From Vulcanococcus limneticus LL (GTDB taxonomy: Bacteria > Bacteroidota > Bacteroidia > UKL13-3): a stretch of DNA of 64,000 nucleotides. Location of the stretch: positions 13,334-77,333 of the forward strand of contig CALRIT020000010.1 of assembly GCA_943361925.1 (NCBI GenBank). The letters are read 5' to 3'. The translations under genes and the position numbers were made by a program. Positions 1 through 64,000 of the stretch are shown here, piece after piece. Below the pieces are notes generated by a model. The model had not been told where the DNA came from and did no database searches. It saw only the letters and a program-made list of their open reading frames with translations. How positions within the stretch are numbered: the stretch's first letter is position 1; each line of letters starts with the position of its first letter.

Positions 1-1094
1 TCGTAACTTAAAGCCACATACATAATAGGTCTGATAACAATCTGACCATCTTTCACAACAGCTCTTTCAACAATATTATGCATTCCTAAAATAGCAGATT
101 GGGGAGGGTTGATAATTGGCGTACTTAACATTGAACCAAACACACCACCATTGGTGATAGTGAAAGTTCCGCCTGTCATTTCATCTAAACCCAATTTATT
201 GTCTCTAGCTCTACCGGCCAAACGTGCTACTTCTTTTTCAATATCAGCTAAACCCAAACTTTCGGCATTTCTGATAACAGGAACTACCAATCCTTTAGGA
301 GCGCTCACAGCAATAGATATATCGCAGTAATCGTGGTAAATGATTTCTTCACCATCAAGATAAGCGTTTACTGCAGGGAAAGATTTAAGTGCTACACAAA
401 CTGCTTTTGTAAAGAAGCTCATGAAACCAAGATTTACACCAAAGTTTTCTTTAAACTGATTTTTGTATTGGTTACGTAAATCCATGATTGGCTTCATATC
501 CACTTCATTAAAAGTGGTTAACATAGCGGTTTCATTTTTAGCAGCAACCAAACGTTTACTTACAGTTTTACGAAGGGAAGTCATTTTTTCTCTTCTATCA
601 TTTCTTGATTTTTCTTCGTTTGCGGTAACTTTTAATTCAGCAGAAACAGCATCAGATTTGGTAATTCTACCATCTTTTCCGGTTCCTTTTACATCTTTTG
701 AATCAACACCTTTTTCAGCTAAAATTTTAGCAGCAGCAGGACTAGGAGTTCCGCTTGCGTAGGTTTCATTTTTTGTTTCAACTTTAGGAGCTTCTGCTTT
801 CGGAGCTTCTTTTACAGGAGCTGTTTCAGCAGGTTTTGCGGCACCTTCAGGGCGAGCTGCATCAGTATCGATACTTGCAATTATATCACCCACAGCAATG
901 GTATCACCCTCATTAGCTTTGGTTGTAAGAATTCCGGCTTTTTCAGCATTGAGTTCAAAAGTTGCCTTATCTGATTCGAGTTCACAAAGAAGTTCGTCCA
1001 TTTCTACATAATCGCCCGTTTTTTTATTCCAACGAGCAACAGTTACTTCACTAATTGATTCTCCGACAGAAGGTACTTTTATTTCTAATGACAT
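1..1094 (-). CDS. sucB: Dihydrolipoamide succinyltransferase (2-oxoglutarate dehydrogenase E2); C-terminal end cut by the window edge
   Basis: Absent from the ORF track because it is open at the edge. Hand translation from the ATG at 1094..1092 gives MSLEIKVPSVGESISEVTVARWNKKTGDYVEMDELLCELESDKATFEL (lipoyl domain with the DKA motif). An Ala/Pro linker and the segment SPAAAKILAEKGV follow. The catalytic domain reads TFTITNGGVFGSMLSTPIINPPQSAILGMH...ALSYD and runs off position 1. Confidence 0.9.
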   Translation of the reverse strand, partial: MSLEIKVPSVGESISEVTVARWNKKTGDYVEMDELLCELESDKATFELNAEKAGILTTKANEGDTIAVGDIIASIDTDAARPEGAAKPAETAPVKEAPKAEAPKVETKNETYASGTPSPAAAKILAEKGVDSKDVKGTGKDGRITKSDAVSAELKVTANEEKSRNDRREKMTSLRKTVSKRLVAAKNETAMLTTFNEVDMKPIMDLRNQYKNQFKENFGVNLGFMSFFTKAVCVALKSFPAVNAYLDGEEIIYHDYCDISIAVSAPKGLVVPVIRNAESLGLADIEKEVARLAGRARDNKLGLDEMTGGTFTITNGGVFGSMLSTPIINPPQSAILGMHNIVERAVVKDGQIVIRPIMYVALSY

Positions 1095-1204
1095 GATGAT
1101 GGATTTAGGGATGCAAAAATAGGACTTTAAGACTGCTAAAAAAGATTTAGAAGCATTGAATACCCGTAAGTATAGAAATTTAACAGAAATTATTCAGACA
1201 AAGG

Positions 1205-1236
1205 CAAAAAAAAAGAGGTCCGAAGACCTCTTTTTC
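1205..1236 (-). terminator. Rho-independent terminator after the 565-aa lipoprotein gene
   Basis: Stem agaggtc (1214-1220), loop cgaa, stem gacctct (1225-1231). The A-run at 1206-1214 becomes a U-run on the minus-strand transcript. Confidence 0.8.
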
Positions 1237-1256
1237 TAGATAAATAATTTTAAATA

Positions 1257-2954
1257 TTAAGGACAATCAGCAGGCGCAACATTCAAAATATAAGAAATAG
1301 ATTGACTAGAAGCAGCTATATCAGTGCTATAATCTTTGTTCTTATAAGTGGTTTTGAAGGTATAGGTACTTCCAACAGTTAAACCATGCACATAGTATTG
1401 ACCAGGCCATTGAGAACCTCTTGGAGTATAAACCAATTGTGTCCAGATAGTATTTGCCGGAGAACCAGCTAATTTTTTATAAATTGGAGGAATAGATGTA
1501 ACCGAAATATTAGGACAATTGATACTTACAGTTAACAAAATTGGATTACAAGACTGACCTTGTGGCAATGTATAAGAAAGAATTGGTGCAGTTGCAAATG
1601 TTCCACCCAATACAGAACATGATATTGCAGATGGTGTAAATGTTGCAGTTCCTGGTAACCCCGTTCTTAGATTTCTAGGAAGCGCTCTAAGTCTTGGATT
1701 ATGTAAATTTTTAATAGCTCCCGGTATAGCCGCAGTAATTGAATACCCAGATGTACCTGCTGGCAAAGTAATATTATTTGGAAGAACATTACCTGTCCAA
1801 CCCAAAATTAATCCACCTGCAGCATTTCTCCAACCTAAATTTTCTAATCTAAAAGTAGCCGGACACGTTGCAGCTGTTTGCACAAAACGGAATTTACCAT
1901 AACAAATTGGTAAAGTTGCTTTTTTACCTAAACTACGTCCTTGACCTCCAAAAGATGCTTTTACCCAATATGCATTAGAAATTTGACCAACTACTGTAAA
2001 ATTAGCACCACCTAAATCTTGAACCACTGTATTTTTCTGAAAACCCCAATCTGCACTAGTTAAATTTTTGGTAATAAATTCTAATGAATCACCTGATTTT
2101 ACTTGAGCACTTGTTTCAATATTCATAATGTCTTTATGAACATCCATAGATACTGAGATTGGTTTACTGAATGAAGCTACAAATCCATTTGAATTTGAAA
2201 TTTCGATATAAGCACATGCTGCATCAATACTCACATATTTTGCTGTTTGGTTATTCTTGTACTTTACAGTCATTTCACCATTTTCATCGTTTTGCGGAGT
2301 GTACTGTAAAGCATCTGACTCAGGTGAAAAATAATACACTTTTGCATCAAATGAACCACTTAAAACATTTCCACTTGCATCTAAAAATTTGGTGCCCGCT
2401 GGAATAGTAACCGACATTCCTGTATTTATAGTTGGAACTTTTGAAGGTGTAATTGTTAAATTATTTACCAAACCATCATTAGAATTATCAACTTTTACGC
2501 TAGTTTTAGTAATAGACTCCGGTAAATTGTCTAGAGATACCATTGGGATATCAAAACTTTTTGATTCTGCTTCAGTATAAGTTAAACTTACTGATGAAGC
2601 CAAATATCCTTCGGCATTAGCAGTAACTGTAAATACCAATGGATTGCTTTCAGAAGGAATTGCATCTTTTCTGATTGCCAAATTAATCATTCCATTAGCT
2701 ACTTTAAAAGTTTTAGTACCACTAATTTCATAGATTTTACTAGCACCAGAACCAGATATTTCAATTTTCACTTCCTTATCAACAATTGTCGCACCGGTTG
2801 ATTGGTCTACAAACTGCATTGAAAAGTTAAATGGCAATAATTTATCTGTATCTATTTTAATCTGAACATTTTCTGTTGGATCCTTTAGTTTACAGCCTCC
2901 CAAAACCAGGATGCCTGATAGTAAAATTACTTTACTTATATTTATTAATTTCAT
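1257..2954 (-). CDS. Lipoprotein of unknown function
   Basis: 565-aa ORF. The N-terminus MKLINISKVILLSGILVLGGC is a signal peptide plus lipobox Cys. Composition is Thr/Ser/Asn/Gly-rich and beta-type, with six Cys in the C-terminal ~220 aa. No family recognised. Confidence 0.7.
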   Translation of the reverse strand: MKLINISKVILLSGILVLGGCKLKDPTENVQIKIDTDKLLPFNFSMQFVDQSTGATIVDKEVKIEISGSGASKIYEISGTKTFKVANGMINLAIRKDAIPSESNPLVFTVTANAEGYLASSVSLTYTEAESKSFDIPMVSLDNLPESITKTSVKVDNSNDGLVNNLTITPSKVPTINTGMSVTIPAGTKFLDASGNVLSGSFDAKVYYFSPESDALQYTPQNDENGEMTVKYKNNQTAKYVSIDAACAYIEISNSNGFVASFSKPISVSMDVHKDIMNIETSAQVKSGDSLEFITKNLTSADWGFQKNTVVQDLGGANFTVVGQISNAYWVKASFGGQGRSLGKKATLPICYGKFRFVQTAATCPATFRLENLGWRNAAGGLILGWTGNVLPNNITLPAGTSGYSITAAIPGAIKNLHNPRLRALPRNLRTGLPGTATFTPSAISCSVLGGTFATAPILSYTLPQGQSCNPILLTVSINCPNISVTSIPPIYKKLAGSPANTIWTQLVYTPRGSQWPGQYYVHGLTVGSTYTFKTTYKNKDYSTDIAASSQSISYILNVAPADCP

Positions 2955-2965
2955 AATCTTATTTA

Positions 2966-3679
2966 TTATTTGATTTTAACATTGAACTGAAAATTCAAAA
3001 CCGGATGCCATTTATAATCAACCATATTGCCCTCAAAAACAGAAGCTTGGTCGGCCGTTGGACTAATCATTCCTGTAGGATTTAAAGTAACTTTAGGAGA
3101 ACCGATGTGGTAAGCACCCATGTCGATTGTAAAACTTACTCTTTTCTTTGGAACATTTCTTCCAAAACCAATTCCGATATAAGGTGCAACTTTATTCCAT
3201 TTGATATCCATTGCAAAAACCCCTAATTCATCAGGTGAAACAACTATTTCACCATAAGTTAAACTCTCCTTTAATTTACCGGTAAGGCCAATTGTGTTAT
3301 TAGGCATACCTGCTCCGAAAGTAAAACGAAAACTTGCTGCACCCGGATGCCAATCTAATTTTGCACTAGGAATACCCAAAGCAAGATCAGCATCAACAAT
3401 TAAAGTACGTTTATCTACATCTAATTCTAGATTTTGTGCCGTATTTAACATGGCATAACCCAATCTTAAATCGAAGGATCTGCTTAATTTTTTACTTAAC
3501 TCAGCTCCATAACCTGCTGTTCCGGCTTTTACGCCCAAAGCCCAACCCGTTCCGAAAGAAAAGCTGTAAGGGTTACTTTTTTCTGGTTTAGCTGCTGGGA
3601 CTTCAGCTTTTTCTTGTCCAAAGCTTGCGAAGGCGCAAAAGCTTAACAACAAAAATACAGGGAGTATTCTTTGTATCAT
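2966..3679 (-). CDS. Small outer-membrane beta-barrel protein (porin/OmpW-like size), function unknown
   Basis: 237 aa. Signal peptide MIQRILPVFLLLSFCAFASFGQ, alternating beta-strand pattern, aromatic-containing C-terminal strand LNFQFNVKIK. An 11-nt gap to the downstream lipoprotein gene suggests an operon. Confidence 0.6.
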   Translation of the reverse strand: MIQRILPVFLLLSFCAFASFGQEKAEVPAAKPEKSNPYSFSFGTGWALGVKAGTAGYGAELSKKLSRSFDLRLGYAMLNTAQNLELDVDKRTLIVDADLALGIPSAKLDWHPGAASFRFTFGAGMPNNTIGLTGKLKESLTYGEIVVSPDELGVFAMDIKWNKVAPYIGIGFGRNVPKKRVSFTIDMGAYHIGSPKVTLNPTGMISPTADQASVFEGNMVDYKWHPVLNFQFNVKIK

Positions 3680-3881
3680 ATGGTTTAATTTTTATGCAAA
3701 ATAGAAAAGAATTTTAATTTAAACAGAATAAATTGTCACTGACTTTTTAAAACCCAGTTTTTAATTTATAAGTGGTCATAAATTTAAAAAATGAATTTCG
3801 AGTAACACAAAAATAATCTTGCTTTCGATACCCAAATTCTCTTAGTTTCATCCAAAATGTTCTATTTTGCACCATAATTCT

Positions 3882-6740
3882 ATGAAGAAATTTTTACTGC
3901 TTTTCGTATTAATCGTACTTGGTAGTTCGGTAATTGCTCAAAATACAGCTTCTATTACAGGTAAAATAATAGATAAAAAAGACCAGTCAGAACTGATTGG
4001 TGTAACTGTGCTTATTCAAGGAACCAGCTTTGGTACTGCTACAAATGCAAGCGGACAATTTTCCATCAAAAACATTAAACCGGGAGATTATAATATAGAA
4101 ATTACTTATATCGGTTACAAAAAAATTATTCAAACCGGAATAAAATTAAAAGTTGGTGAAAACAGAGATTTAGGAACTATTGCTATGATTGAGGCCACTG
4201 CAAATATTGATGAGGTGGTAATTCTTGGTAAAAAACCTTTGATTGATATAGAAAAAGGACAGTCTGTAAATACTATCAATCAAGAAAATATTGAACTTGC
4301 CCCTGCCCGTCAATTGCAAAAAATTATCAATACACAACCGGGTGTTATTCAATCGCCTGCCGGAGTTAGTATAAGAGGTAGTCGTACTTATGAAACCGGA
4401 ACTTATATCGATGGTGTTTCTGTTACCGATCCTATGGCTGGAACAGGTTTTGGATTGGATATTGGAGCAAATGCCATTGGTGAAATAGAAATTACAACAG
4501 GTGGTATCGGCGCCGAAATTGGTGATGCTACTGCAGGTGTTGTTAGTGCCAGAACAAAAACTGCCGGTGAAAAACTAGACGTAAATGCTACTTACAAAAG
4601 AGATAATTTAGGTTTCAACCGCGATTGGATTAGCACTTGGAATAGTCAGCTAGCTGAAATAAATATTGGTTCTCCAATTTTCAAAAAAGCACTCAAAAGC
4701 AGATTAAAAGCCAATGTGGCTGTTAGAAGTTCTGTTTCTGATGAGTTTTACAGAAATCCTGCAAACCAACTCAATTCTTCTTTAATGAATGAAGCCGGTT
4801 TTGGTGGAACAAATCTGGCACCTTATCAAGACAACAGATGGAGTGGTTTATTCAAATTAAACTACGATTTCAAAAAAGGAAAAATGCTTACTGCTACCAT
4901 GTTACGAAGTGTTACCATCAATCAGGATGTAAACATGTTACGTATTTTTGGTAACGATGCGCCTTACCAACCGGGTTATCAGTATATATTCAGTCAGCAA
5001 ATGGATAATGCAAATACATTTACGCATGATTCTTATATGCAAATGCTGAATTTCAAACATTCGGTTTCAAAAAGATTTAGTTACAATGCAACAGCTTCAC
5101 GTTTATTTGTGCAATTAAGAGCCGATGCAAATGGCAGGGTTTGGAGACCAAAATCGGTTGACCAAATTTTCGATCCAAGTTCTATCAATACTTTTCCAAT
5201 TGATATTTATCCAACCGGAGATTCAAATGTAGCTTGGGTAAGTAATCCTTCCGGGTTTTATAATAACAATGGAATTGCTACTCTATGGCATCACCATTAT
5301 TTAGAAGAATATGTGGCAAGAGCAACTGGAAATTTATTCAGTAAAAACTCATTAAACAAACTCACATTTGGTTTCGAAATGAAATTCCAGGATATGCTTT
5401 GGATTGATGTTCAACGCTCTTGGATTGGCGCACCTTTACAATTACCTGATGGAACTTATACAAAGAGTGACAGATTAGGTTCGCAAAGTGATATTTGGGC
5501 TGTAAAACCAAGAAGAGGTGGATTTTTTATTACAGATCAAATTAAATACAAAGGTTTAGTTGCTTCAGTTGGTGGTCGTTTTGAATATTGGGCTCCTGGT
5601 AAATATGTGGATGATGCTGTTGCTAATTCAAAATCACCCATTCTTGAATCAATGCGTCAGGATTACTTAAACAGTACCACCAAAATTGGAGATTTAAGGT
5701 ATAAATTCCGTTTCCTTCCTAAAATCAATGCAACATTCCCAATTGCTGAAAACAAAATGTTGTATTTCAACTATGGACATACAACTATTCTTCCGCATCC
5801 AAGCTTTATTTATCCGGGTTTAGATCCAAATTACCAAGATAGATCAACTTTGGCCAGAGTAGGTAATCCAAACTTAAATCCTGAGGTTGATATCAGTTAT
5901 GAATTGGGATTAAAAAGTCAGCTAACCAGCAACGATGCTTTAACCATTGCAGCATTCTGGAAAGACAAATACGATTTCGTTACCACAACTTCGGTTGTTA
6001 TTCCTGATATTACAGGCAGAGATTTAACCAGAACCATTCGTATCAATTCAGATTATGCACGTGCAAGAGGAATTGAATTAAACTATATCAAAAGAATTGG
6101 AAACTGGTATCAAGGTCAGGCAGCATTTACCTACATGGTTACAACTGGACAAAGTGCATCGGCCAATGAAAAATTAAAAGATTTACTTGCCAGCGGGAAC
6201 GTAGAAGATACCAAAGAATTCTATTTGCCATGGGATGTACCATTTGATTTCAAAACCAATCATATCTTTAAAATCGACAAAAAAGGTGGTTTGTTTGAAA
6301 GAAAATGGTTGAACAATATTAGCTTCTACTTCGAAACTGTATTCCGTTCAGGAGTTCGTTATACACCTTATATTTTCGATAGAAACGATCCAAGTACTGG
6401 AAGACCAATCTGGGTTCAGGATCCAAATCCTGATGCACGTTGGAGCAAAAGAGGGACCAATTGGTTTTGGTCTGATTTAACTATTTCGAAATGGTGGAAA
6501 AGAAGATCTTATTACGTAGCTGCAAACATTCAGATTACAAATATCTTCAATAATAAAAATGCATCTATCATCAATCCAGTAACAGGAAAAGCTTATCAGG
6601 TTGGAGATGATGTTCCGGATACATGGGTAGATCCAAGGTACAACGACCCAAGATTGGGCACAAACGGACCTCCACCAGTAAACCCTGCAAGATTTTTGGA
6701 ACAAAGACATATCATGCTTGGAGTGAATTTAAAATTCTAA
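3882..6740 (+). CDS. TonB-dependent receptor with an N-terminal carboxypeptidase-regulatory-like domain
   Basis: Start moved to the ATG at 3882 (MKKFLLLFVLIVLGSSVIAQ signal peptide). CarboxypepD_reg-type segment ITGKIIDKKDQSELIGVTVLIQGTSFGTATNASGQFSIKNIKPGDY, then a plug and a long barrel ending GVNLKF. No SusD-like partner is adjacent. Confidence 0.85.
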   Translation: MKKFLLLFVLIVLGSSVIAQNTASITGKIIDKKDQSELIGVTVLIQGTSFGTATNASGQFSIKNIKPGDYNIEITYIGYKKIIQTGIKLKVGENRDLGTIAMIEATANIDEVVILGKKPLIDIEKGQSVNTINQENIELAPARQLQKIINTQPGVIQSPAGVSIRGSRTYETGTYIDGVSVTDPMAGTGFGLDIGANAIGEIEITTGGIGAEIGDATAGVVSARTKTAGEKLDVNATYKRDNLGFNRDWISTWNSQLAEINIGSPIFKKALKSRLKANVAVRSSVSDEFYRNPANQLNSSLMNEAGFGGTNLAPYQDNRWSGLFKLNYDFKKGKMLTATMLRSVTINQDVNMLRIFGNDAPYQPGYQYIFSQQMDNANTFTHDSYMQMLNFKHSVSKRFSYNATASRLFVQLRADANGRVWRPKSVDQIFDPSSINTFPIDIYPTGDSNVAWVSNPSGFYNNNGIATLWHHHYLEEYVARATGNLFSKNSLNKLTFGFEMKFQDMLWIDVQRSWIGAPLQLPDGTYTKSDRLGSQSDIWAVKPRRGGFFITDQIKYKGLVASVGGRFEYWAPGKYVDDAVANSKSPILESMRQDYLNSTTKIGDLRYKFRFLPKINATFPIAENKMLYFNYGHTTILPHPSFIYPGLDPNYQDRSTLARVGNPNLNPEVDISYELGLKSQLTSNDALTIAAFWKDKYDFVTTTSVVIPDITGRDLTRTIRINSDYARARGIELNYIKRIGNWYQGQAAFTYMVTTGQSASANEKLKDLLASGNVEDTKEFYLPWDVPFDFKTNHIFKIDKKGGLFERKWLNNISFYFETVFRSGVRYTPYIFDRNDPSTGRPIWVQDPNPDARWSKRGTNWFWSDLTISKWWKRRSYYVAANIQITNIFNNKNASIINPVTGKAYQVGDDVPDTWVDPRYNDPRLGTNGPPPVNPARFLEQRHIMLGVNLKF

Positions 6741-6783
6741 AATGATAATTCTAAAACTATAATATTTTATATCAAACAAAAAT

Positions 6784-6808
6784 GGTCGGCCCAAAGCCGG
6801 CCTTTTTT
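6784..6808 (+). terminator. Rho-independent terminator after the TonB-dependent receptor gene
   Basis: ggtcggc / ccaaa / gccggcc hairpin followed by tttttt. Confidence 0.7.
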
Positions 6809-6878
6809 ATGCTCTTTTTGAGGCAATTATCGATGGTCGACAAGAATAAGATTCCCAAAACAATTATCTTTGCCGCTT

Positions 6879-8123
6879 ATGATATCAAGCCAAAACCAAA
6901 CCGCAGACTATTTTATTGAGCTCGAACACCATTATGGAGCGCATAATTACCATCCAATTCCTGTAGTACTTGACAGAGCTTCAGGCATATTTGTATGGGA
7001 TGTTGATGGGAAACAATATTTCGATTTCCTTTCAGCTTATTCAGCAGTAAACCAAGGACATTGTCACCCAAAAATAACACAGGCTTTGGTAAACCAGGCC
7101 GGAAAACTAAGCTTAACCAGCCGTGCTTTTCACAATAATTTATTGGGAGAATACGAAAAATACATCACAGAATATTTTGGTTACGACAAAGTATTACCCA
7201 TGAATACCGGAGTTGAAGGTGGAGAAACTGCCATTAAACTTGCCAGAAGATGGGCTTATGATGTGAAAAAAATTGCAGATAATCAGGCTACAGTTTTGTT
7301 TGTTGAAGGTAATTTCTGGGGAAGAACCATGGCTGCTATCAGTTCATCAAGCGACCCTAGCAGTTATGCAGGTTTCGGACCTTATATGCCAGGATTTAAA
7401 CTCATTCCTTATAATGATTTAAATAGACTAGAAGAAGAATTCAAGGCCAATCCGAATATTGCTGCTTTTATGTTTGAACCAATTCAAGGTGAAGCAGGAG
7501 TTGTTGTTCCAGATGAAGGTTATTTAAGTGGAGTAAGAGCTTTGTGCACACAATACAATGTATTAATGATTGCTGATGAAGTACAAACCGGCTTGTGTAG
7601 AACAGGAAAAATGCTGGCATGCGACCATGAAAACGTAAAACCTGATATCTTGATTTTAGGAAAAGCTCTTTCTGGTGGATTGTTACCTGTTTCTGCGGTA
7701 TTGGCAAACGATGAAATTATGTTAACCATTAAACCCGGAGAACATGGTTCTACTTATGGAGGAAATCCATTGGCTTGTGCAGTTGCAACAGCAGCTTTAG
7801 AAGTTTTGAAAGAAGAAAACCTGGCTGAAAATGCACAAAAAATGGGTGAAATTTTCAGAGCCAGAATGGAAGACTTAATAAAAAGAAGCAGTTTAGTGAG
7901 TTTGGTAAGAGGAAGAGGATTATTAAATGCTATTGTTATTAAACCTTTTGGTGATGGAAAAACAGCCTGGGATGTTTGTTTATTATTAAAAGATAACGGT
8001 TTATTGGCCAAACAAACCCATGGTGATATCATTAGGTTTGCACCACCATTGGTAATCAATGAAGAACAAATGCATGAAGCATGTGATATCATAGAAAAAA
8101 CAATTTTGGGTTTAAAAGCATAA
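6879..8123 (+). CDS. rocD: Ornithine--oxo-acid aminotransferase
   Basis: [49 protein letters not shown] and [12 protein letters not shown] are class-III aminotransferase, OAT-type motifs. The track start at 6870 is a TTG; the ATG at 6879 is preferred. Confidence 0.88.
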
Positions 8124-8144
8124 CACATTAAAAACTATAGAAAA

Positions 8145-8173
8145 GCCGCGAACAAAAATTCGCGGCTTTTTTT
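8145..8173 (+). terminator. Rho-independent terminator after rocD
   Basis: gccgcgaa / caaaaa / ttcgcggc hairpin followed by ttttttt. Confidence 0.85.
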
Positions 8174-8347
8174 ATACTTCATCATCAACCATCCCTATCT
8201 TTTATCAGCTTTTTAATAAGCCACTATCAGTATTTTTCAATAACATTCTACCCTATTTTGTTGATACAAATCAGTAATCGAAAGTTTATTTGGCTTTCTG
8301 ATTTTGCTGAATAAATTGCATGTCCAAACTATCAACCAACCCAAAAT

Positions 8348-10012
8348 ATGAAATCTGATATTGAAATTGCTCACGAATCTAAATTACAAAGAATCGACAA
8401 AATTGCTGAAGCTTATGGTATTCATGAAGACCAATTAGAACAATATGGTAAATACAAGGCCAAGATTGATGTGAAATTTGATGAGGAAAAAATTGCCAAT
8501 AGCAAACTTATCCTGGTTACTGCTACCACTCCAAATAAAAGTGGTTCAGGAAAAACAACTACCTCAATCGCACTTGCACAAGGTTTAAATAAAATTGGGA
8601 AAAAAGCTGTTTTGGCTTTACGTGAACCTTCTTTGGGTCCGTGTTTTGGTATGAAAGGTGGCGCTGCAGGTGGAGGTTATTCGCAGGTTTTACCTATGGA
8701 AGATATCAACCTGCATTTTACAGGTGATTTTCACGCCATTACTTCTGCTAACAATACCTTGGCTGCTTTAATAGATAATTATAATTACTTCAACAAAGGT
8801 TCTCAAAAGGCTTTGAAACAAATTCTTTGGAGAAGGGTGCTGGATGTAAACGATCGCTCTCTTCGTTATATGTTATCAGGCTTAAATGGCGCTACAAATG
8901 GCATTCCAACAGAAACCGGTTTTGATATTACACCTGCGAGTGAAATCATGGCGATATTTTGTCTTTCAACAAGTCTTGATGATTTGAGAAACAAAATCGA
9001 CAATATCCTGATTGGTTATACTTATGAAAACCAACCGTTTTTTGTTCGCGATTTAAAAGTAGGTGGAGCATTGGTTACTTTATTAAAAGATGCTTTTAAT
9101 CCCAACCTGGTTCAAACCATTGAAGGTGGAGCAGCTTTTATTCATGGTGGACCTTTTGCCAATATTGCTCATGGATGTAATTCTATTATGGCTACTAAAT
9201 CGGCCTTACAATTTGGCGAATATGCCATCACAGAAGCCGGTTTTGGAAGTGATTTGGGTGGAGAAAAATTCTTGAATATCAAATGTCGCCAATTGGGCAT
9301 AACTCCTGCAGCGAGTGTATTGGTTAGCACAACTCAATCATTAAAATTACATGGAAAAGTTGATGAAAAACTCATCAAACAACCCAATCTGGAAGGCTTA
9401 AAAAAAGGCTTACTTAATTTGGAACGCCATGTAGAAAATCTGCAGAATTTTGGTCAGAGTGTTGTTGTTGCATTGAACAAATTTGGCTTCGATACCGAAG
9501 AAGAATTGGGTTATATGCAAGATTGGTGTAAACAAAAAGGAACTGAATTTTCTATCAATGAAGGTTTTGCCAGAGGTGGTGAAGGCGCAGTGGCTTTAGC
9601 TGAAAAAGTGGTGGAAGTTTGCGAAAACAAACCTTCTACAAAAATTCAACATACCTATGAATTGAATGATACGCTTGAAACCAAAATCGAAAAAATAGTA
9701 AAAAGCATTTATAGAGGTTCGGGAATTACATTTAGCAAAACAGCCAAATCAGCAATGAAAAAATTAAAAGAATTAGGTGCTGATGAAATGCCTGTTTGTA
9801 TTGCTAAAACTCAATTCTCATTCACTGACAATGCAGCTCTGGTTGGCGTAGAAAGCGGATTTAATATCACCATAGAAAACCTGGTAATGAACCACGGTGC
9901 AGGATTTGTTGTAGCAGTTGCCGGTGAAATCATGCGTATGCCCGGTTTACCAAAAGAACCTGCTGCCATGCAAATTGATGTGGTGAATGGTGAAATTGTT
10001 GGCTTGAGTTAA
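8348..10012 (+). CDS. fhs: Formate--tetrahydrofolate ligase
   Basis: 554 aa. P-loop-like TPNKSGSGKTTTSIALAQGL, plus EPSLGPCFGMKGGAAGGGYSQV and FAHGGPFANIAHGCNS-type blocks typical of FTHFS. Confidence 0.95.
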   Translation: MKSDIEIAHESKLQRIDKIAEAYGIHEDQLEQYGKYKAKIDVKFDEEKIANSKLILVTATTPNKSGSGKTTTSIALAQGLNKIGKKAVLALREPSLGPCFGMKGGAAGGGYSQVLPMEDINLHFTGDFHAITSANNTLAALIDNYNYFNKGSQKALKQILWRRVLDVNDRSLRYMLSGLNGATNGIPTETGFDITPASEIMAIFCLSTSLDDLRNKIDNILIGYTYENQPFFVRDLKVGGALVTLLKDAFNPNLVQTIEGGAAFIHGGPFANIAHGCNSIMATKSALQFGEYAITEAGFGSDLGGEKFLNIKCRQLGITPAASVLVSTTQSLKLHGKVDEKLIKQPNLEGLKKGLLNLERHVENLQNFGQSVVVALNKFGFDTEEELGYMQDWCKQKGTEFSINEGFARGGEGAVALAEKVVEVCENKPSTKIQHTYELNDTLETKIEKIVKSIYRGSGITFSKTAKSAMKKLKELGADEMPVCIAKTQFSFTDNAALVGVESGFNITIENLVMNHGAGFVVAVAGEIMRMPGLPKEPAAMQIDVVNGEIVGLS

Positions 10013-10051
10013 ATCAACCCAAAAAAAGTAAATTGTTTCTCATTTAAATAC

Positions 10052-10090
10052 AGACCAATTGTTGCTAAAAATGTAACAATTGGTCTTTTA
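10052..10090 (+). terminator. Rho-independent terminator after fhs
   Basis: 12-bp stem agaccaattgtt / aacaattggtct with an 11-nt loop, followed by ttt. Confidence 0.75.
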
Positions 10091-10126
10091 CACTTGTGTA
10101 TTCAAAACATTTTCTAATTTCGCCCT

Positions 10127-11497
10127 ATGCGTGCTTACGAAAGTGTGAATCCTTATACTGAAGAATTGTTATCGGCCTTTGATTTTATTCAGGCAGATGA
10201 AGTTGATATTATTTTAGAAGATGCTCATGATGCTTTTTCAACCTGGAGAAAACTGGGTTTTAAAGAAAGAGCTTTATACATTGAAAGATTAGCTAAATTA
10301 CTCAGAGAAAATGCCAGCGAACTTGCTGAAATAGCAAGTATTGAAATGGGCAAATTACTTGCTCATTCAAAAGCAGAAGTTCTTAAAAGTGCCAGTGTTT
10401 GTGATTATGTAGTTGCTGAAGCTGAGAAGGTTTTAGCATCAAAAACCACAGTTATTGAAAATGGTGTTGAAATAGAAATCAGCTATAAACCATTGGGTGT
10501 TATTTTAGGAATTTATCCATGGAATTTTCCATACTGGCAGGTAATCAGAAGTGCTATTCCTGCTTTAATGAGTGGCAATACAATTTTGGTAAAACCAGCG
10601 CCTAATGTTCCTCGTTCAGCCATCAAACTACAAACTCTTTTCGAAAAAGCGGGATTTCCGCATGGTGTTATTCAAACTATTTTCCCAAGTGATGAATTAA
10701 TTTCAGGAATCATTGCTGATAATAGAATTGCTGCTGTTACCCTAACCGGTAGTGAAAAAGCAGGTTCTTCTGTTGCATCACAAGCCGGAAAAGCCATTAA
10801 ACCTGTTGTATTGGAATTAGGTGGAAGTGATCCATTTATTATTCGTGAAGATGCTAATTTAGATGGCATCATGGAACAAGCCATTTTCTCTCGTTTTCAA
10901 AACAATGGACAAAGTTGTGTGGCTGCTAAAAGATTCATTGTTCATAAAAATCAAATTCAAAGTTTTCAAGAAAAATTGATTCTGGGACTTGAAAAAATGA
11001 AGTTTGGAAACCCAATGGAACTAACTACAGATCAAGGACCATTGGCTCGTTATGACTTACTTGAAACGCTAAAAAATCAAGTGAATGAAGCTATAGAAAA
11101 AGGTGCAGAGATTGTCTATCAATCAAAAGAAATTCCGTCGATAGGATTCTTCCATCCCATCATGGTTTTGGGAAATATTCCTGCTCATTCAAAAGCCTTC
11201 AAAGAAGAATTATTCGGACCGGTTTTATCATTGTATACATTCGAAACAGATGAAGAAGCCATACAGATTGCCAATCAAACCAAATACGGTTTAGGTTGCA
11301 GCATCTGGACCAATGATTTAGAAGCAGGTAAAACAATGTCGGAAGAGATTGAGAGCGGCATGGTGTACATCAACCAGATTGTAAAAAGTGATGTCAGATT
11401 TCCATTTGGAGGCTGCAAACAATCGGGCTTTGGAAGAGAATTAGGAGAAGAAGGTTTGAAAGCATTTTGTATGGTTAGAACGAGGTGGATCAAGTAA
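10127..11497 (+). CDS. NAD(P)-dependent aldehyde dehydrogenase, succinate-semialdehyde dehydrogenase-like
   Basis: 456 aa. ALDH signatures LELGGSDP (catalytic Glu) and NNGQSCVAAKRF (catalytic Cys). Length and layout match the short SSADH-like ALDH subgroup. Confidence 0.8.
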   Translation: MRAYESVNPYTEELLSAFDFIQADEVDIILEDAHDAFSTWRKLGFKERALYIERLAKLLRENASELAEIASIEMGKLLAHSKAEVLKSASVCDYVVAEAEKVLASKTTVIENGVEIEISYKPLGVILGIYPWNFPYWQVIRSAIPALMSGNTILVKPAPNVPRSAIKLQTLFEKAGFPHGVIQTIFPSDELISGIIADNRIAAVTLTGSEKAGSSVASQAGKAIKPVVLELGGSDPFIIREDANLDGIMEQAIFSRFQNNGQSCVAAKRFIVHKNQIQSFQEKLILGLEKMKFGNPMELTTDQGPLARYDLLETLKNQVNEAIEKGAEIVYQSKEIPSIGFFHPIMVLGNIPAHSKAFKEELFGPVLSLYTFETDEEAIQIANQTKYGLGCSIWTNDLEAGKTMSEEIESGMVYINQIVKSDVRFPFGGCKQSGFGRELGEEGLKAFCMVRTRWIK

Positions 11498-11551
11498 AAC
11501 ACTTTGGCTTTTGGCTATTTGCTTTTGGCTTTGAAAAAAGGCTTCTGGCTG

Positions 11552-11714
11552 CTGGCAACTGGCTTAAATCCTACCGGAAGAAACATTGAGTTTTAAAATC
11601 AACTTTTAAGATTCAGACTAAGGAATGTAATTTGAAATTTTCATTCTAATATTTAAATCCATTAGAATTTTCTTGTTAAAAGTAATGTTCCAATTCTACG
11701 AAAGCCAGAAGCTA
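11552..11714. repeat. Copy 1 of a tandemly duplicated ~173-bp noncoding module
   Basis: Hand alignment to 11725-11893 shows 5 substitutions over the first 147 nt, then one substitution and a 6-nt indel. Begins ctggcaactggc and ends gccagaagcta. Contains the hairpin attctaat / 12-nt loop / attagaat. Confidence 0.9.
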
Positions 11715-11724
11715 ATGCTGCCTA

Positions 11725-11893
11725 CTGGCAACTGGCTTAAATCCTACCGGAAGAAACATTGAGTTTTAAAATCAATTTTTATGATTCAGACTAAGGAATG
11801 TAATTTTAAATTTTCATTCTAATATATAAATCCATTAGAATTTTCTTGTTAAAAGTAATATTCCAATTCTAAGAAATCCAAAGCCAGAAGCTA
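11725..11893. repeat. Copy 2 of the tandemly duplicated noncoding module
   Basis: The offset between copies is 173 bp (11552 vs 11725). Followed at 11898-11909 by gccagttgccag, the exact reverse complement of the ctggcaactggc that opens each copy. Confidence 0.9.
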
Positions 11894-11917
11894 GCAGCCA
11901 GTTGCCAGCCGCCTTCT

Positions 11918-12085
11918 TCAAAGTTTCCCCGTTTTCTTCAACCAAACGTAAAAAAACACAATGGCCAAAATAAAAAACATATAGGCTTTGTCTTTTACAA
12001 AATGTTCGAAAAAGGCAATCCAGAAGCCTACCACCAAAGAGGCAATTGAAAGTATCAACCAATTTCGTAAAATCCAGCGGTCCAT
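11918..12085 (-). CDS. Small predicted two-helix membrane peptide (55 aa), not in the ORF track
   Basis: Hand translation gives MDRWILRNWLILSIASLVVGFWIAFFEHFVKDKAYMFFILAIVFFYVWLKKTGKL, with a TGA at 11918-11920. Its ATG overlaps the lptC stop as TAATG, which suggests translational coupling. Confidence 0.45.
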   Translation of the reverse strand: MDRWILRNWLILSIASLVVGFWIAFFEHFVKDKAYMFFILAIVFFYVWLKKTGKL

Positions 12086-12627
12086 TATTGTTTTAAATAT
12101 ACGGTTCCTTTGATATTGAAAATTTTCGGATGGGTAAAATCTGTTGTAGACTCCATACCTGTTCCATAAATAATTTTATCGGGTGAATGAATCTGAACAG
12201 CCTTATCGGTTGATATCATATCCGTTTTTTCGTCCCAAATCATTTCCTCAGTTCTGATGGTATCGCCTTTGTTGTTTACCACAATTACATCATTTCTTAC
12301 CAGTAAAGTTCTGGCTTTTTCATCTCTGAAAGCATATTTCGATTTAAGGTAACTTGTAATTTTCCCTTTGGGACCATAAAAATAGGCGGTGATTCCTTTT
12401 TTCATTTCAGATTCCAGTTTTTCTTCTGTGCTGTATCTTTCCAATAAAGGAGCAAAAACCTTAGCTTTCAAAAAACCACTGTCTGTATAACTAATGGCAA
12501 TATTTACACCCCTTTCAACAGGCAAGGGTCCGTCGGAAGCAGAGATTTTAACCTTATCTACATCCTTGTTTCCACAAGATGTTAGAATAGTTAGAATACT
12601 TAAAAACAGAAGAATTTGTTTAGTCAT
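12085..12627 (-). CDS. lptC: LPS export system protein LptC-like lipoprotein
   Basis: 180 aa. MTKQILLFLSILTILTSC is a signal peptide plus lipobox. The OstA/LptC-like beta-jellyroll pattern includes LLVRNDVIVVNNKGDTIRTEEMIWDEKTDMISTDKAVQI. The coaX / barrel / lptC order is common in Flavobacteriia (recalled, not verified). Confidence 0.65.
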   Translation of the reverse strand: MTKQILLFLSILTILTSCGNKDVDKVKISASDGPLPVERGVNIAISYTDSGFLKAKVFAPLLERYSTEEKLESEMKKGITAYFYGPKGKITSYLKSKYAFRDEKARTLLVRNDVIVVNNKGDTIRTEEMIWDEKTDMISTDKAVQIHSPDKIIYGTGMESTTDFTHPKIFNIKGTVYLKQ

Positions 12628-13942
12628 AACGATACCTTACAAACCAACGGTCGCTGAAATTAATGCCAATAATGAACCTGAAATAATTCTCTTTAATTAA
12701 ATTATTATCTGTAGTTCCTCTATCAACATATTCAAAGCCGAGGTTTAATTTCGACCTACTTCTAGCAAGAGGTATGCCAAAACCTGCACTTACTGCCCAT
12801 TCATTAATTCCTTGACCATTTACTTTGATATTTGTTTGGTCGTATCTAAATCCAGCTCTGTATTCTATTCTTTTTAAGAAATTTTTGGCATCATAAGGAT
12901 CAGGACAAATAAATCCTCCAACACTGTAGCCAAAACTATTTTGTAATGAATCGTTCACACCATAACTGCTATACTTCGACCAGTCGGTTCCTCGATAATC
13001 TGCAGCAATCATCCATCTATCCTGTTTACCAATGCTCATCCCAACTTTAATTGTTGAAGGCATTTTAAGAATTCCTTTTTCATTATCTGTTGCTATAACA
13101 GTGTCTTTAGAACCGGTTAATGCTCCATTGGGTAAAGTTCTTAATATATACTGTTGTTCTGCGTTTAAATCGGCAGCAGGACGAAAATTCAAACCAAAAA
13201 CAAAATCAAGGCTATCTTTATGGTATTTGCTTTTGTCTTTGCTATCGTAATTGATAAAACGAATTGTTTTATGGTATTGAGTTCCTAAATCAAAAACAGA
13301 ACCATTTACAAAAATTGATCTGTCTTCATTTAAATTGAACATATTATACTTGGACGGAATGAATAACTGTGTAGTATTTTTAACTTGACCAAATACATAA
13401 TTATAATTAAAACCAACAGAAAGGTCTTTAATAACTTTCATTCCATACCCAACATAAAATCGGCTTAAACCACCACGACCATTATAAAGGTAATTTGCAT
13501 TGATATCAAAAGTATCGTTAGGAATAACAAAAGTGGATGCAATATTATAACCAACGCCTGTAAAAGGTGACAATCCAAAAGCAACACCCATTCCTTTTTT
13601 TGTAGAGATTGGCATGGCAAAATTAAGGTAGGCTAACCAAGCGGTATTAACTTCACCAACCTGAGAACTTCCTTTAAATTTTCCATAACTAAAAGTACCA
13701 CCTGCATCAATATTTGTTTGCAATAAAGCACTATAAGAAGCTGGGTTCATCCAGTTTATTTCATGAGTTCTTCTAACACCTTGGGTAATTTGACCCATTG
13801 CTAAATTAGAAGCATTTCCTGCAAAAACCATTTCACCTAAACCAATAATTGAATAGGGAGATTTTGTAATATTCTGAGCAGAGGCGTCGAGCCAAAACAA
13901 AGAGCTAAGTAATAAAAGATAGCTATACGCCTTTTTTAACAT
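12620..13942 (-). CDS. Outer-membrane beta-barrel protein (putative porin, FadL/PorV-like N-terminal motif)
   Basis: 440 aa. Signal peptide ending ASAQ; the segment GLGEMVFAGNASNLAMGQ...NPASYSAL; C-terminal aromatic-rich strand FVRYRYD. Overlaps lptC by 8 nt and coaX by 20 nt, which suggests an operon. Confidence 0.6.
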   Translation of the reverse strand: MLKKAYSYLLLLSSLFWLDASAQNITKSPYSIIGLGEMVFAGNASNLAMGQITQGVRRTHEINWMNPASYSALLQTNIDAGGTFSYGKFKGSSQVGEVNTAWLAYLNFAMPISTKKGMGVAFGLSPFTGVGYNIASTFVIPNDTFDINANYLYNGRGGLSRFYVGYGMKVIKDLSVGFNYNYVFGQVKNTTQLFIPSKYNMFNLNEDRSIFVNGSVFDLGTQYHKTIRFINYDSKDKSKYHKDSLDFVFGLNFRPAADLNAEQQYILRTLPNGALTGSKDTVIATDNEKGILKMPSTIKVGMSIGKQDRWMIAADYRGTDWSKYSSYGVNDSLQNSFGYSVGGFICPDPYDAKNFLKRIEYRAGFRYDQTNIKVNGQGINEWAVSAGFGIPLARSRSKLNLGFEYVDRGTTDNNLIKENYFRFIIGINFSDRWFVRYRYD

Positions 13943-14648
13943 TGAAATTCAAAATTTTATTTAAACCAAACATAATCAAATGTGGGACCACAAATAACGG
14001 CCTTTTCAGGTGGATTGACAATACTTCTGAATCACCGCCGGTAAACAAAACCTCAATTCCGTCGAATTTTGCCTCATATTCTTGTATAAAATACTCAATT
14101 TCACCAATTAAGCCCCAAAATGCTCCCGACTTTAAACAAGAATTTGTATCGTTTCCAATCAATTCCCCTACCCCATTCCATTCCGGTAAAGGCAATTTAC
14201 CTGTAAAATAATTCATTGCCTTTAAACGCATTTGTAAACCCGGACTGATACTTCCTCCCAAATAATTTCCCGACTTTTCGATGAAATCATAGGTTACGCA
14301 AGTTCCGGCATCAATAATCAAGCAATTTTTATTGGGCTTAAACTGAAGTGCTGCTGAAACCAAAGCTTTTCTGTCGGAACCTAGTGTAAGCGGACTTAAA
14401 TAAGAATTTTGGAAAGGTAATTTTGTTGATGGATTTAAAATTAAAACATCATTTTCATTTTCAAACGCACTAAAATCTTTGCCTGAAACACTACAAATCA
14501 AAGTTTTATCAAATTGATATTTAGACTTTAATGAGCTAAAAAAATCTAATGAAAGTTCATCAAACTCAAAGAAATCAAGCATTTCTTCCTGATAAAAAAC
14601 TGCTGCCCTGTTTCTTGTATTACCAATATCTATAACTAGTTGTTTCAT
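13923..14648 (-). CDS. coaX: Type III pantothenate kinase
   Basis: 241 aa. N-terminal VIDIGNTRNRAAVF (the DxGNT motif of the ASKHA fold), plus IIDAGTCVTYD and FTGGDSE blocks. Confidence 0.88.
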   Translation of the reverse strand: MKQLVIDIGNTRNRAAVFYQEEMLDFFEFDELSLDFFSSLKSKYQFDKTLICSVSGKDFSAFENENDVLILNPSTKLPFQNSYLSPLTLGSDRKALVSAALQFKPNKNCLIIDAGTCVTYDFIEKSGNYLGGSISPGLQMRLKAMNYFTGKLPLPEWNGVGELIGNDTNSCLKSGAFWGLIGEIEYFIQEYEAKFDGIEVLFTGGDSEVLSIHLKRPLFVVPHLIMFGLNKILNFNVKKGV

Positions 14649-14654
14649 TTGAAT

Positions 14655-15404
14655 TTAGGATAAATTACAATAGACAATTTCCTTGTTTGCAAAACTTTTA
14701 ATTTCATCGTTTATAAGCAAATGTAACTTTCCATAATTACCAATTCCTAAAACTGTGGCTTTTACTTCATTTCCATCAATTAAAAATAAGGCTTCTTTTC
14801 CTTTAAAAAGCAGGTAGTTTTCATATTGAGATTTAATGGAACTAAACTGTTTTGCTTTTAAAAGTGAATAATATTCATCTAAACAAAGAAAAAGAGATTG
14901 CCTCAATTCTTTTATATTCAATTCTTTATTGGTGATTTGAGAAATAGAGCCAGCCTTTTCAATAGTAAACTCAGTTTGATTTACATTGATTCCTATTCCA
15001 ACAATACTACTTCTAATTTTGGCTCCCTGAAGAGAATTTTCGATTAAAATCCCACCCATTTTTTTTCCTTCACAAACCAAATCATTTGGCCACTTTATGA
15101 AAACCTCTTTTTCGGGCATTAATTGAGACAAAAACTTTTTGCAGGCCAAACTAATTGACATATTTAACCACATTTGCTCCTCCGGTTTCAAAAAAACAGG
15201 ATAATATAAAACGCTGAGTAAAATATTTTTATGAGGTTCCGATTCCCATTTTGCTTCCTGTTGTCCTTTTCCCTTTAACTGAAAATTCGTATACAATACA
15301 GCACCTTCAGGCAGTTTTTTATTGAGTTCTTCTATTTTTAAAGCTTCATTTGTTGATGAAGTTTCTTCTACGAAAATTGTGTATGAACCTGTTAATTGAG
15401 TCAT
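14655..15404 (-). CDS. birA: Biotin--[acetyl-CoA-carboxylase] ligase (no N-terminal HTH repressor domain evident)
   Basis: 249 aa. GKGQQEAKWESEP corresponds to the GRGRxGRxWxSP biotin-binding loop. KWPNDLVCEGKKMGGILIE matches KWPNDxxxxxxKxxGIL. Confidence 0.85.
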   Translation of the reverse strand: MTQLTGSYTIFVEETSSTNEALKIEELNKKLPEGAVLYTNFQLKGKGQQEAKWESEPHKNILLSVLYYPVFLKPEEQMWLNMSISLACKKFLSQLMPEKEVFIKWPNDLVCEGKKMGGILIENSLQGAKIRSSIVGIGINVNQTEFTIEKAGSISQITNKELNIKELRQSLFLCLDEYYSLLKAKQFSSIKSQYENYLLFKGKEALFLIDGNEVKATVLGIGNYGKLHLLINDEIKSFANKEIVYCNLS

Positions 15405-15450
15405 TTGTTTGAAAAAGCTTAATTTGCGAGAAAATTAGTCCTCTGTAAAA

Positions 15451-16011
15451 ATGGCCAAAAGCACCGAAAAAATAACACCTGTGAAGAAAACAACTGCAAA
15501 AAAAGTTGCAGTGAAGAAAACAACTGCGAAAAAAACAGCAGCTAAAAAGACCACTGAAGAAGAAAAACCTGTAGCGAAAAAAGCAGCTGCGAAAAAAGTA
15601 ACAGCATCAAAAACCGCAACTCCGGCAACCAAAAAAGCTAAAGTTGTAGAAATAATGGATGAGGGTACTTTGCTTGCTTTAACTGTAGCTCAAGGTATGT
15701 TTGAAAAGAAAGCTGAAGACATTCGCGTTCTTGATATGAGAAAAATTCCGGGAGCATCTGCTGATTTTTTTGTAATAAGCAGTGCCAGTAACGACAAACA
15801 AGTTGAAGCTATTTCGAGAAGTTTAGAAGATGAAGTAAAAAAACACCTGAATCAATCACCTTGGCACCGCGAAGGTTATGAAAACTTAGAGTGGGTTTTA
15901 ACTGATTATATTGATGTTGTAGCCCATGTTTTCCAAAAAGAACAAAGAGATTTTTATGATATTGAAGGTCTTTGGGGTGATGCAATAGAAATTCCTTTCA
16001 AAGGAAAATAG
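15451..16011 (+). CDS. rsfS: Ribosome silencing factor RsfS with a ~65-aa Lys/Ala/Thr-rich N-terminal extension
   Basis: The C-terminal ~115 aa, KKAEDIRVLDMRKIPGASADFFVISSASNDKQVEAI...WVLTDYIDVVAHVFQKEQRDFYDIEGLW, is a typical RsfS/DUF143 domain. The N-terminus is KKTTAKKVAVKKTTAKKTAAKKTTEEEKPVAKKAAAKKVTASK. Confidence 0.85.
   Translation: MAKSTEKITPVKKTTAKKVAVKKTTAKKTAAKKTTEEEKPVAKKAAAKKVTASKTATPATKKAKVVEIMDEGTLLALTVAQGMFEKKAEDIRVLDMRKIPGASADFFVISSASNDKQVEAISRSLEDEVKKHLNQSPWHREGYENLEWVLTDYIDVVAHVFQKEQRDFYDIEGLWGDAIEIPFKGK
15481..15535 (+). repeat. 30-bp direct repeat (x2) encoding the VKKTTAKK units of the RsfS extension
   Basis: gtgaagaaaacaactgcaaaaaaa at 15481 recurs as gtgaagaaaacaactgcgaaaaaa at 15511. 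Confidence 0.85.
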
Positions 16012-16095
16012 TCGTTTCGGTATTCCTTTTTGAAGCCCCGTCCTCTTGTTTCTGCAATTGGTCGGGGTTTTGTTTTTGATAGTAATTGTGCTACA

Positions 16096-16103
16096 TACTT
16101 TTG
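16096..16103 (+). promoter_or_regulatory. Bacteroidota-type -7 promoter box (TAnnTTTG)
   Basis: TACTTTTG lies 17 nt upstream of the ATG at 16120. Confidence 0.4.
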
Positions 16104-16119
16104 AATAAAATTTAAAAAC

Positions 16120-17031
16120 ATGCAAACCATTTTAGGTGCCAATGGCATTATATCAACAGAATTGGCAAAATCACTTCATCAAATGAACCTACCTGTTAGG
16201 TTGGTGAGTAGAAATCCAAAAATAGTAAAATCAGGTGATGAACTTTATCAGGCCGACTTATTAGATGCTGAAGCTTGTAAAACTGCTGTTAAAGGTTCGA
16301 AAAAAGTTTACCTCACAGCAGGATTACCTTATAACACCAAAACCTGGCAAAACAATTGGCCCATATTGATTGAAAATGTAGTCAGAGCTTGTCAATTTCA
16401 CCATGTAAAACTCGTTTTTTTCGATAATGTATACCTGTATGGAAAAGTTAGTGGTGAAATGACAGAAAAAACCATCCCAAATCCATGTAGTAAAAAAGGA
16501 GAAATAAGAGCAAAAGTTGTGGAGTTTCTGGAAAAAGAAATGGGAAATGCACAACTCATAGGACGTTCCGCAGATTTTATCGGCCATACGGATATGAGCT
16601 TTTTAACGCAAATGGTTTTTAAGCGACTTGCTGCCGGCAAAGATGCCCAATGGATGCTCAATCCTGATGTTTTGCATACTTACACTTATGTTCAGGATGC
16701 CGGAAAAGCGCTTGCACTATTAGGAAATACACCCGAAGCATTTGGTCAGACCTGGCATTTACCTGCTGATTCCAATTATATTACAGGTAGAGAATTGGTT
16801 GAAATTGCTGCCATCAACCTACATACAAAAAATAAAATCAGTAGTATTCCAAAATGGATGTTATCGGCATTGGGTTTATTTGTTCCTGTTTTGAAAGAAA
16901 ACATGGAAATGTTATACCAAATGGAAAATCCTTACTTGTTTAATAGCAGCAAATTCAATGAAAAATTTGGCGATATGGCAACACCAATCCGACAAGCAAT
17001 CAAAGAAACTGCGCTGAGTTATAAGCTATAA
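16120..17031 (+). CDS. NAD(P)-binding epimerase/dehydratase-family (atypical SDR) protein
   Basis: 303 aa. N-terminal Rossmann motif ILGANGIIS, with SDR-like length and layout. Confidence 0.7.
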   Translation: MQTILGANGIISTELAKSLHQMNLPVRLVSRNPKIVKSGDELYQADLLDAEACKTAVKGSKKVYLTAGLPYNTKTWQNNWPILIENVVRACQFHHVKLVFFDNVYLYGKVSGEMTEKTIPNPCSKKGEIRAKVVEFLEKEMGNAQLIGRSADFIGHTDMSFLTQMVFKRLAAGKDAQWMLNPDVLHTYTYVQDAGKALALLGNTPEAFGQTWHLPADSNYITGRELVEIAAINLHTKNKISSIPKWMLSALGLFVPVLKENMEMLYQMENPYLFNSSKFNEKFGDMATPIRQAIKETALSYKL

Positions 17032-17063
17032 TATTCATTTTCAAAAACATTTATAATCAAGAA

Positions 17064-17105
17064 AATAAGGATTTCCAAAATACCAATTGGAAATCCTTAT
17101 TGTTT
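17064..17105 (+). terminator. Rho-independent terminator
   Basis: 14-bp stem aataaggatttcca / tggaaatccttatt with a 10-nt loop, followed by gttt. Confidence 0.8.
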
Positions 17106-17192
17106 ATAGAAAGCTTTGCCTTTCAAAACTTAGGAAATCTTTAATAAAAAAAACTATTTTAGCAGCTTTCAATACCCCCAAAATAAAAAGGA

Positions 17193-18863
17193 ATGAAGAA
17201 GCTTCTACTATTAGTTTCTATGAGTTGCAGTTTATTTGCTGCCAAATCACAGGACAACAAAAAAAATGAAAAGGGAGAGTTCTCGGGAAACTTTCAAACA
17301 AATAATCAATTTTACGTTAAGGACAGTGCTATTGGCGCCAATACAACACAGTACCAAAAGGAACTTTCGAGCACCGATGCTTGGTTATTGATGAACTACA
17401 AATACAGTGGTTATAATGTTACTGTTCGTTTCGATTTATTTAACAATTCACCTTTATTGAATCCACAGGAAGCTTATACCAAAAGTGGAATTGGGATGTG
17501 GAGTGTAACTAAATCATTCGAAAACATGGATATCACTGCAGGTTATTTCTATGATCAGTTTGCATCCGGAATGGTTTTCAGGGCTTATGAAGACAGAAAT
17601 TTAGGATTGGATTTTGCAGTTCAGGGAGCAAGATTACGCTGGAGTCCAACTCCAAATACCACTGTTAAAGCATTTACAGGATTACAAAAATTCCGTTTCG
17701 ACTTACGTCCTGTTGTTTTAAAAGGAATCAATGCAGAACATCTTTTAGAAATCAACGAAAATTTAAGCATTACCCCTGGTGTAAGTGCTGTAAACAGAAC
17801 CATCGATAAAGGTACCATGGATGTAATTGCTTCTACCATTAACAACTATGATTTAGAAAACAGGTTCTTACCAAAATACAATGTTTTTGCTTACAATGTT
17901 TATAATACTTTGAGATATAAAAACATCTCTTGGAGTTTTGAATATGCATTGAAATCAAGTGAAGCGGTTGTTAACCCTGATAACGGTAGGATGGAATTAC
18001 ATGATGGAAAAGTATTTTTAACTAGCTTATCTTATTCAACAAAAGGATTTGGTATCAATGCCCAATATCGAAATATCAATAAATTTTCGCTGAGGACTTC
18101 TCCATTAGAAAACCAGAATTTAGGTATGGTGGCTTATTTACCTAGTATCACCAAACAAAATGTTTATCGTTTATTGGCCAGATACAATGCATTCACGCAG
18201 GAATTTGGAGAAAATGGCTTACAAGTTGAAATGAGTTATAAACCTAAATTCCTTAAAAAACACCAAACACAAATCAACCTCAATTATTCATTGGCAACAG
18301 GAATAAATAATTTCAATGGAAAAACTTTAGGGTTTTCAGCAAAAGATACCAGCAGATATTTTAGAGAATACAATATTGAGTTACAACATCGTTTTACTAA
18401 AAAATTCAAAATGAGTTTAGGCTATCAGGTAATTAATTACGATCAACAATTATTCGAAGCAAAACCTGGTGTTCCTTATGTTGTTTCCCATACTATTTTT
18501 GGAGAGGCAACCTATAAATTCACACCAACACATTCTATGCGTTTCGAAGGTCAATATTTATCTACAAAACAAGATTTAGGTAGTTTTGTTAATGGATTGG
18601 TAGAGTTTAATATGGCTCCTCATTATTCTTTTAGTATAGGAGATATGGTAAATATTACTCCAGGATATAGAAATACACCTCCTGCTGGAAAAGATTTTGA
18701 ATTGGTGCACTACTACTCGTTTTTTATGGCTTATACCCACAAAAACACAAGAGTTACCGGTGGATATATTCGTCAGGTTGAAGGTGTAAACTGCACAGGT
18801 GGTGTTTGTAGGGTAGAGCCTGCTTTTAATGGTGTTCGATTAACTTTGGTTACTAATTTTTAA
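17193..18863 (+). CDS. Outer-membrane beta-barrel protein of unknown function (resembles DUF6029-type proteins; recalled, not verified)
   Basis: 556 aa. Signal peptide MKKLLLLVSMSCSLFAAKSQ, a long alternating beta-strand pattern, and a C-terminal VRLTLVTNF with terminal Phe. Confidence 0.55.
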   Translation: MKKLLLLVSMSCSLFAAKSQDNKKNEKGEFSGNFQTNNQFYVKDSAIGANTTQYQKELSSTDAWLLMNYKYSGYNVTVRFDLFNNSPLLNPQEAYTKSGIGMWSVTKSFENMDITAGYFYDQFASGMVFRAYEDRNLGLDFAVQGARLRWSPTPNTTVKAFTGLQKFRFDLRPVVLKGINAEHLLEINENLSITPGVSAVNRTIDKGTMDVIASTINNYDLENRFLPKYNVFAYNVYNTLRYKNISWSFEYALKSSEAVVNPDNGRMELHDGKVFLTSLSYSTKGFGINAQYRNINKFSLRTSPLENQNLGMVAYLPSITKQNVYRLLARYNAFTQEFGENGLQVEMSYKPKFLKKHQTQINLNYSLATGINNFNGKTLGFSAKDTSRYFREYNIELQHRFTKKFKMSLGYQVINYDQQLFEAKPGVPYVVSHTIFGEATYKFTPTHSMRFEGQYLSTKQDLGSFVNGLVEFNMAPHYSFSIGDMVNITPGYRNTPPAGKDFELVHYYSFFMAYTHKNTRVTGGYIRQVEGVNCTGGVCRVEPAFNGVRLTLVTNF

Positions 18864-18877
18864 TAAACTAACTTTAA

Positions 18878-19771
18878 ATGATGAAAAAGATTATTGCTAT
18901 TTTATTAATGGGATCATTTTTTGCTTCATGCGAAGAAACTGCTCCTTATATCAACCTTTCTCCTTCTAATTCTTTTAAAGATACAACATATGTGACTGAA
19001 TTAGTTCCTGCTGCACAGCAATCAATGGTTTTAATTGAAGAGTTCACTGGCGTAAGATGTCCAAATTGCCCAGATGCACAATTAGAAGCAAAGACCATTT
19101 CAGCAAATAACCCTGGAAGAATTAACATTCTAACGATTCACCCACAGGGATTATTAAATTCGTTAACAACACCATTTAGTATCGACATTGGAGATAAACA
19201 TACAAGTAAATATAATTTTAGAACTATTGCAGGTGCAGAAATTTTTAATATGATTGGAGTTACAAGTGCTTTGCCACGTGGTTCTGTAAATCGCAAATTG
19301 TTTGGAGGCGAAACTGAGAGAGCCATTGATTACCAAAAATGGGCAAATTATGTAAATGGAGAATTAACCAAATCAACTCCTGTTAATATTGAATTGAATT
19401 CGTTTTTCACCAAAAATGATTCCATTGCAGTTGAAATTACTCTTACTTACACAGAAGCAATTAGCGATTCAAATTACTTAACAATTGCAGTACTTGAAAA
19501 TGGTATGATTGATGTACAAGAGAAGAAAGTTGGCCCAACAGTAATTTACGATGAAGAATATGAACATGAGCATGTATTAAGAGCTGTTGTTTCTGATTTT
19601 TATGGTGATTTACTAAAAGCTAAACTTGAAAGAGGTAGGGTATTTAAAAAATTATACCTTTACAAAAGAGATCCAGAATGGGTAAAGGACAATTTGAAAG
19701 TTTTGGCAATTGTTAACTCAAACACTACTATTAAAAATGTCATCCATTCAAAAGAAGCAGATATCAAATAA
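18878..19771 (+). CDS. Lipoprotein with a thioredoxin-like CxxC motif (Omp28-related type; tentative)
   Basis: 297 aa. MMKKIIAILLMGSFFASC has a lipobox. The motif EEFTGVRCPNCP is present. The stop abuts the next ATG (TAAATG at 19769-19774). Confidence 0.5.
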   Translation: MMKKIIAILLMGSFFASCEETAPYINLSPSNSFKDTTYVTELVPAAQQSMVLIEEFTGVRCPNCPDAQLEAKTISANNPGRINILTIHPQGLLNSLTTPFSIDIGDKHTSKYNFRTIAGAEIFNMIGVTSALPRGSVNRKLFGGETERAIDYQKWANYVNGELTKSTPVNIELNSFFTKNDSIAVEITLTYTEAISDSNYLTIAVLENGMIDVQEKKVGPTVIYDEEYEHEHVLRAVVSDFYGDLLKAKLERGRVFKKLYLYKRDPEWVKDNLKVLAIVNSNTTIKNVIHSKEADIK

Positions 19772-20386
19772 ATGAAATCACTTCTTTTACTTATCGGAAC
19801 AATTCTAATACTGTCCTCATGCGGGCCAAAAGTTGATGAAACTTACCGCAGACAAATTGCTGCCGATAGAATGAAGGAAAATGATGAGTTTCTAAACCCG
19901 GTTACTTCGCCTTTAGATAGCACAGAATTGCTTTCTTTTAAAGGATTGAGGTATTTCCCTGTTGATGAAGCTTATAAGGTAATGGCAAAGATTGAACGCT
20001 TTAACAACCAAGATACTTTTGCGCTTCCTCATTCTCATGAAAGAACTAAAACTTACAGAAAATTTGGTAAGATAAGTTTCAGTTTAAAAGACAAAAACCA
20101 TGAATTGATTTTATTGGAATCAGCAAACAAAAAACCGGGTTATGAAAATTATATCCTGCTTTGTTTTAAAGATGAAACATCAGGCAAAACAACTTATGGT
20201 GCCGGTAGATACATCGATTTAATCATTCCTGAAAAAGATGAAATTGAAGTGGATTTCAACAAAGCATACAATCCTTACTGCGCATACAGCGAACGATTTA
20301 CTTGTCCGATTCCACCAAAAGAAAATACTTTAAACATCGCTGTGGAAGCAGGTGTAAAGTATGAGAACGGTGAAATAGAACATTAA
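19772..20386 (+). CDS. DUF1684-family lipoprotein
   Basis: 204 aa. LILSSC lipobox. GAGRYIDL...FNKAYNPYCAYSERFTCPIPPKEN matches the conserved DUF1684 C-terminal block. Confidence 0.7.
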   Translation: MKSLLLLIGTILILSSCGPKVDETYRRQIAADRMKENDEFLNPVTSPLDSTELLSFKGLRYFPVDEAYKVMAKIERFNNQDTFALPHSHERTKTYRKFGKISFSLKDKNHELILLESANKKPGYENYILLCFKDETSGKTTYGAGRYIDLIIPEKDEIEVDFNKAYNPYCAYSERFTCPIPPKENTLNIAVEAGVKYENGEIEH

Positions 20387-20431
20387 AACCTTACTAGCCA
20401 GGGGCTAAAGCCACCTGGCTAGTAAGGTTTT
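20387..20431 (+). terminator. Long-stem terminator
   Basis: 16-bp perfect stem aaccttactagccagg / cctggctagtaaggtt with an 11-nt loop, followed by tt. Confidence 0.75.
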
Positions 20432-20451
20432 ACAAATTGAAAATTCATACG

Positions 20452-22668
20452 ATGAAAAAATATATACTTAGTTACTGCATTATACTTTTAACAATTTCCG
20501 GCTTTGCTCAGGAGGCACATCTTTCTGCAAATCTTCGTCAGTACTTGTTAAAAAATGAAAACGCTGCTTCAAATATTGTTTTGAACAAACACAATGGACA
20601 GGTTTTTATGGGTGCTATCATTGAAATCAATGCTGATTTTGATGAAAGTCTATTTTCAAAATATGGTGTTTCTGTTGGTACTAAAATTGGCAATTATAGA
20701 ACTGTTCAAATTCCGGTTTCTCAAATCAGAAATTTTGTTCAACTAAAAAACATCAAAGCCATTCAGCTCGATGAACCTGTTGGTTTTAATATGGATGCTG
20801 CAAGAAGAGTAACAAGGGTTGATTCAATTCATAATGGCATAAACTTACCTGCTATTTATTCAGGTAAAAATGTAGTTGTAGGAATTATTGATGCAGGTTT
20901 CGATTATACCCATCCAACTTTTTATGATACAACCGGAACACGTTTACGTATCAAAAAAATATGGGAGCAAAAAAATGATGGAACTCCACCAAAAGGCTAC
21001 ACTTATGGAAATGAAATTACTGATACTTCTGACATGATAAAAGAAGGTTCAGAAATTAATAGTTTTTCGCATGGAACACATGTAGGTGGAATCGCCGGAG
21101 GTAGCGGATATATTGGACCTAACAACAAAAAATACAGAGGCATTGCTTATGAAAGCGAATTGGTTTTTGTAGGTATTCGTCCTGAAAAATCAGAATGGAA
21201 AGGCATGGGAATGTCGAGCATTTTAGATGGTATCAATTATATTTTCAATTATGGAAAAGAACAAAACAAACCTGCTGTAGTAAACTTAAGCTGGGGCTGT
21301 TCAATTGGTCCAAATGACGGTTCTTCTTTGTTTAGTAAAGCTTGTGATTTATTAACAGGTGAAGGCAGAATTTTTGTACTTTCTGCAGGTAACAATGGTG
21401 AAGAAAACTTACATCTTCAAAAAGATTTTTCGGCTGTTGATACTGTTGTAAATTCCTTCATCGACTTCCCAACCATCAATGGTGAAAAGCGCACCTGGCT
21501 TGATATTTGGGGCGATTCTACAAAACAGTTTTGTTTAGAACTTAGTCTAATGAAAGACACTTTGGTTTCTTCTAAAACTGAAGTATTCTGTTTAACTCAA
21601 TTAAATCAATCTTCTTATTTAATTGGAAGTAGCGGAGATACTTGCTTCTATACCATAAGCACTACTGCTGCCGATCACAATGGCAGGCCTCATATTTTTG
21701 TTGATTTATTCAGCAAAACAAACGACAAGTTATTAATGAAACTTCTTTCAAGTGAAGGACGAGTAAATGCCTGGCTTGGATTTGTACATGAATATGTTGG
21801 TTATGAAGGAAATTTTGTAAACAATGGTTTTAAATGGGCAGTGAATGGTGATAACAGTTATACTTTAGGAGAAATGGCGTGTACCAAAAATGCTTTAACT
21901 GTTGCTGCATATGCTTCAAAAGTAAGCTGGAGAAACCTTGCAGGAAGTAATATGAGTTATTCAGGTTATACGCAAACGGGAAGAATTGTTCCATTTTCAA
22001 GTCATGGACCAACAGCCGATGGAAGAAACAAACCTGATATAGCAGCTCCGGGAATGACATTGGCATCTGCTGTTAATTCTTATGATGTATCCTATGCACC
22101 AGGTGGTGGTAATTACGATCAAAGTGTAGCTAAATATACATCTCCAACAAATAACAGGGATTATTATTATGCAGAAGCAAGTGGTACTTCTATGTCATCA
22201 CCAATGATGAGTGGAATTGTAGCTTTGTTATTACAAGTAAATCCAAAACTTGATCCGGGAAGATTGAAGCAAATACTGGCAGAAACAGCCATCATCGATA
22301 ATTTCACCACACCTACTCCCGACCCAACACGCTGGGGATTTGGAAAAGTAAATGCTTATGCTGCTATCAAAAAAACCATTCAAGCATTGGGTATCAGTGG
22401 TGAATTACAAGAAGGTGTTTTATTGAATCTTTATCCTAATCCTACCAATGGAAAATTGCATATTGATATTGAATCGAACCAAAGTAAAATTCTTGATATT
22501 GTATTGATGGACTTAAATGGAAAGAAATTGATGGAACAAAACTGGAATACAGATAATGAAAGCAGTTTGATATTAGATTTAGAAGGATTACAAGAAGCAA
22601 TTTATTTGGTTCAAATAAAATCGGATACTGGGATTTTTACGAGAAGAATTGTTTTATCAAATCCGTAG
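20452..22668 (+). CDS. Secreted S8 (subtilisin-family) serine peptidase with a T9SS C-terminal sorting domain
   Basis: Catalytic triad contexts VGIIDAGFD (Asp), HGTHVGGIAGG (His) and SGTSMSSPMMSG (Ser). C-terminal LNLYPNPTNGKLHIDI...IYLVQIKSDTGIFTRRIVLSN is a Por/T9SS CTD. Start set at the ATG at 20452 (MKKYILSYCIILLTISGFAQ). Confidence 0.9.
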   Translation: MKKYILSYCIILLTISGFAQEAHLSANLRQYLLKNENAASNIVLNKHNGQVFMGAIIEINADFDESLFSKYGVSVGTKIGNYRTVQIPVSQIRNFVQLKNIKAIQLDEPVGFNMDAARRVTRVDSIHNGINLPAIYSGKNVVVGIIDAGFDYTHPTFYDTTGTRLRIKKIWEQKNDGTPPKGYTYGNEITDTSDMIKEGSEINSFSHGTHVGGIAGGSGYIGPNNKKYRGIAYESELVFVGIRPEKSEWKGMGMSSILDGINYIFNYGKEQNKPAVVNLSWGCSIGPNDGSSLFSKACDLLTGEGRIFVLSAGNNGEENLHLQKDFSAVDTVVNSFIDFPTINGEKRTWLDIWGDSTKQFCLELSLMKDTLVSSKTEVFCLTQLNQSSYLIGSSGDTCFYTISTTAADHNGRPHIFVDLFSKTNDKLLMKLLSSEGRVNAWLGFVHEYVGYEGNFVNNGFKWAVNGDNSYTLGEMACTKNALTVAAYASKVSWRNLAGSNMSYSGYTQTGRIVPFSSHGPTADGRNKPDIAAPGMTLASAVNSYDVSYAPGGGNYDQSVAKYTSPTNNRDYYYAEASGTSMSSPMMSGIVALLLQVNPKLDPGRLKQILAETAIIDNFTTPTPDPTRWGFGKVNAYAAIKKTIQALGISGELQEGVLLNLYPNPTNGKLHIDIESNQSKILDIVLMDLNGKKLMEQNWNTDNESSLILDLEGLQEAIYLVQIKSDTGIFTRRIVLSNP

Positions 22669-22688
22669 CACCTCGATATATCGCGGTG

Positions 22689-23786
22689 TTATCGTTTTCC
22701 GAAAAATCGCCAACCGAGCCTTAAATCAAATTCAATTGCTTTTTGCAAACTGGAATTTAAATTCAAACCAATTGTAAATTGCTTTTTGATGGTAAAATCA
22801 ACTCCATAACGCTGGTATATTGAACCAATAAAAAAATCCGGTGCTTCTTTAAAGAAATAATATCCCAATTGCTGGGTAAATCGCATGCGGTGAAATACAA
22901 AATCATGTCCAATTGAAACTCCTCCAAATACATCACTGTAATTACCGAATTTATGTACAGGGTGACTATCCATTGCATAGCGGATACTCTTATCAGTAAA
23001 GACTTCCAAACCTGTTGTTAAGGCATGTAAATTACTCAAACGTTTGCCAAAACTTAATCCCATTCCATAAACAGGATATCGTGTTGTTTTTGTATCCGGA
23101 TGCGATTTATTACTGATAAGCCCATAAACTTCACCATAATAATTTTTAAATGTATTCTGGGTTTTCTGAATTTTTGTAGTTCGTTCACCAATAAATCCTT
23201 CATAACCCAATCCAATCTGTGGATAGTTTAAACCAAGGTTTGGATTTTGTGTACTTCCATTTGAAAAATGATTGTATAAAATATTGCCTGTTAAAGCTGA
23301 ATAATCCGAAAATTTATATCGCATTGTTAATCCCAATAAAACACATCCACTGGTGTGCCTGCTATAAGCTCCATTCCTTGGATTATCGTTTAAATTCCAT
23401 GGATTAGAAGCATAATTAAAGCCACCACCTGCACGTATTTTTAATTGAAAATTTGGTTTGTATACCAATACCGGTTCTATGAAATATAAGCCGTTAATAG
23501 TTGAGCCTAGTTCCGGTGCGGCAAATGAATAAATCTGTAAACTAAATCCGGATGTATAATGTGTTTTAGCATAATCAAAAGCGGCCTGATCTTTTCTTGT
23601 TCTGTTAAAATCAATTTGAACACCACTAAAATTACTTCCACCTAAATAATTTAAAACAGGTGTATGTGCCCAAACTTTTCCATAAATACCGGAAATGCCT
23701 AAATGCCATTGAACTCTCTTTTCTTGTGCTTTTGAAAAATTACTCAGCAAGAAAAAAATCACAATGAAATACACTCTTTTGTCCAT
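22689..23786 (-). CDS. Outer-membrane acyloxyacyl hydrolase / lipid A deacylase (PagL-like), tentative
   Basis: 365 aa. Signal peptide ending SKAQ, with barrel-like repeats. ILYNHFSNGSTQNPNLGLN contains the H-x-S-N-G block recalled from PagL-family active sites. Confidence 0.5.
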   Translation of the reverse strand: MDKRVYFIVIFFLLSNFSKAQEKRVQWHLGISGIYGKVWAHTPVLNYLGGSNFSGVQIDFNRTRKDQAAFDYAKTHYTSGFSLQIYSFAAPELGSTINGLYFIEPVLVYKPNFQLKIRAGGGFNYASNPWNLNDNPRNGAYSRHTSGCVLLGLTMRYKFSDYSALTGNILYNHFSNGSTQNPNLGLNYPQIGLGYEGFIGERTTKIQKTQNTFKNYYGEVYGLISNKSHPDTKTTRYPVYGMGLSFGKRLSNLHALTTGLEVFTDKSIRYAMDSHPVHKFGNYSDVFGGVSIGHDFVFHRMRFTQQLGYYFFKEAPDFFIGSIYQRYGVDFTIKKQFTIGLNLNSSLQKAIEFDLRLGWRFFGKR

Positions 23787-23859
23787 TAAAACGAAGATAA
23801 AGATTCAAGTGATTATTGCTATTATTGATTTAGATTTACAAATATTCTTACAATCTCTT

Positions 23860-24702
23860 ATGAAATTCATTTTCACTTTAACTGTTTTCGTATTTTATTC
23901 TATTCAGATTTCAGCCCAAATAATTGATAGCTTAACTATAGATTCCAAAATCTTAAATAAGCAAATCAAGTGTTTAGTTTATACACCAAAAAACTGTAAT
24001 CAAACAAACAGAAATGTTTTGTACCTATTACATGGAGCTTTTGGAAACCACAAACAATGGATTGAACAGGGCAATTTAAAAGCCATCATTGATTCAATGA
24101 ACGACTTCAAAAATTGTATTGTTTTAATGCCGGATGCTGGCATGACCTATTATATGAATGATGAAGATGGAAAATACCTGTATGAAGATTTTTTTATGAA
24201 GGAATTAATACCCGTTTTTGAGAAAAAATATCAATGTGGTGGAAGCAAAGAAAAAAGAATTATCTCCGGTTTATCCATGGGTGGATTCGGAGCTTTATTG
24301 TATTCTTTTCATCATCCTGAAATGTTTGCAGCTTGTTTTGCGTTTAGCCCGGGAATTCGAACCAACGATGAAATCATCAGCCTAAAAAAAGAAGAATATG
24401 GAATAAGGTATGGCTTTAAATATGCTGATAATCCTGAAAAAAGAATCAATCAACATTGGAATAAAAACAGTTTACTTTATTTATCAGATTCAATGTCGAT
24501 TAGTGATTTAATCAAAACAAAATACTTCATCGATATTGGTGATGATGACTTTTTATACAAAGGAAATATTCAGTTGTATCTCAATTTAAAAAACAGAAAA
24601 ATTCCTTTTGAATTTAGCATCAGAAATGGCGAGCACAATTGGGTTTACTGGCAAGAATCCATCAAAATAGCATTGCCAATAATGATGAAAATTTTGCCTT
24701 AA
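23860..24702 (+). CDS. Secreted alpha/beta-hydrolase esterase (esterase D / putative-esterase family)
   Basis: Start moved to MKFIFTLTVFVFYSIQISAQ. Nucleophile elbow GLSMGGFGAL; LLHGAFGNHKQW. The track ORF start at 23764 overlaps the divergent upstream gene. Confidence 0.7.
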   Translation: MKFIFTLTVFVFYSIQISAQIIDSLTIDSKILNKQIKCLVYTPKNCNQTNRNVLYLLHGAFGNHKQWIEQGNLKAIIDSMNDFKNCIVLMPDAGMTYYMNDEDGKYLYEDFFMKELIPVFEKKYQCGGSKEKRIISGLSMGGFGALLYSFHHPEMFAACFAFSPGIRTNDEIISLKKEEYGIRYGFKYADNPEKRINQHWNKNSLLYLSDSMSISDLIKTKYFIDIGDDDFLYKGNIQLYLNLKNRKIPFEFSIRNGEHNWVYWQESIKIALPIMMKILP

Positions 24703-26048
24703 GATTTCTTTCTGTTCATCAGAAAATAAACAGGAATTCCTGCTAGTACAATTGCCAATCCGGGATAACTGTAATTAGGCTTCCAAATCAATAAACTAAC
24801 ACAAATTGCTGCTGCAAAAAGAATGTAAATTGCAGGTAGAACAGGATAAGCAAAAACTTTATAAGGACGTTCCAAATCAGGTTGTTTCTTTCTTAACACA
24901 AACACGGCCGCTACAGTTAGAATATAAAACAATAAAACAGCAAAAACTACATAATCGAGTAAGTCGCCATAAGAGCCACTTAAAGTTAATAATGAAGCCC
25001 AAATTGCCTGCATAATTAAAGCCGATTGTGGACTCTGATTTTTATTTAAAACAGCAGCTTGTTTAATAAAATATCCATCTTTAGCCATTGCATAATAAAC
25101 TCTGGCTCCACTTAGTGTTAATCCATTAATACAACCAAATGTTGAAACCATAATTAAAAGTGCCATTAAAATTGCACCGGTTTCTCCAAAAATAGTTTGC
25201 ATGAGTAAAGTACCTACCCTATCGCTTTCTGCATGTTGAATTGCATCAAAAGAAAGTGCTTTCAGATAAACTAAATTTGAAGCCAAATACAATAAAGTAA
25301 CACCTGAAGTTCCTAATAATAATGCACGTGGAAGGTTCTTTTCAGGCTTATCTATTTCGGAAGCTGTAAAAGTAATATTATTCCAAGCATCACTCGAAAA
25401 AATAGAGCCAACCAAAGCTGCGGCAAATACACCGGGACCAATTTCTGCAAGACTAAATCCTGAAAAATTGAATGTCCAGATAGTATCATTTGAAGTTGAA
25501 ATCCAGTAAACACCGGCACCAATTACAAAAATGAGTGCGGCAATTTTACTAATGGTAAATACATTCTGAATAAATGCTGCCTTTTTAACTTCTCTGAAAT
25601 TACTTATTGTAAGTAAAACAATCACCAAAATTCCCAAAACCTGAACACTGCTTATTTGAAAACTTCCAATTTGAAGTAAAATATTTTTCTCTGATATCAC
25701 AGGAAATAGAACACCTGTAAAACGAGCAAAAGCTACTGCAACCGCTGCGATGGTTCCTGTTTGAATAACTGAGAATAATGTCCAGCCGTACAAAAAACCA
25801 AACATCTTTCCATAAGCTTCTTTCAGGTAAATATACTGACCTCCTGCTTTGGGCATTGCTGCTCCTAATTCTGCATAACTTAATGCTGCAAAAATGGTAA
25901 GCACTCCAGTTAAAATCCAAGCTAGCAAAAGATTTTCAGGGCTACCTAAATCTCTGCTCATTCCGGCAGAAACAATAAAAATACCGGAACCAATCATGCT
26001 ACCCATGACAATCATGGTAGAATCGAGCAGGTTAAGTTTCTTTTGCAT
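24699..26048 (-). CDS. APC-superfamily amino acid permease
   Basis: 449 aa with about 12 hydrophobic helices. N-terminal LLDSTMIVMGSMIGSGIF is typical of APC transporters. Confidence 0.85.
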   Translation of the reverse strand: MQKKLNLLDSTMIVMGSMIGSGIFIVSAGMSRDLGSPENLLLAWILTGVLTIFAALSYAELGAAMPKAGGQYIYLKEAYGKMFGFLYGWTLFSVIQTGTIAAVAVAFARFTGVLFPVISEKNILLQIGSFQISSVQVLGILVIVLLTISNFREVKKAAFIQNVFTISKIAALIFVIGAGVYWISTSNDTIWTFNFSGFSLAEIGPGVFAAALVGSIFSSDAWNNITFTASEIDKPEKNLPRALLLGTSGVTLLYLASNLVYLKALSFDAIQHAESDRVGTLLMQTIFGETGAILMALLIMVSTFGCINGLTLSGARVYYAMAKDGYFIKQAAVLNKNQSPQSALIMQAIWASLLTLSGSYGDLLDYVVFAVLLFYILTVAAVFVLRKKQPDLERPYKVFAYPVLPAIYILFAAAICVSLLIWKPNYSYPGLAIVLAGIPVYFLMNRKKS

Positions 26049-26540
26049 TTAAATAATTGTTTGAATAAGTGGAACCCAATTTTCATTAGGTTCAATAAGG
26101 AAACCTCTTACACCAACTGCATTTCCACAATCGATGTCTCTTTGTTTATCACCAATAAAATAAGATTGTAATGGATCGATATCAAACTTCCCAATGGCTT
26201 TTTCAACCATCATTGAACCAGGTTTGCGGCATAAACAATGACTCGTAATTGGGTGATGTGGACAGTAATAAACAGCATCAATTTGAATTCCTTTGGCACT
26301 CAATTCCATATGCATAAAACTATGCATCGATCTCATCGTATCTCTTGTGTATTCTGCTTTTGCAATTCCTCCTTGATTGGTTATAACAATCAATAAATAA
26401 CCTGCATCCTGCAATAATTTTAATCCTTCGAAAATGTGGGGAAGCAATTCAAAATCTTCCAACTTCTTGATATAATCACCAACTTCCTTATTTAAAACAC
26501 CATCTCTGTCAAGAAATACAGCCTTCTTTTTCATAATCAT
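26049..26540 (-). CDS. gmhB: HAD-IIIA phosphatase, D-glycero-D-manno-heptose 1,7-bisphosphate phosphatase-like
   Basis: FLDRDGVLN (DxDGT/V motif I), VITNQGG (motif II), the Zn-site-like CPHHP...CLCRKP, and GDKQRD (motif IV). Confidence 0.75.
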   Translation of the reverse strand: MIMKKKAVFLDRDGVLNKEVGDYIKKLEDFELLPHIFEGLKLLQDAGYLLIVITNQGGIAKAEYTRDTMRSMHSFMHMELSAKGIQIDAVYYCPHHPITSHCLCRKPGSMMVEKAIGKFDIDPLQSYFIGDKQRDIDCGNAVGVRGFLIEPNENWVPLIQTII

Positions 26541-26789
26541 TCTATTTGAGGGATTTCACCTCCAATTAATTTTACAATTAAGTTGCAAATAAGGAATAAT
26601 CTTGAGAAAAACATGGAAATCAAACTTCGAATTATTCAGGATTTCATTTAAATCGGTGTCAATTCCTAAAAAACAGGAATTAATCTCGATTAAGAACAAT
26701 TTAACATGGGCTGTATGTGGCTGATAATCCTGACAAAAGAAATTTTTTCGTTAAAAAGACTTCATTCTTAGCTTATTCGTTTGTCTAAT

Positions 26790-26797
26790 TATTTTTG
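26790..26797 (+). promoter_or_regulatory. -7 promoter box TATTTTTG
   Basis: Exact TAnnTTTG match 11 nt upstream of the TTG that opens the glycosyltransferase ORF. Confidence 0.35.
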
Positions 26798-26808
26798 TTG
26801 AATTATTA

Positions 26809-27555
26809 TTGAAAGCTTTGTCAAAGAAAATAGTCATCATACCAACATACAACGAGCGCGAGAATATTGAAGATATTCTTAGAGCCGTTTTCAGCCTGCA
26901 CCAAAGTTTCGATGTTTTGGTTGTGGATGACAATTCACCTGATGGAACAGCTGAAATTGTTGGAAATCTTCAAAAAGAGTTCCATTTAAACCTGCATATC
27001 CTAAATCGTAAAGAAAAAAACGGCTTGGGTACTGCTTATATCGATGGATTTAAATGGTGCTTAAATCATGGTTATGAGTATATTTTTGAAATGGATGCCG
27101 ATTTCTCTCACAATCCAAATGATTTACCTAAACTTTTTGAGGCTTGTGCAATGGGCGCTGATATGTCGATTGGCTCGCGTTACAAAACAGGAGTAAATGT
27201 TGTTAACTGGCCAATGAGCAGGGTAATGCTGAGTTATTTTGCATCTTCGTATGTAAGAATGATTACAGGATTGGATATTCATGATACCACAGCCGGATTC
27301 GTTTGTTATAGAGCTCATGTTTTAAACCACCTTGATTTAGATAAAATTAAATTCAGAGGTTATGCTTTTCAAATAGAAATGAAATTCACTACTGCAAAAC
27401 ATGGATTTAAAATAGAAGAAGTTCCGATTATCTTCACAGATAGAACCAAAGGTGAATCAAAAATATCTAGAGGTATTATTAAAGAAGCTGTTTGGGGTGT
27501 TCTTAGTATGAAGATTAAAAGCTGGTTTAAATCTTATCCAAAATATTCGGCTTAG
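26809..27555 (+). CDS. GT2 polyprenol/dolichol-phosphate mannosyltransferase-like glycosyltransferase
   Basis: KIVIIPTYNERENI, VVDDNSPDGT and FEMDADFSHNP are hallmark Dpm1-like GT2 blocks. The ORF opens with a TTG and has no nearby in-frame ATG. Confidence 0.8.
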   Translation: MKALSKKIVIIPTYNERENIEDILRAVFSLHQSFDVLVVDDNSPDGTAEIVGNLQKEFHLNLHILNRKEKNGLGTAYIDGFKWCLNHGYEYIFEMDADFSHNPNDLPKLFEACAMGADMSIGSRYKTGVNVVNWPMSRVMLSYFASSYVRMITGLDIHDTTAGFVCYRAHVLNHLDLDKIKFRGYAFQIEMKFTTAKHGFKIEEVPIIFTDRTKGESKISRGIIKEAVWGVLSMKIKSWFKSYPKYSA

Positions 27556-27556
27556 T

Positions 27557-28945
27557 TTATTCCTGAAGAATTGCTGCTCTTAAATGAGGGTAAATCCTTT
27601 TATTAAAATCAATCATCAGGTTGTTATAAGCTTCAATTCCTGCCCTTTCTTTAGTAATCTGATATCCTTTTATACCTTGTAAATTATCCTTAAACAATTC
27701 AGAATCTTTGGCTAAATCTTCAACGATTATCTGAAGTTCAATTCCGGATTGCAGCATACTGCCCCACATTACTCCCAAATCTTTAGTTGAGGTTGAAATG
27801 CTAATCTTATAATCAGCATTGGCTTCATTTTTCACAAATGAACAACCTAAATCTCCCAATCTCTTTTTTAGAGCAGGTTCAATAATTTTTATTTGAAGAG
27901 GTTCACCCAGATTCAATTCATCACTTTTTATAAAAACTTTTATTGGTTGAACATCTATAACAATGCTTGCAGATGGCACATCCAGATTCATTAATAATTG
28001 ACGGGTACTATTAAAAATACTATCAACTTTAATTAACCTATCTAAATCAGCTTTTATCTTATACAATTGAACACCTTGGTTACCTGAAACTTTACTTACT
28101 CCAAACACTGCATTTCCACCTGATTGAGTTTCGGCGCTGGTAGTAGCTTTTGTTCCTGATGCCTCAGCATAAAATTTTAATGGAAAACCATTGATTACTT
28201 TTTCACTAACAGATTTCGAACCGTACTTAACATTTACCTGAATTGGCTCCGGTAATGCTTTAGCGATAATGGCTTTCAGCTTATCAGGACTGGCTTTAAT
28301 TTGAACATGAATAAGTTGGTCTTGAAGCTGGTTAATTATTTCATTGATAAGAAATACCTGTTTACCTTTATAATTCCCTTCAACCGATTCATTTAAAAAT
28401 TGTTGAACTGCAACCAAAGCTCTAACTCTGGCTCTAAATTGACTTACAAACTGAGTACCACTTTCCATGGCATCTGCATATTGTAAAAGTGAAATTGCTT
28501 TTGAAACAGCTTCATCGCGTTTTTTTCGACGTTGTGCTTCAAATTCCGATTTGCTTAATCTGTAATAAATCCAATATTGCTCTTTGTTTTCCCAGCTGCT
28601 TACTACTTCAAAATTCTCAACAGTTTCTGATGCAACTAATTTCACATCACTAAAATATTGCTGACTAAAATTTTGGTTGTTTTGGTATTGAGATAAGATA
28701 GAATTACTTGATACATTCACTTTTATTTCACCAAGTAAATCGTCTAATGCATTTTTCTTTGCGATTTGCTGGTAATCATAAGGTCGTTGTGATTTAGAAA
28801 CAAAACCAATACCAGTATAATAAAAACCATTTACCGGTCTTTGTTCAACCCAGGCAGGACGAACAACTTGTTCAGCCTGAGGTTTTACAGATTTGCATGA
28901 TACCAGTATCAACAAACCAATCAAAATGGTAAATAAATTTTTCAT
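27557..28945 (-). CDS. Lipoprotein, LPP20-like N-terminal region (tentative)
   Basis: Start set at MKNLFTILIGLLILVSC (lipobox). RPAWVEQRPVNGFYYTGIGFVS resembles LPP20-type lipoproteins. The remainder is unassigned. Confidence 0.5.
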   Translation of the reverse strand: MKNLFTILIGLLILVSCKSVKPQAEQVVRPAWVEQRPVNGFYYTGIGFVSKSQRPYDYQQIAKKNALDDLLGEIKVNVSSNSILSQYQNNQNFSQQYFSDVKLVASETVENFEVVSSWENKEQYWIYYRLSKSEFEAQRRKKRDEAVSKAISLLQYADAMESGTQFVSQFRARVRALVAVQQFLNESVEGNYKGKQVFLINEIINQLQDQLIHVQIKASPDKLKAIIAKALPEPIQVNVKYGSKSVSEKVINGFPLKFYAEASGTKATTSAETQSGGNAVFGVSKVSGNQGVQLYKIKADLDRLIKVDSIFNSTRQLLMNLDVPSASIVIDVQPIKVFIKSDELNLGEPLQIKIIEPALKKRLGDLGCSFVKNEANADYKISISTSTKDLGVMWGSMLQSGIELQIIVEDLAKDSELFKDNLQGIKGYQITKERAGIEAYNNLMIDFNKRIYPHLRAAILQE

Positions 28946-28974
28946 CGTATGAATTTTTGTTTCTATTCTATCAA

Positions 28975-29015
28975 GTATAAAAAAAAATTGATGGAAGTTT
29001 CCTCCCATCAATTTT
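28975..29015 (-). terminator. Terminator after the 199-aa lipoprotein gene
   Basis: On the minus strand: attgatgggaggaaacttccatcaat hairpin followed by a T-run of 9. Confidence 0.7.
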
Positions 29016-29041
29016 TTATAAAACCGGAGGCCGGTAAAGAA

Positions 29042-29641
29042 CTAGTAACCTCTTTCTTTTGCTAATTTATCCATCTCAGCATTGAAGATTTCTTCAAATT
29101 TCTTTTTGTCGTAATCTTGCTCTAATTTCTTTTGGTTAGAAACTGATTTTTCGATTCCGTTTAAAACAACTTGTTTGTTAGCTTCAATTGCAATCCAATA
29201 AGTATAAGTACCATTTGGCTCTTTAAACAACTTCTCTCCTATTACGGCAATATCAGTTAATTGTTGATTAGTAACTTCACGAGCCAATTCTTCAAACTTA
29301 TTGTTAAACTCTTGTTGGTTACCAATCTGACGTTGTTGAGTGTATTGATCAGTTACTTTTTTAATAGTAGTTTGAATTAAACCTGCCATTTCAGATTTTG
29401 CATTTTGCATAGCAATCTTTTTTGAAGTCTGAAGGTCTACGCTGTTTCCCGAACTTTTAGCACGGAAATTATCTTTATCACTGTAAAACTCTTTTGAACT
29501 AAAAGGCACTGAAATTTCTACTGCTCCTGTGCTTTTTTCAATAGGAGTTACATTCTTTTTCGACTTACATGAGCTTAAACTTAAAGCTAAAACTCCAATT
29601 AATAGGGCTGAACGTATCAAACCTTGTACAATCATTTTCAT
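29042..29641 (-). CDS. Lipoprotein, LPP20-like (tentative)
   Basis: 199 aa. LSLSSC lipobox. SKKIAMQNAKSEMAGLIQTTIKKVTDQY helical segment. Confidence 0.5.
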   Translation of the reverse strand: MKMIVQGLIRSALLIGVLALSLSSCKSKKNVTPIEKSTGAVEISVPFSSKEFYSDKDNFRAKSSGNSVDLQTSKKIAMQNAKSEMAGLIQTTIKKVTDQYTQQRQIGNQQEFNNKFEELAREVTNQQLTDIAVIGEKLFKEPNGTYTYWIAIEANKQVVLNGIEKSVSNQKKLEQDYDKKKFEEIFNAEMDKLAKERGY

Positions 29642-29729
29642 AACCTTTGTTATTTATGTTTATGTGTTAATCAAAAGAAATGCCAAAATGAAAACCAAAC
29701 AAACTATTTCTAATATTTTTTAAAAAATA

Positions 29730-30443
29730 TTATTTATTAGTCTCATTAACAGGAGAATGACATTCGGTTTCAATTTTAGATTCTACATTAATTTTAGGGC
29801 TTAAATAAGGAATTCCAAGATTTAGGCCCCGAACAATAAACAAACAACCAATTAAAATAGCCAGGTATGGAGTTAATTTACTTATTCTATTTCTTATGCC
29901 TGAAGATAGAAATTGTCCTATTATAGAAACTCCAAACATCATTGGAAGCGTACCCAATCCGAATATCATCATAAATATGGCACCATGAAATACATCTTGA
30001 GTAGCGGTTGCACCAATTAAAGCGATGTAAACAAAACCACAAGGGAGCAATCCGTTTAATAAGCCAATTGCAAACAATGAGGCCATGTTAGCTTTAGCAA
30101 AAAGACTCTTAAATAATTTGTTTGAAAATAGTTTTAATGGATTGAAGCTTGAACCTGCTTTTGTAAACTTTGATAAAATGATACTTAAAATAATAAGTAT
30201 CCCAGCTCCAATGCTCAAACTCTGTTGTATTCCTGCAAGCTTCAGTCCTAAACCAAAAGCTCCCAGGATAATTCCCAGGAGCATATAGGTAAAAATTCTA
30301 CCGCTGTTGTAAATAAGTCTGCCAATATAAAAACCGATGCCTGAGTTTTCTTTACCAGGAAGTGCAAAGGCAATAGGCCCGCACATTCCTGCACAATGAA
30401 AACTACCAAATAAACCGGTTAAAAAAGCAGTAAGATACAACAT
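29730..30443 (-). CDS. TauE/SafE- or DsbD_2-type membrane protein associated with cbb3 oxidase maturation genes
   Basis: 237 aa, polytopic. N-terminal GSFHCAGMCGPI motif. Starts 2 nt after the fixH stop. Confidence 0.6.
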   Translation of the reverse strand: MLYLTAFLTGLFGSFHCAGMCGPIAFALPGKENSGIGFYIGRLIYNSGRIFTYMLLGIILGAFGLGLKLAGIQQSLSIGAGILIILSIILSKFTKAGSSFNPLKLFSNKLFKSLFAKANMASLFAIGLLNGLLPCGFVYIALIGATATQDVFHGAIFMMIFGLGTLPMMFGVSIIGQFLSSGIRNRISKLTPYLAILIGCLFIVRGLNLGIPYLSPKINVESKIETECHSPVNETNK

Positions 30444-30444
30444 C

Positions 30445-30873
30445 CTATTTTAGTTCAATTTCCTTTTCTGTTGAATATTGAGTATTGTCTCTTGTCCAGT
30501 TTAAACTCAATTTCCACTTTCCTTTTTCATAAGAATTCATATCAACTTCAAAAATTGACAATGGATTCAAATCAATAGCAAATTCTTTATCCAACTTAGG
30601 GTTATTAGGCTTATACAGTTTCAAGATACCTTTAACTGTAGTACTATCTTCCATATTCACTACATTGATTTTTGAGTTTTCGAAATTCAATGCAGTAAAA
30701 TTATCGGTATTACCCGAAATATTAATTTCATCCTGATACTTGATTCCTTTTTCATAATAGCCTTCTTCTACCAATGGCACATCAGTTTGTGAAATCCTAA
30801 TCACCATAAACACCACAAATCCCATAAAACAAGCTGCAAAAAACATCAGCTTTGTGCCCCAATTAATCTTCAT
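30445..30873 (-). CDS. ccoH: FixH/CcoH-family protein
   Basis: 142 aa. A single N-terminal TM helix followed by a beta-rich domain, positioned between ccoG and the TauE-like gene as in other cbb3 loci. Confidence 0.6.
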   Translation of the reverse strand: MKINWGTKLMFFAACFMGFVVFMVIRISQTDVPLVEEGYYEKGIKYQDEINISGNTDNFTALNFENSKINVVNMEDSTTVKGILKLYKPNNPKLDKEFAIDLNPLSIFEVDMNSYEKGKWKLSLNWTRDNTQYSTEKEIELK

Positions 30874-30912
30874 ATCTTTTAATTTTTGCTAAATATAAAC
30901 AGGAATTTAATT

Positions 30913-32325
30913 TTACTTATTAATAAAAATTGGTCCATTGAATTTTGACTTAACCGACTCAATTAATACACCATTACTATACACTTCAATTTTTACTGGA
31001 GTACTAATTTTTACAATATCATTAGGATCTCGTTCAATGAAGAAACTTGCTTTTCCAACACTTTCTTGTTCTACCAAAATATCATTTCCCTCAACCAATT
31101 TAATCTCACCTTTTGGCTCAATTAATTTTAACTGGATAGGTAATTCTCTAAAGGTTTTATTTACAAATTCAATATTATACAAATTCGAAATTTTACCTGT
31201 TTCAGTTTTTTGGTATAACATACCCGGAGTTCTTAAAAGCGTTGTTTCAATATCTTTTCTGGTAATTAAGGCGAATAAAAACACTGAGAACAATCCTACC
31301 AAAACTACTGAATAAGCAATGTTTCTAGGATTAAATGTAAATTTCTTACCTAAGGTTATTCCGTTTAATGAGTCAAAACGAACCAATCCTTTAGGTTTAT
31401 TTATTTTCACCATTACTTCATCACATGCATCAATACAAGCAGTACAGTTTACACACTCCAATTGTGTACCGTTTCTGATATCAATTCCGGTAGGACAAAC
31501 ATTCACGCACAATTTACAATCTATACAATCCCCCTTTTTACTTGGATCAGTTTTATCTACCTTTCCTCTTGGTTCACCGCGAACAAAATCGTAAGCAACA
31601 ACAATTGAGTTTTTATCGAGCATTAATCCTTGTAAACGACCATAAGGGCAAATGAAAATACAAACCAATTCTCTTAAACGAGCAAATACAAAATAGAAAA
31701 CTGTAGTAAACAAAGCCAATGCCATAAATTTACCTAAATGAGCTGCAGGACCATCTTCAACCATTAGCCATAATTCATCAAGACTAATGATATAGGCTAA
31801 AAATGTATTTGCTATGATAAACGACATTAGCCAAAAGAGCAGGTGTTTTAATCCTTTTCGCCAAATTTTATTAAAGTCGTAATCAGCTTCAGCTAATTTT
31901 TTTTGTTGATTGGCATCTCCTTCAATCAGGTACTCTATTTTTCTAAAGAGCATCTCCATAAAAATGGTTTGAGGACAAGCCCAACCGCACCAAACACGAC
32001 CAAAAACAACAGTAAATAAAATAATAAAGAGTACAAAAGTTAGCATCAAAAGGGCAAACAGGTTTAAATCCTGAGGCCAAAATACCATACCAAATATGAT
32101 GAACTTTCTTTCGAGAACATTTAATAACAAAAGAGGTTTTCCATTTAGTTTTAGGAAAGGCCCACTAAACATGAGACCCATCAAAAACCAGGAAAACCAA
32201 GTTCTGTAATTGTAAAAATTTCCTTTGGGCTTCTTAGGAAAAATCCATAAACGCTTGCCCTTTTTGTCAACGTTAGCAAGTTTATCTCTAAACTGCTGTT
32301 GATCTAATGCTTTAGCACCTTCCAT
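30913..32325 (-). CDS. ccoG: Cytochrome c oxidase accessory protein CcoG (polyferredoxin)
   Basis: 470 aa. CGWACPQT, the ferredoxin motifs CIDCKLCVNVCPTGIDIR and CVNCTACIDACD, and a C-terminal FixG-type domain. Confidence 0.9.
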   Translation of the reverse strand: MEGAKALDQQQFRDKLANVDKKGKRLWIFPKKPKGNFYNYRTWFSWFLMGLMFSGPFLKLNGKPLLLLNVLERKFIIFGMVFWPQDLNLFALLMLTFVLFIILFTVVFGRVWCGWACPQTIFMEMLFRKIEYLIEGDANQQKKLAEADYDFNKIWRKGLKHLLFWLMSFIIANTFLAYIISLDELWLMVEDGPAAHLGKFMALALFTTVFYFVFARLRELVCIFICPYGRLQGLMLDKNSIVVAYDFVRGEPRGKVDKTDPSKKGDCIDCKLCVNVCPTGIDIRNGTQLECVNCTACIDACDEVMVKINKPKGLVRFDSLNGITLGKKFTFNPRNIAYSVVLVGLFSVFLFALITRKDIETTLLRTPGMLYQKTETGKISNLYNIEFVNKTFRELPIQLKLIEPKGEIKLVEGNDILVEQESVGKASFFIERDPNDIVKISTPVKIEVYSNGVLIESVKSKFNGPIFINK

Positions 32326-32337
32326 AATCTTTTGTAT

Positions 32338-32416
32338 CTAAAAAAAACAAAAGCTGTATCAGTTTCCTATTTGCTTATCTGTTTGCTGACATAAGCGAGG
32401 AAGCTGATACAGCTTT
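32338..32416 (-). terminator. Large nested hairpin plus U-run between ccoP and ccoG
   Basis: 18-nt arms aaagctgtatcagtttcc (32350-32367) and ggaagctgatacagcttt (32399-32416) with one mismatch. An inner stem gcttat/ataagc sits in the loop. The minus-strand transcript continues ttttgtttttttt. Only 12 nt separate it from the ccoG ATG. Confidence 0.7.
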
Positions 32417-32428
32417 AAAAATCAAATT

Positions 32429-33322
32429 CTATTTAGAGGCTACAATTGTACTATCTGCAACTACAGCAGTACTATCAGATGCAGCCGGAGCCGCTGCTCC
32501 ACCTTCAACGAATAAGTCACCTTGAGCTTCTTTAGGGTTTGCAGGTTTTGTACCTTTAATACTCTTAATAAATGAAGCCAAATCTTGCATTTGTTTTCCG
32601 TTTAAAGAATTCTGCCATGAAATCATACCTTTCGCAGGCACACCATATTTAATGGTTTTGAAGATATCATTTACAGAACCACCATGCAACCAATAATCAT
32701 CAGTTAAGTTAGGACCAACTTTACCTTCACCATTATCACCATGACAAACAGCACATTTTTCTTTGTATAAAGTAGTACCTGAAGTTAATGATTTTTCATC
32801 AGTCATTAGTTTCACTGAATTTTCATCAATTGCATTTCCAGCCAATTTCAAATAAGCTTCTTTTTCAGAATTTGCAACTGCTACTTGTTCTTTGTATTCA
32901 TCATCCTGAAGTTTTGAAAACTTGAAATAATGGTAATTGAATAAGTAAATAATTGCAACAATGATAGTAGTATAGAAAATAAAGTTGAACCAAGGTGGAG
33001 TAGGATTATCTAATTCACTGATACCATCAAAATCTTCATCCATACGAAGTTCTTCTTCTGTTTTTTCTGATTTAACAGCTGCGAATCTATCCCACCAGCT
33101 AAGTTGTGGACGACCATCAGTATTTTTTAAACCTTTGACAGCGTTTGTAAGAATGTTCAACAATAAGAAAAGGAATACCAATAATACAATGTTTACAACT
33201 ATTAAAATAGCTGAAAGACTTACTGGTTCCGATGCAGCCTTAGTGGCTTCCTGGGCATTTGTCACTCCTGCTAAAAGAATGAGAACGGCCAAACTGAAAT
33301 ATTTTTTATTCATGAGTTGCAT
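32429..33322 (-). CDS. ccoP: cbb3-type cytochrome c oxidase subunit III (CcoP/FixP), a single heme c motif seen
   Basis: FixP N-terminal motif DGISELDNPTPPWFNFIFY. One CxxCH (CAVCHG) with a distal KGMISW. There is an extra N-terminal signal/TM segment and an Ala/Ser-rich tail. Confidence 0.8.
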   Translation of the reverse strand: MQLMNKKYFSLAVLILLAGVTNAQEATKAASEPVSLSAILIVVNIVLLVFLFLLLNILTNAVKGLKNTDGRPQLSWWDRFAAVKSEKTEEELRMDEDFDGISELDNPTPPWFNFIFYTTIIVAIIYLFNYHYFKFSKLQDDEYKEQVAVANSEKEAYLKLAGNAIDENSVKLMTDEKSLTSGTTLYKEKCAVCHGDNGEGKVGPNLTDDYWLHGGSVNDIFKTIKYGVPAKGMISWQNSLNGKQMQDLASFIKSIKGTKPANPKEAQGDLFVEGGAAAPAASDSTAVVADSTIVASK

Positions 33323-33329
33323 GGGTTAT

Positions 33330-33488
33330 TTAATCTAAGGGTTTATTTTTCATGTCATTGAAATAAGTCTTATCTGTTTTCCATATCCAGATTAAAACTC
33401 CTGCAAAAAAGCTCATGAAAACTATAAGTGAGAATATCAAATATCCGTTCTCAATCCCTGTCATTGCTGAAATATGTTGTCTAAACAT
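33330..33488 (-). CDS. ccoQ: CcoQ-like small membrane subunit (52 aa), not in the ORF track
   Basis: Hand translation gives MFRQHISAMTGIENGYLIFSLIVFMSFFAGVLIWIWKTDKTYFNDMKNKPLD. It has a single TM helix and lies between ccoNO and ccoP. Confidence 0.55.
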   Translation of the reverse strand: MFRQHISAMTGIENGYLIFSLIVFMSFFAGVLIWIWKTDKTYFNDMKNKPLD

Positions 33489-33538
33489 TGTTTTAAATTT
33501 TAATGGTTACAGAATTCAAATAAGACTTAAAATGAAAT

Positions 33539-35668
33539 TTATTTACTTGCTGTTTTACTCAATTTAATATCAGTTCCCAGTCTTTGTAAGTATGCAATCA
33601 TGGCAATAATTTCCTTGTTTGCATCAACAGGATATCCCTCTTTTACTAAACCTGCTGCAATTTTTTCTGATTGTGCTTTTAAATCAGCTTCAGCTTTTTC
33701 TGCATATCCTTTTTCATAAGGAACACCTAAAGTTTGCATAGCTTTGATTTTATCAGCTGTATTAGAAGTATTCAAATCATTTTCTGCAAGCCAAGGGTAA
33801 GATGGCATAATAGATCCTGGTGACATAGAACCTGGTTCAATCATGTGATTGAAATGCCAGCTATCAGGATACTTTCCACCAACACGCATCAAATCAGGAC
33901 CGGTACGTTTTGAACCCCATAAGAATGGATGGTCATAAACATATTCACCTGCTTTTGAATATTCACCATATCTTTCAGTTTCACTGCGGAAAGGACGAAT
34001 CATTTGAGAATGGCAGCTTACACAACCTTCACGGATGTAAATATCACGTCCTTGTAATTCTAAAGGTGTATATGGTTTTACACTAGTAATGGTTGGAATA
34101 TTACTCTTAATGGTAAGCATTGGAATAATTTCAATTACACCACCAATTAAAATAACCAAAATAGTTAATACCATAAATGTAATTGGTTTACGCTCGAAAG
34201 CTTTATGCCAGTAACTATGTGAACCATGAGCTACATAATCTTTTTCTAATGCAGGAGCTTCTGCATCTTCATTTGCAATTAATTTACCTGAAGCAGCAGT
34301 TTTAATTAAGTTATAACCCATAATGAACACACCACTTAAGAACATAGTACCACCAATTGAACGCATAACATGCATTGGTAAAACCTGTAATGTTGTTTCC
34401 AAGAAGTTTGGATATTTTAATAAACCTTCAGGTAAAAACTCTTTCCACATCATACCTTGAGCAAATCCACTCCAGTACATAGGAATTGCATAGAATAATA
34501 TTCCTAAAGTAGAAATCCAGAAATGGATATTGGCTAGTGATTTACTGTATAATTTAGTACCATATATTTTTGGTACCATCCAATAGAACATACCAAAAGT
34601 CATTAAACCATTCCATCCTAAAGCACCAGTATGAACGTGTGCAACTATCCAGTCTGTAAAGTGGGCTATTGCATTTACATTTTTCAATGAAAGTAATGGA
34701 CCTTCAAAAGTTGCCATACCGTAAGCTGTAACACCTACTGCAAAGAATTTCAAAACAGGCTCATCTCGTACTCTATCCCAAGCACCACGAAGTGTCAACA
34801 ATCCATTGATCATACCACCCCATGATGGAGCAATCAACATAATTGAAAATACAACACCTAATGATTGTGCCCAATCAGGTAAAGAAGAATATAATAAATG
34901 GTGAGGACCAGCCCAGATGTATAAGAAAATTAATGTCCAGAAGTGTAAAATAGAAAGTTTATAAGAATAAACCGGTCTGTTTACAGCTTTTGGCAAGAAA
35001 TAGTACATCAAACCTAAATAAGGAGTTGTTAAAAAGAATGCTACTGCATTATGTCCGTACCACCATTGTACCAAAGCATCTTGAACACCTGCATATAACA
35101 TGTAACTTTTAGTCATGCTAATTGGTAATTCAAAAGAGTTAACAATGTGTAAAACAGCAACTGTAACAAATGTTGCTAAGTAGAACCAAATAGCAACATA
35201 CATGTGACGCTCTCTGCGTTTAATGATAGTTCCAATCATATTGATACCGAAAACTACCCATACCAAAGCAATTGCAATATCAATAGGCCATTCTAATTCA
35301 GCATATTCTTTTGATGTTGTAAGTCCTAATGGTAATGTAACCGCTGCGGCAACAATAATTAACTGCCAGCCCCAAAAGTGAATATTACTCAGTAAATCAC
35401 TGAATAATCTTGCTTTACAAAGGCGTTGTAAAGAATAATAAATACCAGCGAAAATAGCATTACCAACGAATGCAAAAATTACCGCATTGGTATGAAGTGG
35501 TCTTAAACGACCGAAAGAAGTGTAAGGTATGCCTAAATTTAATGCAGGATAATATAGCTGCACGGCTATAATTACACCTACCAGCATACCAACGATTGCA
35601 AAGATTGTTGATGCAATCATGAAGTTCCGGACTATCCGGTTGTCATACGAGAATTGTTCTACTTGCAT
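33539..35668 (-). CDS. ccoNO: Fused cbb3-type cytochrome c oxidase subunits I and II (CcoN-CcoO)
   Basis: 709 aa. A heme-copper oxidase core with 12 or more helices (HFWGWQL, VAHVHTGALGW, WSGFAQGMMW), then one TM helix and the monoheme CcoO part (REGCVSCHSQMIRP). Confidence 0.95.
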   Translation of the reverse strand: MQVEQFSYDNRIVRNFMIASTIFAIVGMLVGVIIAVQLYYPALNLGIPYTSFGRLRPLHTNAVIFAFVGNAIFAGIYYSLQRLCKARLFSDLLSNIHFWGWQLIIVAAAVTLPLGLTTSKEYAELEWPIDIAIALVWVVFGINMIGTIIKRRERHMYVAIWFYLATFVTVAVLHIVNSFELPISMTKSYMLYAGVQDALVQWWYGHNAVAFFLTTPYLGLMYYFLPKAVNRPVYSYKLSILHFWTLIFLYIWAGPHHLLYSSLPDWAQSLGVVFSIMLIAPSWGGMINGLLTLRGAWDRVRDEPVLKFFAVGVTAYGMATFEGPLLSLKNVNAIAHFTDWIVAHVHTGALGWNGLMTFGMFYWMVPKIYGTKLYSKSLANIHFWISTLGILFYAIPMYWSGFAQGMMWKEFLPEGLLKYPNFLETTLQVLPMHVMRSIGGTMFLSGVFIMGYNLIKTAASGKLIANEDAEAPALEKDYVAHGSHSYWHKAFERKPITFMVLTILVILIGGVIEIIPMLTIKSNIPTITSVKPYTPLELQGRDIYIREGCVSCHSQMIRPFRSETERYGEYSKAGEYVYDHPFLWGSKRTGPDLMRVGGKYPDSWHFNHMIEPGSMSPGSIMPSYPWLAENDLNTSNTADKIKAMQTLGVPYEKGYAEKAEADLKAQSEKIAAGLVKEGYPVDANKEIIAMIAYLQRLGTDIKLSKTASK

Positions 35669-35698
35669 GGGGGTTTATTAGAATTGATTTTATGGTAC

Positions 35699-35706
35699 CA
35701 AAAATA
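35699..35706 (-). promoter_or_regulatory. -7 promoter box TATTTTTG for ccoNO
   Basis: Minus strand reads TATTTTTG, 30 nt upstream of the ccoNO ATG (35668). Confidence 0.5.
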
Positions 35707-35750
35707 TCAGCATAATTATGGCTAAAATATGACAGGGGTTAGTTTGCTTC

Positions 35751-35764
35751 ATGACTTTTATCAG
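35751..35764 (-). promoter_or_regulatory. Candidate Crp/Fnr-family operator (TGA-N6-TCA palindrome)
   Basis: Plus strand aTGACTTTTATCAg. It lies 44 nt upstream of the TATTTTTG box, the same spacing as the site at 39414-39427. Confidence 0.45.
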
Positions 35765-35820
35765 AATGAAAATTATTGGTAGTGCCTTCAATTTATTGAG
35801 GCATTAAGCATAATACATGC

Positions 35821-35853
35821 AAAAAAAATAGCCACATCGTTTGATATGGCTAT
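35821..35853 (-). terminator. Rho-independent terminator after ccoS
   Basis: atagcca / 12-nt loop / tggctat. An A-run of 8 on the plus strand gives a U-run on the minus-strand transcript. Confidence 0.7.
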
Positions 35854-35893
35854 TTCTTTATTTGAGAAACTTATTATTTCAAAAAAATTGCTA

Positions 35894-36067
35894 TTACTTT
35901 TTTATTTCGACTTCTTCCTTTTTTACAATAGCATCATCAAACAAAATTCTAACTGATGGCGTATAATCATCTTCCATTTGCCCGGATTTAACAGTCCAGA
36001 TAAATGCGGCTAAAAAACCGAGTGCCATTACTAAACTTACTCCTATCAATAAAAATATAATATTCAT
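35894..36067 (-). CDS. ccoS: cbb3 oxidase maturation protein CcoS (57 aa), not in the ORF track
   Basis: Hand translation gives MNIIFLLIGVSLVMALGFLAAFIWTVKSGQMEDDYTPSVRILFDDAIVKKEEVEIKK. FIWxxKSGQxxD is the CcoS/FixS signature. It starts 7 nt after the ccoI stop. Confidence 0.75.
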   Translation of the reverse strand: MNIIFLLIGVSLVMALGFLAAFIWTVKSGQMEDDYTPSVRILFDDAIVKKEEVEIKK

Positions 36068-36073
36068 CTTAAT

Positions 36074-38500
36074 TTATTTATTACTATTTGTAAAAATGCC
36101 GTTTTTCATAGCAAAGAATGTAGTCATTCCCGTTGTGAAAACGATAACCGATATAGAACTTACAGGCATTAAAATTGCAGCAATCAATGGTGATAATATT
36201 CCTTGAACTGCAAAACTTAATCCTACCAGGTTATACATTAAAGAAATTATAAAACTTAATCTAATTACTAATAATGTATGATTCGCAAATTTGAAAAACT
36301 TACCTGTGTTTTCGAAAACTGATGCATCCATAATAGCATCGCTTGCAGGAGAAAAATGAGCAGTATTTTCTGTTACAGAAATTCCTAAATCAGCAACCTT
36401 TAAAGCTCCTGCATCATTTAATCCATCTCCAATCATTGCGGTAGTTTGTCCGTTTGCTCTTAGTTGGTCAATAAACAACATTTTATCAGCAGGACTCTGA
36501 TTAAATCTCATTTCTGAATTTTGAGGAAAGAACTTAGCCATCGTAACTTTTTCAGTATCTCTATCGCCACTTAACAAACTAAGTTTTCTATTTAAACTTA
36601 ATTCATTCAAAACTTCAGTTAGATGAGTACGATAAGCATGTTTGATTTCAAAAAAACCTAACAATTCTTGGTTGAATTCAATATAAACTAAAGAAGCCAG
36701 ATCATTTGTTGCACTATTAACTTTTACTCCTAAATAAGATGCACTTCCTAATCTAATTGAATGATTAGCAATCTTAGCACTTAAACCTTTTCCTTGAATT
36801 TCAGAAAACTCATCAACAGGAATTAATATAGAATCTTGCTTTAGATATGAACTGATTTTCTTACTTAATGGATGCACAGATTGGTTACAAATACTGTAAA
36901 CATAATTGTTCAATTCAGTAGTTAATTCAGGTCCATGAAAAACAACACCTGCATCAGATGAATCTGTTAAGGTGCCAGTTTTATCAAAAACAATATGTTT
37001 AATCTTGGCCATTTTCTCTACTACTTCTGGACCTTTTAAATACAATTTTGCTCTGCCCAATAATCTCATTGCGTTTCCTAGAGCAAATGGACTTGATAAA
37101 GCCAAAGCACAAGGACAAGCAATAATAAGAACAGCTGTAAATGCATCTAAACTTTTAGAAGGATCTTGAACCAACCAAAACAAAGCTGATGTAATAGCAA
37201 TACCCAACAAGAAAAAAGTAAAATACTTACTTACCATGGTTTGAAAACTTTCCATTTGACTTTTTGAGTCTTTTGAAAATTGTTCTGAATTCCATAATTG
37301 AGTAAGGTAACTTTGAGAAACATGTTTGCAAACTTCCAACTCAAGATTTCCTGAAGTTTGACGACCACCTGCATAAACCAACTCACCTAATGTTTTATGA
37401 ATAGCAACACTTTCTCCAGTAACGAAGCTAAAATCTATTTGTGCATCTCCTTTTAGGAGAATTGAATCAGCCGGAATAATTTCGTTGTTTCTGATTAAGA
37501 TTCTATCACCAATTTTTAAATTACTTACAGGAACAGTAGTTTCTGAATTTTCATTAATAACAGAAACAGCTACCGGGAAATATGATTTATAATCACGTTC
37601 AAAAGAAATGGTATCAATAGTTCTTTGTTGAACCCATTTACCTAATAATAAGAAAAATACTAAACCAGCCAATGTATCAAAATAACCTAAACCAGTATGA
37701 GAAAAAATCTCATAAGTACTTCTAACAAACATCACTAAAATCCCTAAAGCTAGAGGGAAATCAATGTTGATTATTCGCTTTCTTAAGCTCTTATATGCTG
37801 ATATAAAATAATCACTTGAACTATATAAAAATGTAGGTAAAGCCAGAAAGAAATTTAAGTAACCAAATAAGTAGGAAAATGTCGACTTTGAAAATGCATC
37901 CAACCCAAAATATTCCGGAAAACTTATGAGCATGATATTGCCAAAACAAAACCCGGCAACACCAACACGGTATAATAATTTATTGTTTGATTCCAGCTTC
38001 TTTTTTCCTTCTAAATCATTAAGATTTAAAGAAGGTTCATAACCTATAGAAGCAAGTAATTCCACCAAAGATTTAAGTGAAAGAACATGGTGATCGAAAC
38101 TTATAATTAATTGCTTCTTTAAAAAATCTACCCTACTGCTTTTTACTCCCCTTTCCAGCTTGTATAAACTTTCCAAAAGCCAAATGCAACTGCTACAATG
38201 CATAGTTGGAATATGAAAAGTAATTCTGGAAATTTTTTCATCAGAATATTGAATGAGTTGCCTTTTGATTTGCTCATCATCAAGAAAATTAAACTTTACT
38301 TTTGAAACAGGATTTTTTCTGGTTGTTCCCGGTGAATCTTGTAAATTATAGTATTCACAAAGATTGTTTTGCGATAAAATTTCGTAAACCTGCTGACATC
38401 CATTGCAACAAAAATCCTTCTCCTCAAAAATTAAATGAGTATTTTGAATGGTATCTCCGCAATGGAAGCAGGCTACTTTATTCTTTACAACCTTTACCAT
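36074..38500 (-). CDS. ccoI: Heavy-metal (copper) translocating P1B-type ATPase CcoI/FixI
   Basis: 808 aa. N-terminal Cys-rich CFHCGD...CCNGC, an HMA-like MHCSSC, the transmembrane CPC (ACPCALALSSP), the phosphorylation site DKTGTLT, and the GDGLNDAGAL hinge. Confidence 0.9.
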   Translation of the reverse strand: MVKVVKNKVACFHCGDTIQNTHLIFEEKDFCCNGCQQVYEILSQNNLCEYYNLQDSPGTTRKNPVSKVKFNFLDDEQIKRQLIQYSDEKISRITFHIPTMHCSSCIWLLESLYKLERGVKSSRVDFLKKQLIISFDHHVLSLKSLVELLASIGYEPSLNLNDLEGKKKLESNNKLLYRVGVAGFCFGNIMLISFPEYFGLDAFSKSTFSYLFGYLNFFLALPTFLYSSSDYFISAYKSLRKRIINIDFPLALGILVMFVRSTYEIFSHTGLGYFDTLAGLVFFLLLGKWVQQRTIDTISFERDYKSYFPVAVSVINENSETTVPVSNLKIGDRILIRNNEIIPADSILLKGDAQIDFSFVTGESVAIHKTLGELVYAGGRQTSGNLELEVCKHVSQSYLTQLWNSEQFSKDSKSQMESFQTMVSKYFTFFLLGIAITSALFWLVQDPSKSLDAFTAVLIIACPCALALSSPFALGNAMRLLGRAKLYLKGPEVVEKMAKIKHIVFDKTGTLTDSSDAGVVFHGPELTTELNNYVYSICNQSVHPLSKKISSYLKQDSILIPVDEFSEIQGKGLSAKIANHSIRLGSASYLGVKVNSATNDLASLVYIEFNQELLGFFEIKHAYRTHLTEVLNELSLNRKLSLLSGDRDTEKVTMAKFFPQNSEMRFNQSPADKMLFIDQLRANGQTTAMIGDGLNDAGALKVADLGISVTENTAHFSPASDAIMDASVFENTGKFFKFANHTLLVIRLSFIISLMYNLVGLSFAVQGILSPLIAAILMPVSSISVIVFTTGMTTFFAMKNGIFTNSNK

Positions 38501-38503
38501 TGT

Positions 38504-39340
38504 TTAACCAAGAAAAATAGAACGTTTTGGATTCATGAAAAATGAGTTTTGCTTATGTAAAAGCATATCATCTATAATTTCATCTTTGTTTACTCCTGAA
38601 ACCAATAAAAATTGATCAAGACTAGCAAGTAATACCAATAACTCTTTGTAGTAATTTTCAGGGTAAACTCTTTGTATTGAAAAATGCTGTTTGTAGTTTT
38701 TCAAGTAATCAATCACACTTCTTTCTTGTGTTGCACTATCAGCAGTAACAACTACATTCAGAAACATGTTATTCTCCTGAATTTGATCATTCATCAGGTA
38801 CATAAACAATTTGATGGCATCAAAAGACTTTTTACTACCATCGTACAAGAGAACAACATTCTTAAACGATTGCTGTTCGCATGATAACAATAAAATTGGG
38901 CATTTGGTATTTCTAAGCATTGCTTTTATGCTAGCAAATGAATACCTATCAATATTTTCCTTATTAAAAATGTCTTTACCTACTAAAAACAAATCATTAT
39001 AAAGACTTTGATTTACTAACTTCAAATCAAGATCCTGAGGCGATAAATATACTTTGGTTTTTAATTCCAGTTCATCACACTTACCAACAAATCTTTCAAT
39101 AAACTCATTGCTATTTTCGATATTGGTATGTAAAATTCTTTCTAAAATTTCGCTGCGCGTATACTGATTATTCATTAACTCAGTATTATCAAAAGCTTCA
39201 TGTAAATTCTTAGAACTTATACCTTCAACAAAAGCTCCTTGATAGATATTTTCTTCATTTTTAAAGATTCGGAGAGAACAATCAAGCAATCTTTCAGCTT
39301 TTGAGGTTCCATCCATAAGTATAAGCATATTTCTAATCAC
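38504..39340 (-). CDS. Tandem universal-stress-protein (UspA-like) domain protein, degenerate ATP motif
   Basis: Two halves each resemble USP: LILMDGTSKAE...DLFLVGKD...MLRNTKCPILLL and VVLLYDGSKKS...FLLVSG. The track start at 39340 is a GTG; an ATG at 39328 is the alternative. The stop lies 3 nt before the ccoI start. Confidence 0.55.
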   Translation of the reverse strand: MIRNMLILMDGTSKAERLLDCSLRIFKNEENIYQGAFVEGISSKNLHEAFDNTELMNNQYTRSEILERILHTNIENSNEFIERFVGKCDELELKTKVYLSPQDLDLKLVNQSLYNDLFLVGKDIFNKENIDRYSFASIKAMLRNTKCPILLLSCEQQSFKNVVLLYDGSKKSFDAIKLFMYLMNDQIQENNMFLNVVVTADSATQERSVIDYLKNYKQHFSIQRVYPENYYKELLVLLASLDQFLLVSGVNKDEIIDDMLLHKQNSFFMNPKRSIFLG

Positions 39341-39361
39341 GGCCTTTTGACATTAATATAA

Positions 39362-39369
39362 CAAAAATA
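39362..39369 (-). promoter_or_regulatory. -7 promoter box TATTTTTG for the usp-ccoI-ccoS operon
   Basis: Minus strand reads TATTTTTG, 21 nt upstream of the GTG at 39340 and 33 nt upstream of the ATG at 39328. Confidence 0.5.
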
Positions 39370-39413
39370 GATTGTTCCTAAAAAGCCAAAAATGACTAAC
39401 CTCAGCAGCCATT

Positions 39414-39427
39414 ATGATTTAAGTCAT
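39414..39427 (-). promoter_or_regulatory. Candidate Crp/Fnr-family operator (TGA-N6-TCA palindrome)
   Basis: Plus strand aTGATTTAAGTCAt. It lies 44 nt upstream of the TATTTTTG box, the same spacing as at the ccoNO promoter. Confidence 0.45.
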
Positions 39428-39443
39428 GTAAAAAATAAGTCAG

Positions 39444-40199
39444 CTAAAACCCCTGTGAATCAAGCAAGGAGCAAGTATAATCATAACCAATATCAAAAAT
39501 TTTCTTTGATGCAGATGCCTTAAATAAATTATAATCCATCAAACCCGGAGGCTCAATAAACAAATCACACTTTTCAATGGATGGTAAAATATTGGCTCTT
39601 AATCCAATATGCACAATTCTATCAGCGTAATTACGAATTCGAAATTTATCAGAAAGGTTTTTAACAGGATTTACATACACCCCAATAATTTTATCGGCTT
39701 TTCCTAATAAAGGCTGAACAGGCAAATTGTTCATTAATCCGCCATCAACATAAAGGCAGCCATTAATTTCATAGGGTCTGATAATAATTGGAAGAGCCAT
39801 TGAGGCCATTATTCCATCAACCAGATTTCCACTTTCAAAAACTTCTATACTTGCTTTACTTAGGTTTGTAGCAGATATAAAAAGTGGAATTTTTAAGTCT
39901 TCAAAACTTTCTGCTCTTAAAAACTTAGTCAATGTAATTTTTAATCCATCTGGCTTCAAAAATCCTAAGCGTGGGGCTCTAATTTTCAACATTTTGAAAA
40001 CTTCAAGCCCATTTAATAAATCAAAAATTTCATCCGGAGTATATCCATCAGCATAAAGTGCACCGATGATAGCACCGGCACTTACTCCTGAAATAACAGA
40101 AGGAAAAATTGCTCTTTCATTTAAAGCTTTAAGTGCACCTAAGTGGGCGAATCCGCGGACTCCTCCACCGGATAAAACAATTCCTACAGGGTATTGCAA
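39444..40199 (-). CDS. Patatin-like phospholipase
   Basis: 251 aa. Oxyanion motif LSGGGVRGFAHLG, nucleophile elbow GVSAGA, and the catalytic Asp context YVDGGLMNNLP. Confidence 0.9.
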   Translation of the reverse strand: MQYPVGIVLSGGGVRGFAHLGALKALNERAIFPSVISGVSAGAIIGALYADGYTPDEIFDLLNGLEVFKMLKIRAPRLGFLKPDGLKITLTKFLRAESFEDLKIPLFISATNLSKASIEVFESGNLVDGIMASMALPIIIRPYEINGCLYVDGGLMNNLPVQPLLGKADKIIGVYVNPVKNLSDKFRIRNYADRIVHIGLRANILPSIEKCDLFIEPPGLMDYNLFKASASKKIFDIGYDYTCSLLDSQGF

Positions 40200-40200
40200 A

Positions 40201-40911
40201 TTATACCGAAGCGTGTGATATTTTCTCTAAAGCCTGGCGGTTAAGAATTCTAATTTTCTTTCCCTCCATGTCGATTAGCTTATCGTTTTTAAACTCAGAT
40301 AACAATCTAATTACAGTCTCTGTTGCAGTACCAACAATATTTGCGATATCTTCTCTAGGAAGTGTAACTGCAATTAAATTATCAAGTGTTTGCTCTTCAA
40401 GATGGAATGTTTGATGTAGAAATAACAGGGTTTCTGCTAATCTTTCACGAACACTTTTTTGAGCCAAACTTTGAATTTTTTCATCAGCTATTCCTAAATC
40501 ATGGCACAATGATTTTAACATCATTTTGTTGATTAGAGGATTCTTTTCAACCAATTCCATGAAAACACTTTTTGGTATAAAGCATGAAATTGTATCTTCT
40601 ATACAAGTAGCAGTTGCAACTAATGGTTCATCTGCAATTAATGCACGGTAACCTAAAAATTCACCATCTCTGGCAAATCTTATGATTTGTTCTTTACCAT
40701 CTTTATTAGATCTGGTTAATTTAACCGAACCTTTGCTAAGACAATAAATTCCCAAAGGAATATTGTCTTCATAAAACATTGCTTGACCTTTTTTATAATG
40801 GCTACAAGTTTTAGACATAGATACCTTTTCCTTTTCTTCAGGAGTGCAAAACTGAAGGAAGGAAATGCTTCCGGCATCGCAGTGTTGGCATTCTAAGTAA
40901 ATTTTTTGCAT
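40201..40911 (-). CDS. Crp/Fnr-family transcriptional regulator with an N-terminal Cys cluster (Fnr-like O2 sensor candidate)
   Basis: 236 aa. N-terminal MQKIYLECQHCDAGSISFLQFCTPEEKEKVSMSKTCSHYKK (Cys 8, 11, 22, 36), a cNMP-binding beta-roll (GKEQIIRFARDGEFLGYRAL), and a C-terminal HTH (REDIANIVGTATETVIRLLSEF). The stop is separated by a 1-nt gap from the patatin ATG. Confidence 0.85.
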   Translation of the reverse strand: MQKIYLECQHCDAGSISFLQFCTPEEKEKVSMSKTCSHYKKGQAMFYEDNIPLGIYCLSKGSVKLTRSNKDGKEQIIRFARDGEFLGYRALIADEPLVATATCIEDTISCFIPKSVFMELVEKNPLINKMMLKSLCHDLGIADEKIQSLAQKSVRERLAETLLFLHQTFHLEEQTLDNLIAVTLPREDIANIVGTATETVIRLLSEFKNDKLIDMEGKKIRILNRQALEKISHASV

Positions 40912-40916
40912 TGTGA

Positions 40917-40924
40917 CAAAAGTA
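40917..40924 (-). promoter_or_regulatory. -7 promoter box (TACTTTTG) immediately upstream of the Crp/Fnr gene
   Basis: Minus strand TACTTTTG ends 5 nt before the ATG at 40911, implying a very short leader or none. Confidence 0.3.
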
Positions 40925-40970
40925 TATGAAACTGACCTAAAAATAAAACTATTCTCTTATTTGTCAAATT

Positions 40971-42437
40971 TTAATTTTCACCAAGCCAAACCTTGAAAAA
41001 GAGCTCTTGTTCAGCACTTTGTATTTGCATTTTTTTAAATCTAACATCAAACAAACCTTCATTAGTTTTGAAAAACTCTAATTCACAACCAATTAATTCT
41101 AAAACTTCCTTTAAATATTGGTCATATTTTCCTTTTCCAAACACCAAATCATTAAAATATGATTTAAATGAAATTCCCGAAATTTCTTCCAATAAATGCT
41201 GGTAATCTTTATGACGATATCCTCTACCTAATTTGAATGTACATTCATACATGGCAAACATTACATCATCCAATCGTTTTTTGAAAGATGTACTTTTTAG
41301 AATCATAATATCTGCAATTAATGCAATGATCATTCCTTCTGTATAGATAGAAACTTTTCTTCCTTTTACACCAGAAACATAACCATCTAACCAGGTATCG
41401 AAACTGGAATTAGCCAATGAATAGTTAAATCTGCCTTCATTATTATAATGTTTAGTAAAATCTGAAGAGATACTTGAAGCGTATTGTGTCCAATCCCAAA
41501 CGCCACTTCTCTTTAATAAAACATCACCATAATAGGTTGTTACTCCTTCATAAATATAACCTAATTCACTATAATTTTCTCTGGTAAAATCGTATGGAAA
41601 CATTTCTGCAGGTCTGATTCTTTTTACGTTCCATAAATGAAACAATTCATGGCAACTTATTGCCAAGAAATCATCATAAAAATCGGGATTGCCAAATTCG
41701 CTTGCAGGACCCATGGCTATTACAGTTGAATCTGAATGTTCAACACCATGACGGAATTTGTATGGTAATAAAGGATATAAAAAATGGAATTCAGGACACG
41801 GTATTTCTCCAAAAATTTTGGCCTGAATTCTTGTATAATTCCGGGTATCTTCTTCTAATTGTCTAAAATTCAAAGTTTCAATTCCGTAAAACCAAAAATG
41901 AATCAAACAATTACTCTCTTCAAAAGAATGATGAATTAGATTTGGGGAAGCCATAAATGGACTATCAGCAAACTGATCAAAATTTACTGCCTTAATCAAT
42001 TTATTATCAGATTTTAACTGGCAAGCAATTTTGTAGGAATCAGGAATTTCCAAACTTAATTCACATGGCTCATTAATTCTGCCATCAACATACATAAAAC
42101 AATTTACCGGATTGATATAAACTATATCGGAATCAATATAAGAAGCTCCTGCATCAAACTGATTAGCATAGTATTCATAACAAATTGTAAACTCAGACAA
42201 ACCCTGACAAGATATTTCCCAGGAGTCTTTACTGAGTTTTTTCCAGATTAATTCAGTTCCGGAATTATTTATAGCACAAAACGACCTTATGTTTTTTGCA
42301 TAATTGGCCAATTCGTAACGTCCCGGCCTCCAACTTGGAAGCTGCAACTTTAAAAAATGCTCTCCTCTGGTTTGAATGATTGTTTCAATTCTAACAAAAT
42401 GAGGCTCCTGGTTTGAAATGATTAGCTTGTATCGCAT
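40971..42437 (-). CDS. M61-family metallopeptidase (glycyl aminopeptidase-like)
   Basis: HELFHLWNVKRIRP (HExxH in an M61-typical context). Start set at MRYKLIISNQ. Confidence 0.8.
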   Translation of the reverse strand: MRYKLIISNQEPHFVRIETIIQTRGEHFLKLQLPSWRPGRYELANYAKNIRSFCAINNSGTELIWKKLSKDSWEISCQGLSEFTICYEYYANQFDAGASYIDSDIVYINPVNCFMYVDGRINEPCELSLEIPDSYKIACQLKSDNKLIKAVNFDQFADSPFMASPNLIHHSFEESNCLIHFWFYGIETLNFRQLEEDTRNYTRIQAKIFGEIPCPEFHFLYPLLPYKFRHGVEHSDSTVIAMGPASEFGNPDFYDDFLAISCHELFHLWNVKRIRPAEMFPYDFTRENYSELGYIYEGVTTYYGDVLLKRSGVWDWTQYASSISSDFTKHYNNEGRFNYSLANSSFDTWLDGYVSGVKGRKVSIYTEGMIIALIADIMILKSTSFKKRLDDVMFAMYECTFKLGRGYRHKDYQHLLEEISGISFKSYFNDLVFGKGKYDQYLKEVLELIGCELEFFKTNEGLFDVRFKKMQIQSAEQELFFKVWLGEN

Positions 42438-42451
42438 ATTGCAACACAAAT

Positions 42452-42697
42452 ATGGACATTGCTTACATAGTTACAATTAGCTCCGTGCTAATTTTATTAA
42501 TTTTTTCTGCACTTTCTTTTTTTCAAAGTCAGAATTTACGTTTCCAACTTTGGTTTATTCTTATTGCCGGAATCAATATTGGAATTCTAACAAGTTTAAT
42601 TCTAATCAATTATACCAGCAAAAGCGCTTTAATCTGGCCGGGACTTTTATTGGTTTTTATAATTAACAAAGTGCTTGAAATTAGAAAATACTTGTAA
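42452..42697 (+). CDS. Small hydrophobic protein (81 aa, about 3 helices), uncertain
   Basis: The ORF has three hydrophobic stretches, but it starts only 15 nt from the divergent M61 start. An AT-rich sequence can mimic hydrophobic ORFs. Confidence 0.35.
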   Translation: MDIAYIVTISSVLILLIFSALSFFQSQNLRFQLWFILIAGINIGILTSLILINYTSKSALIWPGLLLVFIINKVLEIRKYL

Positions 42698-42715
42698 TCT
42701 AGGTTAATTACATTT

Positions 42716-43495
42716 CTAAAAAACATGTTCGACTCCGGCACCAAATAAAGCAAAATCGTATTTAACTGGGTCGTTTTTGTCCATTAACTTTAAGTTATTG
42801 GTTAATTCTATTGCCGATTTCCAATCGTTTTGTTCTCTTTCCAATAAGCCAAATTTTCTGGCAACTCTGGCAACATGTAAATCTAAAGGGCATATTAACT
42901 GGCTTGATTTGATTTCTTTCCAAATACCAAAATCAACCCCATTTGCATCACTTCTTACCATCCATCTCAAAAACATATTCAACCTTTTACAAGCAGAACC
43001 CTGATTTGGAGAAGAAATATGCTTTTGTGTACGTTTAGGAACATCGGCCAAAGAAAAGAAATTCATTCTAAAAGTATTTAAGCCTAATTCAATTGTAGGC
43101 TCCGACTTTAAGCCTTTATTTAAAAATGCAGATTCTAAAGAATCATTTTTTAAATACCAGAATTTAAGGAATTCAATAAAATATAATAAATCGGTATCAT
43201 TAAAAGTTCGATGAACAAAACCAAGCAATTTTGATAAATCCTTTTCCTGATGTTTGATGATAAATTCATGAGGTGAATTATCCATTCTATTCAATAAATC
43301 AGTGGCTTTATTGAGAATTGTTACCCTTTGACCCCAAGCAAAAACAGCTGCAAACAAACCTGCAATTTCAATATCCTGTTTTTTCGAAAATTGATGAGGG
43401 ATTGAAACCGGGTCTAATTCTATAAAATGAGTTTGATTATAATGCTTTTCCAAGGCATTCAATAATTCAACTGTTTCCTTTTTAATTTTTATCAT
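42716..43495 (-). CDS. TIGR02757/DUF2400-family protein
   Basis: DPVSIPHQFSKKQDIEIAGLFAAVFAWGQRVTILNKA and PLDLHVARVARKFGLL match my recollection of this family. Start chosen at MIKIKKETV; the track start at 43531 is possible. Confidence 0.6.
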   Translation of the reverse strand: MIKIKKETVELLNALEKHYNQTHFIELDPVSIPHQFSKKQDIEIAGLFAAVFAWGQRVTILNKATDLLNRMDNSPHEFIIKHQEKDLSKLLGFVHRTFNDTDLLYFIEFLKFWYLKNDSLESAFLNKGLKSEPTIELGLNTFRMNFFSLADVPKRTQKHISSPNQGSACKRLNMFLRWMVRSDANGVDFGIWKEIKSSQLICPLDLHVARVARKFGLLEREQNDWKSAIELTNNLKLMDKNDPVKYDFALFGAGVEHVF

Positions 43496-43608
43496 TTCAA
43501 CCAATACTAAAGCAAACATCCCATTTATCAAATCATATTTTGTTATTTTAAAAGTAAAAACTTGATTTGCTTTGCTTTTAAACGAACCAAATATTTTAAA
43601 TCAACCAT

Positions 43609-45669
43609 ATGAGAATTAAAAACATGATGATGCTAGGCGTTGTTAGTGCAGGACTTACATTAGGCTCTTGCAACAGCGACAACAAGAAAACAGGAGCAGA
43701 AACGGCTTCGAATTTTGAAGTAGAATGCGACCAGTTTGCCGATTTACAAGTGCTTCGTTTCGAAATCCCGGGATTTGAAACCTTAACAGCCCAACAAAAA
43801 GAATTGGCCTATTATTTATATGAAGCTGCAAATTGCGGTAGAGATATTATTTATGACCAACATTACAAACACAATTTAAGAATCAGAAAAACATTAGAAG
43901 CGATTTTAACAAGCTACAATGGCGACAAAAATTCTGAAGATTGGAAGAATTTTGAAACCTATGCAAAACGTGTTTTCTTCTCAAACGGAATTCACCACCA
44001 CTACAGCAATATTAAGTTTGTACCTACTTGCAGTGCAGAATATTTTGCTAAACTAGTAGCGGGTTCTGATGCTGCTGCAATTCCAATGAATGGTCAATCT
44101 GCTGAAGATTTCATTAAAGAAATGACTCCAATTATTTTTGATGCAAATTTAGATGCAAAAACTGTAAACCTTGCTTCCGGTATTGATAACGTAACTGCTA
44201 GTGCAAACAACTTTTACGAAGGTGTTACCCAAAAAGAAGTTGAAGCATTTTACGCTGCTAAAATCGACCCAAAAGACGAACAACCAATTTCATGGGGATT
44301 AAACTCAAAAATGACTAAAGAAAATGGCGTTTTAGTTGAAAAAGTTTGGAAACAAGGTGGAATGTACGGTGCTGCTATTGATAAAATTATCTTTTGGTTA
44401 GAGAAAGCTGTAAACGTTGCAGAAAACGACAAACAAAAGAAAGCACTTTCTTTATTGGTTGAATACTACAAAACCGGCGATTTAAAGAAATGGGATGAAT
44501 ACAATATTGCTTGGGTAAATGATACCGAAAGCAGATTAGATGTTGTTAATGGTTTCATTGAAGTTTATGGTGATGCAATTGGTAAAAGAGCCACTTTTGA
44601 ATCGGTTGTAAGTTTAAAAGATTTAGAAGCTACAAAACGTATTGCTGCTATTGCTAAAGAAGCACAATGGTTCGAAGACCACTCTCCTATTGCTGATAAT
44701 CATAAAAAGAAAAATGTAAAAGGTATTACAGCTAAAGTTATTACTGTTATTCAAGAAGCAGGAGATGCTGCTCCATCAACTCCAATTGGAATCAATCTTC
44801 CAAACGCAAACTGGATCAGACAACAACATGGTTCTAAATCGGTTTCTTTAGGAAATATTGTTCATAGCTATAATGTAGTTGGTGCAAAAAGTCCGATGAT
44901 GAAAGAGTTTGCATTAACTCAGGAAGAAATCGACAGAAATGCAAAATATGGTTCATTAGGAAGTGATTTACATACAGATATGCACGAAGTAATCGGACAT
45001 GCTTCTGGCAAAATCAATCCTGGTGTTGGCGATCCTGACCAAACTTTGAAAAACTATGCAAGTACATTAGAAGAAGCTCGTGCCGATTTAGTTGCTCTTT
45101 ATTATGTAATGGATCCAAAATTGGTTGAATTAGGTGTAATGCCAAGTTTAGAAGTTGGTAAAACTGAATACGATAACTATATCAGAAATGGATTAATTAC
45201 TCAGTTAACCCGATTAAACATTGGAGAAAACCTAGAAGAAGCGCACATGCGTAACAGACAATTAAACGCAAAATGGGCTTATGAAATGGGCAAAAAAGAC
45301 AATGTTATTGAATTCGTAAAAAAAGACGGTAAAACTTATGTGAAGGTGAATAATTACGAAAAATTACGTGAATTGTTCGGAATGTTATTAAAAGAAATCC
45401 AACGTATTAAATCTGAAGGAGACTACAAAGCTGCAACAGATTTAGTTGAAGGATACGGAGTTAATGTTGATCAAACTTTATTAAAAGAAGTAAAAGAAAG
45501 ATTCGAGAAATTGAATGTTGCTGCTTATAAAGGATTTGTTCAACCTAAATTGGTTCCTGTAATGGAAGGTGATAAAATCATCGATGTAAATGTTGAATAC
45601 CCAAGCAACTTCTTACAAAACCAATTAGAATTAGGTAAAAACTATGGTTTCTTACCTGTAAAAAACTAA
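43609..45669 (+). CDS. Dipeptidyl-peptidase III-like M49 metallopeptidase, lipoprotein
   Basis: HEVIGHASGK (the HExxGH zinc motif) and EEARADL (second zinc motif). N-terminal LTLGSC lipobox. Confidence 0.8.
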   Translation: MRIKNMMMLGVVSAGLTLGSCNSDNKKTGAETASNFEVECDQFADLQVLRFEIPGFETLTAQQKELAYYLYEAANCGRDIIYDQHYKHNLRIRKTLEAILTSYNGDKNSEDWKNFETYAKRVFFSNGIHHHYSNIKFVPTCSAEYFAKLVAGSDAAAIPMNGQSAEDFIKEMTPIIFDANLDAKTVNLASGIDNVTASANNFYEGVTQKEVEAFYAAKIDPKDEQPISWGLNSKMTKENGVLVEKVWKQGGMYGAAIDKIIFWLEKAVNVAENDKQKKALSLLVEYYKTGDLKKWDEYNIAWVNDTESRLDVVNGFIEVYGDAIGKRATFESVVSLKDLEATKRIAAIAKEAQWFEDHSPIADNHKKKNVKGITAKVITVIQEAGDAAPSTPIGINLPNANWIRQQHGSKSVSLGNIVHSYNVVGAKSPMMKEFALTQEEIDRNAKYGSLGSDLHTDMHEVIGHASGKINPGVGDPDQTLKNYASTLEEARADLVALYYVMDPKLVELGVMPSLEVGKTEYDNYIRNGLITQLTRLNIGENLEEAHMRNRQLNAKWAYEMGKKDNVIEFVKKDGKTYVKVNNYEKLRELFGMLLKEIQRIKSEGDYKAATDLVEGYGVNVDQTLLKEVKERFEKLNVAAYKGFVQPKLVPVMEGDKIIDVNVEYPSNFLQNQLELGKNYGFLPVKN

Positions 45670-45690
45670 TCTACAATAAATTTTTAGAAG

Positions 45691-45719
45691 AGCTCGGAAG
45701 CAATTCCGAGCTTTTTTTA
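45691..45719 (+). terminator. Rho-independent terminator after the M49 peptidase gene
   Basis: agctcggaa / gcaa / ttccgagct followed by ttttttt. Confidence 0.85.
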
Positions 45720-46033
45720 TGTGCTTTCCATTCTATAAAAATGAAGTTTATACTAATAATTAGCAGATTTAAAATAGATAAAGTCTTAGAAATTTAAAAA
45801 GTATAATTTGAGACTAAAGATTTGGAATTTCTACTTTATCAAATTACAGTAAGCTCATATTTAAACTATTCATAGAATCAAAAAAGATTTTACCATTTAC
45901 TCTATTGGCTTTAACAATTTTAATTAATAGAGAGATTAAGAAAATAAAAATTTAATACTTCAAAAAACAGATTAATTCCATTTACAAAAGCAATTAACTA
46001 AATTGCATGTATTCAAATTTTAAAATCAAGAAA

Positions 46034-46672
46034 ATGAAAAAAATAATCTTCTTAGGACTCATGTTGGTTCTGCAAACATTTGCTCATGCACAAGAATTTG
46101 AGCTTGGCATAAAACTGGGAGTTAACAGTGGGAAAAGTCAGTTAAAAGACCTTCAAAACTATTCTCTAAATGCTGATGCTGCTGCGAAATTACATGGTGG
46201 TGTTTATGCAAGACTAAAGTTATGGGCAGTTGGAATTTATGTACAACCAGAATGTTTAATCACAACTCGTGCATCTGATTTATCTATTTCAGGAAGCAAC
46301 CTGAGTACCAATTCAAGTATTAAAGATGTAACAGTAAAACATAGTGGTTTATATGCTGATGTTCCAGTTTTACTTGGAATGAAATTCATCAAATTATTTA
46401 GAGTTTATGCAGGACCAAATTTTCAATTTTTACTGAATCAGAATACAGAAATTCCTACACAAGCTGATTTAGTTAAAAAGTTTGATTTAAAATCGAATAC
46501 CACCGGAATTGTTATTGGTGCAGGTGTTGATGTTTGGAGACTTAGAGGTGATATTCGTTGGGATTATTCAAATAATTTGGGTTCGAATATTCAATTTAAT
46601 GGAACTCAACCAAGCTTAAGAAGCTCTATGATTTCATTCCAGGTTTCTTATAAACTATTTGGTGTATTGTAA
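46034..46672 (+). CDS. Small outer-membrane beta-barrel protein (porin-family type)
   Basis: Start at MKKIIFLGLMLVLQTFAHAQ. Alternating strands, ending FQVSYKLFGVL. Confidence 0.6.
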   Translation: MKKIIFLGLMLVLQTFAHAQEFELGIKLGVNSGKSQLKDLQNYSLNADAAAKLHGGVYARLKLWAVGIYVQPECLITTRASDLSISGSNLSTNSSIKDVTVKHSGLYADVPVLLGMKFIKLFRVYAGPNFQFLLNQNTEIPTQADLVKKFDLKSNTTGIVIGAGVDVWRLRGDIRWDYSNNLGSNIQFNGTQPSLRSSMISFQVSYKLFGVL

Positions 46673-46674
46673 TC

Positions 46675-47037
46675 ATGAATGTTGAGATTTTCAGAGATTA
46701 TTGTTTATCAAAAAAAGGAGCTGAAGAAACATTTCCTTTTGATGAAACTACATTGGTTTTTAAAGTTGGTAATAAAATGTTCTGTTTAATCGGACTTGAA
46801 AATGCAGACCGTTGTAATTTAAAATGCGAGCCTGAAAAAGCAATTGAACTAAGACAACAATATGAATCAATTGTTCCGGGTTGGCACATGAGTAAAACAC
46901 ATTGGAACACTGTTTATTTCAATATGGATGTAAGTGATAAATTAATTTTTGAACTTATTGACCATTCCTACGAATTGGTGTACACTAGTTTACCTAAAAA
47001 AATTAAAACAGAAATCGATGAATTACAGGAACTTTAG
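46675..47037 (+). CDS. MmcQ/YjbR-family protein
   Basis: 120 aa. FRDYCLSKKGAEETFPFDETTLVFKVGNKMFCLI and GWHMSKTHWNTV are typical of YjbR. Confidence 0.75.
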   Translation: MNVEIFRDYCLSKKGAEETFPFDETTLVFKVGNKMFCLIGLENADRCNLKCEPEKAIELRQQYESIVPGWHMSKTHWNTVYFNMDVSDKLIFELIDHSYELVYTSLPKKIKTEIDELQEL

Positions 47038-47073
47038 TTTAAAATAATCAAACAGAATTGTCTACATAAAAAA

Positions 47074-47108
47074 AGCTCAAGAAAAATGAAAATTTCTTGA
47101 GCTTTTTT
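47074..47108 (+). terminator. Rho-independent terminator
   Basis: agctcaagaaa / 8-nt loop / tttcttgagct followed by ttttt. Confidence 0.85.
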
Positions 47109-47138
47109 CATTTGGTTTTGTTTCTTTGCTCAATACTC

Positions 47139-48155
47139 ATGCATATATTTCAGAACAAATCTTTAAAACCCTATAATACTTTCGGCATTGAAGCCAAGGC
47201 CGAGCAGTTTGTTGAAGTCAATACTCCTGAAGAAGTTCAGGTACTGTGTCAGACCTTTAATTTGGTAGACAGAAAGTTATTGGTATTAGGAGGAGGTTCA
47301 AACATCCTTCTAACAGGGGATTTTAATGGAATGGTTATCAAAGTAAATCTTAAAGGATTAGATGTTATTCGTGAAGATGAAAATCATGTTTGGGTTAAAG
47401 CAATGGCCGGTGAAAAATGGCATGATTTTGTTGTTTATTGTGTGAACAGAAACTATGCAGGAGTTGAAAATTTGTCATTAATTCCGGGATGTGTTGGCGC
47501 TGCTCCCATGCAAAATATTGGAGCCTATGGTGCTGAAATAAAAGACACTTTTGAAGAACTATTTGCCATTGAAATCGAAAGTGGCAAATTGGTTAAATTC
47601 AACAATAAAGATTGTGGATTTGGTTATAGAGAAAGCGTTTTTAAAAATGAACTGAAAGGTAAATACATCATTATTTCGGTTACATTTAAGTTGAGTAAAA
47701 ATCCAAATTTAAACACAACTTATGGTGCAATTCAGGAAACCCTGAACAAAAAAGGAATAAGCAATCCGAGTATAAAAGAGGTAAGTGAGGCAGTAATTGC
47801 TATCAGACAAAGTAAACTTCCCGACCCAAAAGAGCTGGGAAACTCGGGTAGCTTTTTTAAAAATCCTGAAATTCATAATGAGAAATTCAAAAGTTTAAAA
47901 AATCAATTTCCAGAAATTCCCGGATATCCAACCAATAATGGGATGATTAAAATTGCAGCCGGTTGGCTCATCGAACAATGCGGTTGGAAAGGAAAAGTTG
48001 TCGGAAATACAGGTGCTCATAAAAATCAAGCCTTGGTTTTAGTCAATTATGGTGATGCAAACGGAGCTGAAATTCTCAATTTAGCCAAAGCAATTCAGGA
48101 ATCTGTACAAGAAAAGTTTGGAATTCAAATCAATCCTGAAGTAAATATCATTTAA
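47139..48155 (+). CDS. murB: UDP-N-acetylenolpyruvoylglucosamine reductase
   Basis: MHIFQNKSLKPYNTFGIEAKA, LVLGGGSNIL, GVENLSLIPGCVGAAPMQNIGAYG and GSFFKNP. The track start at 47097 lies inside the upstream terminator. Confidence 0.9.
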   Translation: MHIFQNKSLKPYNTFGIEAKAEQFVEVNTPEEVQVLCQTFNLVDRKLLVLGGGSNILLTGDFNGMVIKVNLKGLDVIREDENHVWVKAMAGEKWHDFVVYCVNRNYAGVENLSLIPGCVGAAPMQNIGAYGAEIKDTFEELFAIEIESGKLVKFNNKDCGFGYRESVFKNELKGKYIIISVTFKLSKNPNLNTTYGAIQETLNKKGISNPSIKEVSEAVIAIRQSKLPDPKELGNSGSFFKNPEIHNEKFKSLKNQFPEIPGYPTNNGMIKIAAGWLIEQCGWKGKVVGNTGAHKNQALVLVNYGDANGAEILNLAKAIQESVQEKFGIQINPEVNII

Positions 48156-48210
48156 TAAGTTCCTACATATTTGGTGCATTCAATTTCGCAAAGCATATTT
48201 GCGGGTTCAA

Positions 48211-49620
48211 ATGGCTAGAAAAAAGAAAGAACCCAAATATTATCCAAATCTCCTCATTACCAATGCAGGAAGTGAAGGTAAAAGTATCGCTCGTGTAGAC
48301 GGAAAAGTGATCATGGTAGATTATGCAGTTCCGGGTGATATTGCAAATGTTAAAACTACTTACCAGAAACATAAATTCGAAACAGGCTTTATTGAGGAAC
48401 TTATTCAGGCTTCTCCTGATAGGGTTGAAACTTTTTGCGAGCACTTTGGTACTTGCGGAGGCTGCAAATGGCAACAAATGAGTTATGAAGCGCAACTTCG
48501 CTATAAACAACAACAAGTAGTTGATGCTTTTCAAAGAATTGGGAAATTTGAATATCCTGAATTAGATCCAATCATCGGTTCTGAAAAAACCAGGTATTAC
48601 CGCAATAAACTTGAGTATTCTGCCACCGAAAGAAAATGGCTCACAAATCTGGATGATAAAGCCGACATGCCTGATGAAGAGCATATTGGATTAGGTTACC
48701 ATATCCCGGGTAGATTCGACAAAGTTTTTGATGTGTTTAATTGCCATTTAATGGATGATTTGAACAATAAAATCAGAAATGAAATCAAAGAATTTTCGAA
48801 ACAAAATGGAATCTCTTTCTTCAAACTATACCAACAAACCGGCTTACTTAGAAATATCATTTTAAGAAATAACTCTAAAAATGAATGGATGCTGGTTGTT
48901 TGTTTTGGTGAAGATGATGAAATCCTAAGAGAAAAACTGATGAGTCATTTAAAGCAAAAATTTCCTGAAATCAGCTCCTTGCTTTATGTCATTAACACAA
49001 AAAAGAACGATACCATTTTTGATTTACCCGTTGAAGTTTATGCAGGCAAAAACTATTTAATTGAAAGTTTAGAAGGAATTAATTTTCAAATCGGACCAAA
49101 ATCCTTCTTCCAAACCAATACAGATCAAACATTAAATTTATACGGAAAAGCCCGTGAATTCGCTGGTTTAACAGGTAATGAAAATGTGTATGATTTATAT
49201 ACCGGAGTTGGAACCATTGCTTTGTTTATGGCAAAAATGGCTAAACAGGTTATCGGAATTGAATATGTTCCACAGGCCATTGAAGATGCTAAAATCAACG
49301 CCGAAATCAACAATATCAATCATGTTAGTTTTTATGCTGGTGATATGAAAGATGTTTTAAATGATGAATTGATAACAAAACATGGCAAACCTGATGTCAT
49401 TATCACTGATCCACCAAGAGCAGGAATGCACCCAGATGTTTGCACAAAATTAATGGAACTAAGAGCACCAAAAATTGTATATGTAAGCTGTAATCCTGCT
49501 ACCCAAGCCAGAGATATTGCTTTGATGCAGGAAGTTTATAAAGTAACAAAAGTTCAGCCTGTCGACATGTTTCCACATACCCATCACGTTGAAAATATTG
49601 CATTGTTAGAATTGATTTAA
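48211..49620 (+). CDS. rlmD: 23S rRNA (uracil-C5)-methyltransferase RlmD/RumA family
   Basis: TRAM-like N-terminus, the Fe-S Cys cluster CEHFGTCGGCKWQ, SAM-binding DLYTGVGTIAL, and catalytic VYVSCNPATQARD. Start at MARKKKEP. Confidence 0.88.
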   Translation: MARKKKEPKYYPNLLITNAGSEGKSIARVDGKVIMVDYAVPGDIANVKTTYQKHKFETGFIEELIQASPDRVETFCEHFGTCGGCKWQQMSYEAQLRYKQQQVVDAFQRIGKFEYPELDPIIGSEKTRYYRNKLEYSATERKWLTNLDDKADMPDEEHIGLGYHIPGRFDKVFDVFNCHLMDDLNNKIRNEIKEFSKQNGISFFKLYQQTGLLRNIILRNNSKNEWMLVVCFGEDDEILREKLMSHLKQKFPEISSLLYVINTKKNDTIFDLPVEVYAGKNYLIESLEGINFQIGPKSFFQTNTDQTLNLYGKAREFAGLTGNENVYDLYTGVGTIALFMAKMAKQVIGIEYVPQAIEDAKINAEINNINHVSFYAGDMKDVLNDELITKHGKPDVIITDPPRAGMHPDVCTKLMELRAPKIVYVSCNPATQARDIALMQEVYKVTKVQPVDMFPHTHHVENIALLELI

Positions 49621-49621
49621 T

Positions 49622-50008
49622 ATGGAGCAATCAGAAATTTTTAATAAACTTTTAGAAACCCTTAAGGATGATTTAGCATTCTATTCAGAAATGATAAAAG
49701 AGGTTTCAACTGAAATGATTAAAGAAGGTTTTACCTCCTACCCTATTTTTGTTGCGCATCAACACGAAGTTAAACTGGGTGAAGTGATTCTTAAAAGGGA
49801 AGATTTTGCAAGAGATTTTAATATCAATGCATCTACACTGGAAGAGTTAGTCGAAAAAAAACTCATCCTTGAAGAAAAGAAACATGAGTTCATTGTAAAC
49901 TATTCAAACCCCAAAACAACAATGTGTATTTTATTGGTTACTGCCAGTGGTGCACATTTTATTTTTGTTCCATTTAAGCTGAAAGGAAAGGTGAATGAGC
50001 AAGCCTAA
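49622..50008 (+). CDS. Hypothetical protein
   Basis: 128-aa ORF starting 1 nt after the rlmD stop and overlapping the next gene by 14 nt. No motif recognised. Confidence 0.5.
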   Translation: MEQSEIFNKLLETLKDDLAFYSEMIKEVSTEMIKEGFTSYPIFVAHQHEVKLGEVILKREDFARDFNINASTLEELVEKKLILEEKKHEFIVNYSNPKTTMCILLVTASGAHFIFVPFKLKGKVNEQA

Positions 50009-51020
50009 AGTAGCAGTAGTTATCATTCACTGGAACAACAGACATCTTCTTGAAACCTTTATGCCGGTTGTCCTAAAAAGCACCTATCCTAATTTAGAAA
50101 TATACCTGGCCGATAATGCTTCTACCGACGATAGTGTTGCTTATATCCAAGCACATTTTCCGGAAGTAAAAATCATTCAACTCGACAAAAATTACGGATA
50201 TGCCGGCGGATACAATGAAGCACTTAAACAAGTTGAAGCCGATTATTATATTCTCTTAAACAATGATGTGGCTGTAGATCCAGATTGGATTGAGCCCGTT
50301 ATTGAAGCAATGGAGCAGGATAAATTAATAGCTGCTGCCCAACCAAAACTTCTTCAATTTAAAGAGCCGGAATACTTTGAATATGCCGGTGCAGCCGGTG
50401 GATATATCGACCATCTTGGTTATGTATTCTGTAAAGGAAGAATATTCGAAACCATGGAAAAAGATTTAGGACAATACAATGAATCTTCTCAAATATTCTG
50501 GGCTAGTGGAGCATGTTTGTTTATCAAATCAGCTGCCTTCAAAAAAGCCAATGGATTTGATGCCGATTACTTTGCACACATGGAAGAAGTGGATTTATGC
50601 TGGAGATTACAATTAATGAATTATAAAATCATTTCTGTTCCAAAATCTACAGTTTATCATTTAGGTGGAAGTACTTTAAAGAAAGCAAGTCCACAAAAAA
50701 CTTACCTGAATTTCAGGAATTCCTTAATCATGTTGCTTAAAAACATGCCAGTTTCACAACTTTGGTGGTTTATTCCTTATAGAACATTCTTGGATTTGGT
50801 GAGTTCAATTTTCTTTTTAATCAACGAAGAACCTCGCCATAGTTGGGCAATACACAGAGCACATGCCGATTTCTTTTTTAAGTTCTCTTTTTGGTGGAAG
50901 AAAAGAGCCGAAGTAACTAGATTATGTAATCCTCTTAAATCTGATGTTTGTTATAGAGGAAGTATTGTTTTTGCTCATTTTGCTCTAAGGAAAAAAAGCT
51001 TCAAAGAAATTAAGTTTTAA
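49995..51020 (+). CDS. Family 2 glycosyltransferase
   Basis: VAVVIIHWNN, LADNASTDDS, LLNNDV (DxD-like), and the CWRL segment common in rhamnosyltransferase-like GT2 enzymes. Confidence 0.8.
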   Translation: MSKPKVAVVIIHWNNRHLLETFMPVVLKSTYPNLEIYLADNASTDDSVAYIQAHFPEVKIIQLDKNYGYAGGYNEALKQVEADYYILLNNDVAVDPDWIEPVIEAMEQDKLIAAAQPKLLQFKEPEYFEYAGAAGGYIDHLGYVFCKGRIFETMEKDLGQYNESSQIFWASGACLFIKSAAFKKANGFDADYFAHMEEVDLCWRLQLMNYKIISVPKSTVYHLGGSTLKKASPQKTYLNFRNSLIMLLKNMPVSQLWWFIPYRTFLDLVSSIFFLINEEPRHSWAIHRAHADFFFKFSFWWKKRAEVTRLCNPLKSDVCYRGSIVFAHFALRKKSFKEIKF

Positions 51021-51454
51021 TACTCCAGTTTCTTCAACATATGATATCCCTTCTTTTGAAAACCTAAATTTTCATAGAATTTGTGTGCCCTTGTATTTTC
51101 TAAATAAGCATCTAACATTAAAAACCTGCATGATGCTTCTTTGGCAATAAGTTCCAATTCATTCATCATTAATTCCCCTACTTTCTTAGAGCGAAAATCT
51201 GAATCAACAACAACATTATCAGGTTCTAAATACCTGCCGGAATAAATTTTAGTTTGAATCCAGTAACCGCTAATTGCAATGCATTTTTCATCATAAAAAA
51301 CACCCAACATTTTATAATTGGCTGTAATCATTTCTGGTAACATTTGAAGAAAATATTCTTCCTTTAAATTTGGATTTAACTGCTGAATCAAATGAAATTG
51401 TTGTTGCATTTGTTCAAGAGTCAAACTCCTTACAATTTTAAAGTCGAGACTCAT
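51017..51454 (-). CDS. GNAT-family N-acetyltransferase
   Basis: 145 aa. VVVDSDFRSKKVGELMMNELE (acetyl-CoA binding, R/Q-x-x-G-x-G/A type) and FYENLGF. Confidence 0.8.
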   Translation of the reverse strand: MSLDFKIVRSLTLEQMQQQFHLIQQLNPNLKEEYFLQMLPEMITANYKMLGVFYDEKCIAISGYWIQTKIYSGRYLEPDNVVVDSDFRSKKVGELMMNELELIAKEASCRFLMLDAYLENTRAHKFYENLGFQKKGYHMLKKLEY

Positions 51455-51455
51455 A

Positions 51456-51872
51456 TCAAATCATAAAATTATGAAGTGCCAATTCATAGGATTTCAGTCC
51501 AAAACCAGTTATTAATCCTTTTGCATATTTGCTGATAAAAGAATGATGCCTAAACTCTTCTCTAGAAAAAACATTACTGATATGAACTTCAACAACTGGA
51601 ATTTGTATAGCTGCAACTGCATCTCCAATTGCAATAGAGGTATGTGTATATGCTCCGGCATTCAAAATAATTCCATCTGAAATTTTTCTCAACTCATGCA
51701 AACGATTGATGATTTCTCCTTCTACATTACTCTGAAAATAACTCAACTCTATTTGAGGAAACTTTAGCTTTAATTCTTCAAAGTATTTTTCAAAAGTCAG
51801 GTTTCCGTAAATTTCAGGTTCACGTTCGCCTAGCAAATTCAAATTCGGACCATTAACGATTTCGATTTTCAT
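51456..51872 (-). CDS. aroQ: Type II 3-dehydroquinate dehydratase
   Basis: MKIEIVNGPNLNLLGEREPEIYG, QSNVEGEII, NAGAYTHTSIAIGDA, VEVHISN. Confidence 0.95.
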   Translation of the reverse strand: MKIEIVNGPNLNLLGEREPEIYGNLTFEKYFEELKLKFPQIELSYFQSNVEGEIINRLHELRKISDGIILNAGAYTHTSIAIGDAVAAIQIPVVEVHISNVFSREEFRHHSFISKYAKGLITGFGLKSYELALHNFMI

Positions 51873-52047
51873 AAAACAAATATGCTAAAGAATTGATGAA
51901 AACACAGATGAATAGCAGAATAATGCTAAGAAAATCAAAATAAATTATCATCAATAATATTTTCCGCTCATCAATTAAAATCCTTTAAACAACAAAAAAA
52001 TTGCTCAGAAGCACTTAAATGTTTGATTTTAAGCTAAGTTTTAGAAA

Positions 52048-52055
52048 TAATTTTG
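52048..52055 (+). promoter_or_regulatory. -7 promoter box (TAATTTTG)
   Basis: Exact TAnnTTTG match, ending 29 nt before the ATG at 52085. Confidence 0.4.
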
Positions 52056-52084
52056 TAGATTTGTAACAAATAAGTCGAAAAGTG

Positions 52085-52762
52085 ATGAAAAAACTAATAC
52101 TCATTATATTTTTAGGTCTAAGTCTTAACTCAGCATTTGCTCAGTTTGAATTGGTGCCTAAAGTTGCGAAAAATCAAGCAAGCAGTAATAAATTCCTAAT
52201 AGAAGCAGTTGCTCAATTTACCAATAATGGTGGTGATTCTTTATTCGAGTGGAACATCTTAGAAGTAAACATTCCTTCAGGTTGGACATTTGGTATGTGT
52301 GATCCTTACAACTGTTTAGATAATGTTGTTGAAGGTCGTAAAAGTGGTTTTACTTTAGGTAAAGGAAAAGGTGGTGAATTCAAAGGTGATTTCACTGCAA
52401 ACAGCATTCCTGGAAATGGTTTTGTTAAAGTTCATATTTATTCTAGAACAAACGCTTCTATTCAAGATACTTTGGCTTATTCAGTAAACGCATGGCCTGT
52501 AGGTGTAAGAGAAAATTCTAAAAGCAATTTTGATTTTAGTTTCTTCCCTAATCCTGCTAAAGAAAGATTGGTCATTAAGTACACTACTCGTGAACCAATT
52601 CAAATCAACATCTACAATATTTTAGGTGTTAAAGTTAAAACTATTACTCATTCAGGAAATGAAACTGAAATCAATATTGGTGATTTACAAAACGGAATAT
52701 ACTTCATCCGTTTCAAAGATGGTAACCAAACCATCTCTAAATCTTTCACCAAATCTGAATAA
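52085..52762 (+). CDS. Small secreted protein with a T9SS C-terminal sorting domain
   Basis: Signal peptide MKKLILIIFLGLSLNSAFAQ. C-terminal FFPNPAKERLVIKY...NIYNILGVKV...LQNGIYFIRF is a Por/T9SS CTD. Confidence 0.75.
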   Translation: MKKLILIIFLGLSLNSAFAQFELVPKVAKNQASSNKFLIEAVAQFTNNGGDSLFEWNILEVNIPSGWTFGMCDPYNCLDNVVEGRKSGFTLGKGKGGEFKGDFTANSIPGNGFVKVHIYSRTNASIQDTLAYSVNAWPVGVRENSKSNFDFSFFPNPAKERLVIKYTTREPIQINIYNILGVKVKTITHSGNETEINIGDLQNGIYFIRFKDGNQTISKSFTKSE

Positions 52763-52785
52763 GATTTTCTAAACTAATTTTGAAA

Positions 52786-52811
52786 AGCTGAATGAAAATT
52801 CAGCTTTTTTT
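52786..52811 (+). terminator. Rho-independent terminator
   Basis: agctgaat / gaaa / attcagct followed by ttttttt. Confidence 0.85.
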
Positions 52812-52847
52812 ATGCCTAAAAACTAATAATCTTAGCTATTAAATCTA

Positions 52848-53441
52848 ATGAAAAAGATACATCAATTGCTTCTTTTCATTTACTATTTAATTTGGGCAAT
52901 TTGCTTAGTATTTGCTTACGCTTATTTAACAGATAAATTTTATAGTATTGGACGATGGTTTGGGCCAATAGCAGGATTACTGACCATTTCAATCAGTTTA
53001 ATAACATTATTAACGTTAAGTTTCCTTTATATATTCAGAAAATCGAAAAGAGCTTTAAACGCAAAATTTATTCAATTAAGCCTAATTCCTTTTTTAGGAT
53101 TGATTCCTTTTTTTATTCTGAATTCAATACCAAATGAATTAGAAAATCAAGTCGTAAAAATTAAAGTAACTTATGTAGCATATAGTTGCGAATGCGCGAA
53201 CTGGAAAATAAAAACAATAAATGGAGAACCCTGCAAGGAGCCTAATTGTGAAGATATTTTTCTGGAAGCTTTACAGCCCAAAAATGAAATACAAGAAGAT
53301 GTATTTCAAAATGGAAAAACCATTGAATTAACAGGGAAATTTTACAAGAAAAAAGGCTTTCCAAAAGATTATCACCAATCAGAGCAACAGCCTCAAAAAG
53401 CTAGAATTTTTCAGTACAGTTCTTATAAAATTAGTAATTAA
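52848..53441 (+). CDS. Membrane protein with a Cys-containing C-terminal soluble domain, function unknown
   Basis: 197 aa. Three hydrophobic helices, then YVAYSCECANWKIKTINGEPCKEPNCEDIF. Confidence 0.5.
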   Translation: MKKIHQLLLFIYYLIWAICLVFAYAYLTDKFYSIGRWFGPIAGLLTISISLITLLTLSFLYIFRKSKRALNAKFIQLSLIPFLGLIPFFILNSIPNELENQVVKIKVTYVAYSCECANWKIKTINGEPCKEPNCEDIFLEALQPKNEIQEDVFQNGKTIELTGKFYKKKGFPKDYHQSEQQPQKARIFQYSSYKISN

Positions 53442-53459
53442 ATGGATGTAATTTTTAAT

Positions 53460-53503
53460 AAAAAAAATGCATCAATAGAAAACCTATCGATGCATTTTTT
53501 TTT
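53460..53503. terminator. Bidirectional terminator between convergent genes
   Basis: atgcatcaatag / loop / ctatcgatgcat (one mismatch), flanked by an A-run upstream and a T-run downstream. Confidence 0.75.
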
Positions 53504-53517
53504 AGTTATTATTAATA

Positions 53518-55020
53518 TTAAAACCTTACGCCACCACCAAAACTTACCATAAGTCGGTTGAAAGAATTCACAGCATTTTGATTAGCTCCATCATAAGGTG
53601 TATACAAGTCTTTTCCTCTTACCTGGTTCACACCTAAATCAAAGAAATAATCCTGGTTATAAATCCAGCCAAAACCTGCACTAATTAATGTCCTTTTTCC
53701 ATCCGCAGAAGAAATATAATCTTCTTTAAAAGGACTTCCTAGCAAGGCATATCCGGCCCTGAATCTTAGATCTTCATATTTAATTTCCAAACCGGTACGA
53801 ATGTTTGTTGATTTACCATACAAAGTTCTTACACGGCTATTTTCTTTATCGTACGAAAATCCTTCTGCACTTAATTTCCCTGTAGAATAATCTACTTGTT
53901 CGTAATCAACAGTTACCAATGCAAATTTGGCAATAGTTACAGCTCCCGAAACATTGTATCTCGATGGAGTTCTAAGTTGGTATTCAAAATAGTCTTCTCT
54001 ATCCTCTGCGGGTTCTGTAAACGAACGTCCGTCTGAATAAACCATGGTTAAATCATTTCTGTAATAATCAGTTAGATTTAATATCACAGCAGTATGGTAA
54101 CTTGCTCCCAATTTAAGGAAATCTAATGGGCGAATGATTGCACCAATTTTTGCTCCAACCCCTGATCCCTTTGTATTTACATATTGATTGATAATAGACG
54201 ATTTGTATACATTATTTGAAACGGTACTGCTAAGTAAATCTTCAGTCAGACTAATATTAGAAGTAAAATTAACATCCTGAAAAACCAGTGATGCGCCTAG
54301 ATAAACAAAATTACTTAAATTCATTCCACCTGAAACATACCATTCAGAAGCCCTTCCTCTCAATTTCATTTGCTGAAAATGGTTTACAAAGTAGTTTGTA
54401 TCACCTTGTAATTTCTGTATAGAAGCATAATTACTTCTACTTCCATTATTATCCATTAATCGAACACGCCAAGCTAATGCAGAAAGTGTATTGTCGTAAT
54501 CAGTACTTAAGAAGTTTGCAGAATCTCTACCCTGGGCTGACTGAGCTAAAAAATCTCCAACAGTTGTATTACTGTTTTTGCCTGAATACTCAATATTTTG
54601 CTGATAATCTGCCAAACGATTCACGCCAAATGCAAAACTATAACTAACTAAACCTTGTGTTGCGCTTTTGCCTTTATACTGATTAAGATTGGTTACCACT
54701 AAACCAAAATTTGGAATATTAAAACCCAATCTGTAATCACTTATTTCAGAACCACCATAAGATGTATTAGAAGAAAAAGAGTTGAATGAAACTGCAGCCA
54801 TAAACTCATTTTTTCTGTACAAACCTAGTCCGGCAGGGTTAATACTTGCAGATGACATATCAGCACCCACTGCACCCCATGCTCCTGCTAAACCCATTGT
54901 TCTTGCAGAACCCTGATAGTTTTGTCGGGAGAACCTGAAAACATCTTCATGGTATTGAGCCTGACTTGTACCGGCTAATACAAGTAGACTTATTCCTAAA
55001 ATTATTCTTTTTGCTAACAT
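53518..55020 (-). CDS. Outer-membrane beta-barrel, FadL/OMPP1/PorV-like (tentative)
   Basis: 500 aa. Signal peptide ending TSQAQ. N-terminal block SARTMGLAGAWGAVGADMSSASINPAGLGLY resembles the FadL/PorV-type hatch motif. C-terminal MVSFGGGVRF ends in Phe. It starts 12 nt after the upstream lipoprotein stop. Confidence 0.6.
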   Translation of the reverse strand: MLAKRIILGISLLVLAGTSQAQYHEDVFRFSRQNYQGSARTMGLAGAWGAVGADMSSASINPAGLGLYRKNEFMAAVSFNSFSSNTSYGGSEISDYRLGFNIPNFGLVVTNLNQYKGKSATQGLVSYSFAFGVNRLADYQQNIEYSGKNSNTTVGDFLAQSAQGRDSANFLSTDYDNTLSALAWRVRLMDNNGSRSNYASIQKLQGDTNYFVNHFQQMKLRGRASEWYVSGGMNLSNFVYLGASLVFQDVNFTSNISLTEDLLSSTVSNNVYKSSIINQYVNTKGSGVGAKIGAIIRPLDFLKLGASYHTAVILNLTDYYRNDLTMVYSDGRSFTEPAEDREDYFEYQLRTPSRYNVSGAVTIAKFALVTVDYEQVDYSTGKLSAEGFSYDKENSRVRTLYGKSTNIRTGLEIKYEDLRFRAGYALLGSPFKEDYISSADGKRTLISAGFGWIYNQDYFFDLGVNQVRGKDLYTPYDGANQNAVNSFNRLMVSFGGGVRF

Positions 55021-55032
55021 AGTAGTATTTAA

Positions 55033-56481
55033 TTAACGGGGTCTAGAAACCGGACCTGATGAACCTCTGCTTCCGCCACCTGATGAGCTACCCGAACTTC
55101 CTGATGAACCGCCACCACCCGATCTAGTTGGAGCTGGCGCAGGTGAAGGTGTGTAAGAAGGAGAACTATTACTTCTTGAAGGTGGATCAAAACTAGGTCT
55201 GCTTCTTGAAGGTGTATTATCTGATGGAGCGCTTGGAGCTGGCGCGCTACCTTGTGAACCACCACCATAATTTGAATTTCTTGGAGGAACATAATAGGTC
55301 CTGCCTTGAGGTGTAACTTGTAAATCTCCACCCGACCTGCTTGAACCTGCTGCAGGAGCTGCACTAGCCGGAGGAACGGTTCTGTTTCTAGGTGGAACAT
55401 AAGTTTGTGTACCACCCGGACCTTGAATTAAGTCTCCACCGGGTCTGGTTGTTGTTTGAGCCGGAGCTGCTGGAGCATTGTTTAAATCAGGTCTGATATT
55501 TCTATTGGGACCACTTCTCGATGGAACATCACCTGAAGCCTGAGAAGGTGCGTTTCTCATAGCCGGCGCAACTGGTCTTGATTGTTGTCCGCCTGTATTT
55601 ACACTACCCGGGCGAGAGCCTGATGAACCTCTTCCAATACCTTCACCTCTAGGACTAAATCTTGGAGCATTTTGAACGATATCCCTTCCGGAATTCCAAC
55701 CAGCTCCATTATTTCTCCAATGATTACGATTCCAACAATTATTGTAACCAAACCAAGGATTATATCCATAACCATATCCCCATGGACTGTAACCAAATCC
55801 ATAATTAAATGCAAATGGATCGTAGAAGTAAGGGTTATAAAATGGGTTCCAAGGATCATAACCCCAAGGATTATAAGCATACGGATTTCCCCAGCCCATT
55901 CCACCAAATCCCATGTTATAACCAAAGCCCATGTTCCATCCACCGCGTGAACCCCAACTAATTCCAATATTCCATCCCGGAGCCCAATTATAAAAACCCG
56001 GACGAACTATTGGAGAATACCAGGATGTCCAACCCCAATTTGGCGATAATGCATTAAAATATGGGTCGGTATAATAAAAAGATCTTTCAGTACCGAATCT
56101 TCTGGCATCGCGTTCCTCTTCTGTTTCTCTATTGAATTGATCATTTGAAACAGCTTGCTCATCATAATTCTGTATTGCAGTGCTGCCTCTTTGAGAATTC
56201 CATGCCTGATATGCCTGATTTGCTCTTTCTTCTTCAGTATAACTTGATTCGGAATTATTAGTATTTCTGGCTGGTTCATAGTTTGAACCACCGCCTTTAT
56301 GATCCTTTTGTTTATCGAAATTAACATCATCCAGAGTTTGAATTTTGCTTTCATCACTCTTTTTAGACCAGTAAACATCGTCTTCAGCTGCCCCAACATT
56401 GAATTGTTGCTGTACCGTACAGGAACTTAATCCCGTAATAACCAACGCACTGCCAAGTAATATTAAGTTTTTCATAAACAT
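55033..56481 (-). CDS. Lipoprotein with an aromatic/Gly/Asn-rich low-complexity core and a Pro/Ser/Gly/Arg-rich tail
   Basis: Start set at MFMKNLILLGSALVITGLSSC (lipobox), because the track start at 56634 overlaps proS. The core reads NWGWTSWYSP...GWNMGFGYNMGFGGMGWGNPYAYNPWGYDPWNPFYNPYFYDPFAFNYGFGYSPWGYGYGYNPWFGYNN. The tail ends GGGGSSGSSGSSSGGGSRGSSGPVSRPR. Confidence 0.7.
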   Translation of the reverse strand: MFMKNLILLGSALVITGLSSCTVQQQFNVGAAEDDVYWSKKSDESKIQTLDDVNFDKQKDHKGGGSNYEPARNTNNSESSYTEEERANQAYQAWNSQRGSTAIQNYDEQAVSNDQFNRETEEERDARRFGTERSFYYTDPYFNALSPNWGWTSWYSPIVRPGFYNWAPGWNIGISWGSRGGWNMGFGYNMGFGGMGWGNPYAYNPWGYDPWNPFYNPYFYDPFAFNYGFGYSPWGYGYGYNPWFGYNNCWNRNHWRNNGAGWNSGRDIVQNAPRFSPRGEGIGRGSSGSRPGSVNTGGQQSRPVAPAMRNAPSQASGDVPSRSGPNRNIRPDLNNAPAAPAQTTTRPGGDLIQGPGGTQTYVPPRNRTVPPASAAPAAGSSRSGGDLQVTPQGRTYYVPPRNSNYGGGSQGSAPAPSAPSDNTPSRSRPSFDPPSRSNSSPSYTPSPAPAPTRSGGGGSSGSSGSSSGGGSRGSSGPVSRPR

Positions 56482-56518
56482 GAGATTTGTTTGCTTATAC
56501 AAAGTAACAACTAAAAAG

Positions 56519-56526
56519 TATTTTTG
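56519..56526 (+). promoter_or_regulatory. -7 promoter box TATTTTTG for proS
   Basis: Exact TAnnTTTG match 42 nt upstream of the proS ATG at 56569. Confidence 0.45.
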
Positions 56527-56568
56527 TGTCGGAATGATTAAATCAAAATCCATTCCAAAATTCGAAAC

Positions 56569-58044
56569 ATGGAAATTAAGAAAGTAAAAAGAAGTGAAGA
56601 TTACAGTGCCTGGTACAATAATCTTGTGAAACATGCCGATTTAGCTGAACATTCGGCAGTAAAAGGCTGTATGGTTATAAAACCTTATGGATATGCCATT
56701 TGGGAAACAATGCAGGCAGAATTAGACAGACGATTCAAGGAAACAGGACACCAAAATGCATATTTCCCCTTATTCATTCCAAAAAGCTTTTTTAGTAAAG
56801 AAGCCAGCCATGTTGATGGATTTGCAAAAGAATGTGCAGTTGTAACTCATTATAGATTAAAAGTAGATGAGAATACCAGAGAAATTGTGGTTGATCCGGA
56901 TGCCAAACTAGATGAAGAACTAATTGTAAGACCTACCTCTGAAACCATTATCTGGAATACTTATAGAGATTGGATTCAAAGTTACCGTGATTTACCAATT
57001 CTTATTAACCAATGGGCGAATGTGGTAAGATGGGAAATGAGAACCCGATTGTTTTTAAGAACTGCTGAATTTTTATGGCAAGAAGGTCATACTGCTCATG
57101 CTACTGCTGAAGAAGCAATTGCAGAAACCAAACAAATGCTAGAAGTTTATGCTGATTTTGCAGAAAACATACTTGCTGTTCCGGTAATTAAAGGTGTAAA
57201 AACTCCAAATGAAAGATTTGCCGGAGCATTAGATACTTATTGCATTGAAGGTTTGATGCAAGATGGAAAAGCACTTCAAATGGGAACTTCACATTTCTTA
57301 GGTCAGAATTTTGCTAAAGCTTTTGATGTAAAATATGTAACCAAAGAAAATACAAAAGAATATGTTTGGGCAACTAGTTGGGGAGTTTCAACCAGGTTAA
57401 TGGGCGCTCTTATTATGAGTCATAGCGATGATGAAGGATTGGTTTTACCTCCAAGACTTGCTCCTATTCAAGTTGTAATCGTTCCAATTTTCAGAAAAGA
57501 AGCAGAACAATCTTTAGTTATGGAAAAAGCTGATGCCTATTTCGCTGCTTTAAAAGCTGCAGGTATCAGAGTTAAATTAGATGCCAGAGACAATCAATCT
57601 CCTGGATTTAAGTTTGCCGAATACGAATTAAAAGGAGTTCCCGTTCGAATTGCAATTGGACCAAGAGACGTTACTAACGGTACTGTGGAAGTTGCAAGGA
57701 GAGATACCAAAGAAAAACAGGTAATGTCTGAAACAGATTTAGTCCATAAAATCGAGCATTTATTAGAACAAATTCAGACTAATCTATATCAAAAAGCATT
57801 GGATTACAGAACTGAACATATCACTGCTGTAAATACTTGGGATGAATTCAAAGATGTTTTGGAAAACAAAACCGGTTTCGTTTCAGCGCATTGGGATGGT
57901 ACTTCGGAAACCGAACAAAAAATCAAAGAAGAAACAAAAGCAACAATCCGTTGTATTCCTTTAGATAATCATTTGGAAAACGGTATTTGTGTTTATTCAG
58001 GAAAACCTTCAACACAAAGAGTTTTGTTTGCTAAGGCTTATTAA
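56569..58044 (+). CDS. proS: Proline--tRNA ligase (archaeal/eukaryote-like class IIa type)
   Basis: 491 aa. [59 protein letters not shown]-type motif 2, [10 protein letters not shown], and a C-terminal Zn-binding-type domain ending AKAY. Confidence 0.95.
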
Positions 58045-58067
58045 AATAATACTATAGTTGATCTAAA

Positions 58068-58105
58068 TAAAAATGCCTGAACTATAAATCAGTTCAGGCA
58101 TTTTT
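58068..58105. terminator. Bidirectional terminator between proS and the RES toxin gene
   Basis: 13-bp stem aaatgcctgaact / agttcaggcattt with a 7-nt loop. The T-run overlaps the RES stop codon. Confidence 0.85.
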
Positions 58106-58562
58106 ATTTGAAAATTCTCTTATCAAAAGGGAATTTTTCTGATGAAAGAATTTTAACTTTTTTGAAATCTTTATGAAATGGATTAATGAGAATATTAAAG
58201 TCTCCTTTTGTCACTGCAGATGGCACTTCTAAAAGCAAATATTTATTCTGATTAATGAAATCATCACCAATCTTTGCGCATAAATTATTTGAAGGAAAAG
58301 CATTCCAATTTTCCGGTAAATCTATTGGGTCAATTTTCTTTTTACTCGATTTAGTCGGTAATAAAATTTCTAACATATAGAAATCATCAGGAAGAGTTGC
58401 TAAAGTTAAATGCACCACCAATTCAGCCATAGCTAAAGAACGATTAGAAGCTGTATAAATAATTTCTGTTCCTATGGAATTCCATCTGCCCCCAAATAAA
58501 GAAGCCCCTTTTCCCGAAAAATCATTCATGAAACATTCACGAACCAGTCTATAAACCTTCAT
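58104..58562 (-). CDS. RES-domain toxin (NAD+-degrading toxin family)
   Basis: 152 aa. GGRWNSIGTEIIYTASNRSLAMAELVVH (Arg and Glu) and LLLEVPSAV (Ser) give the R-E-S signature. NILINPFH. Confidence 0.85.
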   Translation of the reverse strand: MKVYRLVRECFMNDFSGKGASLFGGRWNSIGTEIIYTASNRSLAMAELVVHLTLATLPDDFYMLEILLPTKSSKKKIDPIDLPENWNAFPSNNLCAKIGDDFINQNKYLLLEVPSAVTKGDFNILINPFHKDFKKVKILSSEKFPFDKRIFK

Positions 58563-59063
58563 TTAAGCGAAAATTCCGTAGTTTATTCTATTTAATTCTG
58601 CCATGAGCAAACTCTTTCCATAGGAGTTAACCAGTAAACTTGAAGGCTTTTCATTGGCTAAAGCAAAATTTGGAGTTTCTAACCATAAGCCGAATTTTTC
58701 TGTAGTTCCAAAAACTTCTAAACCCAAATTATTTACCTCAGCTATTTCAAAAATTTTTTCTGATTGAAGTGGACCAAAATGACGGTTTTCTAATTTATAC
58801 CTTTGTAGTGATTTAGAAGATAAATCTAACAAATTGGCCCATGAAGCTTCTGGTAAAGGAGTTATTGATTTAATTAATTCAAACAAATTAAATGGAACCC
58901 CAAGTTTAATAGCTTTCATTACTAACATTTTATCAGAGAAAAACTCTGACCAACTAGGAGTTTTAGAATATCTAGCAACAGGTTCATTTACGAGGCATTC
59001 TTTCATAAATGTACCAAATTGTTCATTTAATTTTTTATTGAAAATAAATTGATCTTCTGACAT
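58563..59063 (-). CDS. Xre/MbcA/ParS-type antitoxin with a DUF2384 toxin-binding domain
   Basis: The C-terminal LEVFGTTEKFGLWLETPNFALANEKPSSLLVNSYGKSLLMAELNRINYGIFA matches DUF2384. Its stop abuts the RES ATG. The ATG at 59063 is preferred because the TTG at 59102 lies inside the upstream terminator and upstream of the -7 box. Confidence 0.8.
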   Translation of the reverse strand: MSEDQFIFNKKLNEQFGTFMKECLVNEPVARYSKTPSWSEFFSDKMLVMKAIKLGVPFNLFELIKSITPLPEASWANLLDLSSKSLQRYKLENRHFGPLQSEKIFEIAEVNNLGLEVFGTTEKFGLWLETPNFALANEKPSSLLVNSYGKSLLMAELNRINYGIFA

Positions 59064-59080
59064 ATTCGGAAAATTGTCTT

Positions 59081-59088
59081 CAAATTTA
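59081..59088 (-). promoter_or_regulatory. -7 promoter box (TAAATTTG) for the toxin-antitoxin pair
   Basis: Minus strand TAAATTTG lies 17 nt upstream of the ATG at 59063 and directly downstream of the terminator. Confidence 0.45.
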
Positions 59089-59100
59089 AGACTTTTTTCC

Positions 59101-59132
59101 AAAAAAAATGCCTTTCTCTTCAGAAAGGCATT
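59101..59132 (-). terminator. Rho-independent terminator after the 1248-aa gene
   Basis: aatgcctttct / cttc / agaaaggcatt. An A-run of 8 on the plus strand gives a U-run on the minus-strand transcript. Confidence 0.85.
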
Positions 59133-59153
59133 ATTTTGAATTTTTAATTATTA

Positions 59154-62100
59154 CTATTTAAAACCGATTTGCTTTCTATCTGCCTCTGCAACTTTAATAC
59201 AGAAATCTTTGAAAACAGTATAATCAGTTGTAGGAACAACATCCTTTTTCATTTTGATTTTACGAGTAACAGTAACTTTTCCTGGTGCAACTACAAAACT
59301 TAAACTATAATCATAGTTAGGACAAGTAAGCGTTACGTTTTTAGGAATCTCAGCCAAAACCTTTCCGGCAGGAATTTCTAAAGTTATAGTTTCTTTTAGC
59401 TCATCAGCACCATCAAATTCCCAAACATTAAATGGAAACTTACGCTCATCTGCAGATACAAAATCCAATCCACTGTAAGCATCAGCCCAAGGTAAGTTTA
59501 GAATTTTAATACCAATTACTTCTTTTAATTCATTACTGATTTTGTATTTATAAGTGTATTTAACAGTATCACCTAAAGTGACCAAATCCGACATAGTTAA
59601 GTTGATTAATTTTACTGGATTATTAAAATCTGATGAAATTGATTCAGTCATAGATTTTTCTTGCTTTTCTTTACCTATATCAGCATAATTACTTCTAAAT
59701 CCACTAGCATAACCACCCATTCTGATATTCTTTCTTTCTAAAATCATATCATTCATTTCGAATTTAACTTTGGTTTCTCTGAATATAGAATTTGAAACCC
59801 TGTTATTTGATTGCAACAAGATTAAATCTTTAGCAGTATTATCAGTTTTGGTTGGAATATTTAATGCCAATGAATTCAATAAATACGATGGTAAAGTACC
59901 AAACGATAATTTTGAATTAGTTAGTTCAACATAATACTCTTTTCCTCCTGCAAAAAATCGAGCAATACAGTGATTAAATCCAATAGTTGGCAATGTAAAG
60001 TCGAAATCACCATTGTCTCTTGTATCAACTAAAACCAGGTTCGATTTTAAACCCACTTCTTTACACATAGCAACAAATAATGTAGATAAATCTTTACAAT
60101 CTCCTAAACGAGTACTGATAGTTCTAGAAGCTGTTTGAGGAACGTGAGCACTATGTAAAAATGGAACATTACTATATCTGAAATTATCAGCAATATATTG
60201 GTAAATCAACTTACCTTTTTCGTACTCAGATAAGTTAGTTTTGTCTTTGAACAATTCAGCAACAGTTTCTTTTACTTCAAATTTTGCTTTTGCTTTTGTC
60301 GATGCTAAATCCGAATACCAATTGGCAACAAAGTTCCAATCTGGCATTGAACTTAACTCCAAGATTCCACCTACATCATCCAAAGGAGGCATATATGGTT
60401 CTGATTTAAATGCAGCCAAATCTTGTGTCGACCAGGTATACTTTTTCAAATCATCTAAATCTTCAATTTTCTCATCAACTTTAATATTTCTAACCTTGTA
60501 TTTAAAGCTGAAATCTTTAGGAGTAATGATGGTGTATTTGCAACTTTTTACAGGGAAGAAATAATTGAAGTTAAATTCATCCCAGAAATGAGAAGCCAAT
60601 TTTCCATGACCATAGTTTTCAATTCTATAAATTAAATGAATACCATCACCTTCTTCCAAATTAGGAAATACCATTTCATTGTGATTGGTTTCAGCTTTTA
60701 ATTTACTTCCATCTTTCTTTAATACTTCAACCTTTTCAACAATTAATCTTTGCCCATAACTATTGTATCCAACTGAATATTCTTTCCAACGATCGATTCC
60801 ACTTTTGTTGAAAATCTTCACAATCAATTCAACTTTTTCTTCTGAACTACCTTGTGCATATACAACTCTCTGTCTGTTATTTAACAAAATAATTGAATTG
60901 TCTTCAGGATAATCTTCTGCTTTTGGACCCGCTTTAAAAACCTTTACTGGATCAACACAATCAAAACCTTCAAACAAATCTTTTTTATTCTCAAGTTTTC
61001 TCAACTGCTTTCTAGCATCATAATTGCTTGGTTGGAAATAAATTGCATTTTGATAAGCCAATGACGCCTCTGCTACGTTTTTTCTGGCCTCTTGAATTTT
61101 ACCAATTTTATCCCAGTAATAACTATGATAAGGAGCCATATCTCTTGTTTTTTCCTGCCAGCTTAAAGCCAAATCATAAGCCTGTTGATCAAAATATAAT
61201 TCAGCCAAATCATTATAATAACCAATAGCATAAGGAAAATTATCGACGCGTTTCAAATAAAGATTTAATCCATCCTGAACTTTACCTAATTTGAAATAGT
61301 TATTTGCTACACTTGTTATTACACCATCATTCAAATTATTCTTAAGATAATTTAACAAAATAGCGTTTGCAGCTGAGAGATTTTTCTTTGTATTTTGAAC
61401 AATATTATACTGCAACATCATTAAGTTATAATCATCCGGATACTTCGCATATAATTCATTGGCATAACGAATTAATTCTTCATAATTTTTACGATTTGCA
61501 AGTAACTCCAAACGAATCATTTCGATATATTTAGACTTACCGTACAAGTTTTCCATTTGATTAACTAACTTTTCTTCCTCATCATAATTTTCCTTATTCT
61601 CTTCTTCAGAAATTCTTAACCTTAAAGCGTAAATGTTTTCAGGAAACTCAGTTTTAATTTTCTCTTGAGTTTTAGTTAAATCAGTATAATTTTTATCTCT
61701 TGAATAAGCTTCAATTTGTTTAATACCAACCAAGCAGTTTTGCGGCGCCAGTTTACTTGACATTTGCATAGCTTTTCTTGATTCGTAAGGTTTATCATTC
61801 CTTAAATAAGTTTCTGCTAACAATAAATAGTTCAATAAATCAGGTTTTGTTTTTACTTGATCTTCAAAGAATTTTTCAGCAAAAAATGGAAATGTTTTAA
61901 CTGCATACTCACTTGCTTTTGTATATGCCTGATTATCGTTTGTGCTGGTGATTCCTGGGATTGGATTGGCCTTATCATCACAAATACGAAGTAAGAAATT
62001 TGCGTTCCCAACTTCACTTTCACCAATTTGAACTAAAATTCTGTTGAAACCTTTATTTAATTTGATACCTGATGCATAAACATCCAAATCACAATTACGC

Positions 62101-62900
62101 TCTTCTTCTACTTCAGTAACCAATTTATCATTAACCCAAATTTTCATGGAACCTGAACTACCTGAAAACAAAAATGCTTCCATATCGGCAGGAGAATTTA
62201 CCCAAGTTTGAGCAAACATGATACTGTTATCATGCTCAAAATGATAAGCAAAATCGGTCCATTTATCATTTCTGATATGTTTAACTTTAAACCATTTTAC
62301 TTTTGCACCGGCAAAGTTTACAAATTCTTCATTGGCACCTGACTTTTCTAAAGCGCCCCAGTTTTTATCATATCCACTAGCAGAAATATTATCGAAAGTT
62401 CCTAACATCTGCCAATTTTCAATGTTTCCAATTTTGGCAAATTCTTCAAGGGATTTAGCAACTTTATTGGAAGACTGATAATGTTTAGCTAGCATATAAT
62501 GCGCCATAGCTTTAATAGTTCCATTTGCTCTAGAATCAGCAATTACAGCGTTTAAGAACTTTAACTTTGATTCATCTTTCTTTCCGTATCCATCAAAAAT
62601 AATTCCGTTTGTCCACAAGGCATATACATAAGGATATGGATCAGGAGCAACAGCATAAAACTTTTGGAATGCATTAAATGCTTCATCATAATTTTCATTT
62701 TGAGCATAACATAATGCCAATCCCAATTGAGCTTCATTCATTAAATTGGGTGACTTTGCAGCTTCCTTAAAGCCATCAATAGCATCTAAAATATTGTTTG
62801 ATTTAAAATCCTCCCATTGTTTATTTAAGTTTTGGGAGTAGCCACTTTTACTTGCAAATAGTGTAAGCAGTAAAATGATGAGGATGTTTACTTTTTTCAT
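59154..62900 (-). CDS. Large secreted TPR-repeat / beta-sandwich / DUF3857-transglutaminase-like protein
   Basis: 1248 aa. Signal peptide MKKVNILIILLLTLFASKSGYSQ and TPR-like helical repeats in two blocks. The transglutaminase-core Cys context is RLGDCKDLSTLFVAMCKEVGLKSNLVLV. Confidence 0.75.
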   Translation of the reverse strand: MKKVNILIILLLTLFASKSGYSQNLNKQWEDFKSNNILDAIDGFKEAAKSPNLMNEAQLGLALCYAQNENYDEAFNAFQKFYAVAPDPYPYVYALWTNGIIFDGYGKKDESKLKFLNAVIADSRANGTIKAMAHYMLAKHYQSSNKVAKSLEEFAKIGNIENWQMLGTFDNISASGYDKNWGALEKSGANEEFVNFAGAKVKWFKVKHIRNDKWTDFAYHFEHDNSIMFAQTWVNSPADMEAFLFSGSSGSMKIWVNDKLVTEVEEERNCDLDVYASGIKLNKGFNRILVQIGESEVGNANFLLRICDDKANPIPGITSTNDNQAYTKASEYAVKTFPFFAEKFFEDQVKTKPDLLNYLLLAETYLRNDKPYESRKAMQMSSKLAPQNCLVGIKQIEAYSRDKNYTDLTKTQEKIKTEFPENIYALRLRISEEENKENYDEEEKLVNQMENLYGKSKYIEMIRLELLANRKNYEELIRYANELYAKYPDDYNLMMLQYNIVQNTKKNLSAANAILLNYLKNNLNDGVITSVANNYFKLGKVQDGLNLYLKRVDNFPYAIGYYNDLAELYFDQQAYDLALSWQEKTRDMAPYHSYYWDKIGKIQEARKNVAEASLAYQNAIYFQPSNYDARKQLRKLENKKDLFEGFDCVDPVKVFKAGPKAEDYPEDNSIILLNNRQRVVYAQGSSEEKVELIVKIFNKSGIDRWKEYSVGYNSYGQRLIVEKVEVLKKDGSKLKAETNHNEMVFPNLEEGDGIHLIYRIENYGHGKLASHFWDEFNFNYFFPVKSCKYTIITPKDFSFKYKVRNIKVDEKIEDLDDLKKYTWSTQDLAAFKSEPYMPPLDDVGGILELSSMPDWNFVANWYSDLASTKAKAKFEVKETVAELFKDKTNLSEYEKGKLIYQYIADNFRYSNVPFLHSAHVPQTASRTISTRLGDCKDLSTLFVAMCKEVGLKSNLVLVDTRDNGDFDFTLPTIGFNHCIARFFAGGKEYYVELTNSKLSFGTLPSYLLNSLALNIPTKTDNTAKDLILLQSNNRVSNSIFRETKVKFEMNDMILERKNIRMGGYASGFRSNYADIGKEKQEKSMTESISSDFNNPVKLINLTMSDLVTLGDTVKYTYKYKISNELKEVIGIKILNLPWADAYSGLDFVSADERKFPFNVWEFDGADELKETITLEIPAGKVLAEIPKNVTLTCPNYDYSLSFVVAPGKVTVTRKIKMKKDVVPTTDYTVFKDFCIKVAEADRKQIGFK

Positions 62901-63169
62901 TTATTGTTGTAATGATGTTTTGATTTTGATTTGGGTATAGGCTTTTTTCCAAAAATAAACATTCCTATGAACCCAACAAGCGTGTTTAGTCATTCTTGAA
63001 TAAATTTACCAGAATTAAGAAATCAAGGCATTATATAATTTCAAACCCAAAATGAAGTTTTTATAGATGATTTTCGAAAAAATCTAATAATTTCCAATTA
63101 AAACTAAGCAAATCAAACAAATTAACATATTAAACCTTAAGCATTTCAATAACATTTTAAAATTAAAGC

Positions 63170-63856
63170 ATGGAAAACAATTTCATTGAAATAAAAAAAA
63201 CACTCTTACAAAAATCATCGGTAAAACAATTAGTGTTTAGACAAACCAAACAGGTTTTTGCAGAACTTAAAGAAGTGGTAAAAAAAATCTGTTTTGAATT
63301 ATCAAACGAGATTTATGCAGAAGACCCAAATGTTGAAGTAAAATTTTATGACAAATCAGAATTTGAATTCCATTTAAAATTTTCTGGAGACACCTTAGTT
63401 TTTATGATGCACACCAATGTTTTCGATTTTGAATCAAACCATTTCATACACCAAAGTGCTTTTGTAAAGGAGGACATATTAAGAGAGTATTGTGGTATGA
63501 TTCAGATGTATAATTTTCTTGCTGATTCCATAAAATACAACCGTGAAGGAGATATGGGTTATTTGGTTGGAAGGTTATTTGTAAACAAAGACCGTCACTT
63601 TTTTATAGAAGGGAAAAGACCAATTTCTTTCTTATTTAACGATATCAGTAAAAATCAAATCAGTAATGAAAGTCTGGCTCAAGTTGTTGCTGAAGCGATG
63701 AAATTTTGTTTAAACTTCGATTTAATGGCTCCACCTCTTGAAGCAATCAACTTGCTTACAATTGAACAAAAAAACTACATGAGTTTTAGTAGTGGAATTC
63801 CAACTTCTAAAAGGTTAGGTTTTAGAATGGAAAAAGATGAAAGTGGAGATAAATAA
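63170..63856 (+). CDS. Hypothetical cytoplasmic protein
   Basis: 228-aa ORF with no signal peptide and no recognised motif. Confidence 0.5.
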   Translation: MENNFIEIKKTLLQKSSVKQLVFRQTKQVFAELKEVVKKICFELSNEIYAEDPNVEVKFYDKSEFEFHLKFSGDTLVFMMHTNVFDFESNHFIHQSAFVKEDILREYCGMIQMYNFLADSIKYNREGDMGYLVGRLFVNKDRHFFIEGKRPISFLFNDISKNQISNESLAQVVAEAMKFCLNFDLMAPPLEAINLLTIEQKNYMSFSSGIPTSKRLGFRMEKDESGDK

Positions 63857-64000
63857 TTCCATTTCTAAGAATTGATATAAATCCAAATTTTAAAATAAAT
63901 CATAAAATCCGACTCATTGATGTAATTTCTATTTTCACCAAGATAAAAAGACCGATTTTATAAAAATACATTACACAAAAACCTAAAAAAAGTGACCCAA

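Follow-up and report, generated by a model that had tools for sequence, protein, structure and literature searches.

We found that a lipoprotein that is predicted to be disordered and an outer-membrane barrel of the FadL superfamily are encoded together in one conserved operon in the window (the whole 64,000-nucleotide stretch of DNA analyzed). The lipoprotein has a conserved block architecture and is a member of a family without prior description. Our preferred reading, to which we give somewhat less than even confidence, is that the lipoprotein would dock onto the barrel and associate with itself to make an envelope tether or mesh, and that it is not an exported amyloid. Table 1 lists the features of the locus.

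Table 1. Features of the lipoprotein-barrel locus, with positions in the window
Feature	Position	Strand	Basis or remark
Lipoprotein gene, 482 aa	55033..56481	-	ORF; predicted disordered outer-membrane lipoprotein, family undescribed
Signal peptide II and lipobox LSSC, Cys21 predicted lipidated	56419..56481	-	Sequence; Cys conserved
DDVYWS motif, residues 34-39, candidate docking motif	56365..56382	-	D34 and D35 invariant in alignment
Acidic Asn/Glu/Gln-rich block, residues 22-122	56116..56418	-	Composition, charge
Conserved core RDARRFG...GWNIGISWGS (residues 124-178), then Tyr/Trp/Phe-Gly-Asn-Pro block to residue 262	55696..56115	-	Alignment
Basic Ser/Gly/Pro/Arg tail, residues 263-482, end ...SRPR invariant	55036..55695	-	Composition, alignment
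Two RPGGDL..G..YVPP repeats in the lipoprotein tail	55390..55446, 55282..55338	-	
Spacer between lipoprotein and barrel genes, 12 nt	55021..55032	-	Co-transcription
Barrel gene, 500 aa	53518..55020	-	ORF; FadL-superfamily outer-membrane barrel, distinct subfamily
Signal peptide I (1-21), Gln22, tail QYHEDVFRFS, hatch with NPA	54817..55020	-	Alignment, model
NPA motif of the barrel, N61-P62-A63	54832..54840	-	Alignment
proS (prolyl-tRNA synthetase), constant divergent neighbor	56569..58044	+	40/40 loci reaching far enough upstream
30-nt element CAAAAATACTTTTTAGTTGTTACTTTGTAT in the proS-lipoprotein intergenic region	56497..56526	-	Candidate shared promoter or operator

The lipoprotein and barrel genes form a conserved operon

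Both genes were located on the minus strand where the preliminary description had placed them, with the lipoprotein gene upstream and the start codon of the barrel gene exactly 12 nt past the lipoprotein stop codon. A search of the minus strand between the two genes found no terminator-like site. The lipoprotein-then-barrel order was kept in 41/41 loci examined from several orders, and the gap was 12 to 57 nt in all 35 loci in which it was measured; what had been proposed as a co-transcribed pair thus behaves as one conserved operon. The loci include Rufibacter, Sunxiuqinia, Ancylomarina and a Prevotellaceae MAG, in which the other flanking genes differ, and the pair was found in every lineage sampled, with gut-associated, marine, soil and freshwater representatives.

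When the two genes were compared with those of three close relatives, the dN/dS was 0.05-0.06 for the lipoprotein and 0.02-0.04 for the barrel, and the three blocks of the lipoprotein gave 0.03-0.14. Since the dN/dS is low in both genes, the pair is more than a chance arrangement, and the lipoprotein is under strong purifying selection despite its predicted disorder.

The proS gene was divergent from the pair in 40/41 loci, the exception (L026) being a locus that stops at the contig end. The pair was never met away from proS, which goes against the idea that its synteny is independent of that gene. The 30-nt element between proS and the lipoprotein gene is nearly invariant in loci L001-L028 and L031/L032, where the flanking DNA is variable, and occurs once in the whole stretch. 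Beyond proS, a 228-aa gene is a frequent conserved neighbor, and a neighboring T9SS-CTD gene is kept in the close clade only.

The lipoprotein is built of blocks of biased composition

The N-terminus of the lipoprotein is MFMKNLILLGSALVITGLSSC, in which the second Met (MKN...) corresponds to the start in most homologues. The lipobox L-S-S-C reported in the preliminary description can be read directly from the sequence and ends at Cys21. Residues 22-130 have a net charge of -9 with E, Q, N and D abundant, in agreement with the acidic N-terminal part described earlier. The aromatic string quoted there was found verbatim; residues 136-262 are 34% W/Y/F and 76% W/Y/F/G/N/P, the latter rising to 82% over residues 178-262. 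Overall, the aromatic block is about 32-35% aromatic. Among the 67 open frames of 100 aa or more found in the whole stretch, the richest 85-aa segment of the lipoprotein (37.6% aromatic) stands above the runner-up (24.7%). The aromatic block contains 8 [ND]P[WYF] turns versus 0.6 expected, and its aromatic residues are spaced more evenly than in shuffled sequences (z = -1.5). The Pro/Ser/Gly/Arg tail noted earlier covers 220 aa (S 19%, G 16%, P 16% and R 10%) and has a net charge of +15; P481 and R482 are invariant in the alignment. The open reading frames at 55029..55415, 55599..55967, 55672..55950 and 56007..56399 lie in other frames and are by-products of the biased composition.

Searches of Pfam, NCBIfam and the PDB with the lipoprotein returned no match, as expected from the earlier remark that no described family could be recognized, and it contains no domain known to bind peptidoglycan or lipids. 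Pfam likewise gave no hit for 26 relatives. The AlphaFold2 prediction (pLDDT 46.9, pTM 0.20) indicated that the lipoprotein is disordered. The model placed low-confidence helices at residues 83-97 and 115-128 and a beta-hairpin at residues 169-189 (pLDDT about 72), and the two tail repeats were modeled as small hairpins (pLDDT 73-81).

One search returned 29 homologues, and the family comprises at least 272 cluster representatives. Its members share a common architecture, in which the lipobox Cys is followed at about 12 residues by a DDxY[WFY]S motif and then by an acidic block, an aromatic block and a basic tail ending in Arg. Cys21 is nearly invariant in one homologue alignment and invariant in a second. 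A lipobox, defined as a signal peptide followed by [LVI][ASTVI][GAS]C, was found in 117/133 full-length members, in which lipidation itself is predicted. The architecture was counted in 117 representatives with a mutual identity of at most 50%. [DE]Dx[YFW] was present in 116 of the 117 with a median position of +12 relative to the Cys, the N-terminal block was net negative in 108 (median -8), the largest local aromatic fraction was 0.30-0.49, the tail was net positive in 116, and the last residue was Arg in 103. Aromatic spacing was more even than in shuffled sequences in 129/132 members (median z = -1.67), and [ND]P[WYF] was enriched in 114/132. This even spacing, together with the composition, is typical of phase-separating domains and bears out the prion-like likeness proposed earlier.

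The barrel is a FadL-superfamily protein of a distinct subfamily

The barrel matched Pfam PF03349 (Toluene_X) over residues 242-471 at 44.6 bits (gathering score 29.7, E = 8.9e-12), and the Pfam search of the pair returned nothing else. The AlphaFold2 model of the barrel (pLDDT 89.3, pTM 0.83) has 14 to 16 strand segments in its DSSP string, helical hatch elements at residues 25-67 and long extracellular loops. In the Foldseek search, E. coli FadL was the best match, followed by BamG and TodX; E. coli FadL, P. aeruginosa FadL and TodX were each matched with a probability of 1.0 and a TM of 0.5-0.67. The TM was 0.57-0.67 to E. coli FadL, 0.52-0.65 to BamG and 0.32 to PorV (8gl6_F). A profile of the barrel family searched against the PDB matched TbuX, P. 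aeruginosa FadL and CymD; BamG chains were not matched at E <= 1, and PorV was not matched either. The barrel belongs to the FadL superfamily, and its model has the FadL fold class.

Among 42 barrel sequences, Q22 (the mature N-terminus), N61 and P62 are invariant, and D26, R29, S31 and A63 are nearly so, A63 being conserved in at least 90%. The mature N-terminus lies 39 residues ahead of the NPA motif versus 32 in E. coli FadL (numbered from PDB entry titles), and this longer N-terminal tail is conserved. For comparison, the N-terminus of BamG has an extension of some 10-12 residues that runs through the lateral opening.

Among the curated NCBIfam models, the FadL model PRK10716 did not match this barrel at E <= 1 and matched 1/42 relatives (E = 5.1e-07). 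The PorV_fam, T9SS_OM_PorV and PorQ models did not match it, and relatives reached 33-45 bits against a cut-off of 90, with weak matches that include the N-terminal motif. The BamG model likewise did not match it, and the highest score among relatives was 37.6 bits (cut-off 250). Because none of the curated PorV, PorQ, BamG and FadL models was passed, we assign the barrel to a distinct FadL subfamily. An identity as PorV or PorQ was rejected on the TM to PorV and the NCBIfam result, and an identity as BamG on the NCBIfam result. The N-terminal motif that had been described as FadL/PorV-type is a FadL-superfamily feature, and neither the fold nor the curated models make the barrel PorV-like.

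The Toluene_X match and the intact NPA hatch would also fit a barrel that simply imports long-chain fatty acids or other hydrophobic compounds as an ordinary FadL-type protein, with an independent envelope lipoprotein kept next to it by an ancient gene order at proS. The family profile, which matches the transporters TbuX, P. aeruginosa FadL and CymD and not BamG or PorV, points the same way, as do proS and often the 228-aa gene, which are conserved neighbors without an obvious functional tie. However, the order, orientation and short gaps of the pair are kept across orders while the flanks except proS are shuffled, and both proteins rise together on TamL depletion in F. johnsoniae (see below). 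We consider the lack of a partnership unlikely, though far from negligible.

The lipoprotein probably faces the periplasm

Surface lipoproteins of Bacteroidota are recognized by an export signal of at least 2 acidic residues just after the lipidated Cys. No such signal was found in this protein, which reads C-TVQQQF, and 113/117 family members have no D or E at positions +1 to +6 after the Cys. From the absence of this canonical signal, we predict that the lipoprotein probably faces the periplasm. Surface display is disfavored for a protein that is lipid-anchored and has no Bacteroidota export signal (PMC12045153). Export could still be signaled, in an unusual and distal manner, by the invariant DD motif at about +12.

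A display in the manner of BamG-BamH would have the head of the lipoprotein wedge into a lateral opening of the barrel, with the chain flipped outside as an adhesive or gel-like coat whose Arg-rich tail could bind polyanions. The BamG-BamH pair and the BamG2-BamH2 operon set a precedent (PMC12578637), the barrel is structurally as near BamG as FadL, its conserved N-terminal tail is about 6-7 residues longer than that of E. coli FadL, and the DD motif of the lipoprotein is invariant. The lack of acidic residues at +1 to +6 argues against this display, as do the classification of the Fjoh_4940 counterpart as having no export signal, the lack of a DUF4270 (BamH) match in the lipoprotein and the distance of the barrel from the BamG cut-off. 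On balance, we regard surface display as decidedly unlikely.

The preliminary description had raised the possibility that the barrel is a dedicated exporter on the model of FapF or CsgG, through which an amyloid or hydrogel subunit able to self-assemble would be secreted. The prion-like aromatic/Gly/Asn composition and the tight gene linkage are consistent with this; however, the barrel has a FadL fold, its lumen is plugged by a conserved hatch with the NPA motif, and no amyloid exporter (CsgG or FapF) was named among the 50 Foldseek matches listed for it. Furthermore, the supposed substrate is a lipid-anchored protein with no export signal, and a classical amyloid is disfavored because the lipoprotein is about 10% proline with many [ND]P[WYF] turns. 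We give export of an amyloid hardly any credence. Of the earlier reading, the conserved pair, the undescribed family and the prion-like composition are supported; export and the PorV label, like surface display, are not.

Probable counterparts in F. johnsoniae are present in membrane fractions

F. johnsoniae has the same triad, consisting of proS (Fjoh_4939), an SPII lipoprotein (Fjoh_4940) and a FadL-family barrel (Fjoh_4941) (PMC12045153 and preprint). Fjoh_4940 was classed as periplasm-facing and without an export signal, and both proteins are contained in membrane fractions; when TamL was depleted, Fjoh_4940 increased 2.6-fold and Fjoh_4941 increased 5.6-fold (PMC12045153 and preprint). 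In outer-membrane vesicles, the Fjoh_4941 barrel was reported and the Fjoh_4940 lipoprotein was not (PMC12045153 and preprint). Of the adjacency of the two genes, the authors said only that it "might indicate a functional link" (PMC12045153). The two proteins are probable counterparts of our pair, the orthology being drawn from gene order alone, and they are abundant in the single proteome that reports them. The refuting outcomes named in the preliminary description were not observed: homologues of the lipoprotein are conserved and always beside the barrel, and these probable counterparts appear in proteomes.

The induction of the probable counterparts on TamL depletion would also suit a helper in outer-membrane biogenesis or stress, in which the Tyr/Gly/Asn block would be a holdase-like surface for unfolded barrels or lipids. 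The disordered EL3 loop of Bacteroidota BamA (38-39 residues, 12-13 Tyr) is enriched in Gly/Asn across 861 homologues (PMC12578637), and the pooled aromatic blocks of the lipoprotein family contain Y 18%, G 17.6% and N 12.9%. However, the likeness to EL3 is compositional only, EL3 is extracellular while the lipoprotein is predicted to be periplasmic, and the reported co-purification partners of BamA do not include the pair. A helper role is improbable, at a low order of likelihood.

A proposed barrel-docked tether or mesh

In our preferred reading, the lipoprotein would remain at the periplasmic face of the outer membrane, since it has no export signal. The conserved head may dock onto the partner barrel in the way that BamG and BamG2 bind the conserved N-terminus of their partner lipoprotein: the N-terminus of BamH wedges into the FadL-like BamG, and BamG2/BamH2 are encoded in an operon (PMC12578637). 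Judging from composition, the aromatic block and the Arg-rich tail could be multivalent stickers that make cation-pi and charge contacts; their partners may be one another, the acidic heads of neighboring molecules or the cell wall. A tether or mesh organized around the barrel would thereby form below the outer membrane, and this mesh may also receive hydrophobic molecules admitted by the FadL-type channel. The tether or mesh model leaves the constant linkage to proS unexplained.

A bolder extension, unlikely as it stands, is that a lipid-anchored protein with a prion-like block and an Arg tail would condense or gel into a layer below the outer membrane, nucleated on the dedicated barrel, across Bacteroidota. 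Such a layer would be an envelope element not recognized before, acting as a non-covalent counterpart of an outer membrane-cell wall tether or as a periplasmic hydrophobic relay.

Comparison with known systems

The envelope of Bacteroidota is built differently from the E. coli model. If the lipoprotein tethers or organizes the outer membrane, it would bear on vesicle formation, envelope integrity and hydrophobic nutrient uptake in a major phylum.

The barrel resembles the FadL/OMPP1/TodX proteins in passing the PF03349 threshold, in its fold and in the NPA hatch. However, it is about 70 residues longer, has about 12-14% identity to solved members, does not reach the curated FadL cut-off and is always encoded behind a disordered lipoprotein. 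The T9SS shuttle barrels PorV and PorQ are FadL-like and share the superfamily, but the TM to PorV is low. The F. johnsoniae pair resembles ours in the whole triad, including a lipoprotein without an export signal; neither of its proteins has a reported function, structure or architecture.

The BamG-BamH pair also joins a FadL-like barrel to a lipoprotein partner, and BamG2/H2 are likewise in an operon. Recent work on BamG/BamH shows that FadL-like barrels of Bacteroidota have come to serve as partners of lipoproteins, and our pair would be a further uncharacterized module of that kind. The similarity of the barrel to BamG (TM 0.52/0.63-0.65) is about equal to its similarity to FadL. BamH is a folded arch, whereas the lipoprotein is predicted to be disordered and has no surface-export signal, and DUF4270 was matched neither by this protein nor by 26 relatives.

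In the curli (CsgG) and Fap (FapF) systems, the amyloid subunit is secreted and non-lipidated; here, in contrast, the candidate subunit is a lipoprotein and the barrel is of the FadL type.

Prion-like and RGG-type low-complexity domains that phase-separate follow the sticker-and-spacer grammar of the FUS family. The lipoprotein resembles them in its even aromatics in a Gly/Asn/Ser-rich context and in an Arg-rich region on the same chain, and it would be a rare conserved, compositionally selected, disordered envelope protein of bacteria with a eukaryotic phase-separation grammar. It differs from these domains in being bacterial, lipid-anchored, located in the envelope, rich in Trp and [ND]P[WYF] turns and free of an RNA context; its self-association is a prediction from composition.

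Results

The lipoprotein and barrel genes form a conserved operon

The two-gene layout of the preliminary description was confirmed, with both genes on the minus strand and the barrel start codon 12 nt past the lipoprotein stop codon. No terminator-like site was found between the two genes on that strand. Using three close relatives for comparison, we found a dN/dS of 0.05 to 0.06 for the lipoprotein overall (0.03 to 0.14 per block, in all three of its blocks: acidic head, aromatic block, and basic tail) and 0.02 to 0.04 for the barrel. The low-complexity lipoprotein gene is a real gene under purifying selection. The local GC content around it was 41%, versus about 33% elsewhere in the window. 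Four ORFs overlap the lipoprotein gene in other frames; their translations are odd and repetitive, and they seem to result from the bias in codon composition.

Features in and around the gene pair
Feature	Position	Strand	Remark
Secreted protein, 226 aa	52082..52762	+	T9SS C-terminal sorting domain; convergent to barrel gene
Predicted membrane protein, 197 aa	52848..53441	+	No Pfam match; between the T9SS-sorted protein gene and barrel gene
Barrel gene	53518..55020	-	500 aa; downstream gene of pair
Lipoprotein gene	55033..56481	-	482 residues; upstream gene of pair
ORF, other frame	55029..55415	-	Overlaps lipoprotein gene
ORF, other frame	55599..55967	-	Overlaps lipoprotein gene
ORF, other frame	55672..55950	+	Overlaps lipoprotein gene
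ORF, other frame	56007..56399	-	Overlaps lipoprotein gene
30-nt element CAAAAATACTTTTTAGTTGTTACTTTGTAT	56497..56526	-	Between proS and lipoprotein gene
RES/Xre toxin-antitoxin pair	58104..59102		Between proS and 228-aa ORF
TPR/DUF3857/transglutaminase protein, 1248 aa	59154..62900		Between proS and 228-aa ORF
ORF, 228 aa	63170..63856		No Pfam match

A search with the closer subset of the lipoprotein alignment yielded 28 species-representative genome loci (L001-L028), all from freshwater or soil Bacteroidia MAGs. All 28 carried the triad of barrel gene, lipoprotein gene, and divergent proS; in one of them, the contig stops immediately short of proS. The same triad, with different other flanks, was present at both of the distant lipoprotein homologues that were looked up (P0023 and P0028, 28% identical). 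Barrel homologues led to the same triad in Rufibacter sp. LB8, Sunxiuqinia elliptica, Ancylomarina longa, a Prevotellaceae MAG, and one 6.4-Mb genome, each with a Pfam-unmatched lipoprotein flanked by proS and the barrel gene. Four of these lipoproteins were translated, and all had a DD[IV]Y[FY] motif, an aromatic block, and an S/R-rich tail with Arg (or RGRN) at its end; a further four family representatives, from the profile search, agreed with this. The barrel was downstream of the lipoprotein in 41 of 41 loci, and the gap was 12 to 57 nt in the 35 loci measured. The pair is a conserved operon, in agreement with the co-transcription proposed earlier. Synteny independent of proS was not seen: the pair never occurred away from proS, which was divergent in 40 of the 41 loci, the exception being the locus that ends at the contig end.

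The other neighbors were less widely kept. Of the 28 genome loci, 19 had the gene for the T9SS-sorted protein at the same position, and no tested distant locus did, which speaks against its being functionally tied to the barrel; a T9SS link of the barrel through this neighbor, kept only in the close clade, was rejected. The gene for the predicted 197-aa membrane protein was seen in no relatives other than the three closest (L001-L003). Many other loci have, directly after proS, a gene that is 41% identical to the 228-aa ORF. This ORF is separated from proS, in the window and in the relatives closest to it, by about 5 kb of opposite-strand sequence (58104..62900) that looks like a lineage-specific insertion.

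The intergenic region next to proS contains a conserved element

The 30-nt element, which occurs once in the window, was nearly invariant in the 28 genome loci and in two further loci (L031 and L032), while the surrounding intergenic DNA varied. It was kept even where lipoprotein identity was only about 28 to 45%, and was absent from L029 and L033-L035, four further loci. On the opposite strand, the element includes TATTTTTG, a perfect -7 box of the Bacteroidetes type directed toward proS, and a second conserved box, TTTTGGAATAGTATTTG, lies nearer proS in relatives. Scanning for generic sigma-70 promoters gave 10 sites where 13.5 were expected and was uninformative. The whole window had no match to an Rfam family.

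The lipoprotein belongs to an undescribed family

The window lipoprotein begins with MFMKNLILLGSALVITGLSSC and has the lipobox LSSC with Cys21. Residues 22 to 130 are acidic (net charge -9). Trp, Tyr, and Phe make up 34% of residues 136 to 262, where W/Y/F/G/N/P together reach 76% (82% in residues 178 to 262). The C-terminal 220 residues contain 19% S, 16% G, 16% P, and 10% R, with a net charge of +15. The window has 67 open frames of 100 aa or more, and of these the lipoprotein had the highest maximal aromatic content per 85-residue window, at 37.6%, followed by 24.7% for the runner-up.

The AlphaFold2 model of the lipoprotein alone, with 26 homologues, had a pLDDT of 46.9 and a pTM of 0.20. 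Its local elements were two weak helices, a hairpin at residues 169 to 189 (GWNIGISWGSRGGWNMGFGYN; pLDDT about 72), and two small hairpins on a repeated RPGGDL..G..YVPP motif. No relatives were found in Pfam, NCBIfam, or the PDB, where a search with the lipoprotein profile returned only noise such as antibody chains, and all source names recovered for the homologues were "hypothetical protein." The lipoprotein family is undescribed, as had been supposed. Even so, 29 homologues aligned over the full length with some positions invariant. A profile of the N-terminal part matched 272 cluster representatives at an E value of at most 1e-3, and 150 of 150 among the matches listed were at the target protein's own N terminus.

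Architecture of 117 full-length lipoprotein representatives (at most 50% identity to one another)
Feature	Result
[DE]Dx[YFW] motif	116/117, median +12 from Cys
Acidic residues at +1 to +6 after Cys	Absent in 113/117
N-terminal block net negative	108/117, median -8
Aromatic maximum per 80-residue window	0.30-0.49
Tail net positive	116/117, median +18
Tail composition	S/G/P/T/N 57%, R/K 13%
Last residue Arg	103/117; RPR in 41

In 129 of 132 members, the aromatic residues were spaced more evenly than in shuffles, and [ND]P[WYF] turns were strongly enriched (8 in the window lipoprotein versus 0.6 expected). Both the composition and the patterning are under selection, as described for sticker-and-spacer low-complexity domains.

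The preliminary description had raised the possibility that the barrel exports a self-associating lipoprotein in the manner of FapF or CsgG. The proline content of about 10% counts against a classical amyloid core, and the pair was rejected as an amyloid exporter after membership tests. Amyloid export is very improbable.

Proline makes up 10.2% of the lipoprotein versus 1.4% of the barrel, and in all lineages sampled the lipoprotein gene lies head to head with that for prolyl-tRNA synthetase. This may be a coincidence, since the tail in other orders is rich in Ser, Arg, and Thr and not in Pro.

The barrel is a distinct subfamily of the FadL superfamily

The barrel matched the Pfam family Toluene_X (OMPP1/FadL/TodX) with 44.6 bits (cut-off, 29.7), and searches of NCBIfam, and of the PDB with the single sequence, gave no match. 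Its AlphaFold2 model, built on 42 homologues, was confident (pLDDT 89.3, pTM 0.83). The top fold match in the PDB was Escherichia coli FadL, with a TM score of 0.57 to 0.59 normalized to the query and 0.66 to 0.67 normalized to the target, and other best matches were Pseudomonas aeruginosa FadL and TodX/TbuX/CymD. Also among the best matches were FadL-like BamG subunits, from three BAM complexes of Bacteroidota (0.52 and 0.63 to 0.65); for PorV the score was only 0.32. The family profile matched TbuX, P. aeruginosa FadL, and CymD among PDB sequences; BamG and PorV were not matched.

Barrel relatives scored 33 to 45 bits against the PorV/PorQ model (cut-off, 90), at most 37.6 bits against the BamG model (cut-off, 250), and 14 to 25 bits against the PorV2 model (cut-off, 325). 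PorV and BamG were thus both rejected as identities of the barrel, and of the proposed FadL/PorV-like character only the FadL part held. The hatch NPA motif is kept across the family, with N61 and P62 invariant. Also kept are an invariant Gln at the mature N terminus and, in the N-terminal tail, the conserved pattern Q-x-x-[ED]-D-x-[FL]-R-[YF]-S. By NPA numbering of E. coli FadL taken from PDB entry titles, the N-terminal tail is about 7 residues longer than that of E. coli FadL. Since a Toluene_X match and a FadL fold go together with scores far under the curated cut-offs and with kept motifs, the barrel is a distinct subfamily, of about 500 residues, within the known superfamily. It is a large subfamily, with an upper bound set by the 3066 matches to one member at an E value of at most 1e-20, because the search may also gather other FadL-superfamily barrels.

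Discussion

In Flavobacterium johnsoniae, Fjoh_4939 is proline-tRNA ligase, Fjoh_4940 an SPII lipoprotein with no assigned function that was classed as export-signal-free and periplasm-facing, and Fjoh_4941 a FadL-family barrel (PMC12045153 and preprint). Because the triad is identical in gene order, we infer that Fjoh_4940 and Fjoh_4941 are orthologues of the window pair. Mass spectrometry detected both, with about 46 and 19 spectral counts on average, and upon TamL depletion they increased 2.6-fold and 5.6-fold, respectively (PMC12045153 and preprint). A role of the pair in biogenesis or as a holdase is quite unlikely. In vesicles the barrel was reported and the lipoprotein was not, and the authors went no further than to write that having the two genes side by side "might indicate a functional link" (PMC12045153 and preprint). 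That the two proteins, encoded side by side in all 41 loci, have no partnership at all is doubtful.

The lipoprotein is a predicted lipid-anchored, disordered, three-block protein under purifying selection. Without an export signal, it would face the periplasm. Its conserved head may dock onto the barrel, by analogy with BamG and BamH, and the aromatic block and Arg-rich tail could engage in multivalent contacts, either between themselves or to the acidic heads of neighbors or the cell wall. A barrel-docked tether or mesh is the likeliest reading, held tentatively. Of the earlier interpretation, the uncharacterized envelope module with a partner prone to self-association was retained, and the amyloid exporter and PorV-like barrel were not.

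In the Bacteroidota BAM complex, the FadL-like BamG binds BamH, a surface lipoprotein (DUF4270), by its conserved N terminus and its lipid anchor, and BamG2 and BamH2 form an operon (PMC12578637, PMC12611786). The lipoprotein, with no Pfam match, was rejected as BamH. Surface display in the BamGH manner is unlikely for a lipoprotein that lacks an export signal. A compositional parallel to the aromatic block (18% Y, 18% G, and 13% N, pooled over the family) is the disordered extracellular loop EL3 of Bacteroidota BamA, which has 38 to 39 residues with 12 to 13 Tyr, is enriched in Gly and Asn, and is unexplained (PMC12578637). Other Bacteroides thetaiotaomicron FadL paralogues were not named in the supplementary tables of the BAM paper, and no Bacteroides entries were among the 120 matches listed in a protein search with the Prevotellaceae barrel. 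The BSAP-1 toxin receptor of Bacteroides fragilis (BF9343_1563/BF638R_1644-1646), needed for gut colonization, is a FadL-family barrel and a candidate counterpart of the window barrel; directly upstream of its gene lies an exported-protein gene whose 3' region varies between strains (PMC4999547, PMC12853789).

The pair is best placed, as a new form, among the barrel-plus-lipoprotein modules of Bacteroidota. The lipoprotein family is undescribed, the barrel subfamily is new, the FadL superfamily is known, and BamG-BamH is the nearest mechanistic precedent.
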